A stretch of DNA of 57,199 nt from Clostridia bacterium (GTDB taxonomy: Bacteria; Bacillota; Clostridia; UMGS1883): contig JAZQAB010000092.1 of NCBI GenBank assembly GCA_045545055.1, positions 1 to 57,199 of the forward strand. Reading direction: 5' to 3'. This document shows positions 1-57,199 of the stretch, one piece after another. The notes beneath the pieces are model-generated. The model was not told the origin of the DNA, searched no databases, and worked only from the letters and a program-made list of their open reading frames with translations. A program made the translations under genes and the position numbers. The number at the start of each line of letters is the position of its first letter. The first letter of the stretch is position 1.

Positions 1-1
1 G

Positions 2-319
2 AAGACAAGCAGTAAATTAAGAAAATTACAGAGAATAAGAAAGTTAAAGCGTCAGCGTAGACGTTTCTTTTCCATATTAATGGTTGTATTTGTATTATTT
101 GCACATTCCGCTTTTTCTAAGCAGGAATCCGCAAATGACAAGGTGGAAGTTATTACCGTAACAGTTCAGCCCGGTGATACTCTTTGGGAAATTGCTCTTG
201 AATACAAAAATGCAGGAGAGGATACCCGTGACTTTATGTATGAGATAGCTGCAACCAACGGCGTAAAGGATTGTAATATAGTGAGCGGTCAATTGCTTTA
301 TATTCCTGTAAGTAAATGA
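2..319 (+). CDS. LysM-domain membrane protein, YneA-like cell division suppressor (5' partial)
   Basis: Frame is open from the window edge (KTSSKLRKLQRIRKLKRQRRRFFSILMVVFVLF). Basic stretch, one hydrophobic helix, then LysM motif VTVQPGDTLWEIA...N...I..GQLLYIP. Confidence 0.75.
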   Translation, partial: KTSSKLRKLQRIRKLKRQRRRFFSILMVVFVLFAHSAFSKQESANDKVEVITVTVQPGDTLWEIALEYKNAGEDTRDFMYEIAATNGVKDCNIVSGQLLYIPVSK

Positions 320-395
320 TTTATTCAATTTCTCACTTGAAAAAATTGTATCGGTAGTATATAATATAGACATCTTTTTAAAAGGAATGATGACA

Positions 396-560
396 TTGAA
401 TAAATGTATACTTGATGAAAATAAAATCTGCAGTGATTGCGGAGAATGTGACAAGTGTGATCTTACTCCCGGAAAAATTTGTGACAATTGCGGAAAATGT
501 ATCGGACTTGATGCTGACAGCCGTGCAATTGAGATAGAAGATGTTATTTTAAAACAGTAA
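396..560 (+). CDS. Small Cys-rich protein, 8 Cys in two C-x7-C-x2-C-x2-C units (not in ORF track)
   Basis: AAAGGA RBS at 381-386, TTG at 396 (alternative ATG at 387/390), TAA at 558-560. Translation MNKCILDENKICSDCGECDKCDLTPGKICDNCGKCIGLDADSRAIEIEDVILKQ. Followed by a terminator. Confidence 0.8.
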   Translation: MNKCILDENKICSDCGECDKCDLTPGKICDNCGKCIGLDADSRAIEIEDVILKQ

Positions 561-565
561 TTTTG

Positions 566-601
566 GGCGGTTTTCCTTTTGGAGAATCGCCGTATTTTTT
601 T
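566..601 (+). terminator. Rho-independent terminator
   Basis: GGCGGTTTTCC-tttt-GGAGAATCGCC hairpin followed by a T tract. Confidence 0.7.
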
Positions 602-670
602 GTTGCACTGCCGTGCATAGTATGGTATAATATATTTTGATATTATATGTGCTAAAAAGGGGCTTTAATA

Positions 671-1402
671 ATGGAAACAGTTAATATTTTGGGCGTTAAT
701 GTAAATAAATATTCTATGAATGAAGCTGTCAGCAATGCTGAAGAGCTTTTAGCTACTGACGGTCTTAGTATGATATTTACGCCTAATTCGGAAATAATAC
801 TTTACGCATCGAATAATCAGGAGTTTACCGATGTACTTAACAGTGCGGATATGGTAATCCCCGACGGAATCGGTGTGGTTTATGGTGCGAAAATTTTGAG
901 AAATCCTATTAAAGAACGTGTTGCAGGCTTTGACCTTGTATGTAACCTTTTGCCGAAAATGGCGGAGAAGAAGCAGAGCGTTTTCCTTTTAGGGGCAAAG
1001 CCGGGTGTGGCTGAAACAGCTGCAAAAAAGCTTGAAGAAAAATACCCCGGTCTCATAATTGCCGGAACTCATGACGGTTATTTTAAAGAGGACGAGCCTG
1101 TAATAGAAAAAATTAACGAAGCATCACCTGATTTCTTGATGGTGTGCCTTGGTTTCCCCAAGCAGGAAAACTGGATATATAACAACCGTGAAAAGCTTAA
1201 CGCACGTCTTGCCATTGGTGCAGGCGGTTGTCTTGATGTGTTTGCAGGTACTGTTCAGCGTGCTCCCGATTTTTATTGCAAGCATGGAATTGAATGGCTC
1301 TACCGCCTTGTAAAGCAGCCGTCAAGATTTGTGCGTATGCTGGCACTTCCCAAATTCGGTTTCAAAGTTCTTTTTAAAGGAAGAAAGTATCAAAACAAAT
1401 AA
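671..1402 (+). CDS. tagA: WecB/TagA/CpsF family glycosyltransferase
   Basis: Motifs TPNSEI, IPDGIGV, ERVAGFDL, GFPKQENW, QRAP, EWLYRL. Confidence 0.9.
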   Translation: METVNILGVNVNKYSMNEAVSNAEELLATDGLSMIFTPNSEIILYASNNQEFTDVLNSADMVIPDGIGVVYGAKILRNPIKERVAGFDLVCNLLPKMAEKKQSVFLLGAKPGVAETAAKKLEEKYPGLIIAGTHDGYFKEDEPVIEKINEASPDFLMVCLGFPKQENWIYNNREKLNARLAIGAGGCLDVFAGTVQRAPDFYCKHGIEWLYRLVKQPSRFVRMLALPKFGFKVLFKGRKYQNK

Positions 1403-1415
1403 AGGAAGTTGACAT

Positions 1416-2300
1416 ATGCTTGAGTTTTCACCTATATCGCCAAAGGACTATGAGCGATATTATAAATACCGTGACAAAGATCCCTCTGCCGCTTCGGAAT
1501 CGTCATTTACAACTGTTTTTATATGGAATAACTACTATAATCTTGAATGCAGTGAAAACGGAGAATTCTTTTTCCTGAGGTTTAACATAAAAGGAAAAGA
1601 GGCGTCTTACTTTTTTCCAATAGGAAGCGGTAACATAGATAAGGCTCTTGCAGAGCTTTCGGATTATGCCGCATCAAAAGGTGAAAAGCTTTGTTTTCGC
1701 CTTGTTTCCAAGGAAAATAAGGACAAGCTTATAGAAGCCTTTGGTGATAGATTCTCGGTGAAGGAATCACGTGATTCATTTGATTATGTGTATCTTACAC
1801 AGAAAATGATTTCCCTTTCGGGGAAGAAGCTTCATTCAAAAAGAAATCATTTGAACTATTTTTTTGAAAATTACAATTACAGATATGTAAAAGTTGAGGA
1901 TAAAGCTACTCTGGAAAAATGTGCGGATAAAGCCTATGAGCTTGTCGCCAATAAGAAAAAGAATAGAAATTCTTTCGAGCTTGGTGCAATGAAAAGTTAT
2001 TTTGAACATTTTTTTGAGTTTAATCAGACAGGTGCAATGCTTGAAATTGACGGCGAAATCGCGGCAATGAGCTTTGGTGAGAAAATTTCTGATGATACTG
2101 CACTTATACAGATAGAACTGGCGGATGATAACTACCGTGGAGCATATCAGGCAATTAATAAGCTTTTCTGTGAAAACGAATGGGAAAGCTTCACCTATGT
2201 CAATCGTGAAGAAGATATGGGAATAGAAGGACTCAGAAAGGCAAAAATGAGCTATCAGCCTGAATTTTTAGTGGAAAAATATTATCTTTGGGAGGACTAA
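1416..2300 (+). CDS. DUF2156 / phosphatidylglycerol lysyltransferase-like GNAT-fold protein
   Basis: Motifs DYVY...LSGKKLHSKRNH and YVNREEDMGIEGLRKAKMSYQP. Confidence 0.85.
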   Translation: MLEFSPISPKDYERYYKYRDKDPSAASESSFTTVFIWNNYYNLECSENGEFFFLRFNIKGKEASYFFPIGSGNIDKALAELSDYAASKGEKLCFRLVSKENKDKLIEAFGDRFSVKESRDSFDYVYLTQKMISLSGKKLHSKRNHLNYFFENYNYRYVKVEDKATLEKCADKAYELVANKKKNRNSFELGAMKSYFEHFFEFNQTGAMLEIDGEIAAMSFGEKISDDTALIQIELADDNYRGAYQAINKLFCENEWESFTYVNREEDMGIEGLRKAKMSYQPEFLVEKYYLWED

Positions 2301-2302
2301 AT

Positions 2303-2839
2303 ATGGTTTACATTTTTCTTGCAGACGGATTTGAAGAGATAGAGGCACTTGCACCTCTTGATATTATGCGAAGGGCTAATATCAGCGTTTTGACAGTCGG
2401 AGTAACAGGTGAATATGTAACAGGTTCACATAATATCACTGTAAAGGCAGATATCTTGCCGGAGAAAGTTGACTATTCTGCTCTTGATTGCGTGGTTCTT
2501 CCCGGTGGACTTCCCGGAACGACAAATCTTGAAAAGGATGAAAGGGTGCAAAATGCAATAGACTATGCAAATAAAAATAATAAGCTTATCTGTGCGATTT
2601 GTGCAGCACCTTCAATTTTGGGGCATAAAGGGCTGCTTGACGGGAGAGAAGCTACTTGTTACCCCGGATTTGAGGATAGCTTTAAGGGCGGAAAATATGT
2701 GAAGCAATCTGTTGTAAAGTCAGATAACTTTATAACCTCTGACGGCATGGGCAGTGCATACAAATTCGGCTTTGCAATCACTGCGGAGCTTAAGTCAAAC
2801 GATGTGGCAGATAAAATCAGAAAACAGATTCAGTATTAA
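2303..2839 (+). CDS. DJ-1/PfpI (ThiJ/YajL) family protein
   Basis: LADGFEEIEA, LPGG, AICAAP. ATG at 2303 follows GGAGG. Confidence 0.9.
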   Translation: MVYIFLADGFEEIEALAPLDIMRRANISVLTVGVTGEYVTGSHNITVKADILPEKVDYSALDCVVLPGGLPGTTNLEKDERVQNAIDYANKNNKLICAICAAPSILGHKGLLDGREATCYPGFEDSFKGGKYVKQSVVKSDNFITSDGMGSAYKFGFAITAELKSNDVADKIRKQIQY

Positions 2840-2857
2840 AATTTGGGAACGTGAATT

Positions 2858-3487
2858 ATGAAACAGGAATATCTTGATTCGCTTATACCAAAGCGGAGTG
2901 ATTTTTTAGACAATTTAAGATATAAATCCTCTCTTGAGGAAAGCTACGCACCCATTGTGCAAAAGCCTACCGAGCAGCTTATAGTAACGCTTCTTCAGAT
3001 GATTAAACCCAAAAGAGTGCTGGAAGTTGGGACTGCAGTGGGCTACAGTGCAATTCTGATGGCTGATAATCTTCCCGATGACAGCTCGATTATTACCATA
3101 GAACGCTATAAAAAACATGCCGATATTGCTGTTGATAATATTTTTGCTTCGGGATATGAAAAGAAAATAAGAGTTGTTGAGGGTGAAGCAGCAGAGGTGC
3201 TGCATTGGCTTGACGGTGGATTTGATTTTATTTTTCTCGATGCGGCAAAAGGTCAGTACATAGAATTTTTGCCCGATATATTAAGACTTCTTAATCCCGG
3301 TGGTGTCCTTCTTTCCGATAATATCCTTTATCACGGAATGATTGAGGATGAGGATAAGGTGGAAAGACGAAAAATCACAATCGTGAAGCGGCTTCATATG
3401 TATCTTGAAGAAATTATGTCAAACGAAAAGCTCACCACCTCTATAATTCCTATAGGAGACGGTGTAGCACTGTCTGTTAAAAAATAA
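2858..3487 (+). CDS. O-methyltransferase, TrmR/YrrM-like (tRNA mo5U34 pathway)
   Basis: VLEVGTAVGYS SAM motif, FDFIFLDAAKGQY, SDN. Adjacent to a U32 gene as in B. subtilis yrrMNO. Confidence 0.85.
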   Translation: MKQEYLDSLIPKRSDFLDNLRYKSSLEESYAPIVQKPTEQLIVTLLQMIKPKRVLEVGTAVGYSAILMADNLPDDSSIITIERYKKHADIAVDNIFASGYEKKIRVVEGEAAEVLHWLDGGFDFIFLDAAKGQYIEFLPDILRLLNPGGVLLSDNILYHGMIEDEDKVERRKITIVKRLHMYLEEIMSNEKLTTSIIPIGDGVALSVKK

Positions 3488-3501
3488 GGAGACAAATTGT
3501 T

Positions 3502-4728
3502 ATGCAGAAAGTTGAGCTTCTGGCACCTGCCGGAAATCTTTATAAATTGAAAATTGCACTGAAATACGGTGCTGATGCGGTATATATCGGTGGGGAATGT
3601 TTTTCGCTTCGTACTGCCGCAGATAATTTTACGCCCGAAGAAATGCGTGAGGGTATAGAATTTGCCCACAGCATGGGGAAAAAGGTTTATATCACAGCCA
3701 ACATTATTCCCCATAACCGTGACCTTGCCGAAATGGAAAGGTACTTTAAGGAAATAGACGATATGGGTGCCGATGCAGTAATTATTTCTGATTTGGGAGC
3801 TTTCAACATTTGCAAAAAAGTTGCCCCGAAGCTTGAAATACATATCAGCACTCAGGCGAACAATACAAACTATGCCACAGTGCAGTCATGGCATGAAATG
3901 GGGGCAAAGAGAGTTGTCCTTGCCCGTGAAATGACGCTTCCCGAAGTAAGGGAGATTCGTGATAACATAAGCTCCGATTGCGAGCTTGAGGCATTTGTTC
4001 ACGGAGCTATGTGCGTTTCTTATTCGGGAAGATGCCTGCTAAGTAATTATATGACGGCACGTGACAGTAACTACGGTGCATGCTCGCACCCGTGCAGATG
4101 GAACTATGCTCTTATGGAGGAAAAACGCCCCGGCGAATACCTTCCCGTGTTTGAAAATGAACGCGGTACATTTATAATGAATTCAAAGGATTTGTGTATG
4201 ATTGAGCATATTCCCGAAATTGTGGGAAGCGGTGTTTACTCTTTGAAAATCGAAGGTAGGGTAAAGAGTGAGTACTATGTTGCAACAATTATTGCAGCGT
4301 ACAGAAAAGCCATTGATGCTTATTATGAAAACCCTGCAGAGTATAAGTTTAATCCCACCTGGCTTGATGAAGTGAAAAAGGTAAGCCACCGTGATTATTA
4401 TACAGGCTTCTTTTTCGGAATACCCGATACGGGTGCACAGATTTACGGTTCAAGCTCTTACATCCGTGAATATGATATTGCAGGCATTGTGCTTGATTAC
4501 GACCCCGAAACCTCACTTGCAAAGGTAACGCAGAGAAACCGTTTCTTTAAAGGAGACGAAATTGAGATTATGCAGCCGGGAAAGGACTTCACCATTCAGA
4601 AGGTGGAAGTTTTGAAAGATGAAAATATGAATGATATAGAGGTTGCAAACCATGCGGCAATGACGCTTTATATTAAAACCGATGTTCCCGTGGTAAAGGA
4701 TGCAATGATAAGGAAGAAAGCAGAGTAA
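3502..4728 (+). CDS. U32 family protein, TrhP-like tRNA hydroxylation protein
   Basis: ELLAPAG, GADAVYIGG, HISTQ, HGAMCVSYSGRCLLS, CSHPCRW, LKIEGR. Confidence 0.88.
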   Translation: MQKVELLAPAGNLYKLKIALKYGADAVYIGGECFSLRTAADNFTPEEMREGIEFAHSMGKKVYITANIIPHNRDLAEMERYFKEIDDMGADAVIISDLGAFNICKKVAPKLEIHISTQANNTNYATVQSWHEMGAKRVVLAREMTLPEVREIRDNISSDCELEAFVHGAMCVSYSGRCLLSNYMTARDSNYGACSHPCRWNYALMEEKRPGEYLPVFENERGTFIMNSKDLCMIEHIPEIVGSGVYSLKIEGRVKSEYYVATIIAAYRKAIDAYYENPAEYKFNPTWLDEVKKVSHRDYYTGFFFGIPDTGAQIYGSSSYIREYDIAGIVLDYDPETSLAKVTQRNRFFKGDEIEIMQPGKDFTIQKVEVLKDENMNDIEVANHAAMTLYIKTDVPVVKDAMIRKKAE

Positions 4729-4752
4729 TAGATAAGAAAGCAGAGTGATAGT

Positions 4753-5259
4753 ATGCGTATATTGGGAATAGACCCCGGTATTGCAATTGTAGGATACGGC
4801 GTAGTTGATAAAGAGGGTAACCGCTACAAAACCATTGCCTATGATGCTATTACAACAAAGGCACATACCCCTCTTGAGGAAAGGCTTGCCAAGGTGTACA
4901 TGGGAATTAACCAAATTATTCAGGAGTACAAGCCAGATGCAATGAGCATTGAGGAGCTGTTTTTCAACAATAACGCAAAGACGGCTCTCACGGTAGGTCA
5001 GGCAAGAGGGGTTATAATTCTTGCGGCATACCAGAATCATGTACCGATTTTTGAATATACGCCTCTCCAAGTGAAGCAAGCACTTACGGGCTATGGGCGT
5101 GCAAGCAAAATGCAGATTCAGCAAATGATGAAATCAATGTTGGGTCTGACCGAAATTCCCAAGCCCGACGATGTGGCAGATGCACTTGCGATAGCCGTGT
5201 GCCACGGAAACAGTATGCGTTTTAACTCAATCAAACAGTTTGGAGGATTAATGCTATGA
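4753..5259 (+). CDS. ruvC: Holliday junction resolvase RuvC
   Basis: ILGIDPG, IEELFF, EYTPLQVK, DDVADALAIA. Confidence 0.97.
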   Translation: MRILGIDPGIAIVGYGVVDKEGNRYKTIAYDAITTKAHTPLEERLAKVYMGINQIIQEYKPDAMSIEELFFNNNAKTALTVGQARGVIILAAYQNHVPIFEYTPLQVKQALTGYGRASKMQIQQMMKSMLGLTEIPKPDDVADALAIAVCHGNSMRFNSIKQFGGLML

Positions 5260-5861
5260 TATCTTTCTTAAAAGGTGCTTTGGCAGGGAAAAGCGAAAGC
5301 GGTGTTATAATTGACGTTGGCGGCGTAGGCTACAGTGTCAGTATGCCTGCAAGTGATATTGCAAAAATAGGGGATATCGGAGACAGGGTGACGGTATACA
5401 CTCATTTTCATATGAGTGAAAATGCGGTGGGATTGTTCGGATTCCTTACAAACGAGCAGATAGATTATTTTAATAAGCTTATTTCAATTTCGGGAATAGG
5501 TCCTAAGGCCGCAATTTCCGTTTTGGGAACGCTCTCAGTGCAGGACCTTGCCTTTGCGATTATATCAGAAGATGTAAAGGCAATCACCCGTGCACCCGGG
5601 GTAGGCCCCAAGGCGGCACAGAGGATAATTTTAGAGCTTAAAGGTAAAATAGATACTCAGGATGCAGTGGCAGTTCCCGACTGGGGAGCTTCAGCACCGA
5701 TTTCTTCAGTGCGTGCAGATACAGGTGCGGTAAATGCCCTTATTGCATTGGGAGCATCTCCGTCAGAGGCACAGAAAACTGTTATGCAGATAGATGCTAC
5801 CTCTCTTACCACGGAGGAAGTTATTAAAGAAGCTTTAAGGAGAATGTCAAATGGAATTTGA
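5256..5861 (+). CDS. ruvA: Holliday junction branch migration protein RuvA
   Basis: [32 protein letters not shown]. Lies between ruvC and ruvB. Confidence 0.97.
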
Positions 5862-6873
5862 TGAACGCATTATTTCAAGCAGACAGCTTGACGGTGACAG
5901 CGATGCCGAATATTCCATCCGTCCGAAAACCATGGAGGAATACATCGGGCAGGATAAGGTTAAAGAAAGTCTGAAAATTTATATTGATGCCGCACTTCAA
6001 AGGCATGAGGCACTTGACCATTGTCTGCTTTACGGTCCTCCGGGACTTGGTAAAACCACATTAGCATCAATTATTGCCAACGAGATGGGCGTTAATATCC
6101 GAGTGACAAGCGGACCTGCTATCGAAAAACCGATGGATTTGGCGGCAATTCTTACGAATTTAGGTCCGCAGGACGTTTTGTTTATTGACGAAATCCACCG
6201 CCTCTCCCGTGCAGTTGAGGAAATATTGTATCCTGCAATGGAGGACTATTCTCTTGATATAATTATCGGTAAGGGTCCCAGTGCACAGTCGGTGAGGCTG
6301 AGTCTTCCTCCCTTTACCTTGGTTGGTGCAACCACCCGTGCAGGGCTTCTTTCAGCACCACTCAGGGATAGATTCGGTGTGATTTCAAGATTGGAACTAT
6401 ATACGAAAGAAGACCTTACAACGATTGTGTCACGAAGTGCACAGATAATGAATGTGGATATCGCCCCCGAAGGTGCGGCAGAGATTGCCTCACGCTCAAG
6501 GGGAACTCCCAGAATTGCAAACAGACTGCTTCGCAGAGTGCGTGATTTTGCACAGGTTTGTGCTGATGGAAGAATTACAAAAGAAGTTGCAGACAAGGCA
6601 CTTTTGATGCTTGAAATTGATTCTTTGGGACTTGATGCAACGGATAAGAAAATGATTACCTCCATAATTTACAGCTTCGGAGGAGGCCCCGTAGGTCTTG
6701 ATACCCTTGCCGCAACCATAGGGGAGGATTCCTCTGCAATAGAGGACGTGTATGAACCCTACCTTCTTCAGCTTGGATTTATCAACAGAACACCAAGGGG
6801 AAGATGCGTTACTCCTCTTGCGTATAAGCATTATGGTATAGATCTTCCCAAAGGACAGATTTCCTGGGAATAA
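5851..6873 (+). CDS. ruvB: Holliday junction DNA helicase RuvB
   Basis: [46 protein letters not shown]. Confidence 0.98.
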
Positions 6874-6897
6874 TTGGACAATCCTTCAATGGTTGAT

Positions 6898-6914
6898 ATT
6901 ACAAATTTGTTACA
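6898..6914 (-). promoter_or_regulatory. Candidate WalR-type box TGTAAC-AAATT-TGTAAT
   Basis: Exact match to TGTWAH-N5-TGTWAH on the minus strand, upstream of an amidase gene. Confidence 0.55.
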
Positions 6915-6980
6915 AATGACAAATCGAAACAGGAATTACGGCATATTATGTCGAATACTGTTTTGAAAAGGGGTGAAGCC

Positions 6981-8726
6981 GTGAAAAAGACAGCGTTTAT
7001 AGTATTTTTTGTTATAATTATGATGATTGCCGCCTTTAATGTTAATGCGGCAAAGATTTATTATAATGATGAATACCATGATTACTATGCAGGTGATATA
7101 CATTTAACGGTAAATGGAAAACAGATAGAAAATCTTCCCATGAAGCCCGTTGTTATTAATGATTATACAATGGTTCCCGTTCGTGAGGTTTTTGAAGCGT
7201 TGGGCTGCGAAGTTATCTGGCATGACGACACCTGCCGTGTGGAAATTAAAAATAACGGCATTTCCATATTTGTAAAAATTGGCGACAGGAACACTGTGAT
7301 AAATGATGAAATCGTGCCTATTTCCCAGCCGCAACCTCTACCGATGCTTATAGGAAACAGCCCCGAAGTTCTTAAATCTATGGTTCCTATTCGATTCGTT
7401 GCAGAAAAATTGGGATATGATGTGTCGTGGGAGGATTCCTCACGTACAGTTTTTGTTTCTGCTCCAAAGTCCTCCGAGGATGAGGTTATAATAGGTGGAA
7501 GCGACGGGGAAAATAATACAAAGCCTGATGAAGAAAATAAAGACGATGAAACGGTAATACCTGAAAAAGAGGGTGAATTTGGTACAATCAGCGTAGAGAG
7601 CGATGATACCTTTGATTATATCTACATTGCAACACGCTACGGAATTTCACCCACTGTTACACGTTATACTAATCCTGAGCGTATAGTTTTTGACTTTGAA
7701 AATGCCGCTTTCCCCCAAATGGGCGGAACGGTGGAGACAGACGGAAACTGTGTGGACTCTGTACGCTACGCAAACAGAGAGGGCTTTGCAAGGGTAGTTC
7801 TTGATGTGTCCTGCAAAACACAGGCAATGATACTCTCTCACGAAAAAGGAATCCTTATCAGAGTGCAGAAATCCGACAATACACAGCTTATATATGATGC
7901 CTTCAAGCAGCAGGTTTATTTTGATAAAGCGTATGTCGGTTCGGGAAAAAAGGTGGATAACGGCTATAGCGTAACCTTTACCAGTCTTAAGCTTCAGAAT
8001 CAGAAAATAAAGATTGATGACGGAATAATTTATGAAATTATAATTACAAATTCACAGCTTGGTTGTAACATTACCGTTGACGGAAGCAATAAGCTTTTTT
8101 ACACAGCGGAAAAAGGCTTCCATAAGACGGACAACCCCGTTGCAGACGATAAACCGACTATTGATAAAGACGGAAAGAAGCTTATTGTAATCGATGCAGG
8201 TCATGGCGGAACTGACCCCGGTGCAGTGGGTTATGACAGAAACGGCAAGGCGGTGGCGTATGAAAGTCATATCAACCTTGCGATTGCACTTATGGTAGGA
8301 GAAAAGCTTGAAGCAAACGGTGTAAAAGTAATTTACACAAGAAATACGGATACCTACCTTTCCCTGACGGAAAGAGCCGAGCTTGCAAATACAAGCGAGT
8401 GCGACTTTTTTGTAAGCATACACTGTAATTCCATTGAAAGCGGTGATGTGAACGGAACACAGGTATATTATCACCCTGCTTCCGAAACGGGTACGGCTTT
8501 AGCCGAGAGTATATACGACAATATTGTTGATATGACAAAGCTTGCCCCGAAAAAGACACAAAACGGCTCACATCTTTATGTTATCCGCACAACTACAAGC
8601 CCTGCCGTATTGGTGGAAACTGCGTTTATCAGTAATGAAAGCGACCGTAATTTCCTTATGAGCAAGGATGGACAGGCAAAGCTTGCCGAAGCTATTGTAA
8701 AAGGCATACTTGAGACGATTAATTAA
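6981..8726 (+). CDS. N-acetylmuramoyl-L-alanine amidase (signal peptide, copper amine oxidase N-terminal-like domain, AMIN-like region, Amidase_3)
   Basis: GTG start after AAGGGG. MVPVREVFEALG and MVPIRFVAEKLG repeats, IDAGHGG, SIHCN, LVETAFISN. Confidence 0.88.
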   Translation: MKKTAFIVFFVIIMMIAAFNVNAAKIYYNDEYHDYYAGDIHLTVNGKQIENLPMKPVVINDYTMVPVREVFEALGCEVIWHDDTCRVEIKNNGISIFVKIGDRNTVINDEIVPISQPQPLPMLIGNSPEVLKSMVPIRFVAEKLGYDVSWEDSSRTVFVSAPKSSEDEVIIGGSDGENNTKPDEENKDDETVIPEKEGEFGTISVESDDTFDYIYIATRYGISPTVTRYTNPERIVFDFENAAFPQMGGTVETDGNCVDSVRYANREGFARVVLDVSCKTQAMILSHEKGILIRVQKSDNTQLIYDAFKQQVYFDKAYVGSGKKVDNGYSVTFTSLKLQNQKIKIDDGIIYEIIITNSQLGCNITVDGSNKLFYTAEKGFHKTDNPVADDKPTIDKDGKKLIVIDAGHGGTDPGAVGYDRNGKAVAYESHINLAIALMVGEKLEANGVKVIYTRNTDTYLSLTERAELANTSECDFFVSIHCNSIESGDVNGTQVYYHPASETGTALAESIYDNIVDMTKLAPKKTQNGSHLYVIRTTTSPAVLVETAFISNESDRNFLMSKDGQAKLAEAIVKGILETIN

Positions 8727-8745
8727 GATTAAAAAACTACAGAAC

Positions 8746-8783
8746 ACAAAAAGTGGTTGCAATTTTTTGCAACCACTTTTTGT
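8746..8783. terminator. Bidirectional terminator
   Basis: ACAAAAAGTGGTTGCAA-TT-TTGCAACCACTTTTTGT-type inverted repeat between convergent genes. Confidence 0.8.
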
Positions 8784-8790
8784 ATCCCTG

Positions 8791-9639
8791 CTATATTTCA
8801 GTATGTATCTGCAAATGCCTGTATTCCTTAGGTGTCATGCCAACGTTCTCTTTGAATATCTTAATGAAATACGCTGAGGAACAAAAGCCGCTACGCCACG
8901 CAATTTGTGAAATATCATACTTTGTGGTAAGGAGATAATCCTTCGCTATCTGCAGGCGGTAATACATTAAATATTTGTGAAGTGTTTTTCCCGTTTCCTC
9001 TTTGAAAATTCTGCTTAAATGGTAAGGGTGGTAATTGAAATTTTCAGCAATATCTTCATTTGTAAGATTACTGCTTGCAAAGTTGTCGTGTATGTAGGAA
9101 AGAACCTCCTCGCATAGCTCTGATTGCGAATGTGCACTGTTTTGCTTTATAAACTCCAAAAGGCAAAGCTTTAATAATGCAGAGGAATTTTCTCTGTAGA
9201 ACTGATTTTTAAAAATGAAGTTTTCCGTGCATTGCATCAGCATTCTTTCAATCTGCGGAATTATTCTGACGATGGGCTTGGACAGTTCTTCTATAGTACT
9301 ATAGGGAGGGAGAATGCTATTATCAAAAGTTGACACCGTGGCAGTCCCCAAAGAAGCCTTAAGGCTTTCGTTTCTGTTGTCGAGGTCAAAATCCATTACA
9401 ACCGCACTGCCGTTTTCTTTGAATGTGACATTGAATTTATATTCCGTTTCGGGAGGGAAAAATACTGCTGTTTTATTTAAAATATTATGTTTTTTTTCGT
9501 TTACCGTAACGCTGCCTGTCACATTGTTGAAGAAAAAAATCCTGCAGTCATAACACTTACTGATGTCTTTCTTTGTGCGAAAATATGCCTTATGTACTCT
9601 TGCGTAGCGTATATGGGGGTTAATATCTGAAATTTTCAT
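8791..9639 (-). CDS. AraC family transcriptional regulator
   Basis: C-terminal double HTH (YHPYHLSRIFKEETG...RLQIAK..L...GFCSSAYFIKIFK..GMTPKEYR). Likely ATG at 9639 after GGCGGA. Confidence 0.9.
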   Translation of the reverse strand: MKISDINPHIRYARVHKAYFRTKKDISKCYDCRIFFFNNVTGSVTVNEKKHNILNKTAVFFPPETEYKFNVTFKENGSAVVMDFDLDNRNESLKASLGTATVSTFDNSILPPYSTIEELSKPIVRIIPQIERMLMQCTENFIFKNQFYRENSSALLKLCLLEFIKQNSAHSQSELCEEVLSYIHDNFASSNLTNEDIAENFNYHPYHLSRIFKEETGKTLHKYLMYYRLQIAKDYLLTTKYDISQIAWRSGFCSSAYFIKIFKENVGMTPKEYRHLQIHTEI

Positions 9640-9749
9640 AAAAAGTCCGCCCTTGTTTGTTTTATTATATTTTTTGTTGTTTCTGTTATACATTGTAGCA
9701 GGAAAATGTGATATAGTCAATATGAAATATGATATCTGAGGTGGAAAGA

Positions 9750-10176
9750 ATGAAATTTGCAGTCGGATACCAATTATTTAGTGACAACAGTTTTATCGAC
9801 AGTATTATAAAAAGAAAACACTCTGTTTCCGAGGTTTATTTTTCATGGGGGGATTTCCCGAATGGTAGCCGACGGGGAGCCGAACCCCACACGGTTTTAA
9901 GAGGTGAATTTTCCCCAATAGTGCGTTAAAATCCTTGAAAATACGAAAGTATTATCTGCGTATTTTGTCTTCTCTTGAGAAAAATTCATCCTCTTAAAAC
10001 TTCTGCGAACCCTGACATAGGAAAATTTTCATAAGACGGATGCGGAAGTCGCAGATGGGCTGTCGCCCTTCAAGACTGACAAATTCGTATTATGGGAATT
10101 TAACAAGTCAGGGCGTGTGGGGTTCGACTTCTCGTCGGCTAGAAATAATCAGCTCAGAAATTCCGCTATAACATAA
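9750..10176 (+). pseudogene. Gene remnant (MKFAVGYQL...VYFSWGDFPNG|RNNQLRNSAIT*) interrupted by a MITE and truncated
   Basis: GAGGTGG RBS, ATG at 9750, divergent from AraC. Removing 9868-10139 plus one TA restores a continuous frame that then stops after about 50 codons. Confidence 0.6.
9868..10139. mobile_element. 272-bp MITE with imperfect 26-bp terminal inverted repeats and TA target duplication
   Basis: TA|GCCGACGGGGAGCCGAACCCCACACG ... CGTGTGGGGTTCGACTTCTCGTCGGC|TA, with two long internal hairpin arms. Confidence 0.8.
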
Positions 10177-10207
10177 AGCATTTTAAGAGTAACAAAGCTT
10201 TTTCATT

Positions 10208-10237
10208 TGTCATTCCGAGTGTAAGTGAGGAATCTCT
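10208..10237. repeat. Short palindromic element TGTCATTCCGAGTGTAAGTGAGGAATCT
   Basis: ATTCC...GGAAT stem. Resembles GTCATTCYGAGC...GAAGAATCT-type intergenic palindromes. Single copy in this window. Confidence 0.4.
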
Positions 10238-10291
10238 TCACCCCAATAGTTGTTATAGCAAAAAAGAAACGAAGCAACCGTGCTTCGTTTC

Positions 10292-10478
10292 TTTTTTTGC
10301 CGTATAGAAAATTGCGTAAAATTAAGACGCATGAAGCCATGTTCGCACAAGGATTGTGTGCGACAAGAGTGAAGCGGCACGCTTCTTTTTTGCCGTATAG
10401 AAAATTGCGTAAATTTAATTCGCATGAAACTGTGTTCGTGTAATGTTCGGGTGCGACGAGGGTGAAGCGGAACGCTTC
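10292..10478. repeat. Two tandem ~93-bp structured repeat units (family A)
   Basis: TTTTTTGCCGTATAGAAAATTGCGTAAA...CGC-[29 nt]-GCGACRAGRGTGAAGCGGMACGCTTC twice. Preceded by a GAAACGAAGC...GCTTCGTTTC hairpin. Confidence 0.85.
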
Positions 10479-10496
10479 TTTTTTTGCTATATGGTA

Positions 10497-11414
10497 TCAC
10501 TTGAAATATTCTTCCTTTAAACTGACCACGATGGAATCCTTTGAATCATAGAGGGAAATTCCTTTGGGAAGCGACAGCCTTGCTTCAACGTCGCTGTTTG
10601 CTTCATAGACAGAAATATCAAGCGGTTTGGTTTTGATTTGTTCAATCTTTTCAATATCGGCTTTTTCACCGAAAATTCTTATGTTTGAGCTTTCGGGAAG
10701 CTTGTGCTCTGCACCGCCTTTCAGCTTTAACACCACGGGAACTGTTTTGAAACTATAAAACGAAAAGGTGACATCGGTTTCTGCAGGTATACACTCTACC
10801 CTTTCAAGAACGACTCCGTTTTTATCATAGGCGATAAGCTTTGCAGTTTGCTTTTCTTTGGCAGGGGAGAGCGTTTCCGTCTTGACAGAGGAAACGAGAT
10901 TAAGTATGCTTTCGGGTGCCTTTACAGTAACCTTTTTGTCCGATGCGTTATGAGATTCTACCTTAAAATCCGATGCGGCTTTTCCTTGCTCAAATGAAAC
11001 ATCTATATTAAATGTTTTCGTTTCTATAGGTTCAATCACCACTGAAATATTTTTGCCCTTTGCCGTAAAAACAGGGTCGGAGGTAACATTTGATGATACT
11101 GCAACGTGGACAGAGTATTTACCGGGCTTTCTGAAAGAGGAAACATTTATTACACCGGTGGTGTTTTTGTTGGTAAGCCGTGCCAAGGTTAATCTTTTTG
11201 CATTTGCTATTACCGAGATACTGTTGTCGGAAACGGAATAAACCGAAAGTCCGTTTTCGTTAAGTGCCTGTTCCCCCGAAAGTGTAATCGGGACATCATC
11301 AATGGTTTTTGTCATGGTGGGGTTTTCCTGATAGGAAACATAAATCCAAAGCACCACGGCAAGTAATGTACAAATAATTTTAAGAGCAAGCTTATTTTGC
11401 ATTATTTTTTCCAT
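10497..11414 (-). CDS. cdaR: CdaR / YbbR-domain regulator of diadenylate cyclase
   Basis: N-terminal TM helix LAVVLWIYV, YbbR-like beta repeats, overlaps the cdaA 3' end, GAAGGAG RBS. Confidence 0.8.
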   Translation of the reverse strand: MEKIMQNKLALKIICTLLAVVLWIYVSYQENPTMTKTIDDVPITLSGEQALNENGLSVYSVSDNSISVIANAKRLTLARLTNKNTTGVINVSSFRKPGKYSVHVAVSSNVTSDPVFTAKGKNISVVIEPIETKTFNIDVSFEQGKAASDFKVESHNASDKKVTVKAPESILNLVSSVKTETLSPAKEKQTAKLIAYDKNGVVLERVECIPAETDVTFSFYSFKTVPVVLKLKGGAEHKLPESSNIRIFGEKADIEKIEQIKTKPLDISVYEANSDVEARLSLPKGISLYDSKDSIVVSLKEEYFK

Positions 11415-12259
11415 TTTAAGCGCTCCTTCCACTTTGACAAAGAAGTGTCGTTTTTATCTGAAGAATCGGAGGCAAGAACTTTCATAATAACCTTTTTCAA
11501 AGAATCTTCAGTATAGTTGCGGCTCATGTTACCGCCCAGAGTAAAGCTGATTTTACCCGTTTCCTCACTGACAACTATGACTGCCGCATCCGAGCTTTCG
11601 GAAAGTCCCAAGGCGGCTCTGTGCCTTGTTCCCAGCTCACGGCTCAAGGTTTCATTAGGCGTAAGGGGGAGAATACAGCGTGCCGCTATGATTTTATTAT
11701 CTCTGATTATAACGGCACCATCGTGCAGTGGGGTGTTGGGAATAAATATGTTTATAAGTAATTCGCTGGACACATCGGCGTTAAGCTCACAGCCCGTTCT
11801 TACAATATCACCGATTTTAGTTTCTCTCTCAATTACCATCAGTGCACCGATTCTGCGGCTGGACATAGCCACAGCGGCAGATGCAATTTCCGAGGCGAGA
11901 AGCTCCGTATCATTTTTTTCCTCCTGTGTAAAAAGGGAGGAAAAGTTTACTCTGCCCACCTGCTCAAGTGCACGCCTCAGCTCCGGCTGGAAAATTACAA
12001 TAAAGGCGATAAGTGCAAACTGCATCAGATTACGCAGTAAGTAATTAATGGTAGTAAGCTCAAAGACATCACTTATCCATGTGAAAATCAGAAGAAGTAT
12101 AATTCCCTTGATAAGTGTTCCGGCTCGGGTTTCTCGTACCAGAGAAGATAATTTGTAAAAAACAAATGCGACAATTGCAATATCAATAATATCTGTCAGA
12201 CGCAGGAATGATAATGTCAATGCAAGGTCGCTCATTAAAGCTTCAAACAATAACTCCAA
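11402..12259 (-). CDS. cdaA: Diadenylate cyclase CdaA (DacA)
   Basis: Three TM helices, FQPELRRALE, PLHDGA, LGTRHRAA, VSEETG. Confidence 0.96.
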   Translation of the reverse strand: MELLFEALMSDLALTLSFLRLTDIIDIAIVAFVFYKLSSLVRETRAGTLIKGIILLLIFTWISDVFELTTINYLLRNLMQFALIAFIVIFQPELRRALEQVGRVNFSSLFTQEEKNDTELLASEIASAAVAMSSRRIGALMVIERETKIGDIVRTGCELNADVSSELLINIFIPNTPLHDGAVIIRDNKIIAARCILPLTPNETLSRELGTRHRAALGLSESSDAAVIVVSEETGKISFTLGGNMSRNYTEDSLKKVIMKVLASDSSDKNDTSLSKWKERLKWKK

Positions 12260-12347
12260 CCACCTTTACGTATAATATAATATTATACAATAAAAATTGA
12301 GTTAATGAAAGTGTTTTTTTCATAATTTAATTTAATTGTAAAATATA

Positions 12348-13463
12348 TTACTCTGCAATGATATTTTCAAGTGCTCGCGTAGCAGTTGTTATTTCGTCCT
12401 TTGTGTTAAAATAACCTGCTGAAAACCGAAGAAGTCCGCTTGAGATTGTTCCTAAGGTCCTGTGTGCCATAGGACAGCAGTGAAGCCCTGCACGTGTTGC
12501 AATGTGATATTCTCCATCCAGTCTTTCTGCAACCTCAACGCAATCGTGATTTTTAAGGAGAACTCCCATAACGGCGGTGTCGCTTTTTCCTAATAGCTTT
12601 ATCCCTTTTACTGTGGAAAGCTGCTCTTTAAAAAATGCACCAAGCTCGGCTTCTTTCTCCGCCACTCCTTCACGCATTACAAACTTGATTCCCTCACACA
12701 GACCTGCTATTGCACAGGTATTAACAGTACCTGCTTCAAAGCGTTCGGGGAGACTTTCGGGCATAAAGGCACTTTCGGACAAGCTTCCCGTACCGCCTTC
12801 AATCAAAGTGTCAAGCTTTAAACCTTTACGGATATACAAAACGCCTGTGCCGAAGGGTCCGTACAGCCCTTTATGCCCTGCAAATGCAATTAGATCTCCG
12901 CAGGAGGTATCGATGGGCAGTATTCCGCCGCTTTGTGCCGCATCTGTCAGAGTAAGCACATTTTTCTCACGTGCACGTTTGCAAATCTCTCTTACGGGAT
13001 TAACCGTGCCAACAACGTTTGAAGCATGAATAATACAAATCAGCCTTGTTTGGGGAGTAATTGCTGAGATGACGTCGTCCGGATTAACATATCCTTCATG
13101 GCTTGCACGCACGATTTTCACCTTAGCTCCACGCTTTTCCATGCTGATACAGCTTCTTAAAACGCTGTTATGCTCCATTGAAGAAATAATAATTTCATCA
13201 CCGCTTTTAATAACCCCTTTAATCGCAAGATTAATTGCCTCTGTGGTGTTTTTTGTAAAAATTATCTGCTCAGGACTTTCTGCATTGATAAAATCTGCCA
13301 TTACTTCACGGCATTCATAAACCTTTTCAAAGCTTTTTCTTGCAAGATAATGCCCTCCGCGTCCTGCGTTTCCACCGTAGCTTTTCATGCAGTCATAGAC
13401 AGCATCGACTACACTTTGAGGCTTTGGAAAGGTTGTGGCGGCGTTGTCAAGGTAAATCATCAC
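12348..13463 (-). CDS. Aminotransferase class V, cysteine desulfurase family
   Basis: IYLDNAATT, SSMEHNSV, DAAQS, FAGHKGLYGP, RAGLHC. Confidence 0.9.
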   Translation of the reverse strand: MMIYLDNAATTFPKPQSVVDAVYDCMKSYGGNAGRGGHYLARKSFEKVYECREVMADFINAESPEQIIFTKNTTEAINLAIKGVIKSGDEIIISSMEHNSVLRSCISMEKRGAKVKIVRASHEGYVNPDDVISAITPQTRLICIIHASNVVGTVNPVREICKRAREKNVLTLTDAAQSGGILPIDTSCGDLIAFAGHKGLYGPFGTGVLYIRKGLKLDTLIEGGTGSLSESAFMPESLPERFEAGTVNTCAIAGLCEGIKFVMREGVAEKEAELGAFFKEQLSTVKGIKLLGKSDTAVMGVLLKNHDCVEVAERLDGEYHIATRAGLHCCPMAHRTLGTISSGLLRFSAGYFNTKDEITTATRALENIIAE

Positions 13464-13471
13464 GTTCCTCC

Positions 13472-13726
13472 TTATTCTACCACTTTTGAATAGGTCTTCT
13501 TGCCCTCGGAATCGCTTTCATAGTAAAAAGAGCGTATTTTTACACCGAGCTCTCCGGCGGCAGTCATTATTATATTTTTTGCACTGTCATCAAAACGCAG
13601 ACTGTAGCCGCACCCCTCTTTAGCTATTTGCTGTGGGGTTTGAATAACGGAGGAGTATACTCCTAATTCGTAGGCGTGCCGTTTCAGCCTTGTCGCAGAT
13701 GTAACCGATGCCATTGTTGCAAGCAT
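13472..13726 (-). CDS. DUF3343-family small protein (putative Se/S carrier-like)
   Basis: SVTSA, IQTP, GCGYSL motif. Directly upstream of the cysteine desulfurase. Confidence 0.7.
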   Translation of the reverse strand: MLATMASVTSATRLKRHAYELGVYSSVIQTPQQIAKEGCGYSLRFDDSAKNIIMTAAGELGVKIRSFYYESDSEGKKTYSKVVE

Positions 13727-13815
13727 TGAAATCTCTCCGTTTCTTTAATACACATACTTTATTTTATGCTTAGCACACCACTTTGGTTATATCGAGAACA
13801 GGAATTATTAAAAAA

Positions 13816-13832
13816 TGTAACAAATTCGTAAA
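13816..13832 (+). promoter_or_regulatory. Candidate WalR-type box TGTAAC-AAATT-CGTAAA
   Basis: One mismatch to TGTWAH-N5-TGTWAH, same AAATT spacer as the 6898 box. Upstream of the regulator-ftsEX-M23 cluster. Confidence 0.45.
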
Positions 13833-13924
13833 GAATAACAAAAATATGTTGAAATAAAGAAAGAAAAGTGTTATTATAACTATATATGGTTATTTTGCGA
13901 TTAAATTTTGGGGAGGGAATTAAA

Positions 13925-15013
13925 ATGGTTAATAAATACCTAAACAATATCCTTATACAGACAAGTAAAATACTCGGATGCGAGGTTGGTATAATCGAGG
14001 GTAACGGCACTGTGGTTACAGCATCCGGAATCAATGAGATTTCCATGAATGTTACAGATGTGATTGATGCCTATCAGACCTCAAAATCAAGATTAATACA
14101 GGCAGGGGGATATACATTCTTTGCCGTGATTTCACGTGGGCGTGTAGAATATATCACCTTTATTAAAAACGATGATCCCCTTATGGGAAAGCAGGCAGAG
14201 CTTCTTTCCTCCTACATAGGAACGGTTCGCCAGATGCATAATGATAAGTATGATAAAACCAATTTTATCAAAAATATGCTTGCAGACAGTGTTCTTCCGG
14301 GGGATATTTTCTTGAAGAGTAAGGAATTGCATCTCGCATTTGACGTTGACAGGGCAGTGTTTGCACTTAGCTATGATGAAATCCGCGGAGTGGATGTTTT
14401 TGATATTATCAGCAAAATTTTCCCCGATAACGGAAAGGATTTTGTTATAGACCTTGATAACAACATGATTGCCATAGTAGCAGAAGTGAAAATGGGAACA
14501 ACTACTGCGGAGCTTGAAAAGCTTGCTTCAAAAATTGTAGATACTGTTACAAGCGAAGCGATGGTTGACGTTAACTTAGGTATCGGAACGATAGCTTCCA
14601 GCATAAAGGATATAGCAAAAAGCTATAAAGAGGCAAGAATTGCATTGGAAGTAGGAAAGGTGTTTGACGAGGACAAGTTTATCATGAACTACGATAATCT
14701 TGGAATAGCCCGTCTTATCTACCAGCTTCCCACAACCCTTTGCGAGCTGTTCCTTTCCGAAGTATTCAAGAAGGATTCCATTGATTCGCTCGATTCGGAA
14801 ACCTTACATACGATACAGAAATTCTTTGAGAACAATCTGAATGTATCAGAAACCTCCCGTCAGCTTTACGTTCACAGAAACACTCTTGTTTACAGACTTG
14901 ACAAGGTAAGGAAAATGACAGGTCTTGATTTGAGGATTTTTGACCATGCTATCGTGTTCAAAGTAGCTCTTATGGTTAAAAAGTATTTGGTATCAAAGCC
15001 GATGCGTATTTAA
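13925..15013 (+). CDS. PucR/CdaR-family transcriptional regulator
   Basis: C-terminal HTH_30 NLNVSETSRQLYVHRNTLVYRLDK..GLDLR, GGDEF-like middle region. Confidence 0.85.
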   Translation: MVNKYLNNILIQTSKILGCEVGIIEGNGTVVTASGINEISMNVTDVIDAYQTSKSRLIQAGGYTFFAVISRGRVEYITFIKNDDPLMGKQAELLSSYIGTVRQMHNDKYDKTNFIKNMLADSVLPGDIFLKSKELHLAFDVDRAVFALSYDEIRGVDVFDIISKIFPDNGKDFVIDLDNNMIAIVAEVKMGTTTAELEKLASKIVDTVTSEAMVDVNLGIGTIASSIKDIAKSYKEARIALEVGKVFDEDKFIMNYDNLGIARLIYQLPTTLCELFLSEVFKKDSIDSLDSETLHTIQKFFENNLNVSETSRQLYVHRNTLVYRLDKVRKMTGLDLRIFDHAIVFKVALMVKKYLVSKPMRI

Positions 15014-15028
15014 TGGAAGGGTGATTTG

Positions 15029-15715
15029 ATGATAGAATTCAAAGAGGTTAGTGTGGTTTATGATAAGGATATTGTCGGTCTTGACAATGTATCCTTCAAA
15101 ATAGAAGAAGGGGAGTTTGTTTTCCTCGTCGGCAAAACCGGTGCGGGAAAAAGCTCTGCGATCAAATTGCTTACAGGGGAGATAAAGCCCACAAGCGGTG
15201 ATGTTATTGTAGACGGAATCGTGGTTAACAGGCTCAAAAGGAGAAAAATTCCCTATTTGAGAAGGGCTCAGGGTGTAGTTTTTCAGGATTTCAGGCTTCT
15301 GCCCAATAAGACGGTGTATGAAAACGTTGCCTTTGCAATGGAAATAACAGGGAAGAAAAAGAAGGACATTCAGAGGAAGGTTCCCAAGATACTCAGCCTT
15401 GTAGGACTTTCCGAGCGTGCAAATAACTATCCCAACGAAATTTCAGGCGGTGAGCAGCAGCGTGTAAGTATAGCAAGGGCTCTTGTAAACAGTCCCTCTC
15501 TGATAATTGCGGACGAGCCTACGGGAAATCTTGACGTGGAAACATCTGCCGAGGTCATGAATCTTTTTGAAGAAATCAATAAGATGGGCACAACTATTGT
15601 TATGGTTACTCATTCCGAAAAAATAGTTAATGATATGCAAAAACGTGTAATACAGCTTGAAAACGGTGTGTTAATACGTGACGAAGAAAACGGGGTGTAT
15701 AACATTGGTGCTTAG
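15029..15715 (+). CDS. ftsE: Cell division ATP-binding protein FtsE
   Basis: GKTGAGKS, VFQDFRLL, ISGGEQQR, ADEPTGNLD. Confidence 0.93.
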   Translation: MIEFKEVSVVYDKDIVGLDNVSFKIEEGEFVFLVGKTGAGKSSAIKLLTGEIKPTSGDVIVDGIVVNRLKRRKIPYLRRAQGVVFQDFRLLPNKTVYENVAFAMEITGKKKKDIQRKVPKILSLVGLSERANNYPNEISGGEQQRVSIARALVNSPSLIIADEPTGNLDVETSAEVMNLFEEINKMGTTIVMVTHSEKIVNDMQKRVIQLENGVLIRDEENGVYNIGA

Positions 15716-16592
15716 GAATTTGAAATACTACATTAAAAATGCCGCAAGCTCTTTTAAGAGAAACGGCATTATGACAATTGCATCTTTTATTACTGTTACA
15801 TGCTGTCTGTTCCTTTTCGGCGTGTTTGTGGTATTTTCCATGAATATGAACTATATAGGAAAGCAGCTTGAACAGCAGTGTGAGCTTCAGGCATATATGT
15901 ATCTGGAAACCGACGAACCCGAGCAGCGTGCCGTTTACGAAAAGGTATTGCAGCTTGATAATGTTTATGATGCAACGCTGGAAACCGAAAAGCAGGCATT
16001 TGAAAACTTTAAAAAGCAGCTTGGTGAGGACGGTGACCTTTTAGACGGTCTTGAGGATAAGGATTTCCTCCGTAGCTCCATAAAAATTACGCTTAACGAT
16101 ATCCGAAAATCAAATGATACGAAAAAAGCCGTAGAAAAAATTTCCGGCATTGAAAAAGTGGAGAATTATCAGGACACCGTGGGAAAGGTTCTCAGCCTTA
16201 CAGGTGCAGTGAATAAGGGAAGCACCGTGGGTATGCTTGTGCTTATGATAATAGCGGTATTTATTATTCAGAACACTATCAAGCTTAGCGTATTTGCACG
16301 TGAGAAGGAAATACATATTATGAAATTTGTGGGTGCTACTGACAGATTCATAAGAACGCCTTTTGTGATAGAGGGAGTTATGATAGGTGCTTTGGGCTTT
16401 ATTGTGTCCTATGCGGTAATACTTTTCAGTTATACACCGGCAATAAGCACTGTTAAAGACCTTATAAAAATGTTTGATTTTCTTCCGCTTCAGTCATGTG
16501 CGTTAGAGCTTGGTGTAATGATGGCACTTTTCGGCACATTGATGGGAGCAATAGGAAGTGCCGTATCAATCAAAAGACACCTAAAGGTATAA
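15708..16592 (+). CDS. ftsX: Cell division permease FtsX
   Basis: Four TM helices, NTIKLSVFAREKEIHIMKFVGAT..FIRTPF.IEG. Confidence 0.93.
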   Translation: MLRNLKYYIKNAASSFKRNGIMTIASFITVTCCLFLFGVFVVFSMNMNYIGKQLEQQCELQAYMYLETDEPEQRAVYEKVLQLDNVYDATLETEKQAFENFKKQLGEDGDLLDGLEDKDFLRSSIKITLNDIRKSNDTKKAVEKISGIEKVENYQDTVGKVLSLTGAVNKGSTVGMLVLMIIAVFIIQNTIKLSVFAREKEIHIMKFVGATDRFIRTPFVIEGVMIGALGFIVSYAVILFSYTPAISTVKDLIKMFDFLPLQSCALELGVMMALFGTLMGAIGSAVSIKRHLKV

Positions 16593-16622
16593 CCTTTTCC
16601 GCAAAGAAAGGAATTTTATGCT

Positions 16623-17783
16623 ATGAACAAAAGAACAAGAGAAGTTTTGAAAAAAACATTTGCCGTCCTTTGTGCTTGCATTGTTGTGACAGCACTTGTA
16701 GCTTCCGTGTTTTTGCCCGTGGTAAGAGCGGCAACTCAAAAACAGCTTAATGATGCAAAGAATAAAACACAAGAGGCAAAGACTGCCGCACAGAAAGCGG
16801 AAGCCGAGAAAAAGGCGGCTATCAACTCATATAATGCACTTGATTCACAGATACAAAATACTGAAAATGAGATTGATACTCTTGAAAAACAAATAGAGCA
16901 GACAAAAAAAGATATAGTGCTCAAGGAAGAAGAGCTAAAGCTTGCCGAGGAGCAGCTTAAAAGCCATGAAGAGGCATTTATGGCACGGGCAGGAGCTATG
17001 TATGAGCACAATGACATAAAATATGTCGAGTTACTCTTTAAGGCTGACAGCTTAAGCGATTTTCTCACCAAAATAGACATGATTACACAGATTATGGAAT
17101 ATGATAATAAGGTTCTGACGGATTTAAAAGAGACCCGTGAGAAAATTAACCTTGCAAAAAAACAGCTTGAAGACATTCTTGTAAGGCAGGAAGATGATTC
17201 AAAGAAGCTTGAAACAAAAAGGCAGTCGCTTTCTGCTGCTTTAGCGGAAAAAGAAAAGCTTATGAAAGAGGCTATCAAAAATGCAGACAGGTATAAGGCA
17301 ATATATGAAGCTGCAGAGAGGGCGGAACAGGCACTAATCCGTGAAAACGCCAATGCATTTTCACAAAGCGGATACAATGTTAAATATACCGGCGGAAGGT
17401 TTGCATGGCCGGTTCCGGGTAGCCACAGAATTACAAGTCAGTACGGCGAAAGAATACATCCTGTGTATAAAACACGTAAGTTCCATTCTGGAATTGACAT
17501 AGGAGCAGGTTATGGTCTTGACATAGTAGCTGCCGCAGACGGTAAGGTTACCTTGGCAACAACAAACGGCGGTTACGGCAAATGTGTGGTTATCAACCAC
17601 GGCAGCGGAATCACTACACTTTACGGGCATTGCAGCAGCATGCTTGTTTCAGCAGGCGATACTGTAACCAAGGGGCAGGTAATTGCAAAAGTAGGCTCAA
17701 CAGGAGTGTCGACGGGACCGCATCTTCATTTTGAAGTTCGTATAAACGGTGCAACAACAAACCCCTTAAACTATGTTTCGTAA
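16623..17783 (+). CDS. Coiled-coil + M23 peptidase (EnvC/CwlO-like FtsEX partner)
   Basis: Signal peptide, long coiled coil, HSGID, YGH, STGPHLHFEVR. Confidence 0.9.
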   Translation: MNKRTREVLKKTFAVLCACIVVTALVASVFLPVVRAATQKQLNDAKNKTQEAKTAAQKAEAEKKAAINSYNALDSQIQNTENEIDTLEKQIEQTKKDIVLKEEELKLAEEQLKSHEEAFMARAGAMYEHNDIKYVELLFKADSLSDFLTKIDMITQIMEYDNKVLTDLKETREKINLAKKQLEDILVRQEDDSKKLETKRQSLSAALAEKEKLMKEAIKNADRYKAIYEAAERAEQALIRENANAFSQSGYNVKYTGGRFAWPVPGSHRITSQYGERIHPVYKTRKFHSGIDIGAGYGLDIVAAADGKVTLATTNGGYGKCVVINHGSGITTLYGHCSSMLVSAGDTVTKGQVIAKVGSTGVSTGPHLHFEVRINGATTNPLNYVS

Positions 17784-17797
17784 AGGAAGTTTTTTAG

Positions 17798-18949
17798 GTG
17801 AATAAAATCTCAAAGAAGACACTATTTACCATTTTAATTACTTTTGTGGTGACATACCTTTTTACAGGTGTGTTGCATCCGCAATTTGCTGATTTCAAAC
17901 GACTGGAACGTATAATGCAGATTGTAGACGAGCAGTACGTGGGAGATTACAGTACCGAAAAATGCGAAGATGCAGCCATAAATGCGGTTCTGGGTGGCTT
18001 GGGTGATAAGTATGCCGTTTATTATGACGAGGAAAACGCAAAAGAAACCATGCAGAATATAGAAGGGTACTACTACGGTATAGGAGTAGAGGTTTTTGCA
18101 AATACACAAAAGAATGCTATTGAGATTCTTTCGGTGCATGCATCTTCACCGGCGGAAAAGGCAGGAATAATGAAGGGCGATTTGCTTCTTTCGGTAGACG
18201 GTAAGGATTACGGTGCAAATCAGCTTGCCGACGTAGTAAGTTATATAAAAGGCGATGGAACGAAAGCCTCCCTCAATCAGTCAATTAAGATTTTATTAAG
18301 CCGTGACGGGGAGAAGGTAACGGTTACTCTCAAGCGTGCAAAGCTTGGACTTTATGAGGTCAAAAGCGAATTGATTGATGATATTTGCTATATACGCTAT
18401 GACGGGTTCACACAAAAGTCTCTCGGTGATTTTAAGAAAATTGTAGACTCCCTTGATGAGAAGAAAACGAAGGGAATAGTAATAGATATAAGATACAATC
18501 CGGGAGGAGAATTTTCAAGCGTTATTGAGATGTGCGACCTTTTTTTAGATGATGAACCGATAATGTACACGCTCGACAAAAAAGGCGATAAAACCGTATA
18601 CACAGGTACAAAAGGAAAAAAGGATTTTCCCATGGCAGTTATCGTAAGCGGAGCATCGGCAAGTGCCTCTGAGGTTTTTGCAGGTGCTATGCAGGCTAAC
18701 AAACGTGCTGTGATAATAGGGGAGGAAACCTTTGGAAAAGGTGTTACCCAGTCGGTTATGTATCTTGACAGATCAGATAAATCCATGGGTGCAGTAAAGT
18801 TAACGACCTATAAAAACTATACCCCCGACGGCAGATGGATTAACGAAAAGATTATCCCGGATATAAAGGTGAAGCTTGATAAAATTGGCTCCGATATCAG
18901 GGAGGATACCGCTTTTAAAGCTGCCGTAGATTATTTTAATAAGGAATAA
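17798..18949 (+). CDS. S41 C-terminal processing protease with PDZ domain
   Basis: GIGV PDZ loop, DIRYNPGG, SASASE, FGKG. Confidence 0.9.
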   Translation: MNKISKKTLFTILITFVVTYLFTGVLHPQFADFKRLERIMQIVDEQYVGDYSTEKCEDAAINAVLGGLGDKYAVYYDEENAKETMQNIEGYYYGIGVEVFANTQKNAIEILSVHASSPAEKAGIMKGDLLLSVDGKDYGANQLADVVSYIKGDGTKASLNQSIKILLSRDGEKVTVTLKRAKLGLYEVKSELIDDICYIRYDGFTQKSLGDFKKIVDSLDEKKTKGIVIDIRYNPGGEFSSVIEMCDLFLDDEPIMYTLDKKGDKTVYTGTKGKKDFPMAVIVSGASASASEVFAGAMQANKRAVIIGEETFGKGVTQSVMYLDRSDKSMGAVKLTTYKNYTPDGRWINEKIIPDIKVKLDKIGSDIREDTAFKAAVDYFNKE

Positions 18950-18956
18950 CAGTGAA

Positions 18957-20333
18957 ATGAAAAAGCATCAAAGAATTACAAGCTTAATAATTGTTTTGAT
19001 ACTCTTGTTTTCGTGCATCGTGTATGCGGAAAATGAAAATAAAAAAGTGAATAATTCTTCGGAATCTAATGAGCAGGCCTCTGAAAAAAACACAATTGAG
19101 GCAAAGTCACCCCATGCTGTTTTGATGGACTTGAAAACAGGTGCGGTTATATATGAGAAAAACTCTAAGGACATGGTTTACCCGGCAGGCATTACCAATA
19201 TAATGACAGCAGTTCTTGTCCTTGAAAACTGTAATATGGAGGAGCTTGCTTCTGCAAGCGAAACGGCTCTTTCAAACGTCTCGCCCGGGGACAACAAAAT
19301 GGGGATTTTGAAGGAAGAGAAATTGTCGGTACGTCAGCTTGTTTACGGCATGCTACTGGAATCTGCCTCAGATGCATCAAACGTCCTTGCCGAAAAAACG
19401 GCAGGCAGTATAGAAGCCTTTGTTAATATGATGAATGTCAGAGCCAAGGAGCTTGGCATGGAGAATACAAGCTTTACAAATCCCACGGGAAACCATGATG
19501 ACAGGCATTATACAACGCCCATGGATATGGCAATTTTAGCAAAGCACGCCATGTCAATTCCCGAATTTTGCGATATTGTGAAATGCGATTCTTACACTAT
19601 TCCTCCTACGGAAAAGAATCCCAACTCCAGAAAGCTAACAAACAGAAATCATTTGGTAAGCAGACTTATACGAAACGATTATTATTACCCCAATGCTACC
19701 GGACTTAAAACAGGCTACAGTACAGAGGCGAAGAGCTGTGTAGCAGCATCGGCACAAAAAGGTACAATGTCACTTCTGGCACTGGTTTTTGAAGCAGACA
19801 CAAGCAATAATGTCCTTCAAAGCTACGATGACTGCAAAAAAATGTTTGATTTTGTGTTTTCAAATTATATATCACAAACCGTTGTCAGCGAGGGTGATAT
19901 AGTAGCACAAACCAATATTATAAACACAAGACGTGATAATAAGATTATTTTAACAGCAGAAAGACCGTTGTCCGTTATCAGGGAAAAGGATTCTGAGCCT
20001 GCGGAGATTACATATAAGGATTCTTTGAAAAAATCCGTAAGTGCTCCCGTGAAAAAAGGTGAAAAAATCGGAACGAGAGAGTATTTTGCAAACGGGCAGT
20101 CTATCGGCACACTTAATCTTTTGGCAGAGAAAAATTATAAGCTGGACCCCGTTACATTCTTTATAAATAAGCTTAAGGCATTTTTCACCTCGCCATGGCT
20201 TTATGTAGTTATAGTTTTACTGATTGCATTTTTTATTTTAGCGGAAAGAAGACGAAGGAGAATCCTTCGCAAAAAACGGCGTGATGCTCGTAAAAAAAGA
20301 AATATGGAACTGATTCACAGTATTAATAAATAA
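18957..20333 (+). CDS. S11 D-alanyl-D-alanine carboxypeptidase homologue with degenerate active site
   Basis: S11 fold motifs (FVNMMN.RAKELGM.NT.FTNPTG, GLKTGY, PBP5_C, C-terminal TM). SxxK reads GITN and SxN reads SAS. Confidence 0.85.
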   Translation: MKKHQRITSLIIVLILLFSCIVYAENENKKVNNSSESNEQASEKNTIEAKSPHAVLMDLKTGAVIYEKNSKDMVYPAGITNIMTAVLVLENCNMEELASASETALSNVSPGDNKMGILKEEKLSVRQLVYGMLLESASDASNVLAEKTAGSIEAFVNMMNVRAKELGMENTSFTNPTGNHDDRHYTTPMDMAILAKHAMSIPEFCDIVKCDSYTIPPTEKNPNSRKLTNRNHLVSRLIRNDYYYPNATGLKTGYSTEAKSCVAASAQKGTMSLLALVFEADTSNNVLQSYDDCKKMFDFVFSNYISQTVVSEGDIVAQTNIINTRRDNKIILTAERPLSVIREKDSEPAEITYKDSLKKSVSAPVKKGEKIGTREYFANGQSIGTLNLLAEKNYKLDPVTFFINKLKAFFTSPWLYVVIVLLIAFFILAERRRRRILRKKRRDARKKRNMELIHSINK

Positions 20334-20360
20334 AAAAACGGCTCAATCGAGCCGTTTTTT
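20332..20360. terminator. Bidirectional terminator
   Basis: AAAAAAACGGCTC-aatc-GAGCCGTTTTTT. Confidence 0.8.
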
Positions 20361-20447
20361 GCGTAGGAATTAGCATAATTTAATCGCGAGCACCATTGTC
20401 AAATTCAGATTAATCCGATACGCAACAAGGGTGAAGCGGTATGCTTC
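20356..20447. repeat. Single degenerate family-A repeat unit
   Basis: ...TTAATCGCGAGCA...GCAACAAGGGTGAAGCGGTATGCTTC. Confidence 0.7.
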
Positions 20448-20451
20448 AATT

Positions 20452-20985
20452 TCAATAATTTTCTTTTCTGATTTCAAAATATGCCTGAGGATGAGCACAT
20501 ACGGGGCAAACCTGGGGAGCTTTTTTACCCATTACAAGGTGACCGCAGTTTCTGCATTCCCAGATTGATTCCTCTGCCTTTTCAAATACCTTCTGCATTT
20601 CCACGTTGCTCAGAAGTGCACGGTATCTTTCCTCGTGTGTCTTTTCAATTGCGGCAACGGCACGAAACTGTGCTGCAAGAGCTGTGAAGCCTTCTTCCTC
20701 AGCTTCTTCAGCAAAGGTCTTATACATATCTGTCCATTCGTAGTTTTCGCCCTCTGCCGCTGCAAGGAGGTTTTCCTTTGTGCCGCCGAGAAGCTCAAGA
20801 GCCTTGAACCAAAGCTTTGCATGCTCTTTTTCGTTATTTGCAGTTTCTTCAAAGATTGCGGCTATCTGCTGGTAGCCTTCTTTCTTTGCCACAGATGCAA
20901 AATAAGTGTACTTGTTTCTTGCCTGTGATTCGCCTGCAAATGCGGCAAGAAGATTTTTTTCTGTTTTTGTTCCTTCAAATTTCAT
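20452..20985 (-). CDS. rbr: Rubrerythrin
   Basis: [22 protein letters not shown]...CPVC rubredoxin domain. Confidence 0.95.
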
Positions 20986-21048
20986 TTAAAACACCTCATT
21001 TAATATTATTTTTTTTAAATGTAAAATTATTCATTTTACATAATAAAA

Positions 21049-21642
21049 TCATTTTTTTATGTCACAAACCTCATAAATAGCTTCCCAGATATCCTCGCTT
21101 CCCATACCTGTTTCCGCACTGAAAGGCATCATGATGTCATCATCTTCCAGCTCCAGTGTATAATAGATTTCATCAAGATGCTCATTTAGCTTTGTTTTTG
21201 CAATCTTGTCACACTTGGTGGCAACCACAAAGGCGAAGCCGTGCCTTTCGCGAATGTAATTAAGCATAATCAAATCGTCGTTTGTCGGCTTATGCCTTGC
21301 ATCAACGAGAAGAACAGTGCAGGCAAGCGTTTCACGGCTGTCAAGATATGTTTCAATCATATTTCCCCACTTTTTCTTTTCGTCCTTGCTTACCTTTGCG
21401 TAGCCGTAACCGGGCAAATCAACAAAATTTAACGTATCGTCAATGTTGTAAAAATTAATCGTTGCAGTCTTTCCGGGCTTTGAACTTGTTCTGGCAAGGC
21501 TTTTGCGATTAAGCATCTTATTAATGAATGAACTTTTTCCCACATTGCTTCTGCCTGCAAACGCAATATCGGGAAATTGGGTATCGGGATATTGCTTGGG
21601 CGAAACTGCTGATATTGTAAGGCTTACATTATGAATATTCAT
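21049..21642 (-). CDS. engB: Ribosome biogenesis GTPase YihA/YsxC
   Basis: [19 protein letters not shown]. Downstream of lon. Confidence 0.96.
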
Positions 21643-24013
21643 GTGTCATGCCCCTTTCTTTCCTGAGCGGCGGAGAAGCCTCTTTGACCGTTTTCGCATT
21701 TGTTTTATTAAGCATAGCAAGCTTTAAAACCTCATCACAGCTTTTAACAGGGATAAAATTAATCTCACTGCGAATATGGGGAGGAATTTCTTCAATATCT
21801 TTAGTATTATCATGCGGAATAACTATATTAGTAATTTTATTTCGATATGCCGCAAGTGCTTTTTCCTTAAGCCCACCGATGGGGAGAACTCTGCCTGTAA
21901 GGGATATTTCGCCTGTCATGGCAATATCACTGCGTACCGGTATGCCCGAAAGAGCACTTGCTACGGCAGTTGCTATTGTGATACCTGCACTGGGGCCGTC
22001 CTTCGGAACTGCACCCTCCGGGAAATGGATATGTATATCCCTTTTTTCATAGAAGTCACTTTGTATGCTCAAAGTATCCGAAATGGACCGAATGAAAGAA
22101 ACCGCCGCCTGAGCTGACTCTTTCATTACGTCGCCAAGCTTACCCGTAATCTGAATTTTTCCGCTTCCGGGAAGAGAAATTGCTTCACACTGCAGTAGTT
22201 CGCCGCCCACCTGCGTCCATGCAAGTCCGTTAACCACACCTATAGCAGGCTTTGTGTCTACTGCATTTTCTATATATTTTTTCTCACCTATAAAATCGGA
22301 CAGATTCTTTTCGGTTACTGATACACAGCCCTCATTTTTGGTCTGTGCCATAATAGCTTTTCTGCAAATCTTTTCAATTTCACGTTCAAGCTTTCTTACT
22401 CCCGATTCCTTTGTATAGCATTCAATTATAGTCTTTATGGCTTTGTCGGAAAGCTTAAGGTCTTTTTTATCCAGACAGTGTCTTTGCATCTGCTTGGGAA
22501 GAAGATGAAGCTTTGCTATGTTAAATTTCTCATCGTCTGTATAACTTGAAAGCTCCAATACCTCCATTCTGTCAAGAAGCGGTCGGGGGATTGTAGAGGT
22601 ATCGTTGGCAGTTGCAATAAAAAGAACCTTTGATAAATCAAGCCCCAATTCAAGATAGTTATCTCTGAACGATGAATTTTGCTCCCTGTCCAAAATTTCC
22701 AGAAGGGCAGAGGAGGGGTCTCCTTTGTAATCGGAGCCGACCTTATCAATTTCATCGAGTAGAATCAATGGATTTGAGGATTTTGCTTTCTTAAGAGCAT
22801 TTACGATTCTTCCGGGCATTGCACCCACATAGGTTTTTCTGTGTCCCCGAAGCTCGGATTCGTCCTTCATTCCGCCGAGGCTGATTCGTACATAGCTCCG
22901 ACCGGTAGCTTCTGCGATTGATTTTGCAATTGAGGTTTTTCCCACACCCGGTGCTCCGTGAAGGCAAAGTATACTTCCCGTGGGGTTCCCTGTGCGGTTG
23001 ATAACGGCAAGCTGCTCAAGAACCCTTTCCTTTACTTTCTCCATTCCGTAGTGGTCACGCTCAAGAATTTTTTTTGCACAGTCAAGGTCCTTATTTTCTT
23101 CAGTATAAGTTTCCCAAGGCAAGTCGCAGATAAGCTCTAAATAATTCCTTGAAATACTGCTTTCCGGAGATGCAGGAGGTAGCTTTTCGTAATTATTAAG
23201 CTCACGCATTGCCTTTTGGTACACTTCTTCGGGAAGAGGGGTGCTTTCAATACGGCTTCTAAGCTCCGAGACCTCGTCCTCCTTATCATCGCCAAGCTCC
23301 TCTCTTATTGCACGAAGCTGTTCGCGAAGATAATACTCGTGATTATGGTCGTCCATCTGCTCTTTAACCTTTGCGGCAATAATGCTTTCTACATCAAGGA
23401 TTTTAACCTCTTTTGTCATAATGTCAATCAGTTTAAGAAGCCTCTTTTTAACATTTGTGGTCTGAAGAAGCTCCTGTTTATCCTCGTTACCGCGAATCAG
23501 ATTAAAGGCAATGGTATCGCAAAAATCCGACGGGCTTGATTCGGGCAAATCCTTTAGAAAGCTTTCCGTAGAAAGCTTTGGATTAAGCTCGATATAATCA
23601 TTAATCAGATAGTGTATCTGATTGAGAAATGCTGAATATTCTTCTATTGATAAATCCCTGTCGGAGGAGTTTTTATATACAACACAGCCCTCATAGAGAT
23701 TTTCGCAAACAAAAGAACCGTTAAGCTTTCCTCGTGCCTCGCCCTCAACAAGGATTCTGAGACAACCGTCGGGAAGCTTTAGAATTTGCTTTATTTTTGC
23801 AATTGTACCGAAGGCGTTTACGTCACTTTCGGTGGGTTCTTCAATTGCATCATTTTTCTGCGTGGCAAGGAAAATCAGCCCGTTTGATGAAACCGCTTTG
23901 AGCACTGCATTTTTACTTTTTTCTCTTGCTACGTCAAAGTGAAACACCGTTTTCGGGAAAATCACAAATCCACGCACGGGAATAATAGGTAATATTTCTT
24001 TTTTTGTTGCCAT
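21629..24013 (-). CDS. lon: ATP-dependent protease La
   Basis: [29 protein letters not shown]. Confidence 0.96.
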
Positions 24014-24023
24014 AATAAAGTCC

Positions 24024-25430
24024 TTACTTAATTGTTTTTATATAATTTTCGTAATCGGTAGTATGCTCTACCTTTGCATTTTCAATTATTTTATTAAGCT
24101 CCTCCTGTGCGGCATTCTGAGCCAGAAGGCTTTTAAAATATGCCATAGCGTTATCAAGCTCTTTCTCATTTAATGGCATACGCATAATAATATGGTAGCC
24201 GTAATCGGTTTTAACGGGTGCTTTTGTAAGCTCGTTTTCTTTTAATTCAAATGCTGCTTTCTCAAAAGGCTCTACCATTTCGCCCTTGGTAAAGGTGTAA
24301 CCCTCCTCGGTGGCACCGGGGTCAGTATTATGCTCCTTCATAAGTGTATCAAAGCTTTCGCCCTTTTCAATACGGGAAATAAGCTCCTTTGCAAGTGCTT
24401 CATCATCAACAAGAATATGCTTTGCGGTAATGTAGCTTGTGCGGAACATTTTTTCGTATTCGGAAACGTCATAATCTTTCTTTGCCGCATCCTCCTGAAT
24501 TGATTGTGTGGTTATTACGTAAACAAGGAATTTATTTACAAAATCCTGAAATTCTTCTTTGCTTATAATCCCTGCTTCAATAGCTTTATCGGCATTGTAC
24601 TGCTTAGCTAATTCCTGCTCCAGATAGCTTGACAGTTCACCTTGGAGGTTTTTAAATTCCTCATTAAATGTTATATTAATTTTCTCCGCATAGGCACACA
24701 AGGTATAAATCTGCATAAGGGTGTTTTCAATTTCGCTTGTAAGAAGCTGTGCGGCAGGAACAGAATCAATGGTGAGAGTTTGCAAGGTGCCGTCGGAAGT
24801 GTAATTATCACAAACCTCTTTCATAAACTCATCCGTTGTAAAATTATAAAGAAGCAAATTGAAAAGACCGCCTTTTACCTCTTTTGATTCAACCTTAATC
24901 AATGCTTTGTCGGCAAAGGCTTTTAAAGTATCAAGGTCAACCTTATAAAAATCCCCTGTTATATAAACGGTTCTCGTTTCTCCGTCCCAATCTATCTTTT
25001 TACCCAGTGCCTCAGTAATCGCACGAACGGGAACATAGGTAGTGCCATCAATAAGGAACGGATTTACAATTTTTCCGTTAACATCCTTAGGCTCTATTAA
25101 GGTGCCGTTTATCACAATCTTAATAAAATCGGAGCCTTCAAATGCCACAGTTGGCTTTTCCCCGATGTAAACGATGCGGTTTATGCCGTCCCAATCCACC
25201 TGCTGTCCCAATGCTTCGGACACTGCACGGACGGGAAGATAGGTTGTTCCCTCAGAGAGAAACGGGTGTACGACTTTACCGTTAACATCCTTGGGAGTGA
25301 GCTTTTCACCATCTATCACGATCTGAATTTCCGTGTTGATATTTTCCTCGGGCTTCACATCTTCTGCAAAAACGGCAGATGTGAAAAGCATGATTAAGCC
25401 TGTAAGTAAGGCTAATGATTTTTTTAACAT
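24024..25430 (-). CDS. Secreted PpiC-type peptidylprolyl isomerase with two copper amine oxidase N-terminal-like domains
   Basis: Signal peptide, two GTTY(L/V)PVRA..EALG repeats, [25 protein letters not shown]. Confidence 0.85.
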
Positions 25431-25612
25431 AACTTACACCTCTTATTTATATTTCTTAACTACTATATAATAACATACCTACGCCCAAATTGCAACAGTG
25501 CAAAAATGAAAAACAAGTAAAAAAATGTCGGAATTTACAAATAATTAACAGATTATCTGTTGACCGTACATACAAAATTTGGTATATTATTATTGTAAAG
25601 GAGGAATCTATC

Positions 25613-25861
25613 ATGAAAGAGACAGGTATTGTCAGAAAGGTTGACGAGCTCGGAAGAATCGTGCTTCCCATTGAACTGAGGCGTACTTTGGACATTGCAA
25701 TTCGTGACCCTCTTGAAATCTACGTCGAGGGAGAGAATATTATCTTAAGAAAATACAATCCGTCCTGCATTTTCTGCGGTGCTAAGGAGAACATCTTCGT
25801 ATATCAGGGAAAGAATGTTTGCGGAAATTGTATTGATGACATTAAAAAAACTGTAATTTGA
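25613..25861 (+). CDS. abrB: AbrB-family transition-state regulator
   Basis: MKETGIVRKVDELGRIVLPIELRRTL with C-terminal CIFCG...C..C. AAGGAGG RBS. Confidence 0.88.
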   Translation: MKETGIVRKVDELGRIVLPIELRRTLDIAIRDPLEIYVEGENIILRKYNPSCIFCGAKENIFVYQGKNVCGNCIDDIKKTVI

Positions 25862-25862
25862 C

Positions 25863-25891
25863 TTGAAAACAAAGTCATATAGTGCTATAAT
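25863..25891 (+). promoter_or_regulatory. SigA-type promoter for the ACT-DUF711 operon
   Basis: TTGAAA-17-TATAAT with TGn extension. Confidence 0.65.
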
Positions 25892-25920
25892 GATACTCAT
25901 TAAATCGCTATATGGCTTCG

Positions 25921-26100
25921 TTTTTTGCCGTATGTAAAATTAAGACGCGTGCAACTATGTGTGCACCAAGCAGGTGTGCGACGAGGGTGAAGCGGCACGC
26001 TTCTTTCTAAACGTATAGAAAATTGCGTAGCTTTATCGCGAGCAGAATTTGTTGGTTTTAAATTTTGTCAGAACGCGAAAAGGGTGAAGCGGCACGCTTC
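25921..26100. repeat. Two tandem family-A repeat units in a predicted 5' UTR
   Basis: Both end in AGGGTGAAGCGGCACGCTTC-TTTCTAA and share CGTAT(AGAAAATTGC)GTA at the left end. Confidence 0.85.
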
Positions 26101-26119
26101 TTTCTAAGGGGGAATTATT

Positions 26120-26389
26120 TTGAAATCGGTTATCACTGTTATGGGTAAGGACAGCGTAGGAATTATAGCAAAGGTAAGTGCACTTCTTGCCAAAAATGAA
26201 ATTAATATAATTGATATTTCACAAACTACATATGAAAATCAGTTTTTAATGGTAATGATTGTGGATATGAAAAATTCCAATATATCATTTGCACAAACGG
26301 TAAATGACTTAAAGGCTTTGGGCGAGGAGCTTGGGCAGAAAATTCAGGTTCGTAATAAAAAAGTCTTTGATTCAATGCACAGAATATAA
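26120..26389 (+). CDS. ACT domain protein (UPF0237)
   Basis: VITVMGKDSVGIIAKVS...NIIDISQT...FDSMHRI. Confidence 0.9.
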   Translation: MKSVITVMGKDSVGIIAKVSALLAKNEINIIDISQTTYENQFLMVMIVDMKNSNISFAQTVNDLKALGEELGQKIQVRNKKVFDSMHRI

Positions 26390-26401
26390 GGGGGTAGCGT
26401 A

Positions 26402-27754
26402 ATGATAGATCCTTTTGAAATAATGGAAACCATAAATATGGTTGATAACGAACATCTTGATATAAGGACAATCACCATGGGAATTTCACTTCTTGACTGT
26501 ATCGGTCAGGATTCGGATATTGCTTCACAGAAGGTTTATGATAAGGTAACACGCCTTGCACAAAACCTTGTCCCCGTAGGTGAACAGCTTGAAAGAGAGT
26601 TGGGTATACCGATTATAAATAAAAGAATTTCGGTGACTCCTATTTCAATTGTAGGCTCTGCCTGCGGCGACTATGTTAAGTTTGCAAAAGCTCTTGACCG
26701 TGCTGCAGATGCCACGGGCGTTAATTTCATCGGAGGTTATTCCGCATTGGTACAGAAGGGGTATACCAAAGGAGAATATGATTTTATTGAAACCATTCCC
26801 GAAGCTCTTTGCACCACAAACAAGATTTGCTCCAGTGTAAATGTAGGCTCAACCAAGGCAGGTATTTCCATGGATGCCGTGGCACATATGGGAAGAATCA
26901 TTAAAAGAACAGCGGAGCTTTCAAAGGACCGTGACGGCTTCGGCTGTGCAAAGCTTGTTGTGTTTGCAAATGCTGTTGAGGATAACCCCTTTATGGCAGG
27001 TGCATTTCATGGAACGGGCGAGGGCGAATGTGTAATTAACGTTGGCGTAAGCGGCCCCGGAGTTGTAAAGAAGGCACTTGAAAAGGTAAAGGGTGCAGAT
27101 TTTGGGGTTGTGGCAGATACTATTAAAAAGACTGCATTTAAGATAACACGCATGGGCCAGCTTGTTGCAGGTGAAGCGGCAAAGAGGCTCGGTGCACAGT
27201 CGGGAATTGTTGACCTTTCCTTAGCACCTACTCCGGCAATTGGTGACAGTGTTGCACATATTCTTGAGGAAATGGGCGTTGAGAAATGCGGTGCACCGGG
27301 AACTACTGCGGCTCTTGCATTGCTTAACGATGCAGTGAAAAAGGGCGGTGTAATGGCATCCTCATATGTAGGCGGTCTCAGCGGTGCATTTATTCCTGTC
27401 AGCGAGGATGCAGGTATGATTGATGCGGTGAAATGCGGAGCACTTTCTCTTGAAAAGCTTGAAGCGATGACCTGCGTTTGCTCTGTTGGTATTGATATGG
27501 TTGTTGTCCCCGGAGATACCTCGGCGGAAACCATATCGGGAATTTTAGCAGACGAGGTTGCAATCGGTGTTATAAATACCAAAACAACGGCACTCAGAAT
27601 TATTCCGGCACCCGGAAAAAAGGTGGGGGACACCGTGGAATTTGGCGGACTTTTAGGCACAGGCCCCGTAATGCCTGTAAACCCCTACGGCTGCACCGAT
27701 TTCATCAGCCGTGGCGGAAGAATCCCTGCACCGATGCACAGCTTGAAGAATTAA
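26402..27754 (+). CDS. DUF711 / UPF0210 PFL-family protein
   Basis: [53 protein letters not shown]. Confidence 0.92.
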
Positions 27755-27773
27755 ATATAAGTATTCATATAGT

Positions 27774-27816
27774 AAAAAGGAGGCGTGTCGACTCAATATC
27801 GACACGCCTCCTTTTT
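27774..27816 (+). terminator. Rho-independent terminator
   Basis: AAAAAGGAGGCGTGTCGA...TCGACACGCCTCCTTTTT. Confidence 0.8.
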
Positions 27817-27825
27817 GAAAGTTGA

Positions 27826-27868
27826 AAAATGCGACACATTGGGGACAGTCCCCAATGTGTGTCATTTT
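27826..27868. repeat. GGGGAC-core palindrome
   Basis: ACACATTGGGGAC-A-GTCCCCAATGTGT perfect inverted repeat. Confidence 0.7.
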
Positions 27869-27999
27869 CGTTTTAATCATCGGCAAAAATGAACTATCGT
27901 GCACCTTTTGCGTACTGTCAACGGGTTTACCAATGGCGATATTTCGTAGTATAATCAAAATGTCAGCGGATTTAAAAATGTGCAATTTAGTTCACCGCT

Positions 28000-28267
28000 G
28001 TAGGGCGGAGGATTGATTCTGCCTTTTGAGGGGTTCAATATACGAAGCGGTTGGAGCAAGCCCCAACCCTACAACGTTTAGCATGGCGTATGTTAATGAA
28101 ATTTCCCTTTTTGGTGACCGTAGGGACAGGCGTCCTCGACTGTCCGCAAAATGTGCCATGCGAAAATCCACCACAATTTTCAATTTTTCTGTGGTTTCTG
28201 CAAATAACAACCCGTAGGGGTGGATATTATCCGCCCGAAAATCGGGGCATTCGTGAATGCCCCCTAC
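28000..28267. repeat. Cluster of five GTAG-type REP elements
   Basis: GTAGGGCGGAG..TTCTGCC (28000, +); GTAGGGTTGGGGC..GCTCCAACC (28072, -); GTAGGGACAG..CTGTCCG (28120, +); GTAGGGGTGGATATTATCCGCCCG (28214, +); GTAGGGGGCATTCACGAATGCCCCG (28267, -). Confidence 0.8.
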
Positions 28268-28323
28268 AACGCTCAACATGACATATAATTAACGAAAAAA
28301 TCCGTTTACGGATTTTCACCAAC

Positions 28324-28355
28324 ATTTCGAATTTCGAACTTCGAATTTCGCATTT
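28324..28355. repeat. Heptamer tandem repeat (ATTTCGA)x4
   Basis: ATTTCGA ATTTCGA ACTTCGA ATTTCGC ATTT. Confidence 0.75.
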
Positions 28356-28419
28356 AACCATGGGATTAATTAAATTAAATTACAATATACAAATCTAAAA
28401 AAGAAAGGAAAGAAAATGA

Positions 28420-29568
28420 ATGCTTAAAAAACTTTTAACCCTCAGCCTGGTGGCTGTAATGTTTTCTACAGTAGCACTCGCTGCACCCGGTGTTTCGGAA
28501 CAGCTTATAACAGCTGCTTATGCAGAGGAAGCTGTAACCGAAGTTACCGCAAGTGATTTTGAAGCAATTATTGCTGAAAGAGATACTACAGGAAATGTAA
28601 CATTGACACGTAGAGATACAGAAACCACAGAATTGAGATTGTACAAAGATTATGTCGCAAATAGTTCTGCTTCAAACGTGGAGGGTGCTGACACTTGGTT
28701 ATACTTTAAATATGACATCTCTGATCTGAAAACTTTAGACAAAATTAACTCCGTGGCACTTTCAATCGGATTTAACTGGAATAATAACAAGGGTGAATTA
28801 TATGTTAAGTCCCTTGATGAAAGTGTGTGGGCTAATGCTATTGAGGCTTTTAATGGTGCATCTAAAGTGACAGTTGAGTCTGAGACAGCAGCTACCAAAT
28901 ATCTATTTCCCATAGATGATACCAGTGCGGAACAATTAGGTTGGGTTGATAGAGATTATAGAAATGCTTCGGGAAATGATTTGTCCTACAAATTTTTGGA
29001 TTATCAATATGTGCAGAAATATTATTGGAAAACCAGCAGTGCTAGTGGATGGATTGACGCTACTATAAAAGGCGGCGACTTAGTGAAATATGTGAGTGAT
29101 GCTATTGCTGCTGGTAAAGATTCACTTTATTTTTCTGTAGCATATGACAGTGAAGCAGTTGCCAAAAGCAGATACGGAAGCTATAGATTTGGTTCTTCCT
29201 ATAACTATGTAAAGGCTTCAAACGATGTTATGGTTGTGTATAACAATAATAATGGTGAAAAATTCAATCATCCGGTTAATTCTCTGACAACAGACTTCAC
29301 ATATTCTGCACTTGTTGCACCTGCAGGTACAAAGGTTAGATTGCTTTGTGCAGTCTATGGTGAAGGTGGTACACTTTTGGGGGTAGAAGCAAGCGGTGTG
29401 CTTACCGCAGGAACAGATGTAACATCTCTTAGTGTTCCGCTTGCAACAAATGCAAAATATGCTACTGCTAAAAGCGTGAAATGCTTCCTTTGGGACGGGG
29501 AAACTCTCAGACCTTACACAGACGATTTCTTAGAAAAGACTGTAGAAATCCCTGCCGCTGCAGAGTAA
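28420..29568 (+). CDS. Secreted protein of unknown function, possible DNRLRE/CBM96-like beta domain
   Basis: Signal peptide ending ALA, YFKYDISDL...INSVALSI, C-terminal AVY.E.G.L...VKCFLWDG..LRP. GAAAGGA RBS. Confidence 0.65.
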   Translation: MLKKLLTLSLVAVMFSTVALAAPGVSEQLITAAYAEEAVTEVTASDFEAIIAERDTTGNVTLTRRDTETTELRLYKDYVANSSASNVEGADTWLYFKYDISDLKTLDKINSVALSIGFNWNNNKGELYVKSLDESVWANAIEAFNGASKVTVESETAATKYLFPIDDTSAEQLGWVDRDYRNASGNDLSYKFLDYQYVQKYYWKTSSASGWIDATIKGGDLVKYVSDAIAAGKDSLYFSVAYDSEAVAKSRYGSYRFGSSYNYVKASNDVMVVYNNNNGEKFNHPVNSLTTDFTYSALVAPAGTKVRLLCAVYGEGGTLLGVEASGVLTAGTDVTSLSVPLATNAKYATAKSVKCFLWDGETLRPYTDDFLEKTVEIPAAAE

Positions 29569-29636
29569 AACAAAAAAACAAAAACCACAAAAACCACACT
29601 CACGTGTGGTTTTTGTTTTGCCATAACAGATTGTGG

Positions 29637-29765
29637 AACAGATTGAGGACGGGGCAGTTTTTGTTACATTTTTGGTAGACAAGGGGACGGTTCTGTTGTC
29701 TGTCTACATAAAAAATTTATCATGTTTAAGCACAAAAGCACGGCATCAGCCGTGCTTTTGTGCTT
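29637..29765. repeat. Cassette-boundary repeat R1 (two GGAC-loop hairpins plus terminator)
   Basis: AACAGATTGAGGACGGGGCAGTTTTTGTTACATTTTTGGTAGACAAGGGGACGGTTCTGTTGTCTGTCTAC...AAAAGCACGGC..GCCGTGCTTTTGTGCT. Near-identical copy at 30350. Confidence 0.9.
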
Positions 29766-29770
29766 AAACA

Positions 29771-29980
29771 TCAATTCCAAGATAGAGAAAGCTCTCTTTT
29801 TTTAGCAACACAATCCGATAAATAAAGATTAATCAACGTTTGATAGGGGATACCGGAGGTATCGGCTTGTTGTTTGAAGTAGGATATAATCTCAGAATCA
29901 ATATTTATGGTTATTTGTTTTTTTAGCTTTTTTGCATAGGGATTTTTAATTGCTTTTGAAAAATCATATTCAGCTTTCAT
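29771..29980 (-). CDS. brnA: BrnA/CopG-type antitoxin
   Basis: EYDFSKA.KNPY.KKLKKQITINID...YFK..A...GIPYQTLINLYL. Downstream of brnT. Confidence 0.88.
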   Translation of the reverse strand: MKAEYDFSKAIKNPYAKKLKKQITINIDSEIISYFKQQADTSGIPYQTLINLYLSDCVAKKRELSLSWN

Positions 29981-29991
29981 ACATTAACACC

Positions 29992-30276
<285 letters not shown>

Positions 30277-30282
30277 ATTTAT

Positions 30283-30311
30283 ATTATAATTATAAAATAA
30301 TTATTTGTCAA
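30283..30311 (-). promoter_or_regulatory. Consensus SigA promoter giving a probably leaderless brnT mRNA
   Basis: TTGACA-17-TATAAT, then 6 nt, then ATG. No RBS. Confidence 0.8.
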
Positions 30312-30349
30312 TAGCAAAAGCGAAAAAATGGAGCCAAATGGTGAAAGAA

Positions 30350-30474
30350 AACAGATTGGGACGGGGCAGTTTTTGTTACATTTTTGGTAGACAAGAGGAC
30401 GGTTCTGTTGTCTGTCTGCCTAAAAAATTATTATTTTAACCTAAAAAGCACGGCTACTGCCGTGCTTTTGTGCT
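30350..30474. repeat. Cassette-boundary repeat R2 (direct copy of R1)
   Basis: AACAGATTGGGACGGGGCAGTTTTTGTTACATTTTTGGTAGACAAGAGGACGGTTCTGTTGTCTGTCT...AAAAGCACGGC..GCCGTGCTTTTGTGCT. Confidence 0.9.
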
Positions 30475-30481
30475 ATCTGAA

Positions 30482-30757
30482 TTAAAACAAATCGCTGTGG
30501 CTTCCTGTTCTGTACAAGGTTAGTATCAAAACACTTTCAGTGATTTTATATACTAAAAGCCAATCGGGCTCTATGTGACACTCTCTATAGCCGGAATAAT
30601 TTCCTTTTAAAGCATGATCATTATAAATTTCGGGCAAGGTTTCGCCACTCGCTAAAAGCGTTATTACCTTATGCAATTTTTCAATATTGCAGTTTCTTTT
30701 TAACGCAAGCTTAAAATCTTTTTTAAATTGAGTAGTTCTTTGAATTTGATACTTCAT
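30482..30757 (-). CDS. yafQ: YafQ-family mRNA interferase toxin
   Basis: FKKDFK, DHALKG, RECHIEPDWLLVY, RTGSHSDLF. Confidence 0.93.
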   Translation of the reverse strand: MKYQIQRTTQFKKDFKLALKRNCNIEKLHKVITLLASGETLPEIYNDHALKGNYSGYRECHIEPDWLLVYKITESVLILTLYRTGSHSDLF

Positions 30758-30761
30758 ACTT

Positions 30762-31034
30762 TTAGCTCATTAAATCTGCAAATAAATCGTCAACGCTTGA
30801 AAAACGCTTCGCAGACGGGTCGTTTAACAGATTGTCTCCTTCTTCAAAGGCTAATTTTGTAGCTGAATTTGGAGTGTCTAAACTAAGTTCAAACGGCATT
30901 CCGTTATGAAGAAGTGATTGCCGGAAGAAAACATTAACAGCCGTTGTTAAATCCATTCCTAATGCAGCATAAAGATTTTTTACTTTATCCTTGATTTCTT
31001 TGTCGGTTCTAATGGTGATACTGGTATTTTGCAT
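30762..31034 (-). CDS. dinJ: RelB/DinJ-family antitoxin
   Basis: ITIRTDKEIK...LGMDLTTAVNVFFRQS...GMPFEL..PN..T. Confidence 0.92.
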   Translation of the reverse strand: MQNTSITIRTDKEIKDKVKNLYAALGMDLTTAVNVFFRQSLLHNGMPFELSLDTPNSATKLAFEEGDNLLNDPSAKRFSSVDDLFADLMS

Positions 31035-31081
31035 AAACTTTACCTCCTTTATTAGCCTTAATAGTCTTAGATTATATACAT

Positions 31082-31110
31082 ATTATATGCAATTTTTTGC
31101 CTGTTGTCAA
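31082..31110 (-). promoter_or_regulatory. Consensus SigA promoter of dinJ-yafQ module 1
   Basis: TTGACA-17-TATAAT. Confidence 0.8.
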
Positions 31111-31137
31111 TACAATAGACAAAAAACACGTAAGAAG

Positions 31138-31167
31138 AGTTTGGGGACGTGTCACTTTCTGTTCTAT
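31138..31167. repeat. Cassette-boundary repeat R3
   Basis: AGTTTGGGGACGTGTCACTTTCTGTTCTAT, identical to the copies at 31820 and 31861. Ends 4 nt from the yafQ stop. Confidence 0.9.
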
Positions 31168-31171
31168 ACAA

Positions 31172-31444
31172 TTAAAATAAATCGCTATGCGTTCCGGTAC
31201 GGGTTAAGGTCAGAGTGAGCATATCATTTTCCAATTTATAAATCAGAAGCCAATCAGGCTCAATGTGGCATTCCCTATGACCGGAAAAATCGCCTTTCAG
31301 TGCATGGTCTTTATACTTTTCCGGTAATGGTTCTTCACGGCGTAAGATGCTGAGTACTTCTTCAAACAAGGAGATGTTATACCCACGCTTAATAATTACT
31401 TTAAAATCCTTTTTAAACTTTGCAGAATATCTGACTTTAAGCAT
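31172..31444 (-). CDS. yafQ: YafQ-family toxin (second, divergent copy)
   Basis: FKKDFK, YKDHALKG, RECHIEPDWLLIY, RTGTHSDLF. Confidence 0.93.
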   Translation of the reverse strand: MLKVRYSAKFKKDFKVIIKRGYNISLFEEVLSILRREEPLPEKYKDHALKGDFSGHRECHIEPDWLLIYKLENDMLTLTLTRTGTHSDLF

Positions 31445-31703
31445 GTAAATCCCTCATAAGTTCGTCAATATCATCGTACACCTTGCTCATATTACGATTA
31501 TTGTTCACATCGTCGATTGCTTTCATAGTTTCAGCATTGGGAATATCCACAGCAAGCTCAAAAGGAATTTTGCCTAAACGCACCGCTTGTCTGCAAAAAA
31601 CACCCATAGCGGTTGACATATTTAGCCCCAAGGCATTAAATAAATTTTCAGCCTGTGCCTTTAACTCTTTATCCATGCGAATTGTTACATTAGTTGTTGC
31701 CAT
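31437..31703 (-). CDS. dinJ: RelB/DinJ-family antitoxin (second, divergent copy)
   Basis: VTIRMDKELK.QAE.LF..LGLNMSTA...RQAV...IPFEL...PNAET. Confidence 0.92.
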   Translation of the reverse strand: MATTNVTIRMDKELKAQAENLFNALGLNMSTAMGVFCRQAVRLGKIPFELAVDIPNAETMKAIDDVNNNRNMSKVYDDIDELMRDLHA

Positions 31704-31736
31704 AATAACAAGCTCCTTTCATTATTCAGTGTATTC

Positions 31737-31765
31737 ATTATAGCATATTTTATGTGCAATGTCAA
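31737..31765 (-). promoter_or_regulatory. Consensus SigA promoter of dinJ-yafQ module 2
   Basis: TTGACA-17-TATAAT with TGn extension. Confidence 0.8.
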
Positions 31766-31795
31766 TAAAATGCCGTGCAATATAAACTAAATAAA

Positions 31796-31898
31796 ACAGT
31801 TTGCGAACAGTTTGGGGACAGTTTGGGGACGTGTCACTTTCTGTTCTATGGTAATAGAACAGTTTGGGGACGTGTCACTTTCTGTTCTATGGTAATAG
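31796..31898. repeat. Tandem R3-type repeats (41-bp period) plus partial ACAGTTTG(GGG) units
   Basis: ACAGTTTGGGGACGTGTCACTTTCTGTTCTATGGTAATAG at 31818 and 31859. Confidence 0.9.
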
Positions 31899-31947
31899 GG
31901 AGATACCTTTTTTGTCAGTTTTTTTCAGCAAATGCACGCCGATATTC

Positions 31948-32887
31948 TAAAAAAGCAAAATTCGGCATGTTTATACATTGGAGGCTTTACGCATTGCCGG
32001 CAGGGGAATGGCAGGGAAAACGCCAGGAATTGGGACCTGAAGGCTGTGGCGAATGGCTGCAATATCATTTTAAAATTTCCTGCAAGGAGTATGAAAAACT
32101 CGCCGAGGCATTTAATCCCATATACTTTGATGCAGAGGAATGGGTCAAGCTTGCAAAAAAAGCCGGAATGGAATATATCGTAATAACCTCAAAGCATCAT
32201 GATGGTTTTGCTATGTATGACTCAAAAGTGGACGATTTTAATATTGTGAAAAGCACTCCTTTCAAAAGAGACGTTGTAAAGAAACTTGCAGATGCGTGCA
32301 AAAAATATGGAATTGAATTCGGCATCTACTATTCACATGAACTGGACTGGCATGAGGAGCACGGCGGTGGATATGCCCTGATAGAAAACGACCCACGTGA
32401 CAAGTGTAATTCATGGGATTTTCCGCGTGAGGGCAAGGATTTTGCCGTTTGCTTTGAAAAGAAAATTAAACCGCAGGTAAAAGAACTTTTGACTCGTTAC
32501 GGAGACCTTGCACTTATCTGGTTTGACTATGCCTATGTTATTACACCGGAGCAGAGTCAGGAACTGTATGATATGGTGCGTAAATATCAGCCGGGCTGCC
32601 TTATAAATTCAAGGGTGGGTAACGGAAAATGTGACTACCGCTCCACGGGAGACAACCAAATTCCCGACGAGGGAGTGGGGAACGAGCTTGTAGAAGCACC
32701 CACAACATTGAATACAACATGGGGATATAAAACCTTTGACAACGAGTGGAAGGATGCACAGAAGGTAAAGGAAATCAAAAAGCATCTTAACGACCGAGGA
32801 ATAAACTATCTTCTGAATATAGGTCCCGACTACCTCGGCAGAATTCCCGTTATGGCACAGGAAATCCTTCTAAAGGTCGGAGAGTGA
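31948..32887 (+). pseudogene. GH29 alpha-L-fucosidase, apparently 5'-truncated
   Basis: AKFGMFIHW(R)LY, GEW, TSKHHDGF, IWFD, INSRVG, TWGY, LLNIGP. No credible start or RBS upstream, and the annotated N-terminus is translated repeat DNA. Confidence 0.7.
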
Positions 32888-33010
32888 ACTATTGTGCACC
32901 AATTGCGTCCTGTTGTTGGGTTTACTGCGAAGCGTGAAAAATGTTAAAATATAATACAGATAAGAAGTAGAAAATATTGTTTTCTGCACACTAAAAGGAG
33001 GAAAATCTTT

Positions 33011-34438
33011 ATGAAAAATTGGAAAAAGGCATTAACGCTTCTTCTTGCACTTGTCCTTTGCGTGGGCTGTTTCGCAGGCTGCGGCGGTAAGGATGATGCA
33101 AAGAAAAAGTCCGCAGCAGACAAAGACGACGTTACAATAGACGTTTGGTCCACAGAAGCAGGTGCACAGGCAGTTTGGGAAGAATTGGTAGACGAGTGGA
33201 ACGCTACCGAAGGTGATGAAAAGAACATCTTCATTAACTGGGTTACAACCACAGACAGTCAGAAAATCGACGTTGCAGAGCAGAACGGTCAGCTTCCCCA
33301 TATCTTTAACTGCTCAAGCAATCAGCTAAAGCAGTTTATTGCAAGAAAGAGCATCATTTCCATTAACGAGCTTCCCGGTGGTGAAGAATTCCTTAAGGAA
33401 TACGGTCAGGAAGGTCAGGAAGGCGGAAACCTTGTAGACGGCAAGCAGTACAGCGTATATATGAATATGCGTACCAGCGGTCTTGCATATAACAAGGATT
33501 TGTTCAAACAGGCAGGTATTGTTGATGAAAAGGGTGAGGCAAAGGCTCCCAAGACTCTTTCAGAAGTAGTTGAATATGCAAAGAAGATTAACGCTCTCGG
33601 CGAGGGTATCTACGGCTTTGCATTCCCATTGAAATTTGGTATCACTTATACTGTTACACATCCTCTTTCAAGCTATTATGACGGAAAAACTGCCAAGACC
33701 TCAAAGGATTATCTTGACCTTGACAAGGGTACATATGATTTGAGCAACTACTATGAGCAGTTTGACTGGCTTCTTCAGATGCAGAAGGACGGATCTGTTT
33801 TCCCCGGTGCCGAAACTCTCGACAACGATACTGCAAGAGCGTACTTTGCAGCAGGCAGTGTAGGAATGATTCCTGCAATCAGCTGGGACGTATCCGTTTA
33901 CAACAACCAGTTCAAAGCAGACTGTGATTGGGACATCTGTGCTTATCCCGCACCCGACGGACGTGAGGTTTACAAGCAGTGGTGTCAGCGTGGCGGCGGT
34001 ATGATTATCGGCAGAGGTGCTGCTGAGAAGAACCCCGAAGAAACTATGGAAGCATACAAGTTTATCTATTCTCTTAACACAAGAAAGACTATGTTTGAAC
34101 GCGGAATCAACCTTTCTGCAAAGAATGACGTTTTGGAAGTATACGACAAGGATGTTGTAGATCCCAGATTCGTAAAATTTGCAGAGTTTGTTGATGAATC
34201 CGTACGTTTCGCAACAAATGAAAGCTTTGCTGTTGAAGGCGATAATTTCCAGACACTTTTCCAGAAGGTATGGATGGGTGATATGAGCTTGGATGCGGCA
34301 ATAAAGGATTACTCAGCTCGTTATGAGCGTGATTTCAAAAAGGCCGTGGAAAAAGGTGAATACGACGTGGAACGTCAGAAACGTGTAAAACGTTACCTTC
34401 AGGGCGAAGACGGACTTGATATTTCAAAAACAAAATAA
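33011..34438 (+). CDS. Extracellular solute-binding lipoprotein (family 1, sugar type) with no adjacent permease
   Basis: AAAGGAGG RBS, lipobox FAGC, LAYNKDLFKQAGI, FAAG..GM. Confidence 0.88.
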   Translation: MKNWKKALTLLLALVLCVGCFAGCGGKDDAKKKSAADKDDVTIDVWSTEAGAQAVWEELVDEWNATEGDEKNIFINWVTTTDSQKIDVAEQNGQLPHIFNCSSNQLKQFIARKSIISINELPGGEEFLKEYGQEGQEGGNLVDGKQYSVYMNMRTSGLAYNKDLFKQAGIVDEKGEAKAPKTLSEVVEYAKKINALGEGIYGFAFPLKFGITYTVTHPLSSYYDGKTAKTSKDYLDLDKGTYDLSNYYEQFDWLLQMQKDGSVFPGAETLDNDTARAYFAAGSVGMIPAISWDVSVYNNQFKADCDWDICAYPAPDGREVYKQWCQRGGGMIIGRGAAEKNPEETMEAYKFIYSLNTRKTMFERGINLSAKNDVLEVYDKDVVDPRFVKFAEFVDESVRFATNESFAVEGDNFQTLFQKVWMGDMSLDAAIKDYSARYERDFKKAVEKGEYDVERQKRVKRYLQGEDGLDISKTK

Positions 34439-34540
34439 TGTGGGGTTTGATTCCTTGAAAACCTCACAGCGTTGCAAAGCTAAAAAAGTTGCCTCTGGCA
34501 ACTTTTTTAGCTTTTTGCCCTCTCAGGGTTCGACTCCCTA
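34439..34540. repeat. Multi-hairpin element ending in an inverted copy of the tmRNA T-arm
   Basis: TGTGGGGTTT..AAACCTCACA, GCAAAGCTAAAAAAGTTGCC-tct-GGCAACTTTTTTAGCTTT, then AGGGTTCGACTCCC. Confidence 0.6.
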
Positions 34541-34551
34541 TGATTTAATGC

Positions 34552-34597
34552 AAAAAATGAAAGGAACATACCTTGCGGTACATTCCTTTCATTTTTT
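34552..34597 (-). terminator. Terminator downstream of ssrA
   Basis: AAAAAATGAAAGGAA...TTCCTTTCATTTTTT. Confidence 0.7.
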
Positions 34598-34944
34598 GGT
34601 GGAACCGAGGGGAGTCGAACCCCTGTCCGAAAACATATTCACACAGGCATCTCCGAGCACAGTCACTTATTAATCATTCCCTCCGCCGCAAGGCAAGTGA
34701 CAGCCCAAGCGGTTTTGGTAGCTTCATTCGTCATGCATGGTGCAAAGCTTAACCATGTCACGTTCACCACTGTGCGACGCTCTTATCCCGACCGTGGTCC
34801 TTCAGGTAAGAACGGCTGCACTAATTAGGCAGCGTAAGCTAAATTATTGTTAGCGTTTAAATTTAAAAATTGGGATTTTAACGCAGTTCCCACTGCGGCT
34901 CGCTTCCCATGCTTCAACATCCCCGTCGAAACCGGTACGGCCCC
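34597..34944 (-). ncRNA. ssrA: tmRNA, tag peptide (A)ANNNLAYAA
   Basis: 5' GGGGCCGTACCGGTTTCGAC, 3' GGGGTTCGACTCCCCTCGGTTCCACCA, tag ORF at 34854-34825. Downstream of smpB. Confidence 0.97.
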
Positions 34945-35012
34945 GTATTGATGCCGTCCATGGACGGGAGATATTAGTATACAATATATAATATTAAGTT
35001 GTCAACTGAAAA

Positions 35013-35483
35013 TTATTGGTTTTGCATTTTAAGGGTTCTTTCAATCATTCTGCCTGCATCTCTCTTTGCGGCATCATCACGCTTGTCATAAAGCTTTTTA
35101 CCTCTTGCCACAGCGATTGTGACCTTTACCCTCTGCCCTTTAAGGTACATATCAAGAGGGATAAGTGTCAGTCCCTTTTGCTTTACAGTGCCTAAAAGCT
35201 TCATAATCTCTCTTTTGTGCATTAAAAGTTTCTTTGGTCTTAAAGGGTCTTTATTAAAAATATTTCCTTTTTCATATGGAGAAATATGCATTCCGAGGAT
35301 AAACATTTCTCCGTTACTGTCTATTTCGCAATAGCTTTCTTTCAGATTTACTTTTCCCATACGGACGGATTTAACCTCTGTTCCGAAAAGCTCAATGCCT
35401 GCCTCGTACTTTTCTTCTATGAAGAACTCGTGATGTGCGCTTCTGTTTTGAGCCAGAAGCCTTCTTTGTTCTTTTTCTGCCAC
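35013..35483 (-). CDS. smpB: SsrA-binding protein SmpB
   Basis: [40 protein letters not shown] at 35483 after GAAGGAGG. Confidence 0.97.
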
Positions 35484-37566
35484 CTTGTTTGCCTCCTTCA
35501 AGAAGTTTAAAATCTATCCTGCGGCTTATCTTGTTTGCCGCCGTAAGCTTAACCTTTACGCTGTCACCAATTGTAAAGGTGTGTCCACTCCTCTCGCCGT
35601 AAAGCGAAAGCGTTTTTTCATCGAAAACATAGTAATCATCATTTAGTGTTTCTGCTCTTACCAAACCTTCAACAGTGTTAGGGAGCATAACAAAAAATCC
35701 AAATCCCGTCACGGAAGAAATCACTCCGTCAAAATCCTCACCCACAAAAGGCTGCATATATTCCGCTTTCTTAATATCAAGAGTATCTCTTTCGCACATT
35801 GCGGCAGCGTTTTCACGCTCACTACACTGTATTGCCGCTTCGTCAACAAAACTGCGGAGCTTCTTTTTCATGTTTGTATCATTTTCGATAGCCGCTTTTA
35901 ATGCCCTGTGACAAACAAGGTCGGGATATCTGCGGATGGGGGAGGTGAAATGACAGTAATCATCAAGTCCCAACCCAAAGTGGCCATCGTTTTTGCTGCT
36001 GTATTTAGCCTTTGCCATGCTTCTCAGGAGCATTGTGGAAATTGTGGATTCATACGCAGTTCCGCTTACATCTTCCATTATTTTGTTCAAATTGTGGGAT
36101 TTTCCATAACCCATATTATATATGAAATTCAGCGTATTTGCAAGCTTTTCCCGGTTGGGTTCGTCATGAACTCTGTAAATAGAAGAAATTTTCTTATTTT
36201 CCCACAAATATTTTGCCACGGCACTGTTTGCCGCAACCATAAATTCTTCTATAATTTTGTTTGCAAATGTGTTTTCTCGTAAGACGATATCTATGGTTTT
36301 TCCGTCCTTATCAAACACTGCCTTTGCTTCGGGTATATTAAAATCAATGCTTCCTCGCTCGGCAGTTTTTTTCGCAAGAAGCAAGTAAAGCTCATACATA
36401 TCGGAAAGCATGGGGAGAAGATGAGAATACTCACTGCATAAATCCTCAGGCTTTTCTTCAATTAAAAGCCGCACATTCTCATAGGTCATACGATTGGTGC
36501 TTTTAATATACGATTTATAAAATGATGAGGATAAGGCGTTGCCTTCCATATCGTAATCAATAAATGCCGACATCGTGAGCCTTACAACTCCCTCGTTAAG
36601 AGAGCAAACATCATTTGAAAGCTTTACGGGGAGCATGGGAAGAACCCTGTCCGCAAGATAAACGCTGGTTCCCCTTTTGAAAGCCTCCTTGTCAAGAAGT
36701 GAATCGGGCTTTACATAATTGCTGACATCTGCAATATGAACTCCAAGCCTGTATCCATTGTCAGTTCTTTCCACCGAAACGGCATCGTCAATGTCCTTTG
36801 TGTCAGCACCGTCAATTGTGATAATGGTTTTGTTGGTTAAATCCAGTCTGTCTTCAAAATCGCTGTCGCAGATTACGGCAACCTTTTGTGCTTCGTCAAG
36901 GACTTCCTTGGGAAACTCGGTGCTGAAATCATAGCTTTTTATTACAGAAAGCACATCTACACCGAAGTCATAAGGGAAGCCTAATACCTCTGTAATTTTA
37001 CAGGAAAGGGAGGTTGTTGGTGAATCGTACTCGGTTATTTCACAAACTACCTTCTGTCCGTTTAATGCTCCGTTCACATCTCTTTGCATAACGAATATTT
37101 CGTCGGGGAGTTTGTCATTGTCGGGAGTCACAATTCCATAGCCGCGTTCCTGTGTGAATATGCCCACTACTTTTTTATTGGTACGCTCAAGTATTTTTAA
37201 TATACTACCCTCACGCTTTTTTTCGCCGTGGGATTTTCTTTGGATTTTCACAAGAACCCTGTCACCGTTAAGAGCACCCATAACATTCTCGTCGGAAATA
37301 TGAATGTCTCCATCATCATTGATTACAAAACCAAAACCCTTACCCGTAGCACGAAATACGCCTTCAATAATCCCCATGGATTTTGAACTGAAGAGCCTTT
37401 TCTTTCTGCCCGAAATTATACTGCCCTCGTTTTCAAGCTCATTGATGATTCTTTCAAATTTATCCATTTCTTTTTGCGGTACGCATAAAAGCAAAGCAAT
37501 ATTTTCTTTTGTCATCGGTACATATTCATCGCTGTTTATAAATGCAAGTATTTTTTCTTTTTGCAA
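35392..37566 (-). CDS. rnr: Ribonuclease R
   Basis: [48 protein letters not shown]1 domain. Likely TTG at 37566; 3' end overlaps smpB. Confidence 0.96.
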
Positions 37567-37654
37567 AGGGATACCGCCTTTCAAAGTTTTACGAGGAATT
37601 TCTTCCACGGCAAAAAATAAAGGTGCTTTCCTTGAAAGCACCTTACAGGTTTTG

Positions 37655-37891
37655 TTATTTTACAATACCAAGAGAGAGCACAACCGAGAGAATAATGAAA
37701 AGAACCGCAAATATTGCTGTAAGCTTTTCGAGTAATGCTTCCCGTGTGTTTGACTTATTCTTGGAAAAGAATGTATCGCCGCTGCCGCCTGTTATAGCGC
37801 TTGCGCCTTGATCTTTACCTTTCTGGAACAAAACAATAACTGTAAGCAAAAGTGCTACTACAATATAAGTGATAGTCAACGCCATCTGCAT
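37655..37891 (-). CDS. secG: Preprotein translocase subunit SecG
   Basis: Two TM helices, VLFQKGK..G.SAITGG, LEKLT. secG-rnr-smpB synteny. Confidence 0.95.
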   Translation of the reverse strand: MQMALTITYIVVALLLTVIVLFQKGKDQGASAITGGSGDTFFSKNKSNTREALLEKLTAIFAVLFIILSVVLSLGIVK

Positions 37892-38086
37892 TTTACACAC
37901 CTCCGTTAGATTTCGCTTGTCATACTCTATTACTTTAGCATAAAACACAGATAATTGCAATACTTTTTTTAAAATTATTTCCTTATTTGCAAATATTTAA
38001 TCATTATTTGTGATTTTTGCTGTCCAATCTGTATTGATTCTGAGTGCAAATTGTGGTAGAATAGATTTAACAAGGTTAAATCTATT

Positions 38087-38152
38087 CAGCTAAATTGCCT
38101 ACGGCAGCTAAATGTGCTTCGCACGCTTTAAAAGCAAATTTAATTTAGCTAT
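38087..38152. repeat. GCTAAAT-hairpin element, left copy
   Basis: CAGCTAAATTGCCTACGGCAGCTAAATGTGCTTCGCACGC...TTTAATTTAGCTAT. Abuts the pnuC-like stop codon. Confidence 0.85.
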
Positions 38153-38841
38153 CAAATGAATTTGCTCTGTCTGATTCGCATTTTTTGCCAACTGATATAC
38201 CCGTAAATATCATTTATAAAAAATGAAACAAAGCATACGACAACGGAAATATAACGAATATCACATAAACTTGCAAGTAACCACAAAACAATCAGGATGA
38301 TGTCGTTGGCGGCGTAGGCGACAGCGAAGTATGGACTTCGTCTGAAAGTAAGATATACTGCCAGAAAGCTTGTTGTAACGGAAAGAGTGCTTGGAAGTAT
38401 GTTAGCGGTGTTGAAATGCTCTAATATGAAATAGAAGATAAGAGTAATTAAAGCAGTAATCACCCACATAAATATAGCTTCTTTTCTGTTAATACTGTTC
38501 ACCTTGACTTCTGCTTTGTTCCCGTTAAACGGATTTCTAAGCCAGGATATAAGGGCGAAAATTGCCATAGGCATCGTCATGCCAAGATAGGTTATCATCT
38601 CTCCGTAATAGGAAAAAGTATATGATATTATTCCATAGAGCAGACTGAAGATAACCATTAATAATTGCCCGAAGGGATTTCCTTTTGCGTTGAAAATAAG
38701 GGAAGTAACGCCAATAAGTGATGCGCATAATGTCAGATAGTTTTCTTTGTCAAAAAGGCAAAAGGAAGCAATTATAAGAATTACAGAAGTTGACCATATA
38801 AAAATATCGTTTTTTGAAAAATAGGTTTTTATTTTATGCAT
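38152..38841 (-). CDS. PnuC-like (nicotinamide mononucleotide transporter family) membrane protein
   Basis: Multi-TM. SLIGVTSLIFNAKGNPFGQ, LYGIISY...YYGE, DIYGYISW. Confidence 0.82.
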   Translation of the reverse strand: MHKIKTYFSKNDIFIWSTSVILIIASFCLFDKENYLTLCASLIGVTSLIFNAKGNPFGQLLMVIFSLLYGIISYTFSYYGEMITYLGMTMPMAIFALISWLRNPFNGNKAEVKVNSINRKEAIFMWVITALITLIFYFILEHFNTANILPSTLSVTTSFLAVYLTFRRSPYFAVAYAANDIILIVLWLLASLCDIRYISVVVCFVSFFINDIYGYISWQKMRIRQSKFI

Positions 38842-38853
38842 AGTTTTTCCTCC

Positions 38854-38952
38854 AAAAAAAAATAAACATTCAAATGCATATCTTCAAAGACCTAACGATA
38901 TACAGACGAATGCTAAGCATTAACTACCCGGTGGCAGCTTTCATATTCAATT
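38854..38952 (-). ncRNA. Guanidine-IV riboswitch (mepA / GGAM-1 motif)
   Basis: P1 AGCTGCC-ACCG-GGTAGTT (CCACCGGG signature). Terminator AGCATTC..TGTATATC-[GTTAGGTCTTTGAA]-GATATGCA..GAATGTT + U-tract. Loop ACC/GGT complementarity. PnuC-like genes are known clients of this class. Confidence 0.82.
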
Positions 38953-38958
38953 TATTGC

Positions 38959-38987
38959 ATTATAGCATATAACATTGCGAAAGTCAA
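38959..38987 (-). promoter_or_regulatory. SigA promoter of the riboswitch-pnuC unit
   Basis: TTGACT-17-TATAAT with TGn extension. Confidence 0.75.
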
Positions 38988-39031
38988 TGAAAAATATTGC
39001 GTTTAGCTTTTTTCAGACTTAACACGAACTA

Positions 39032-39203
39032 TTGCGGTGCATAGCACCGCAGCTAAATTCGCTAATGCGAGCTAAATTGAGTAAACTCAGCTAAATTGCC
39101 TTGCGGCAGCTAAATGTGTTTTGCACGCTAAATGCGAATTTAATTTAGCTATGGAGCGAAGCGGAATAATTTAGCTTTGCAACTTGTTGCAAAATTTAGC
39201 TAA
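39032..39203. repeat. GCTAAAT-hairpin element, full right copy
   Basis: Five GCTAAAT units separated by mini-hairpins, facing three inverted ATTTAGC units. 39088-39152 directly repeats 38087-38152. Confidence 0.88.
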
Positions 39204-39277
39204 AACAAGTTGCATATAAACCTTATGTGTCGCAATCATGTTCTAAACATTAATAAATATCTGTAAGGAGAAAATCC

Positions 39278-41617
39278 ATGAAAACAAAGAGAATCCTTTC
39301 GTTTTTGATTTCAACTTTAATATTATTTTCCACATCAGTTTCCTTTGCACAGGGGGAATATGCAACGCGTGGAGAGGTAGCCTCCATGCTTTTGCAGGCT
39401 GCCGATTTTTATAACGAGGGAGTTATGAAAAGCGACATTTTAAAAGGCTATGAGGACGGACTGTTGCACGAGGAACGCCCCGTTACCCGTGCCGAGGCAT
39501 TGGTAATGCTTAAAAGGGCTTTCAAAACTGTTCCGACACCGGTAGGGCACAATGCTCGTACTGCACTTTCCTCTGAAGCGTTTTCGGATATTCCTATGTG
39601 GGCAGAAAACGAGCTTAGTGAAATTTTTTCCGCAGGTTTGGTTGCAGGAACTGCTCCTGAAACCTTTTCACCGCAAGCAAGCGTTAACAAGGAGCAAATG
39701 AAGCTTTTTATAGAGCGTATGTATTCTTTGCAGGGTAGAAACGAAAAGGATGATTTTTATGCATCGGTTAATAAAAATGCTCTTGAAAAGATGGATTTGC
39801 TTACGGGAAATCCTGTCAACGGGACAATAGAATCGCTTTCTTTTGAATCTAACGGTAATGTTGATAAAATAATAAAAGAAATAGTTAATCAAAACCATAC
39901 TGAGGGTAGCGTGAAACAGAAAATAGCAGATTTTTATAAATCTGCGGCAGACGTTAAAAATCGCAATAAAACAGGAATAAAACCTATAGAAAAGTATCTT
40001 GAAAAAATAGATTCGGCAAAGAATATAGGGGAGCTTACAGTGCTTCATTCTATTTTAACAGAGGAGCTATGCATATTTCCGTTTTTGGAATTTCAATTAA
40101 CCTATGATTTAGAGGAGGGCAAGGAGTATCTTTTATATCTTTCAGTCCTGACGCCTTTAGCTCCGAAAGAAACCTACACGTACGGAAAGAACAAGGAGGA
40201 ATATCTTGAATATATAAGCACTCTGTTTTCGCTTTTAGGTGATGATGAATTATCGTCACAGAAAAATGCACACGTCTTTTTTGAATTTGAAAAAACACTA
40301 TCGGAAAACATGCTTGATAAGAAAGAAAGTAGTAATATTCAATCGGTTTATAATGTTTTATCCTATAACAAAATATGCTCGCTTTTCCCGGATTTTGATA
40401 TGGAAAGGCTGATTAATTCCTGCGGCTTTGAATCGGAGGAGAAAATAGTCGTGTCTGACACAAGGCTTTTGGAAGCATTTTCTCATATGTACAGTCAGTC
40501 AAATCTTGAAGCGTTAAAGCTTGCGATGAAAATAATGCTTGCGGTAAAAATCGGAGAAACACTCAATGAAGATTTTCTTCGAGCATCAGTAGAATTTGAC
40601 AATGCCATTACGGGAATTGACAGTGAGTATATTATTGAGGACTATATTTTAAGTGTGCTTGATACGGCTATGCCGGATTATCTCTCGGAGGTCTATTCGG
40701 CACAATATTTTGATGAAGAGTCCAAGCGTGATGTTGAGAGAATGACCCATGAGATTATCGGAATCTTTAAAAAACGCATAGACGCACTTACTTGGATGAA
40801 TGAAGAAACGAAGACAAAAGCAAAGACAAAGCTTGATTCAATGGGGGTTAAAATAGGTTATCCCGACAGCTTTGATTCGTATCTTGACAACGTTACAATT
40901 CGTTCTCCAAAGCAGGGTGGAACATATTTTGACAATATGATAAAAATTAACAAGGCTCGCAGGGATTATTACGCAAAGATGCAAAAATCCGAGCCTGACC
41001 GCACAGTGTGGTTTCTCACTCCGTATACGGTGAACGCTGTGTATAATTCTGCCACAAATGATATAACGCTTCCTGCCGCAGTCCTGCAGAAACCGCTGTA
41101 TGATAAAAATGCTCCTTATGAGAAAAATCTTGGAGGTATAGGCTTTATCATTGCACACGAAATAACTCACGCATTTGACGCTAACGGTGCACTTTTTGAT
41201 GAAAACGGGAATATGCAGGATTGGTGGAGTGATGAAGACAGAGCGGAGTTTTCAAAGCTCTGTGCAAAGGTTTCAAGTCTTTATGACGGCTGTGAGGCAG
41301 TGCCCGGGATTCAGAATGACGGAATACTTACCCTTAATGAAAATATTGCCGATTTGGGAGCGGCATCGTGCATTACCCAGCTTGCTAATGAAAAGAAGCT
41401 TGACCATAAGCTGATGTACAAAGCATTTGCCGAGGTTTGGGCAGGAACCGCAACTCGCGAGTTTTATGAGTATCTTTCACTTAATGATGTTCACAGCAGC
41501 GGTAAGATTCGAGTAAACAGAACCCTTATGAATCTTCCCGAATTTTATGAAGCTTTTGAAATTAAGCAGGGCGATGGTATGTACCTACCGATTGAGGAAA
41601 GAGTAATTATATGGTAA
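39278..41617 (+). CDS. M13 (neprilysin/PepO-like) metallopeptidase with N-terminal SLH domains
   Basis: Signal peptide, SLH motifs (GYEDG..H.ERPVTRAEA), DDFY..VN, VNAVY, HEITH, ENIAD. Confidence 0.9.
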   Translation: MKTKRILSFLISTLILFSTSVSFAQGEYATRGEVASMLLQAADFYNEGVMKSDILKGYEDGLLHEERPVTRAEALVMLKRAFKTVPTPVGHNARTALSSEAFSDIPMWAENELSEIFSAGLVAGTAPETFSPQASVNKEQMKLFIERMYSLQGRNEKDDFYASVNKNALEKMDLLTGNPVNGTIESLSFESNGNVDKIIKEIVNQNHTEGSVKQKIADFYKSAADVKNRNKTGIKPIEKYLEKIDSAKNIGELTVLHSILTEELCIFPFLEFQLTYDLEEGKEYLLYLSVLTPLAPKETYTYGKNKEEYLEYISTLFSLLGDDELSSQKNAHVFFEFEKTLSENMLDKKESSNIQSVYNVLSYNKICSLFPDFDMERLINSCGFESEEKIVVSDTRLLEAFSHMYSQSNLEALKLAMKIMLAVKIGETLNEDFLRASVEFDNAITGIDSEYIIEDYILSVLDTAMPDYLSEVYSAQYFDEESKRDVERMTHEIIGIFKKRIDALTWMNEETKTKAKTKLDSMGVKIGYPDSFDSYLDNVTIRSPKQGGTYFDNMIKINKARRDYYAKMQKSEPDRTVWFLTPYTVNAVYNSATNDITLPAAVLQKPLYDKNAPYEKNLGGIGFIIAHEITHAFDANGALFDENGNMQDWWSDEDRAEFSKLCAKVSSLYDGCEAVPGIQNDGILTLNENIADLGAASCITQLANEKKLDHKLMYKAFAEVWAGTATREFYEYLSLNDVHSSGKIRVNRTLMNLPEFYEAFEIKQGDGMYLPIEERVIIW

Positions 41618-41661
41618 TAAATAAGTCGGTTCAGAATTTAGTTCTGAACCGACTTATTTAT
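41617..41661. terminator. Bidirectional terminator
   Basis: TAAATAAGTCGGTTCAGAA-tttag-TTCTGAACCGACTTATTTA. Confidence 0.8.
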
Positions 41662-41683
41662 GGTTTTATAACAACCTTTTTTA

Positions 41684-43414
41684 TCAGGACTTACTTGTAT
41701 ACAGCGAATATAACTTTGAATAAACGCCGCCTTTTGAAATTAATTCTTCATGTGTTCCTTCTTCTGCAATTCCGTCCTGTGTCAAAACAAGAATACGTCC
41801 TGCATTTTTAATTGTTGTAAGTCTGTGTGCAATCGTAAATGTAGTTCTGTTTTGCGAAAGCTTTTCAAGGGACTTTTGAACTAAATACTCGCTTTCGTTA
41901 TCAAGAGCGGAGGTAGCTTCGTCGAGAATCAATATGGGAGGGTTTTTAAGGAATACTCTTGCAATAGAAATTCGTTGTTTTTGTCCTCCCGAAAGCTTTA
42001 CACCACGTTCCCCGACATATGTGTCATATCCATCGGGAAGCTCTGTTATAAACTCGTGTGCACCTGCCGCTTTTGCCGCTTCCTCAACCTCGGCACGTGT
42101 TGCTCCGGGTTTTCCGTAGACTATGTTGTCATACACGCTGCCGCTGAAAAGATAAACGTCCTGCTGGACTGTGCCGATATTGCTCCGAAGTGATTTTAAT
42201 GTTATATCGTGAATATCAATTCCGTCAATATATATTTTGCCGTCAGCAATGTCATAAAATCGGGGAATCAGATTGCAAAGGGTGCTTTTACCGCCGCCCG
42301 ACGGACCTACAATAGCGATGTTTTCACCGGGATTTATATGGAGATTTATGTGGTTCAGCACATCTGTTCCGTTTTCGTTATATCTGAAACGGACGTCTCT
42401 AAGTTCGATTTCACCATTAAGCTTTTCTACATCGTGAGAGAAATCACTGTCTTCAATCAGTACAGGCTCGTCCATTATTTCGTAAAATCTTTCAATACCT
42501 GTTATGCCTTTCTGGAATTGCTCGGTAAATTCCACCACACGCCTGATTGAAGTGATAAGTGTCTGTATATAAAGCAGGTAAGCAATCAAATCGGCACTGT
42601 TAATATATCCGTTTGCCATAAATATTGAGCCGATTACTATTACACCGATATACATAACTCCGTCAAAGAATCTTGTCCCTGCCTGAAAGAGAGCCATGTA
42701 TTTGTAAGCGTGCTTTTTCGTGTCAAGAAACTTACGGTTTCCCTTTTCAAATTTTTCCCTCTCAATATCTTCGTTGGCAAAGCTTTTAACTACACGTATT
42801 CCCAAAAGGCTGTCCTCGAGGTCTGAATTAAGCTCTCCGATTTGCTCACGCTGTTTTTTGAATGCGTTTTTCATTTTCTTTCTGAAAACTACCGCCGAAA
42901 TCAGCATGAGGGGGAGAAGCAGAAAAATTAAAAGGGTAAGATAAAAATTAATTCCCGAAAGAATAATAAATGAACCAATTATTTTTATGCTGCCTATAAA
43001 AAATTCTTCGGGACAGTGGTGAGAAAACTCGGTAACGTCAAAAAGGTCGCTTGTAACTCTGGACATGATTTGTCCCACTTTGGCATTGTCGTAGTAGCTG
43101 AACGGAAGCTTCTGCAAATGGTTGAAAAGGTCACGACGCATATCGGTTTCAAGCCTCGCTCCCGTTATATGCCCGATATTAGCCATAAAATATTGTGCGG
43201 CAGTATCGCAGAATCTCAGAAACAGGTAAATTGTGCTGAGCCTGATAACCGTTGACATAAGTACCTCGGAAGCTCCGCTTAGTGCGGTGTTGGTTATTTC
43301 ACGTACAATCATGGGAAATACAAGCTCGCATATTGTTGATGCTGCGGCACAAAGTAAATCCAGTATTATAATTCCGATGTACGGCTTATAGTAAGAAGCA
43401 AACCTTTTAAACAT
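41684..43414 (-). CDS. ABC exporter, fused permease and ATP-binding domains
   Basis: TM domain, GPSGGGKST, LSGGQKQR, LDEATSALD, IAHRL. Confidence 0.93.
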   Translation of the reverse strand: MFKRFASYYKPYIGIIILDLLCAAASTICELVFPMIVREITNTALSGASEVLMSTVIRLSTIYLFLRFCDTAAQYFMANIGHITGARLETDMRRDLFNHLQKLPFSYYDNAKVGQIMSRVTSDLFDVTEFSHHCPEEFFIGSIKIIGSFIILSGINFYLTLLIFLLLPLMLISAVVFRKKMKNAFKKQREQIGELNSDLEDSLLGIRVVKSFANEDIEREKFEKGNRKFLDTKKHAYKYMALFQAGTRFFDGVMYIGVIVIGSIFMANGYINSADLIAYLLYIQTLITSIRRVVEFTEQFQKGITGIERFYEIMDEPVLIEDSDFSHDVEKLNGEIELRDVRFRYNENGTDVLNHINLHINPGENIAIVGPSGGGKSTLCNLIPRFYDIADGKIYIDGIDIHDITLKSLRSNIGTVQQDVYLFSGSVYDNIVYGKPGATRAEVEEAAKAAGAHEFITELPDGYDTYVGERGVKLSGGQKQRISIARVFLKNPPILILDEATSALDNESEYLVQKSLEKLSQNRTTFTIAHRLTTIKNAGRILVLTQDGIAEEGTHEELISKGGVYSKLYSLYTSKS

Positions 43415-43565
43415 AATAATCTCCAATCAGTCTGTAAAATGTGGTCTGAAAACCCTTTAATCAAGTTATAATTGTATAATATTCATACATCTATGTCAAT
43501 GAAATTTTTAATTGACGGGCTAATTAACGGGTGATATAATATTTTTAACAATTGGTGGAGGAAAA

Positions 43566-44948
43566 ATGATGACAAGAACGGAAATTTCGGAAATAGTAAC
43601 CAAGCAAAGAAAATTCTTTTCCACAGGTAAAACCTTAGATGTTAATTACAGAATAAAGGTGTTAAAAAAGCTTAGAAGTTTTCTTAAAGAAAATGAAAAT
43701 AAAATCTCCGAAGCACTAAAAAAGGATTTGGGTAAGTCTTACTGTGAGAGCTATATGTGCGAAACAGGGCTGGTGCTCAGCGAAATATCCCATATGCTGA
43801 GACACATAAAAAGCTACGCAAAGGATAAGAACGTTATAAGTCCTTTGCCGCAGTTTCACTCTCACAGCTTTGTTAAACCCATGCCATATGGTGTTACGCT
43901 AATTATGAGTCCATGGAATTATCCCTTGCTTTTGACGCTTTCTCCACTTGTAAATGCCATTGCGGCAGGGAATACCGCCGTGGTAAAGCCAAGTGCCTAT
44001 TCACCGGAAGTAAGCCGTGTTATTAAAGAAATTATTGAGAACGTATTTTCTCCCGAATACGTATCTTGCATAAGCGGAGGCAGGGAAGAAAACGGATATC
44101 TTCTTGATGAAAAATTTGATTATATTTTCTTTACCGGCAGCAAAAATGTAGGCAAGCTTGTGCTTGAAAAGGCAGCACCCAATCTTACTCCCGTAACCTT
44201 GGAGCTGGGTGGCAAAAGTCCGTGCATTGTGGATAAAACGGCAAATCTAAAGCTTGCCGCAAAGCGAATTGTTTTCGGAAAATATCTTAATTGCGGGCAG
44301 ACCTGTGTAGCTCCCGACTATATAATGTGCGAAAAGAATGTAAAGGACAGATTTGTAAAATATGTGATTGAGGAAATAAAAAAGCAGTACTCATGCAACG
44401 CTCTTGAAAATGCAAACTACGGAAAAATCGTTAATCAAAAGCACTTTGAAAGACTTTTGGGCTTGATTGATACGAAAAAGGTTGTGTTCGGAGGGGGCAG
44501 TAATTCCGAGACTCTTCAAATACAGCCTACGGTTATGGACAATGTAACAAATGAAGATTCCGTTATGCAGGAGGAAATTTTTGGTCCTATAATGCCGATT
44601 CTTACCTTTGAATCTCTTGACAGTGTTATTGAAATCATAAATAGGGGAGAAAAGCCCCTTGCACTTTATATATTCTCATCAGATAAGAAGAATATTAAGA
44701 AGGTAACAACCCTTTGTGCTTTCGGAGGAGGCTGTGTGAACGATACAATCATACACCTTGCCACAAGCAATATGGGCTTTGGAGGTGTGGGCGAAAGCGG
44801 AATGGGAGCTTACCACGGAAAAGTCGGCTTTGATACTTTCTCACATCACAAAAGCATTGTCGATAAAAAAACATGGATTGACCTTCCGATGCGTTATCAG
44901 CCCTATGACAAGTTCAAAGAAAGATTAATAAGAATGTTTTTGAAATAA
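43566..44948 (+). CDS. Aldehyde dehydrogenase (ALDH3/YwdH-like)
   Basis: PWNYP, FTGS, LELGGKSP, GQTCVAPDY, EEIFGP, FGGVGESG. Confidence 0.93.
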   Translation: MMTRTEISEIVTKQRKFFSTGKTLDVNYRIKVLKKLRSFLKENENKISEALKKDLGKSYCESYMCETGLVLSEISHMLRHIKSYAKDKNVISPLPQFHSHSFVKPMPYGVTLIMSPWNYPLLLTLSPLVNAIAAGNTAVVKPSAYSPEVSRVIKEIIENVFSPEYVSCISGGREENGYLLDEKFDYIFFTGSKNVGKLVLEKAAPNLTPVTLELGGKSPCIVDKTANLKLAAKRIVFGKYLNCGQTCVAPDYIMCEKNVKDRFVKYVIEEIKKQYSCNALENANYGKIVNQKHFERLLGLIDTKKVVFGGGSNSETLQIQPTVMDNVTNEDSVMQEEIFGPIMPILTFESLDSVIEIINRGEKPLALYIFSSDKKNIKKVTTLCAFGGGCVNDTIIHLATSNMGFGGVGESGMGAYHGKVGFDTFSHHKSIVDKKTWIDLPMRYQPYDKFKERLIRMFLK

Positions 44949-44995
44949 AAATAGGAATTAAGGCTTGACACCTTTCAAGCCTTAATTCCTATTTT
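44947..44995. terminator. Bidirectional terminator overlapping the psd 3' end
   Basis: AAAATAGGAATTAAGGCTTGA...TCAAGCCTTAATTCCTATTTT. Confidence 0.75.
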
Positions 44996-45841
44996 TTCAC
45001 CGAATTTTACCACTGTTTCGTAATCTTCATCGGAATTTTTTAATATATCTTCGTCAATAATTGCGACGTTTTCTTTAAGCAGAACAACTACCGTAGAACC
45101 GCCAAATTCAAAATAACCTTTTTCCTGACCTCTTTGTACCGATTCAATGTCATTATGATGGTTTACGATTTTTCCCACCAAAAGTGCACCGACCTCCATC
45201 ATTATTATATCCTCGAAATTTTTGCTATGAAGAACACTGTAGGTTCTTGTGTTTTCCTTATAAATAGGGAAGTAATCATTTGCTATAGGATTTACCGTGT
45301 GCAATTTGCCGTGAATGGTTACGGTTTTTTCTTTCTCGGCATCGTCTATGTAGCAATACCTGTGGTAATCATCTACAGAAAGTCTGAATATAAGAGCATA
45401 GCCGTTTTTATACTCCTGTGCTAAGGCTTCGTTTTGCAAAAGGGAAGCCACCGAGTAAGGGGTTTGCTTTATGACAAAACGTGTTTTATCGGTGATTTTT
45501 AAAACCGTCAGCTTGCTGTCACACGGACTAATCAAGCTCTTTGGCGTAAAGTCAACGGGACGAACCTGTGTTTTGATTTTACGGCAGAAAAACTCGTTGT
45601 AGCTTTTATACCGAGCATCTTCATAAAGGCTCATATCAATATTATTCTTTTTAATAAAGGTTTTAATAAGCATACAGGAGGGCTTGGAGGAGAGAAATAC
45701 GCCTGCCGCCTTGGAGATGAATGGTCTTGTTAAGGGTTTTAACAAGAGTCTTCCAAAAACATTGCCGTAAAGCTTTTTAAGTATACGGTCCTGCTTGCTT
45801 TCATATTCAATTGTGCTTCCGTCACGCAATCTTTGTTTCAT
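44975..45841 (-). CDS. psd: Phosphatidylserine decarboxylase
   Basis: NEFF.R, SPCD, RLSVDDYHR, EVGA..VG, GYFEFGGST self-cleavage motif. Confidence 0.92.
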   Translation of the reverse strand: MKQRLRDGSTIEYESKQDRILKKLYGNVFGRLLLKPLTRPFISKAAGVFLSSKPSCMLIKTFIKKNNIDMSLYEDARYKSYNEFFCRKIKTQVRPVDFTPKSLISPCDSKLTVLKITDKTRFVIKQTPYSVASLLQNEALAQEYKNGYALIFRLSVDDYHRYCYIDDAEKEKTVTIHGKLHTVNPIANDYFPIYKENTRTYSVLHSKNFEDIIMMEVGALLVGKIVNHHNDIESVQRGQEKGYFEFGGSTVVVLLKENVAIIDEDILKNSDEDYETVVKFGEKIGIKA

Positions 45842-46514
45842 ACAAGTCCCCTATATAATTTGTTTTTAAGGTTTTGGATACCCCTGTAATCTTTGTGTAT
45901 GTAAATATTACTCCGATTATAACAGCCGTAATACCCATAAGGGTTAATATTGTTTTAAGATTGGGCTTACGCAGCTTAAAATCAAGAATGAACAAAAATC
46001 CCGTTATAAATAAAACAAAGTGAAGCAAAACAGGAAAAACCGATGCAGGAATTAAGAATTGCATCCAGAAAGCAAGCGGAAGAATGAGTGATATCGAGGT
46101 CACAGGAAGTCCACGGTATATCTTAGCACAGCCGTCTTCAGTTTTCTGACGGTTTAGTTCCATTACATTAAAGAATGCAAGGCGTATTACTGCACACAAG
46201 CAGTAAAAAGAAAGTATAGCACAACCGATGATACCCCTGAGACCCAAAAGATAACAAATCATGGCAGGGAAGATGCCAAAGCAAATCACATCGCACAAGG
46301 AATCAAGCTGAATGCCGAAATTCTTCTCATCCTCAGTGCGATTCTTTTTCGTGCGTGCCACTCTGCCGTCAAAGGCATCACAAACTCCCGAAAATGCCAG
46401 AGCGAAAATTGCCGTTGTGAAATTCCCGTTATGAGCTTGTATCATTCCGAAAACGGAGGATATCAAGCTCAGATATGTAAGCAAAACAGTATAATCGTAA
46501 ACTCCTATAAACAT
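45822..46514 (-). CDS. pssA: CDP-alcohol phosphatidyltransferase (phosphatidylserine synthase)
   Basis: DAFDGRVAR...FGIQLDSLCD motif. Directly upstream of psd. Confidence 0.88.
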   Translation of the reverse strand: MFIGVYDYTVLLTYLSLISSVFGMIQAHNGNFTTAIFALAFSGVCDAFDGRVARTKKNRTEDEKNFGIQLDSLCDVICFGIFPAMICYLLGLRGIIGCAILSFYCLCAVIRLAFFNVMELNRQKTEDGCAKIYRGLPVTSISLILPLAFWMQFLIPASVFPVLLHFVLFITGFLFILDFKLRKPNLKTILTLMGITAVIIGVIFTYTKITGVSKTLKTNYIGDLYETKIA

Positions 46515-46543
46515 AATTACTCGTTACCTTTCATTGGAAGATA

Positions 46544-46939
46544 TCAGACTCTGCGGCGGATTCTTGCAGTGAGCTTCCTTTTTCTGCGTTTCTTTACAAT
46601 AGAATATGATGCTTTAAGTGTCCTCATAACGGAATCCTTGTCATTATCGCTTATTTCATTATCCGCAAAGAATGAGGTTATTTCATTAATCAGGCTTTCC
46701 GTTCTGCTTGCTGAGGGTAAATCCCTGTTTTCACTGTCCTCATTCTCCGAAAGCAGATAATTAACACTGCAGCCTAATGCAAAAGCAAGCTTTGAATAAA
46801 CCTCGCGTTTTTTGGGATATCTGCCTGCAACCTCATAATTTCTTATTGTACGCAGAGAGAGTCCGCAAAGCTTTCCAAGCTCCGTCTGGGAAAGCTTCTT
46901 TCCTGTCCGAAGCTGACGCACCTTTTCTCCAAATCTCAT
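46544..46939 (-). CDS. XRE-family HTH regulator
   Basis: FGEKVRQLR...LSQTELG...LRTIRNYE..GRYP...LA.ALGCSVNYLL. Confidence 0.88.
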   Translation of the reverse strand: MRFGEKVRQLRTGKKLSQTELGKLCGLSLRTIRNYEVAGRYPKKREVYSKLAFALGCSVNYLLSENEDSENRDLPSASRTESLINEITSFFADNEISDNDKDSVMRTLKASYSIVKKRRKRKLTARIRRRV

Positions 46940-46995
46940 TATACGTGCCTCCTTGGGAAAAATATTTGCCTTTTATAGGTGGCTTTGCACCACAA

Positions 46996-47045
46996 ATAGG
47001 CAATATTCTTACCTATATTGTATGGCAAAATGCAAAGTTTGTCAA
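46996..47045 (-). promoter_or_regulatory. SigA promoter with an operator-like palindrome over the start site
   Basis: TTGACA-17-TACAAT (47045-47017) and ATAGGCAA-tattc-TTACCTAT (46996-47016). Confidence 0.55.
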
Positions 47046-47172
47046 TGCTTTTAGGGAAATTTGTCGAATTAAAGGGGAAACATTCTTTCCTTATTGTGAT
47101 TGACTGCGAAAACAGTAATTTTTTGGTTGAATTTACTTTTTAAAGCTGATATAATAGCAGGAGTGAAAGGGA

Positions 47173-48102
47173 GTGGTACGGGTGCAATTACATAGATTTT
47201 CAGTTTTGGTTAACTGTAATTTAGCAGATGATGAATTGGTAACAGATAAATTGCAGGATTCTGAAAAATTGTATGAGGACAGTGGATTTATTATGCTGCC
47301 TGATAACTATAGTGAAGACGGAAATCCTACACGGCTCGTAATCAGTTGTCACGGTGCAGGCGGTACAGTTACTACTGACGATTCACAAATTGAACATCAG
47401 GCGTTAACAAAGTATCTGGTGTCAAATGGATATGCCGTTATGGATGTGAATGCTCTTCCAACGAAATATGCTGAAGAAAACGGTATTGATATTCGCAATA
47501 ATATCGGAAGCCCCATCGCAATAAGGAGCTATGTTAAAGCATATCGTTATTGTATGGATAATTTTAATCTTATGAAAGAAGTGTTTGTTCACGGCGGCTC
47601 AATGGGCGGATTAAGCAGTACAAATCTTGTTTTGAGCGGATTGATTCCCATTCTTGCACATTCTGCTTTTTGCCCTGTGCTTGATACGTATAACCAGGTC
47701 TTTCTGAAGCCATGGAGCGGAGGATTGCCAAAAGTTGCTCTGGGAAAGATATACGGGCTTGCTATGGATGAATCGGGCAATTACATCTATGATGAAAGTA
47801 AAATTGCAGGCTTTAATCCTTCGAAAAATAAAAAAGCCGAAGCTTATCCCGTTCCGGTGAAATTCTGGCACTGTGTAGATGACCCAACCGTTTCTTACGA
47901 GGTTACAGAAAAGTTTGTTGCTAAAATCATAGAAAACGGTGGTGAGGCATACTTAAGGACCTTGCCTTACGGAGGTCACGAGCCTCAGATGGTAGGGGAT
48001 TTTGTGAAAAATCCTTGCGGATGCAATTTGCTCGACGGCATACAAATACAAATTTCCCCCGCCGTGGAGGAAGCTTTTATATGGATAAGAAATTTTAGTT
48101 GA
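47173..48102 (+). CDS. Alpha/beta hydrolase-fold protein
   Basis: CHGAGG, GGSMGG nucleophile elbow, WH..DDPTV, GGH. Confidence 0.8.
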   Translation: MVRVQLHRFSVLVNCNLADDELVTDKLQDSEKLYEDSGFIMLPDNYSEDGNPTRLVISCHGAGGTVTTDDSQIEHQALTKYLVSNGYAVMDVNALPTKYAEENGIDIRNNIGSPIAIRSYVKAYRYCMDNFNLMKEVFVHGGSMGGLSSTNLVLSGLIPILAHSAFCPVLDTYNQVFLKPWSGGLPKVALGKIYGLAMDESGNYIYDESKIAGFNPSKNKKAEAYPVPVKFWHCVDDPTVSYEVTEKFVAKIIENGGEAYLRTLPYGGHEPQMVGDFVKNPCGCNLLDGIQIQISPAVEEAFIWIRNFS

Positions 48103-48108
48103 AATTAG

Positions 48109-49050
48109 GTGGGTAATATAATGGAACAAAAAAATAAACTTATGACAAATCCTGTTTTTGTAGCGTTGGCGGCAATGTTTTGCTGTGCGTTGTGGGGAAG
48201 TGCAACCCCCTTTATAAAAACAGGATATAAATTGATGCTTCCTGAAAATGATGTAGCTTCGACAATTCTTTTTGCAGGAGTCAGGTTTTTCTTTGCAGGC
48301 ATCATTACAGTTTTGATATACAGCATAGCAAGGAAGAAGCTTCTTGTCCCCAAACGTGAAAATATGGGAGCAGTTGCAACGGTAGCGTGCTTTCAGACTA
48401 TAATTCAATATTTATTCTTTTACATAGGTCTTGCCAATACCACGGGGGTTAAGGGGACTGTTATAAGCGGTTCAAATTCCTTCTTTTCCATATTATTTGC
48501 AACACTCATTTTCAGACAGGAAAAGCTTACCGCTAAAAAGCTTTTTGCGTGTGTTTTAGGATTTATGGGAATTATTCTGATTAATCTTAACGGTCTTAGC
48601 CTGAATTTCAACTTTTTAGGTGACGGATTTGTGCTTTTCTCCAACATGGCATATGGCGTATCGGGAGTTTTGATGAAAAAGTTTTCGCACCGTGAAGACC
48701 CTGTGGTAATAAGCGGATATCAGTTTATTATGGGCGGATTTGTAATGATTCTTGTTGGGCTTCTTATGGGAGGAGTTATTGTCGTTGCAAGCATTAAGGC
48801 GGGGCTTGTTCTTTTATATCTTTCCCTTCTTTCAGCGGTTGCCTACGCTCTCTGGGGTATGCTTCTTAAATACAACCCGGTATCAAAGGTTGCAATATAC
48901 AGCTTTATGACACCTGTTTTCGGAGTTATCCTTTCGACGCTGATGCTTCCCGAAAGCAGCAGTGTTTCGATATTTAATCTTATCATGGCACTTGTGTTGA
49001 TTTGCAGCGGAATCGCAATCGCAAACTATAGTAAACCGACAAATAAATAA
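48109..49050 (+). CDS. DMT/EamA family transporter
   Basis: About 10 TM helices in two EamA repeats (LWGS..PFIK, RFFFAG, LSAVAYALW, MTPVFGV). Confidence 0.9.
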   Translation: MGNIMEQKNKLMTNPVFVALAAMFCCALWGSATPFIKTGYKLMLPENDVASTILFAGVRFFFAGIITVLIYSIARKKLLVPKRENMGAVATVACFQTIIQYLFFYIGLANTTGVKGTVISGSNSFFSILFATLIFRQEKLTAKKLFACVLGFMGIILINLNGLSLNFNFLGDGFVLFSNMAYGVSGVLMKKFSHREDPVVISGYQFIMGGFVMILVGLLMGGVIVVASIKAGLVLLYLSLLSAVAYALWGMLLKYNPVSKVAIYSFMTPVFGVILSTLMLPESSSVSIFNLIMALVLICSGIAIANYSKPTNK

Positions 49051-49058
49051 TATCTATT

Positions 49059-49101
49059 AACGAAAAAGAAACGCACCACCGAGATGCGTTTCTTTTTCGT
49101 T
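49059..49101. terminator. Bidirectional terminator
   Basis: AACGAAAAAGAAACGCA...TGCGTTTCTTTTTCGTT. Confidence 0.8.
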
Positions 49102-51607
49102 AGTAGCTGAATTTACATAGCACTATATTCTTAATTCCAAAGGGCTTTGCTTCTTCCTTTGATGTGCGTAAAAGATTGAACGGAGTATTATAAATTGTAA
49201 TTTCGGCAACCACGCCACAGTCAAGATTGAACACCTCAAGCATAGGCGTTTCGCAGAAAAATGTGTGCGTGCGTTTGCCTATTTTTATTTTACAGATATC
49301 AAAGTCTCCCTCAACAGAAAGAATATTTCCCGATAAATCCCTATCGGGGAGCTTTACTGCGTAGGTAAGCCCTCCGTAGTAATATGCCATTCCCGACAAG
49401 GTTATGTCGTTTTGGTAGCTTTGAAGCCTTAATAGTGAATTTTCATTGCAGTCAAAATCACCGCACAGGTAAATCGGCTCAAAAGAGGTTATATTATACG
49501 AATAAAAATGTGACGGTGTAATGCTGGAAAAATCGGGAGTGTAGTTGTTGCTTTTTTTGTATTCAACGGCAAAGGTGTTCTTTCCGTCGGAAAGCAGGTC
49601 TGTTATATCCGTTCCCATAAATCGGGGATCCTTTTCGGAGGGGATAAGCTTATCAAGCCTTTTGCCGTTAAGCTCGGCAAATTCCAGATTGTCTGCGTTT
49701 TCAATGTATGCCGTAACCTGACCGATGTTCTTTTTATCTGCATTAAAAGGGTATTTAACCTTTACAGTTTCCCCGTCGGCAAGACGGTAAAATTCCTTGT
49801 GCAGATTATCTATACTGTTTTCGCGGTAGCTTTTCCGTCCGAAGCAGGCATTTACATTCTTCAGCGGAAGAACATTCTCCTCTGCCGCAGAAAGTGCAAA
49901 GGGAACATCGCACACCTTTTCATGAGGAGCAAATTCAATATCGTCCGTAAACGGTGGAGCAATGTCGGCTGAAAGCTTGTCGGAATAAATAAGTACAGCC
50001 GTTTTTCCCGACTTTATTTTGAAGCTGTATATATCATCTTTTACAGGAATTGAATATATTTCCCCGTTGGAAGCATCTGTGGCAAAAAGCTTCTTTTCAC
50101 CGCAGTGTGCAGTTATTTCTGAATCCTTTTTTGCAGTGATAAATATATACTCGTCACTATCGCTATACCTGCGGTTAATAGTTATCTCACTGTTTGCATG
50201 AAAACCTTCCAAGTGTTCCGGCTCATATTCATTTGCGGAAATTACATGCCCTGTAAAACCATCGGGAACACCAAAAGAGGAATCGCAGGAAATAATGGTG
50301 TTGTAACGGCATTTTCCGATAATCAAATCACCCTCTGAAATTATAGAGTGCTTCTTTATTAAGCTTTCCTCCATCATATGAAAACCTATGCCTTGCTTCA
50401 TAAGCTTTGCGGAAAGGTCGCCAAGAGTGTCCTCGTACAGCGGATTGTATACTGCAAGTATGCCTGTGTTTGAATTTGTGCCGGAGCTTAAAAAGGTGAG
50501 CCTTGAAAGCCTGTCCGATATATCTTTTTCCGTGAAATCGGACATGGTTACTGTATGCTTTTCATATTTTCTTCTGTCAGAAAGAGAGAAAGCCATGCTG
50601 TCGAAAATAATTCCGTCTGAGCCAAAGCCCGACAAAAAAGCCGCCTGATTGTACCTTTCGCAGCAGGGTGCGAAGGAGGGGAGCAGAAGCCTTATGTAAA
50701 AGGGCTTTTCAAATTGCTCGCTGATTGTCTGTGCGAGCTTGATTTGCAGAAAATCGGGGCTTTCGCTGTTAAATTTAATTGCAATACTATCTGCTTTGAT
50801 ATATTGTGCCTGACGGGAAATGTTTTTGTTTCCGTCTGCACTTACCGATAATTCAAGGTTGTTTTTACGGCATTTTTCGCTGATGATGCCTGTAAAATTG
50901 TCGGCAATTGCTTCTCCAAAAGCTTTATTGTATTCACTTTGGATATCTTTGTCCTTTTGTACCAGTTTTTCACAGAGATACTTTGTGTCGGAAATCCCGA
51001 TTCGTTTTTGCACGGTAGGTGAATAGAGTAAGATACCCTCAGGCAGATTTATTTGTGTCATAAATGCCTTGATTTCCATGCCGATAAACCTTTGGCATTG
51101 CTTCAGGTACTTATCGTATACAGCCTCAGCGAAACATTCTGTTACGAACGCATCTGTAATGTCGGCAATCGGCATACGGCAGGAGGCACGCATACGGCTC
51201 ATATCTCTGAGTACAATCGCACTATCCACACTTTCCTTTATTATTACGTCTGTTTTTTCAATATCTTTTTTGGAAACCTTCAAAATATCACGGATTCTGT
51301 AGTCGGGCACGCTTGTTATTTCACCGCCGCCGCTGCCGCTTGAAGGAGAGTTTTCGTCACATATTCCCAAAACAATGCCGTACTTTCCGCTTCTGCGTGC
51401 GGCTGTGCGGATAAGCTCAAAATAGTCCTCGGATAAATAGGGGAGCACCAGACCATTTGAGGGACGGATAAAGACACGTGCAATTCCCATTTGAGAAAGT
51501 CTTGAGAGCATCAAATCTATTTCTTCGGCTGTGGGCTTTGCACACCAGTCCCATATTACGGAGGGTGCAAATTCTGTGTATATATTTTTAAATTCACGGA
51601 TATCCAT
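49100..51607 (-). CDS. Divergent GH106-like (alpha-L-rhamnosidase-type) protein
   Basis: N-terminus P..IWDW...GL.LPYLSEDYF...DENSPSSGSGGG resembles clostridial GH106-like proteins. C-terminal beta-sandwich with ENVLPL, EPIYLCGDF, GMAYYYG. Confidence 0.55.
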   Translation of the reverse strand: MDIREFKNIYTEFAPSVIWDWCAKPTAEEIDLMLSRLSQMGIARVFIRPSNGLVLPYLSEDYFELIRTAARRSGKYGIVLGICDENSPSSGSGGGEITSVPDYRIRDILKVSKKDIEKTDVIIKESVDSAIVLRDMSRMRASCRMPIADITDAFVTECFAEAVYDKYLKQCQRFIGMEIKAFMTQINLPEGILLYSPTVQKRIGISDTKYLCEKLVQKDKDIQSEYNKAFGEAIADNFTGIISEKCRKNNLELSVSADGNKNISRQAQYIKADSIAIKFNSESPDFLQIKLAQTISEQFEKPFYIRLLLPSFAPCCERYNQAAFLSGFGSDGIIFDSMAFSLSDRRKYEKHTVTMSDFTEKDISDRLSRLTFLSSGTNSNTGILAVYNPLYEDTLGDLSAKLMKQGIGFHMMEESLIKKHSIISEGDLIIGKCRYNTIISCDSSFGVPDGFTGHVISANEYEPEHLEGFHANSEITINRRYSDSDEYIFITAKKDSEITAHCGEKKLFATDASNGEIYSIPVKDDIYSFKIKSGKTAVLIYSDKLSADIAPPFTDDIEFAPHEKVCDVPFALSAAEENVLPLKNVNACFGRKSYRENSIDNLHKEFYRLADGETVKVKYPFNADKKNIGQVTAYIENADNLEFAELNGKRLDKLIPSEKDPRFMGTDITDLLSDGKNTFAVEYKKSNNYTPDFSSITPSHFYSYNITSFEPIYLCGDFDCNENSLLRLQSYQNDITLSGMAYYYGGLTYAVKLPDRDLSGNILSVEGDFDICKIKIGKRTHTFFCETPMLEVFNLDCGVVAEITIYNTPFNLLRTSKEEAKPFGIKNIVLCKFSY

Positions 51608-51819
51608 AGTCTTACCTCATTTCACATCTATATTATTTTACAATATAATGAAAGAAAGGTCAACCAAAATATTTTCTCAAAAAACTTACAATAAGTGAAA
51701 AATACTATTGACATTATCCATTTTTTAAATTAAAATGTAATTGCGTAGATTTGGAGTGCACTTATTTCATGGGATAAGTGCACTCTTTTTATGAAAATAA
51801 TGTTTTGGAGGTAAAAGAA

Positions 51820-52932
51820 ATGGTAAAGACTAATGTAGTTGACTGGAAAACCATTACCGATTTCGTTATTGATGCTTTTGTCGGTTACGGAATCCCCAGA
51901 GAAGATGCCGAAATCTGTGCTGACGTTCTTCTCGAATCTGATAAGAGAGGTATTGAATCTCACGGTGTTAACCGTTTCAAGCCTGTCTATCTTGACAGAA
52001 TCAGAGATGGCATTCAAAACCCCGTTACCAATTTTGAGATTATCAAGGAAACACCTACAACTGCTGTTGTAGACGGTCACCATGGTATGGGTCAGGTAAT
52101 CGGTCATAAGGCTATGAGCATGGCTATTAAAAAGGCTAAGGAATACGGTATGGGTATGGTAGTTGTTCGTAACTCCTGCCATTACGGTATTGCAGGTTAC
52201 TATACATCTATGGCTGCAAAAGCAGGCTGCATCGGTATGACAGGCACAAATGCACGTCCTACTGTTGCTCCCACCTTTGGTGTAGAAGGTATGTTCGGTA
52301 CTAACCCGCTTACTTTGGGTGTTCCCACTGACGAGCCTTTTGACTTTAACTTTGACGCTGCAACTTCTACATATCAGAACGGTAAGCTTGAATATTATGC
52401 ACGTATCGGTAAGGATGCTCCCAAGGGTGCACTCGTTAATCCTCAGGGTGAAGCTTATGAGGGAACATCAGCAGATGCTCTTAAGGCTATGGCTCGCGGC
52501 GAAGCTGCTCTTTGTACCCTTGGCGGCCCCGGCGAAGAAGGCTGCGGTTATAAGGGTTACGGCTTTGCTATGTTCGTTGAACTTCTTTCAGCAGTTCTTC
52601 AGGACGGTGCTTACGGTAAGGCTCTTACAGGTAAAGATGCTGACGGAAACAAAGCTCACTACCAGCTTGGTCATTTCTTTATTGCTATTGATACAGATCA
52701 CTTCCTTGGTGAAGATGTCTGCAGAAAGAAAGCCGGAGATATTATCCGTGAAGTTCGTGCTTCAAGAAAGGCTCCCGATGCAGAACGTATTTACACAGCA
52801 GGCGAGAAGGAATACGAAATTCGCCTTGCACGTAAAGACGGTGTTCCGATTAACGAATCGGTTCAGAAAGAAATCATTGAAGTTCGTGACACACTCGGTC
52901 TCACGCAGTATAAATTTCCTTGGGAGGCGTAA
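51820..52932 (+). CDS. Ldh_2 family (malate/lactate) oxidoreductase
   Basis: RGIESHG, VDGHHGMG, RNSCHYG, FGTNPL, GYKGYG. GGAGG RBS. Confidence 0.9.
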   Translation: MVKTNVVDWKTITDFVIDAFVGYGIPREDAEICADVLLESDKRGIESHGVNRFKPVYLDRIRDGIQNPVTNFEIIKETPTTAVVDGHHGMGQVIGHKAMSMAIKKAKEYGMGMVVVRNSCHYGIAGYYTSMAAKAGCIGMTGTNARPTVAPTFGVEGMFGTNPLTLGVPTDEPFDFNFDAATSTYQNGKLEYYARIGKDAPKGALVNPQGEAYEGTSADALKAMARGEAALCTLGGPGEEGCGYKGYGFAMFVELLSAVLQDGAYGKALTGKDADGNKAHYQLGHFFIAIDTDHFLGEDVCRKKAGDIIREVRASRKAPDAERIYTAGEKEYEIRLARKDGVPINESVQKEIIEVRDTLGLTQYKFPWEA

Positions 52933-52934
52933 TT

Positions 52935-54107
52935 ATGGATATCAGACAGGAATCATTAAAAAAGCATTATGAATGGAACGGAAAAATAGAGGTTATTTCC
53001 CGTGCTCCTATCAACTCAAGAGAGGATCTTTCTCTTGCATACACCCCCGGTGTTGCAGAGCCCTGTCTTGAAATAAGCAAGGACGTTAATAAGTCCTACG
53101 AGCTTACAAGACGTTCAAATCTTGTTGCTGTTGTTACAGACGGTACTGCAATTCTCGGTCTCGGTGATATAGGCCCCGAAGCAGGTATGCCCGTAATGGA
53201 AGGAAAGTGTGCACTTTTCAAGGCATTTGCAGATGTTGATGCTTTCCCTCTTTGCATAAAGTCAAAAGACGTAGATGAAATTGTTCGTACAATCTACCTT
53301 CTTTCAGGAAGCTTCGGCGGGGTTAACCTTGAGGATATTTCCGCACCCCGTTGCTTTGAAATCGAGCAGAAGCTTAAAGAAATCTGCGATATTCCGATTT
53401 TCCATGATGACCAGCACGGAACAGCTATCGTTGTTGCGGCGGCTCTTATCAACGCACTTAAGCTTGTTAAGAAAGAAATCGGAGAAGTAAAGGTTGTTAT
53501 CAATGGTGCAGGAAGTGCAGGTATCGCTATAGGTAAGCACCTTATGAATATTGGTGTTAAGAATCTTACATTCTGCGACAGATTCGGTATCATCTGTGAG
53601 GGTGATGAGAACAATAACCCTGCACAGGAAGAAATTTCAAAGGTAACAAATCTTGAGCACAAGAAGGGTACGCTTGCAGACGCACTCAAGGGTGCAGATG
53701 TATTTATCGGCGTTTCAGCTCCCAATCTTGTAACTCCCGAAATGGTTAAGTCCATGGCATCTGACGCAATTATGTTCCCCATGGCAAACCCAACTCCCGA
53801 AATTATGCCTGATGTGGCAAAGGCCGCAGGTGCAAGAGTTGTGGGAACAGGACGTTCAGACTTCCCCAATCAGATTAATAACGTTCTTGCATTCCCCGGT
53901 ATATTCCGCGGTGCTCTTGATTGCAGAGCAAGCTGCATAAATGAGGAGATGAAGGTTGCAACATCATTTGCACTTGCTTCTCTTATTCCCGATGATGAAA
54001 TCACCGAGGATAACATTATTGCACCCGCTCTTGATAAGAGAGTCGCACAGGTTGTTGCCGAGGCAGTTGTAAAAACAGCTAAGGAAACAGGCGTAGCAAG
54101 AATCTGA
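52935..54107 (+). CDS. NAD(P)-dependent malic enzyme
   Basis: AYTPGVA, PVMEGK, NLEDI, HDDQHGTA, GAGSAG, MANP, NNVLAFPG. Confidence 0.95.
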   Translation: MDIRQESLKKHYEWNGKIEVISRAPINSREDLSLAYTPGVAEPCLEISKDVNKSYELTRRSNLVAVVTDGTAILGLGDIGPEAGMPVMEGKCALFKAFADVDAFPLCIKSKDVDEIVRTIYLLSGSFGGVNLEDISAPRCFEIEQKLKEICDIPIFHDDQHGTAIVVAAALINALKLVKKEIGEVKVVINGAGSAGIAIGKHLMNIGVKNLTFCDRFGIICEGDENNNPAQEEISKVTNLEHKKGTLADALKGADVFIGVSAPNLVTPEMVKSMASDAIMFPMANPTPEIMPDVAKAAGARVVGTGRSDFPNQINNVLAFPGIFRGALDCRASCINEEMKVATSFALASLIPDDEITEDNIIAPALDKRVAQVVAEAVVKTAKETGVARI

Positions 54108-54128
54108 CATTAAAGTATACATATAAAC

Positions 54129-54173
54129 ACAGAAAATGACAATTTTGCACAATGCACAGTTGTCATTTTCTGT
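54129..54173 (+). terminator. Terminator-like inverted repeat
   Basis: ACAGAAAATGACAA...TTGTCATTTTCTGT. Confidence 0.65.
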
Positions 54174-54309
54174 TTTGTATGATAGAATGAGTTCAGCAAA
54201 GTTGAATTCAGAGTTATAAATTCCTGACGGAATTTGCGAAGCAAATATATCGCACGAACGAAGTGAGTATGCCACCAAAACTGCTATAAGATGAAAGAGG
54301 TATTTGATT

Positions 54310-55431
54310 ATGAAAAGAATTGCATTTACAGGTGATATGGGGTTTTCCTCAAAATATTTCAGAGGGACTTACAATAATGAAAATCTCCTTGATGAAGAAT
54401 GTGTTAATTTTCTTAGCGATTCTGACTTTACTGTGGTAAATGTTGAGGGGTGTATGGGTAGCGGAACTTCTTCTGCTTCAAAACCGCTGGTACACGCAAA
54501 CCCACCGGAGTGTTTGCCGTTTTTGAAAAAGATTAATGGAAACATATGGACACTTGCCAATAATCATATTACCGATTGCGGAAGAGAAGGAGTAGAGAGT
54601 ACACTTAATTATGCGGCTGAAAACGGTGTGCAAACAGTGGGAATAGGGCTGAATATGACACAAGCAGAAAAGCCAATCATTATTAAAAATGACGGCTCAG
54701 ACATTGGCATTATTGCACTTACAGATGATCAGACAAAGCAAGCTGCTGAAAATAGCGAAGGCTGCGTTTTATGGGACAATAATAAAAAAATTTCACAAAT
54801 GATTGCCGATGTTAAAGCTAAATGTCGTTGGTGCGTTGTTATTGTTCACTCCGGTCCCGAATTTAATCAGCTTATGCCTCCTTCCGTGAGAAAGCAGTAT
54901 AAAAAATATTTAAAATTTGGAGCGGATATAGTTATCGGACATCATCCGCACGTTGTACAAAATTACGAAAAATTTGGTGATAAAATAATTTTTTATTCCC
55001 TCGGAAACTTTATTTTTGATACGGATTATCAAAGACTTCAAAAATATACTCAATACGGAATTTTAGTGAAATTTTATTTTGACAAAAATAAATTTACATG
55101 GGATTATAAGGCGATGGAAATTGACAGAAATACTCAAACTATTCATGCTTGTGAAGCCCCCGATATTTTCACCAATGTAACATCAGCTCAATATACACTG
55201 CTTTGGCCTTTGGCAATGAGAAATCTTTATAAAAATGAGCTTGTGAAATTCCCGTATCTTTATCCGAAGTATAAGGATTATTCTAAGTGGCAGTGGTTTA
55301 AATTTTACCTCAAACGCAGCAGAACATCTGCACGAAACAGAGGGATAATAAGCGGAAACTTAATGTATTGCCTGAATTTATGGAGATTTGGTGATAAAAA
55401 GCTGATTAATTACATTAAAGAGGGAAGATGA
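54310..55431 (+). CDS. CapA-family metallophosphoesterase
   Basis: FTGD, NVEG, LANNH, HSG, GHHPH, YSLGNF. Confidence 0.88.
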   Translation: MKRIAFTGDMGFSSKYFRGTYNNENLLDEECVNFLSDSDFTVVNVEGCMGSGTSSASKPLVHANPPECLPFLKKINGNIWTLANNHITDCGREGVESTLNYAAENGVQTVGIGLNMTQAEKPIIIKNDGSDIGIIALTDDQTKQAAENSEGCVLWDNNKKISQMIADVKAKCRWCVVIVHSGPEFNQLMPPSVRKQYKKYLKFGADIVIGHHPHVVQNYEKFGDKIIFYSLGNFIFDTDYQRLQKYTQYGILVKFYFDKNKFTWDYKAMEIDRNTQTIHACEAPDIFTNVTSAQYTLLWPLAMRNLYKNELVKFPYLYPKYKDYSKWQWFKFYLKRSRTSARNRGIISGNLMYCLNLWRFGDKKLINYIKEGR

Positions 55432-55471
55432 AATAAAGTGAGGCAGACTTATCAAACTTAAGGAGAGGCTT

Positions 55472-57199
55472 ATGACTAAACTTGAAATTTTAAGACAACA
55501 TATGAATAAGCACGGCATATCCGCAGTAGTTATTCCCACAGCGGATATGCATTTAAGTGAGTATATTTCCGACTGTTACAAACTGCGTGAATATATCAGC
55601 GGATTCACCGGCAGTGCCGGAACTTTGGTTGTTACCGATAAAAATGCAGGCTTGTGGACGGACGGCAGATATTATATCCAGGCAGAGAAGGAGCTTTCGG
55701 GAAGCGGTATTACTCTTTACAAGGCATCTGAAAATGAAACGGTTAAGATATACGAATTTCTGAAAGCAAGCCTTTCTGAAAATGATGTAATAGGTCTTGA
55801 CGGAAGATTGTTTTCCAAGAAATATCTTGATTCTTTTATTTCAAAGCTTGGAAATATTAAAGTCAATACAGATTATGACCCGTCTGTAATATGGGAAAAC
55901 CGTCCTCAAATACCAACGAAAAAAGCATTTTTGCTTGAAGAAAAATACAGCGGAGAAAATACTTTTTCAAAAATTGACCGTGTGCGTAAAATAATGCATG
56001 AAAATTTCTTTACCCACTATGTTGTAAGTGCCCCCGAATGTATAATGTGGCTTTTAAATATCAGGGGGAATGATGTAAAGGATACACCGGTAGTGCTCTC
56101 ATACCTTATGATTTCAGGGGGAAAAGTTACTCTCTACGTAAATGGAGAAAAGCTTACCCGTGAAGTGTCATCACACCTTGACGAGCATAATATAGAAGTG
56201 GCGGAGTATGAAAAAATATATGATGATTTACAAAAGCTTAGGGAAACTGACCTTACTGCGGTAGACTTTTCAATTACAAACTATTCGCTTGTAAATAAAA
56301 TTGCATCGCCCAAAAAAGATTTTAAGGATATTATATATAACCTTAAATGCATAAAAAACAGTGTAGAAATTGAAAATATCAAGAAAACCTACGTAAAGGA
56401 AAACATTGCACTGACAAAGGCTTTTTATGAAATTTATCACAGTGAAAATCTTGATGAATTTGATGTGGTTGAAATTATCGAAAAATATCGCAGGGAAAAC
56501 GAAGAATATTTTTCCCCATCCTTTGATACCATTGCCGCATACAGAGCAAATGCCGCAATGATGCACTATAGTCCCGAAAAAGAAAAATGCAGTGTGATAG
56601 AGAAAAATGGAATGCTTCTTATAGATACAGGCGGACAATATTTCGGAGGAACTACCGATACTACAAGAACGCTTGTGATGGGTGAGCTTACGGAAGAAGA
56701 AAAGGAAAGTCTGACTCTTGTTTTAAAAAGCCATATAGCCATTGCCTCTGCAGTGTTTCCCGAAGATACAAAATGCAGTGAAATAGACTGCCTGGCACGT
56801 ATGCCTTTGTGGAAAAGAGGACTTGACTACCGATGCTCGACAGGTCACGGTGTAGGTTATATGCTGGGCGTTCACGAAGGGCCGCAAAGGCTTAGCAGAG
56901 CATGTAATGAAAAGCTTATCTGCAAGATGACACTGACCGACGAGCCGGGAATATATGAGGAAAATGCTTACGGAATCAGAATTGAAAACCATTTATGCGT
57001 AAAGGAAGCATTTAAAACCGAGTACGGTCAGTTCCTTAAATTTGAGGTGCTGAATTACTGTCCCATAGGAACAGCGGACTTTTTGCCTTACCTTCTTACG
57101 AAAGAAGAAAAAATGTGGTTAAATGATTATAATGAAAAATGCAGGGAGATTATTTCACCTTACCTTAGTAAGGAGGAAAGAGAGTGGTTGATTATCTAT
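55472..57199 (+). CDS. Xaa-Pro aminopeptidase (aminopeptidase P, M24), 3' partial (not in ORF track)
   Basis: AAGGAGAGG RBS. PTADMHLSEY, SGFTGSAG, LWTDGRY, DTGGQY..GTTD, TGHGVG, VHEGP, TDEPG, GIRIEN. Open to the window end. Confidence 0.93.
   Translation, partial: MTKLEILRQHMNKHGISAVVIPTADMHLSEYISDCYKLREYISGFTGSAGTLVVTDKNAGLWTDGRYYIQAEKELSGSGITLYKASENETVKIYEFLKASLSENDVIGLDGRLFSKKYLDSFISKLGNIKVNTDYDPSVIWENRPQIPTKKAFLLEEKYSGENTFSKIDRVRKIMHENFFTHYVVSAPECIMWLLNIRGNDVKDTPVVLSYLMISGGKVTLYVNGEKLTREVSSHLDEHNIEVAEYEKIYDDLQKLRETDLTAVDFSITNYSLVNKIASPKKDFKDIIYNLKCIKNSVEIENIKKTYVKENIALTKAFYEIYHSENLDEFDVVEIIEKYRRENEEYFSPSFDTIAAYRANAAMMHYSPEKEKCSVIEKNGMLLIDTGGQYFGGTTDTTRTLVMGELTEEEKESLTLVLKSHIAIASAVFPEDTKCSEIDCLARMPLWKRGLDYRCSTGHGVGYMLGVHEGPQRLSRACNEKLICKMTLTDEPGIYEENAYGIRIENHLCVKEAFKTEYGQFLKFEVLNYCPIGTADFLPYLLTKEEKMWLNDYNEKCREIISPYLSKEEREWLIIY

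What the first reader, a model, noticed from the sequence alone, without database searches (positions are those of the whole stretch)
38034..39203. Riboswitch + transporter cassette between direct repeats of a GCTAAAT-hairpin element
Seen: promoter, riboswitch and pnuC-like gene form a self-contained minus-strand unit. A ~65-bp direct repeat flanks it (38087-38152 and 39088-39152), and the stop codon sits exactly at the left repeat edge. A plus-strand promoter-like sequence (TTGATT-17-TAGAAT with TGn, 38034-38062) points into the left repeat. Collapsing the two repeats would place this promoter upstream of the SLH-M13 peptidase. Inference: a second case of repeat-bounded cassette insertion, using a different repeat family from the TA array.
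Basis: partly seen in the sequence, partly recalled or inferred. Interest (0 to 1): 0.7.

Follow-up and report, generated by a model that had tools for sequence, protein, structure and literature searches.

The report
Transporter gene inserted between hairpin repeats
A small, self-regulated vitamin-transporter gene sits inside the promoter region of a neighbouring peptidase gene, bracketed by two copies of a hairpin-rich repeat family that is scattered through gut Clostridia and seems not to have been described.

Summary
A PnuC-family gene (38152-38841, minus) has its own promoter. It also has a conserved terminator-type leader RNA that matches no Rfam 15 family. The gene lies between two 67-nt direct repeats (38086-38152 and 39087-39152, 89% alike). 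Its stop codon abuts the left repeat.

In 13 of 25 genus genomes secG and the M13 peptidase gene are direct neighbours, with no repeat and no pnuC. There the plus-strand promoter at 38034-38062 sits directly before the peptidase gene. No relative has pnuC at this locus.

The repeats are not a duplication made on insertion. They are the conserved cores of two different members of a dispersed, modular family: AGCTAAAT words alternating with perfect, hypervariable hairpins, first forward and then inverted. G000 holds 7 clustered copies, and 14 of 39 genus genomes carry the family. Filled and empty sites exist at three loci. Some subfamilies sit exactly at -10 boxes. Many copies precede a PF05635 four-helix-bundle gene.

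The nearest pnuC relatives are bracketed by modules of the same family. Movement of pnuC through recombination among these elements is therefore likely, but it is inferred. Interest is moderate to high.

The parts
37655..37885 (-). secG, the conserved left neighbour
   Evidence: Pfam SecG, E = 1e-19. 99% identical to the protein in G012 and G021.
38034..38062 (+). Native promoter of the M13 peptidase gene (TTGATT-17-TAGAAT, TG-extended). The -35 box and spacer are native. The -10 box abuts or overlaps the element's first bases.
   Evidence: The same -35 box and spacer occur in G012, G021 and G048. In G012 they lie directly before the peptidase RBS.
38059..38087 (+). Boundary hairpin h0a (GAATAGATTTAAC / GTTAAATCTATTC, 13 bp, perfect). 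This is the left end of the inserted block.
   Evidence: I3. The same hairpin, after the same TAGAAT, is found at 7 other genomic sites in other genomes.
38088..38151 (+). Left array (element a), a short form: word, hairpin, word, hairpin, centre, one inverted word. It is cut one base before the pnuC stop codon.
38152..38841 (-). PnuC-family transporter gene (229 aa)
   Evidence: 84% nucleotide identity to metagenome locus L207 from the -35 box to 7 nt before the stop codon.
38854..38939 (-). Conserved leader RNA. It has a P1 hairpin (CUGCC-ACCG-GGUAG), a variable hairpin and an intrinsic terminator whose loop CGUUAGGUCUUWGAAG is conserved.
   Evidence: Covariance model hit at 88.3 bits. No Rfam family matches.
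38959..38987 (-). pnuC promoter (TTGACT-17-TATAAT, TG-extended, 11 of 12)
   Evidence: Lies inside the block homologous to L207.
38995..39032 (+). Module X of element b, the upstream flank shared with other family members
   Evidence: Aligned with the G000:C40 copy, L207 and L208.
39033..39051 (+). Boundary hairpin h0b (TGCGGTGC-ata-GCACCGCA)
   Evidence: The same type occurs in G000:C40, L113 and L167.
39051..39201 (+). Right array (element b): four forward words with hairpins, a centre, and three inverted words with hairpins
39202..39238 (+). Tail module (TTGCATATAAACC...), the right end of the inserted block. It is homologous to the stretch before the peptidase gene in G048.
39278..41617 (+). 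SLH-domain M13 peptidase gene, the conserved right neighbour
   Evidence: Pfam Peptidase_M13_N, Peptidase_M13 and SLH. Lies next to secG in 13 of 25 genus loci.

Best explanation
The pnuC unit comprises the gene's own promoter, a terminator-type leader RNA and a PnuC-family transporter gene (38152-38988, minus strand). It is a lineage-specific insertion into the short spacer between secG and the SLH-M13 peptidase gene.

The inserted block runs from about 38059 to 39238 and begins exactly at the -10 box of the peptidase's native promoter. Its two ends are two different members of a dispersed modular repeat family. Each member is built as follows: a boundary hairpin; AGCTAAAT words alternating with perfect but hypervariable hairpins; a centre; the same words inverted; and a promoter-like tail. 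Members of this family sit at -10 boxes or behind tRNA terminators. They leave empty sites in relatives. They often precede a PF05635 four-helix-bundle gene.

I infer that a short resident element at the peptidase promoter recombined with pnuC-bearing DNA that carried another family member. On this reading the 67-nt 'direct repeat' is the family's conserved core, present in both partners. It is not a duplication made on insertion.

Shown: the insertion, the family, the empty sites, the separate ancestry of the two cores, and the association of the pnuC clade with family modules.
Inferred: recombination as the route, and the order of events.
For: (1) Empty site.
- secG and M13 are direct neighbours in 13 of 25 other genus loci, with no AGCTAAAT word and no pnuC.
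- In G012 (SecG 99%, M13 84% identical) TTGATT-17-TATAAT lies 25 nt before the peptidase RBS.

(2) pnuC is elsewhere in kin.
- 0 of 11 relatives' pnuC loci and 0 of 80 metagenome pnuC loci hold RNase R, SecG or M13.

(3) The pnuC unit is discrete.
- Homology to the nearest locus, L207 (84% nt), runs from 38988 to 38161 only.

(4) The repeats belong to a family.
- G000 has 7 clustered copies.
- 14 of 39 genus genomes carry word pairs, and the reversed-pattern control gives 0 everywhere.
Most are gut Clostridia MAGs.

(5) The two cores have separate ancestry.
- a and b are 89% alike. 25 of 73 other cores are closer to a, and 15 of 73 are closer to b.
- The ends also differ in type. h0a belongs to the promoter-abutting subfamily. 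X-h0b belongs to the subfamily of the G000:C40 copy.

(6) The family behaves as an insertion.
- PFK/MutS2 site: 250 nt in G000 against 13 nt in G012 and 0 nt in G016.
- G015:C29 has 267 nt against 29 nt in G043.
- G048 against G012 at this very promoter: TATAAT stands on both sides of the insert.
- All 10 of 10 copies of the two promoter-abutting subfamilies have TTGNNN exactly 17 nt before the hexamer that abuts h0, and the spacers are unrelated.

(7) The pnuC clade travels with family modules.
- In L207 the unit is bracketed by 27-nt direct repeats, which are reverse-complemented tail modules.
- L208 has an array-less X..tail module after pnuC.
- G053 has X, h0 and an array of the sibling word TCGATAT before the pnuC promoter, and a tail after the gene.

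(8) The assembly is unlikely to be a collapsed-repeat loop.
- The longest stretch identical between a and b is 16 nt.
- Both flanks of the contig are collinear with relatives.
Against: - No donor with the exact junctions was found. None of 80 metagenome pnuC loci has an AGCTAAAT array.
- The left element ends one base before the pnuC stop codon, without its inverted arm or tail. A simple crossover does not produce this. An imperfect inverted repeat spans that junction (AGCAAATTTAATTT against AGCAAATTCATTTGA), which hints at another kind of event.
- Flanking by elements can arise without any role in movement. In G055 arrays lie between topA, dprA, gidB and other housekeeping genes.
- G000 is a draft assembly from 130 contigs. 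No single public contig bridges the whole block.
- The genus genomes are kin, so the counts are not independent events.
Confidence: 0.45

Rival explanations
1. One-step insertion. The whole block from h0a to the tail is a single composite mobile element, MITE-like and moved in trans. It landed on the -10 box of the peptidase promoter with pnuC and an inner element as cargo. G048 would be a parallel case, carrying a four-helix-bundle gene and an ion-channel gene between the same kinds of ends.
For: - In G048 the insert at the same promoter has h0 and an array at the left and a tail at the right, with TATAAT on both sides. It carries two genes between them.
- The G000 tail and the 5' UTR before M13 align with those of G048.
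- Where the right end is in view, the tail is followed by a -10-like hexamer in 4 of 4 copies.
- A second filled/empty pair shows the hexamer on both sides.
Against: - In G000 the hexamer after the tail is degenerate (AATCAT or TCATGT against TATAAT).
- Terminal inverted repeats are weak: 4-6 bases by eye.
- No transposase is linked to the family. The three Y1_Tnp genes of G000 have other hairpins.
- The same composite was not found anywhere else.
Confidence: 0.25
2. Coincidence of independent insertions. pnuC arrived, or was left, at this variable spot by some other route. Two family members later inserted on either side because they favour promoters and gene ends.
For: - The two elements belong to different subfamilies and are not each other's closest kin.
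- The family prefers sites at -10 boxes and behind terminators. h0 stems of 7 bp or more end within 3 nt of the first word in 58 of 85 copies, against 0 of 85 at a control offset.
- The secG/M13 gap is variable. G021 holds an amidohydrolase gene and another ORF there, without arrays.
Against: - This rival does not explain why the nearest pnuC units elsewhere are also bracketed by modules of the family.
- It does not explain why the elements abut the unit so tightly: 1 nt from the stop codon and 7 nt from the -35 box.
Confidence: 0.15
3. The arrays are mainly functional cis elements, such as a transcribed 5' UTR, terminator or insulator, or binding arrays for the four-helix-bundle protein. On this reading they are kept by selection, and their position around pnuC reflects regulation rather than mobility.
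For: - There is polarity with respect to neighbouring genes. The downstream gene is co-oriented in 37 of 48 cases and the upstream gene in 35 of 51.
- Hairpins stay perfect while their sequences vary. There are 146 distinct forward spacers, and 589 of 628 positions pair.
- Four-helix-bundle protein clusters match the word of the adjacent array: 7 of 7 for GCTAAAT, 2 of 2 for CGATAT, 2 of 3 for ATGAAG.
Against: - Forward-arm hairpins show no strand bias: G-T 8 against A-C 13.
- Filled and empty sites show gain or loss as units.
- Neighbouring genes are unrelated in function.
- This reading is compatible with mobility, so it is not exclusive.
Confidence: 0.1
4. Assembly artefact. The metagenome assembler joined pnuC into the secG/M13 locus through repeat words.
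For: - G000 is a 130-contig draft.
- Public contigs break inside the arrays, for example at 38106, and none spans the block.
Against: - The two cores differ at 7 or more positions, and the longest shared identical run is 16 nt. A collapsed-repeat loop is therefore unlikely.
- Each array is shorter than a read.
- Both junction-bearing pieces (37650-38106 and 38106-38362) occur in one run at similar depth with 3 differences each. That run may, however, be the source sample.
Confidence: 0.05

Closest known systems
Correia repeat-enclosed elements of Neisseria, and other promoter-active MITEs (recalled, not read here)
   Same: - Short, non-coding and multi-copy.
- Insert between genes and leave empty sites.
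- Their ends make or restore -10-like boxes, so neighbouring genes are transcribed through or from them.
- Hairpin-forming.
   Different: - Here the body is a modular array of one 8-nt word alternating with hypervariable perfect hairpins.
- Terminal inverted repeats are weak.
- The size of the target duplication is unresolved (TA or a hexamer).
- Many copies carry a PF05635 gene.
- No IS630-type transposase was linked to the family.
REP/BIME elements with RAYT transposases (recalled)
   Same: - Extragenic.
- Units consist of a short conserved single-stranded word plus a hairpin.
- Units are clustered in direct and inverted orientation.
- Very dense in some genomes (G055).
   Different: - REP hairpin sequences are conserved within a genome. 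Here there are 146 distinct forward spacers.
- The Y1_Tnp genes of G000 are flanked by other hairpins. None of the 3 has AGCTAAAT.
BOX elements of Streptococcus pneumoniae (recalled)
   Same: Modular build, with a variable number of internal units between fixed end modules.
   Different: - Different units.
- BOX has no constant linker word with variable palindromes.
- No known link to a four-helix-bundle gene.
23S rRNA intervening-sequence ORFs and the Avd accessory protein of diversity-generating retroelements (PF05635). Passages of PMC10053308 were read.
   Same: The protein partner found next to many arrays is a PF05635 / TIGR02436 four-helix-bundle protein. Some copies lie inside inverted repeats, like an ORF in a stem-loop.
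   Different: - The arrays are not in rRNA.
- No reverse transcriptase or template/variable repeat pair was looked for or seen.
- The function of the protein is unknown.
HMP-PP (thiS motif) riboswitch with a terminator-embedded aptamer. Passages of PMC6478431 were read.
   Same: The pnuC leader's most conserved nucleotides lie in the loop of an intrinsic terminator, with a small upstream hairpin.
   Different: - No Rfam match.
- The downstream gene is pnuC, not a thiamin biosynthesis gene.
- The ligand is unknown.
NAD+-II riboswitch (pnuC motif of Streptococcus). Passages of PMC7749635 and PMC8632094 were read.
   Same: Sits before pnuC genes annotated as nicotinamide riboside transporters.
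   Different: NAD+-II has P1, P1a and a pseudoknot with the RBS, and acts on translation. This leader has a hairpin plus a terminator, and occurs in gut Clostridia.

Membership tests
PnuC transporter family (Pfam PF04973, NCBIfam TIGR01528) | Profile match above the curated cut-off over the whole domain | tested here: met
   PF04973: E = 3.9e-34, 118.6 bits against a cut-off of 27.3, profile positions 2-175 of 175. TIGR01528: 62.2 bits against 42.45. The substrate was not tested.
Any described riboswitch or RNA family (Rfam 15) | Covariance-model match at or near the gathering score | tested here: not met
   Nothing at gathering score in the window except tmRNA. No relevant match at E up to 10 in 37850-39350 or in 38830-38960. 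None at E up to 0.1 in 10 homologous loci. I did not verify that every published class is in this release.
NAD+-II riboswitch (pnuC motif) | P1/P1a with a conserved internal bulge and a pseudoknot that covers the RBS | tested here: not met
   The consensus of 49 leaders is a 5-bp hairpin plus a 16-bp terminator stem with a conserved loop and a U run. The RBS lies after the terminator. Features of NAD+-II were taken from passages read.
Terminator-embedded aptamer riboswitch (HMP-PP / thiS type) | Conserved terminator loop, a competing aptamer fold, and association with thiamin genes | tested here: inconclusive
   A conserved loop in a covarying terminator is present (12 of 21 pairs compensatory). 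A competing fold was not established. The gene association differs: 25 of 27 hits precede pnuC.
REP/BIME with RAYT | Conserved palindrome sequence, and a Y1 transposase flanked by the repeats | tested here: not met
   146 distinct forward spacers. None of the 3 Y1_Tnp genes of G000 lies at an AGCTAAAT cluster, and their flanks hold other hairpins.
MITE | Short, non-coding, multi-copy, with filled and empty sites | tested here: met
   7 clustered copies in G000. Filled/empty pairs at three loci.
MITE | Terminal inverted repeats, a defined target duplication and a cognate transposase | tested here: inconclusive
   A hexamer or TA is present on both sides in G048 and G015 but is degenerate in G000. 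Terminal repeats are weak. No transposase was searched for beyond Y1_Tnp.
Integron gene cassette with attC | Promoterless cassette ending in an attC site, in an array next to intI | tested here: not met
   pnuC has its own 11-of-12 promoter and a leader. The flanking repeats are multi-hairpin arrays, not a single imperfect palindrome. intI was not searched for.
Composite transposon or IS26-type translocatable unit | Flanking copies of an insertion sequence that encodes a transposase | tested here: not met
   The flanks are 94 and about 240 nt long and hold no ORF. They are 89% alike and not each other's nearest kin.

The most novel reading that the evidence does not exclude
The AGCTAAAT arrays are the non-coding body of an unrecognised class of mobile element in gut Clostridia. 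Its protein partner is the PF05635 (Avd-like) four-helix-bundle protein. Each protein clade comes with its own linker word (GCTAAAT, CGATAT, ATGAAG, GTGGTAT and others), which it may read. The elements home to the -10 box of active promoters or to tRNA terminators, restore a promoter at their far end, and nest into one another. Through their shared cores they can pick up and relocate small self-contained genes, such as this riboswitch-like pnuC unit. The pnuC leader itself would be a new riboswitch class with a terminator-embedded aptamer.
Probability: 0.25. Interest if true: 0.8.

Novelty: new variant of a known kind. Interest (0 to 1): 0.62.

Why it matters
- The locus is a clean natural example of a small regulated transporter gene dropped into another gene's promoter. 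Empty, single-element and composite states all survive in related genomes, so the steps can be reconstructed and tested.
- It exposes a repeat family with unusual rules: one constant word, perfect but hypervariable hairpins, and insertion at -10 boxes. It ties that family to PF05635 four-helix-bundle proteins, whose role outside diversity-generating retroelements has been an open question since they were seen in 23S rRNA intervening sequences.
- It gives a well-supported candidate for a new pnuC-linked regulatory RNA that is widespread in animal and human gut metagenomes.

Tried and rejected
- Earlier findings of this scan could not be consulted.
- Rfam gave no match for the leader or the arrays.
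- Expression: no RNA holder is listed among the public runs. Laying four runs gave only short contigs. These break inside the arrays, and none bridges the block. One joint (38087 to 39070, one contig, 30 nt on the shorter side) most likely comes from another family member, because h0a occurs at many sites. None of this is used as evidence.
- Single-sequence folds were weakly informative: array z = -2.68, leader z = -1.83. The ladder of four-way junctions that I first imagined for the array was not the minimum-energy fold.
- The G-U against A-C test for a transcribed strand was inconclusive: forward arm 8 against 13, inverted arm 17 against 3.
- My first idea, that the left arm of h0 is always native flank and the right arm a copy of it, was dropped for the promoter-abutting subfamily once the same h0 turned up at 8 sites. 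It still fits the PFK site.
- Simple regular expressions for the tail and X modules are near chance level in G000 (21 and 2 hits), so they were not used for counting.
- RAYT-type mobilisation was rejected.
- Literature searches found no description of the repeat family, of a link between these proteins and repeats, or of a third pnuC-linked riboswitch. Only listings were seen. The searches were: four-helix-bundle / IVS protein terms; REP / Ruminococcus / Clostridia terms; PnuC riboswitch terms. They cover open-access text only.
Full report
**What is in the sequence**

From left to right the region holds the following:
- RNase R (35392-37641, minus) and secG (37655-37885, minus).
- A plus-strand promoter, TTGATT-17-TAGAAT with TG (38034-38062).
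- A perfect 13-bp hairpin, h0a (38059-38087).
- A short array of AGCTAAAT words and hairpins (38088-38151).
- A PnuC-family gene on the minus strand (38152-38841).
- The gene's 110-nt leader and its promoter, TTGACT-17-TATAAT with TG (38987-38959, 11 of 12 matches).
- A second, complete array with its own boundary hairpin and flanks (38995-39238).
- The SLH-domain M13 peptidase gene (39278-41617, plus).

It spans 38086-38152 and 39087-39152, in three blocks separated by small gaps, and the cores are 89% identical. The pnuC stop codon starts at the last base of the left repeat. The word AGCTAAAT occurs 13 times in the window against 3.98 +/- 1.81 in shuffles.

**The comparative test**

- SecG was found in 26 of 39 genomes of the genus, the window's own included.
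- In 13 of the 25 other loci the M13 peptidase gene lies directly beside secG. None of the 25 holds pnuC. Only one, G048, has AGCTAAAT arrays there.
- In G012 (SecG 99%, RNase R 92%, M13 84% identical) the same -35 box and 17-nt spacer are followed by TATAAT and, 25 nt later, by the peptidase RBS. The plus-strand promoter is therefore the peptidase gene's native promoter. The G000 insert begins at its -10 box.
- The gap is a variable spot. G048 holds an array, a PF05635 four-helix-bundle gene and an ion-channel gene there. G021 holds an amidohydrolase gene and another ORF without arrays. In both, the M13 gene and the same ABC-transporter gene follow.
- PnuC homologues were found in 17 of 41 related genomes, the window's own included. 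The 11 loci fetched from relatives show none next to secG, RNase R or M13 and none with AGCTAAAT words. The same holds for 80 metagenome loci.

**The pnuC unit is discrete**

The nearest DNA relative, L207 (84% nt, 87% aa), is homologous from window position 38988 to 38161. That is from the -35 box to 7 nt before the stop codon, and no further at that level.

The leader is conserved.
- The motif CUGCCACCGGGUAG and the loop CGUUAGGUCUUWGAAG occur before pnuC in 9 of 10 relatives' loci examined and in 62 of 80 metagenome loci.
- Forty-nine distinct leaders give a consensus of a 5-bp hairpin plus a terminator stem followed by a U run. There are 21 pairs, and 12 show compensatory changes.
- A covariance model built from them hits 27 of 87 genomes of the order, the window's own included. 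In 25 of the 27 hits outside G000, a PnuC homologue follows within 900 nt. G000 has one copy.
- No Rfam 15 family matches.
- The design, with its most conserved bases in a terminator loop, resembles the terminator-embedded aptamer of the HMP-PP riboswitch (passages read). It differs from the NAD+-II pnuC motif, which has P1, P1a and an RBS pseudoknot (passages read).
- I call it a riboswitch-like leader with an unknown ligand.
- On human-gut contigs a second copy precedes a PNPOx/Nim-like gene beside relaxase and TubZ-like genes. The unit also occurs on mobilisable DNA.

**What the repeats are**

G000 holds seven clustered copies. Word pairs occur in 14 of 39 genus genomes, with none for the reversed pattern. 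By record title most are gut and rumen Clostridia MAGs (Ruminococcus, Oscillospiraceae, Acutalibacteraceae and others).

The canonical form has these parts, in order:
- a boundary hairpin, h0;
- two to four AGCTAAAT words, each followed by a hairpin;
- a centre (GCTAAA.GCGAATTTA);
- one to four inverted words with hairpins;
- a tail containing TTGCATCTAAA.

Features of the hairpins and of orientation:
- The hairpins are perfect yet hypervariable. There are 146 distinct forward-arm spacers, with 589 of 628 positions paired, and no strand bias (G-T 8, A-C 13).
- A perfect stem of 7 bp or more ends within 3 nt of the first word in 58 of 85 copies, against 0 of 85 at a control offset. Many of these stems are the terminators that follow tRNA genes.
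- Elements have polarity. The downstream gene is co-oriented in 37 of 48 cases.
- Neighbouring genes are functionally unrelated.
- In G055 unit arrays lie between topA, dprA, gidB and other housekeeping genes. Being bracketed by arrays is therefore not in itself a mark of a cassette.

**The family comes and goes as a unit**

- At the PFK/MutS2 site G000 has 250 nt where G012 has 13 and G016 has none.
- At a site in G015 there are 267 nt where G043 has 29. The filled form reads TTGAAA-17-TAGAAT, element, TAGAAT, UTR. The empty form reads TTGAAA-17-TAAAAT, UTR.
- At the secG/M13 promoter G048 reads TATAAT, insert, TATAAT, against a single TATAAT in G012.
- In all 10 copies of the two promoter-abutting subfamilies, TTGNNN stands exactly 17 nt before the hexamer that abuts h0, and the spacers are unrelated. 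In the 4 copies whose right end is in view, the tail is followed by a -10-like hexamer.

I read this as insertion at -10 boxes with a short duplication, either TA or the hexamer. The size is not resolved, and terminal inverted repeats are weak.

**The protein partner**

- A PF05635 / TIGR02436 four-helix-bundle gene starts 25-200 nt after the inverted arm at 10 distinct places. Its products are 57-100% identical to the G048 protein, and these places lie at different genomic sites.
- Of 29 PF05635 loci in the genus, 7 have GCTAAAT arrays upstream. Eight have arrays built on other words (GTGGTAT, G/TCGATAT, ATGAAGT, ATATCAC, ATGAATA, ATGAAAT). Six lie between inverted repeats. The script found nothing for 8, one of which (G000:C12) shows an ATGAAG array by eye.
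- Protein clusters match the words: 7 of 7 for GCTAAAT, 6 of 6 for flanking repeats, 2 of 2 for CGATAT, 2 of 3 for ATGAAG.
- This shows co-inheritance. It is compatible with specific recognition but does not prove it.
- PF05635 resembles the Avd protein of diversity-generating retroelements (passages read).
- The three Y1_Tnp genes of G000 carry other hairpins and are not linked to this family.

**How the two flanking copies relate**

They are different elements.
- The left one has the promoter-abutting h0, which is found after TAGAAT at seven other sites in other genomes. It has only two forward words, the centre and one inverted word.
- The right one has module X, h0 of the TGCGGTGC type and a full array lacking one unit, like the G000:C40 copy.
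- Of 73 other family cores, 25 are closer to the left core than the right core is, and 15 are closer to the right core than the left core is.

The 'direct repeat' is therefore the conserved core of the family, not a duplication made on insertion.

The pnuC clade to which the G000 gene belongs is repeatedly embedded in family modules.
- In L207 the unit lies between 27-nt direct repeats, which are tail modules, each with an X module.
- In L208 an array-less X..tail module follows pnuC. The next gene there is the orthologue of G000:C33:4425-5643, where G000 has no pnuC.
- In G053 (PnuC 83% identical) the pnuC promoter is preceded by X, h0 and an array of the sibling word TCGATAT, and the gene is followed by a tail.

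**Most likely history and open points**

A short element sat at the -10 box of the peptidase promoter. DNA carrying pnuC and another family member recombined with it through the shared core. This gave the order h0a, core, pnuC (reversed), X-h0b, array, tail, peptidase gene.

The main rival is a one-step insertion of the whole block as a composite element, as the G048 insert suggests. Independent later insertions and a purely regulatory reading are less likely.

One junction is unexplained: the left element ends one base before the stop codon. An imperfect inverted repeat spans that junction, and homology to L207 stops within the last three codons.

The assembly is a draft. A collapsed-repeat artefact is unlikely, because the two cores share at most 16 identical bases in a row and both flanks are collinear with kin. 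No public contig bridges the block.

With the peptidase gene now 1.2 kb from its promoter and pnuC convergent with that promoter, interference between the two transcription units is possible but untested.

**Novelty**

Gene insertion next to or between dispersed repeats is a known kind of event. The repeat family, its link to PF05635 genes and the pnuC leader were not found described in the searches made (listings only, open-access text only). They are also absent from Rfam 15. I rate the finding a new variant of a known kind, with interest 0.62.

Noticed in passing
window 34597-34944 (-): tmRNA gene (Rfam RF00023, 153 bits), the only Rfam match at gathering score in the window.
   Followed up: no
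L214-L234 (for example L215:1838-2403), metagenome contigs: A second copy of the pnuC-type leader precedes a 166-aa Pyridox_ox_2 / Nim-like gene (below the NCBIfam cut-off). That gene lies directly upstream of leader + pnuC, next to MobA-type relaxase and TubZ-like genes. The leader and pnuC therefore also ride on mobilisable DNA, and the leader's regulon is wider than pnuC.
   Followed up: partly
29 PF05635 loci of the genus (L199, L200, L292-L319): Four-helix-bundle (PF05635) genes are multi-copy, with up to 7 per genome. Most are preceded by, or enclosed in, arrays of a short word with hairpins. The word differs between protein clusters (GCTAAAT, CGATAT, ATGAAG, GTGGTAT, ATATCAC, GCGGAAT and others).
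   Followed up: partly
G000:C12:718-1020 (L200) and G000:C85:5700-6200 (L199): G000's own two PF05635 genes have no AGCTAAAT array. One follows an ATGAAG/CTTCAT array. The other lies between inverted GCGGAATG words that overlap its first codons.
   Followed up: partly
G000:C109:16491-16560 (L001): The boundary hairpin of this copy uses the last codons of the phosphofructokinase gene as its left arm. Compared with relatives the codons changed (LPTHIKL* to LPMHIKLR*), so that the arm is a perfect complement of the right arm.
   Followed up: partly
G055:C21 (L201-L203): One 186-kb contig of another Clostridia MAG holds all listed word pairs of that genome (about 69). One-directional arrays lie in many gaps between housekeeping genes (topA, dprA, gidB, trmFO-like).
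   Followed up: partly
G000:C68:5516-6277 and G000:C1:395-1225: Two 250-280-aa Y1_Tnp (IS200/RAYT-like) genes are each flanked by inverted hairpins of a different repeat (TTTGGGGACTGTCCCCAAA type).
   Followed up: no
L113 (after the second h0) and L323:1220-1420: Sibling arrays built on the word TCGATAT use hairpins of the same types as the AGCTAAAT arrays. They can lie directly next to them, which suggests nesting or tandem insertion.
   Followed up: no
window 37620-37644 (-): The only terminator-like site scored in 37600-39400 follows RNase R. No classical terminator follows pnuC, whose 3' end runs straight into the left array.
   Followed up: no
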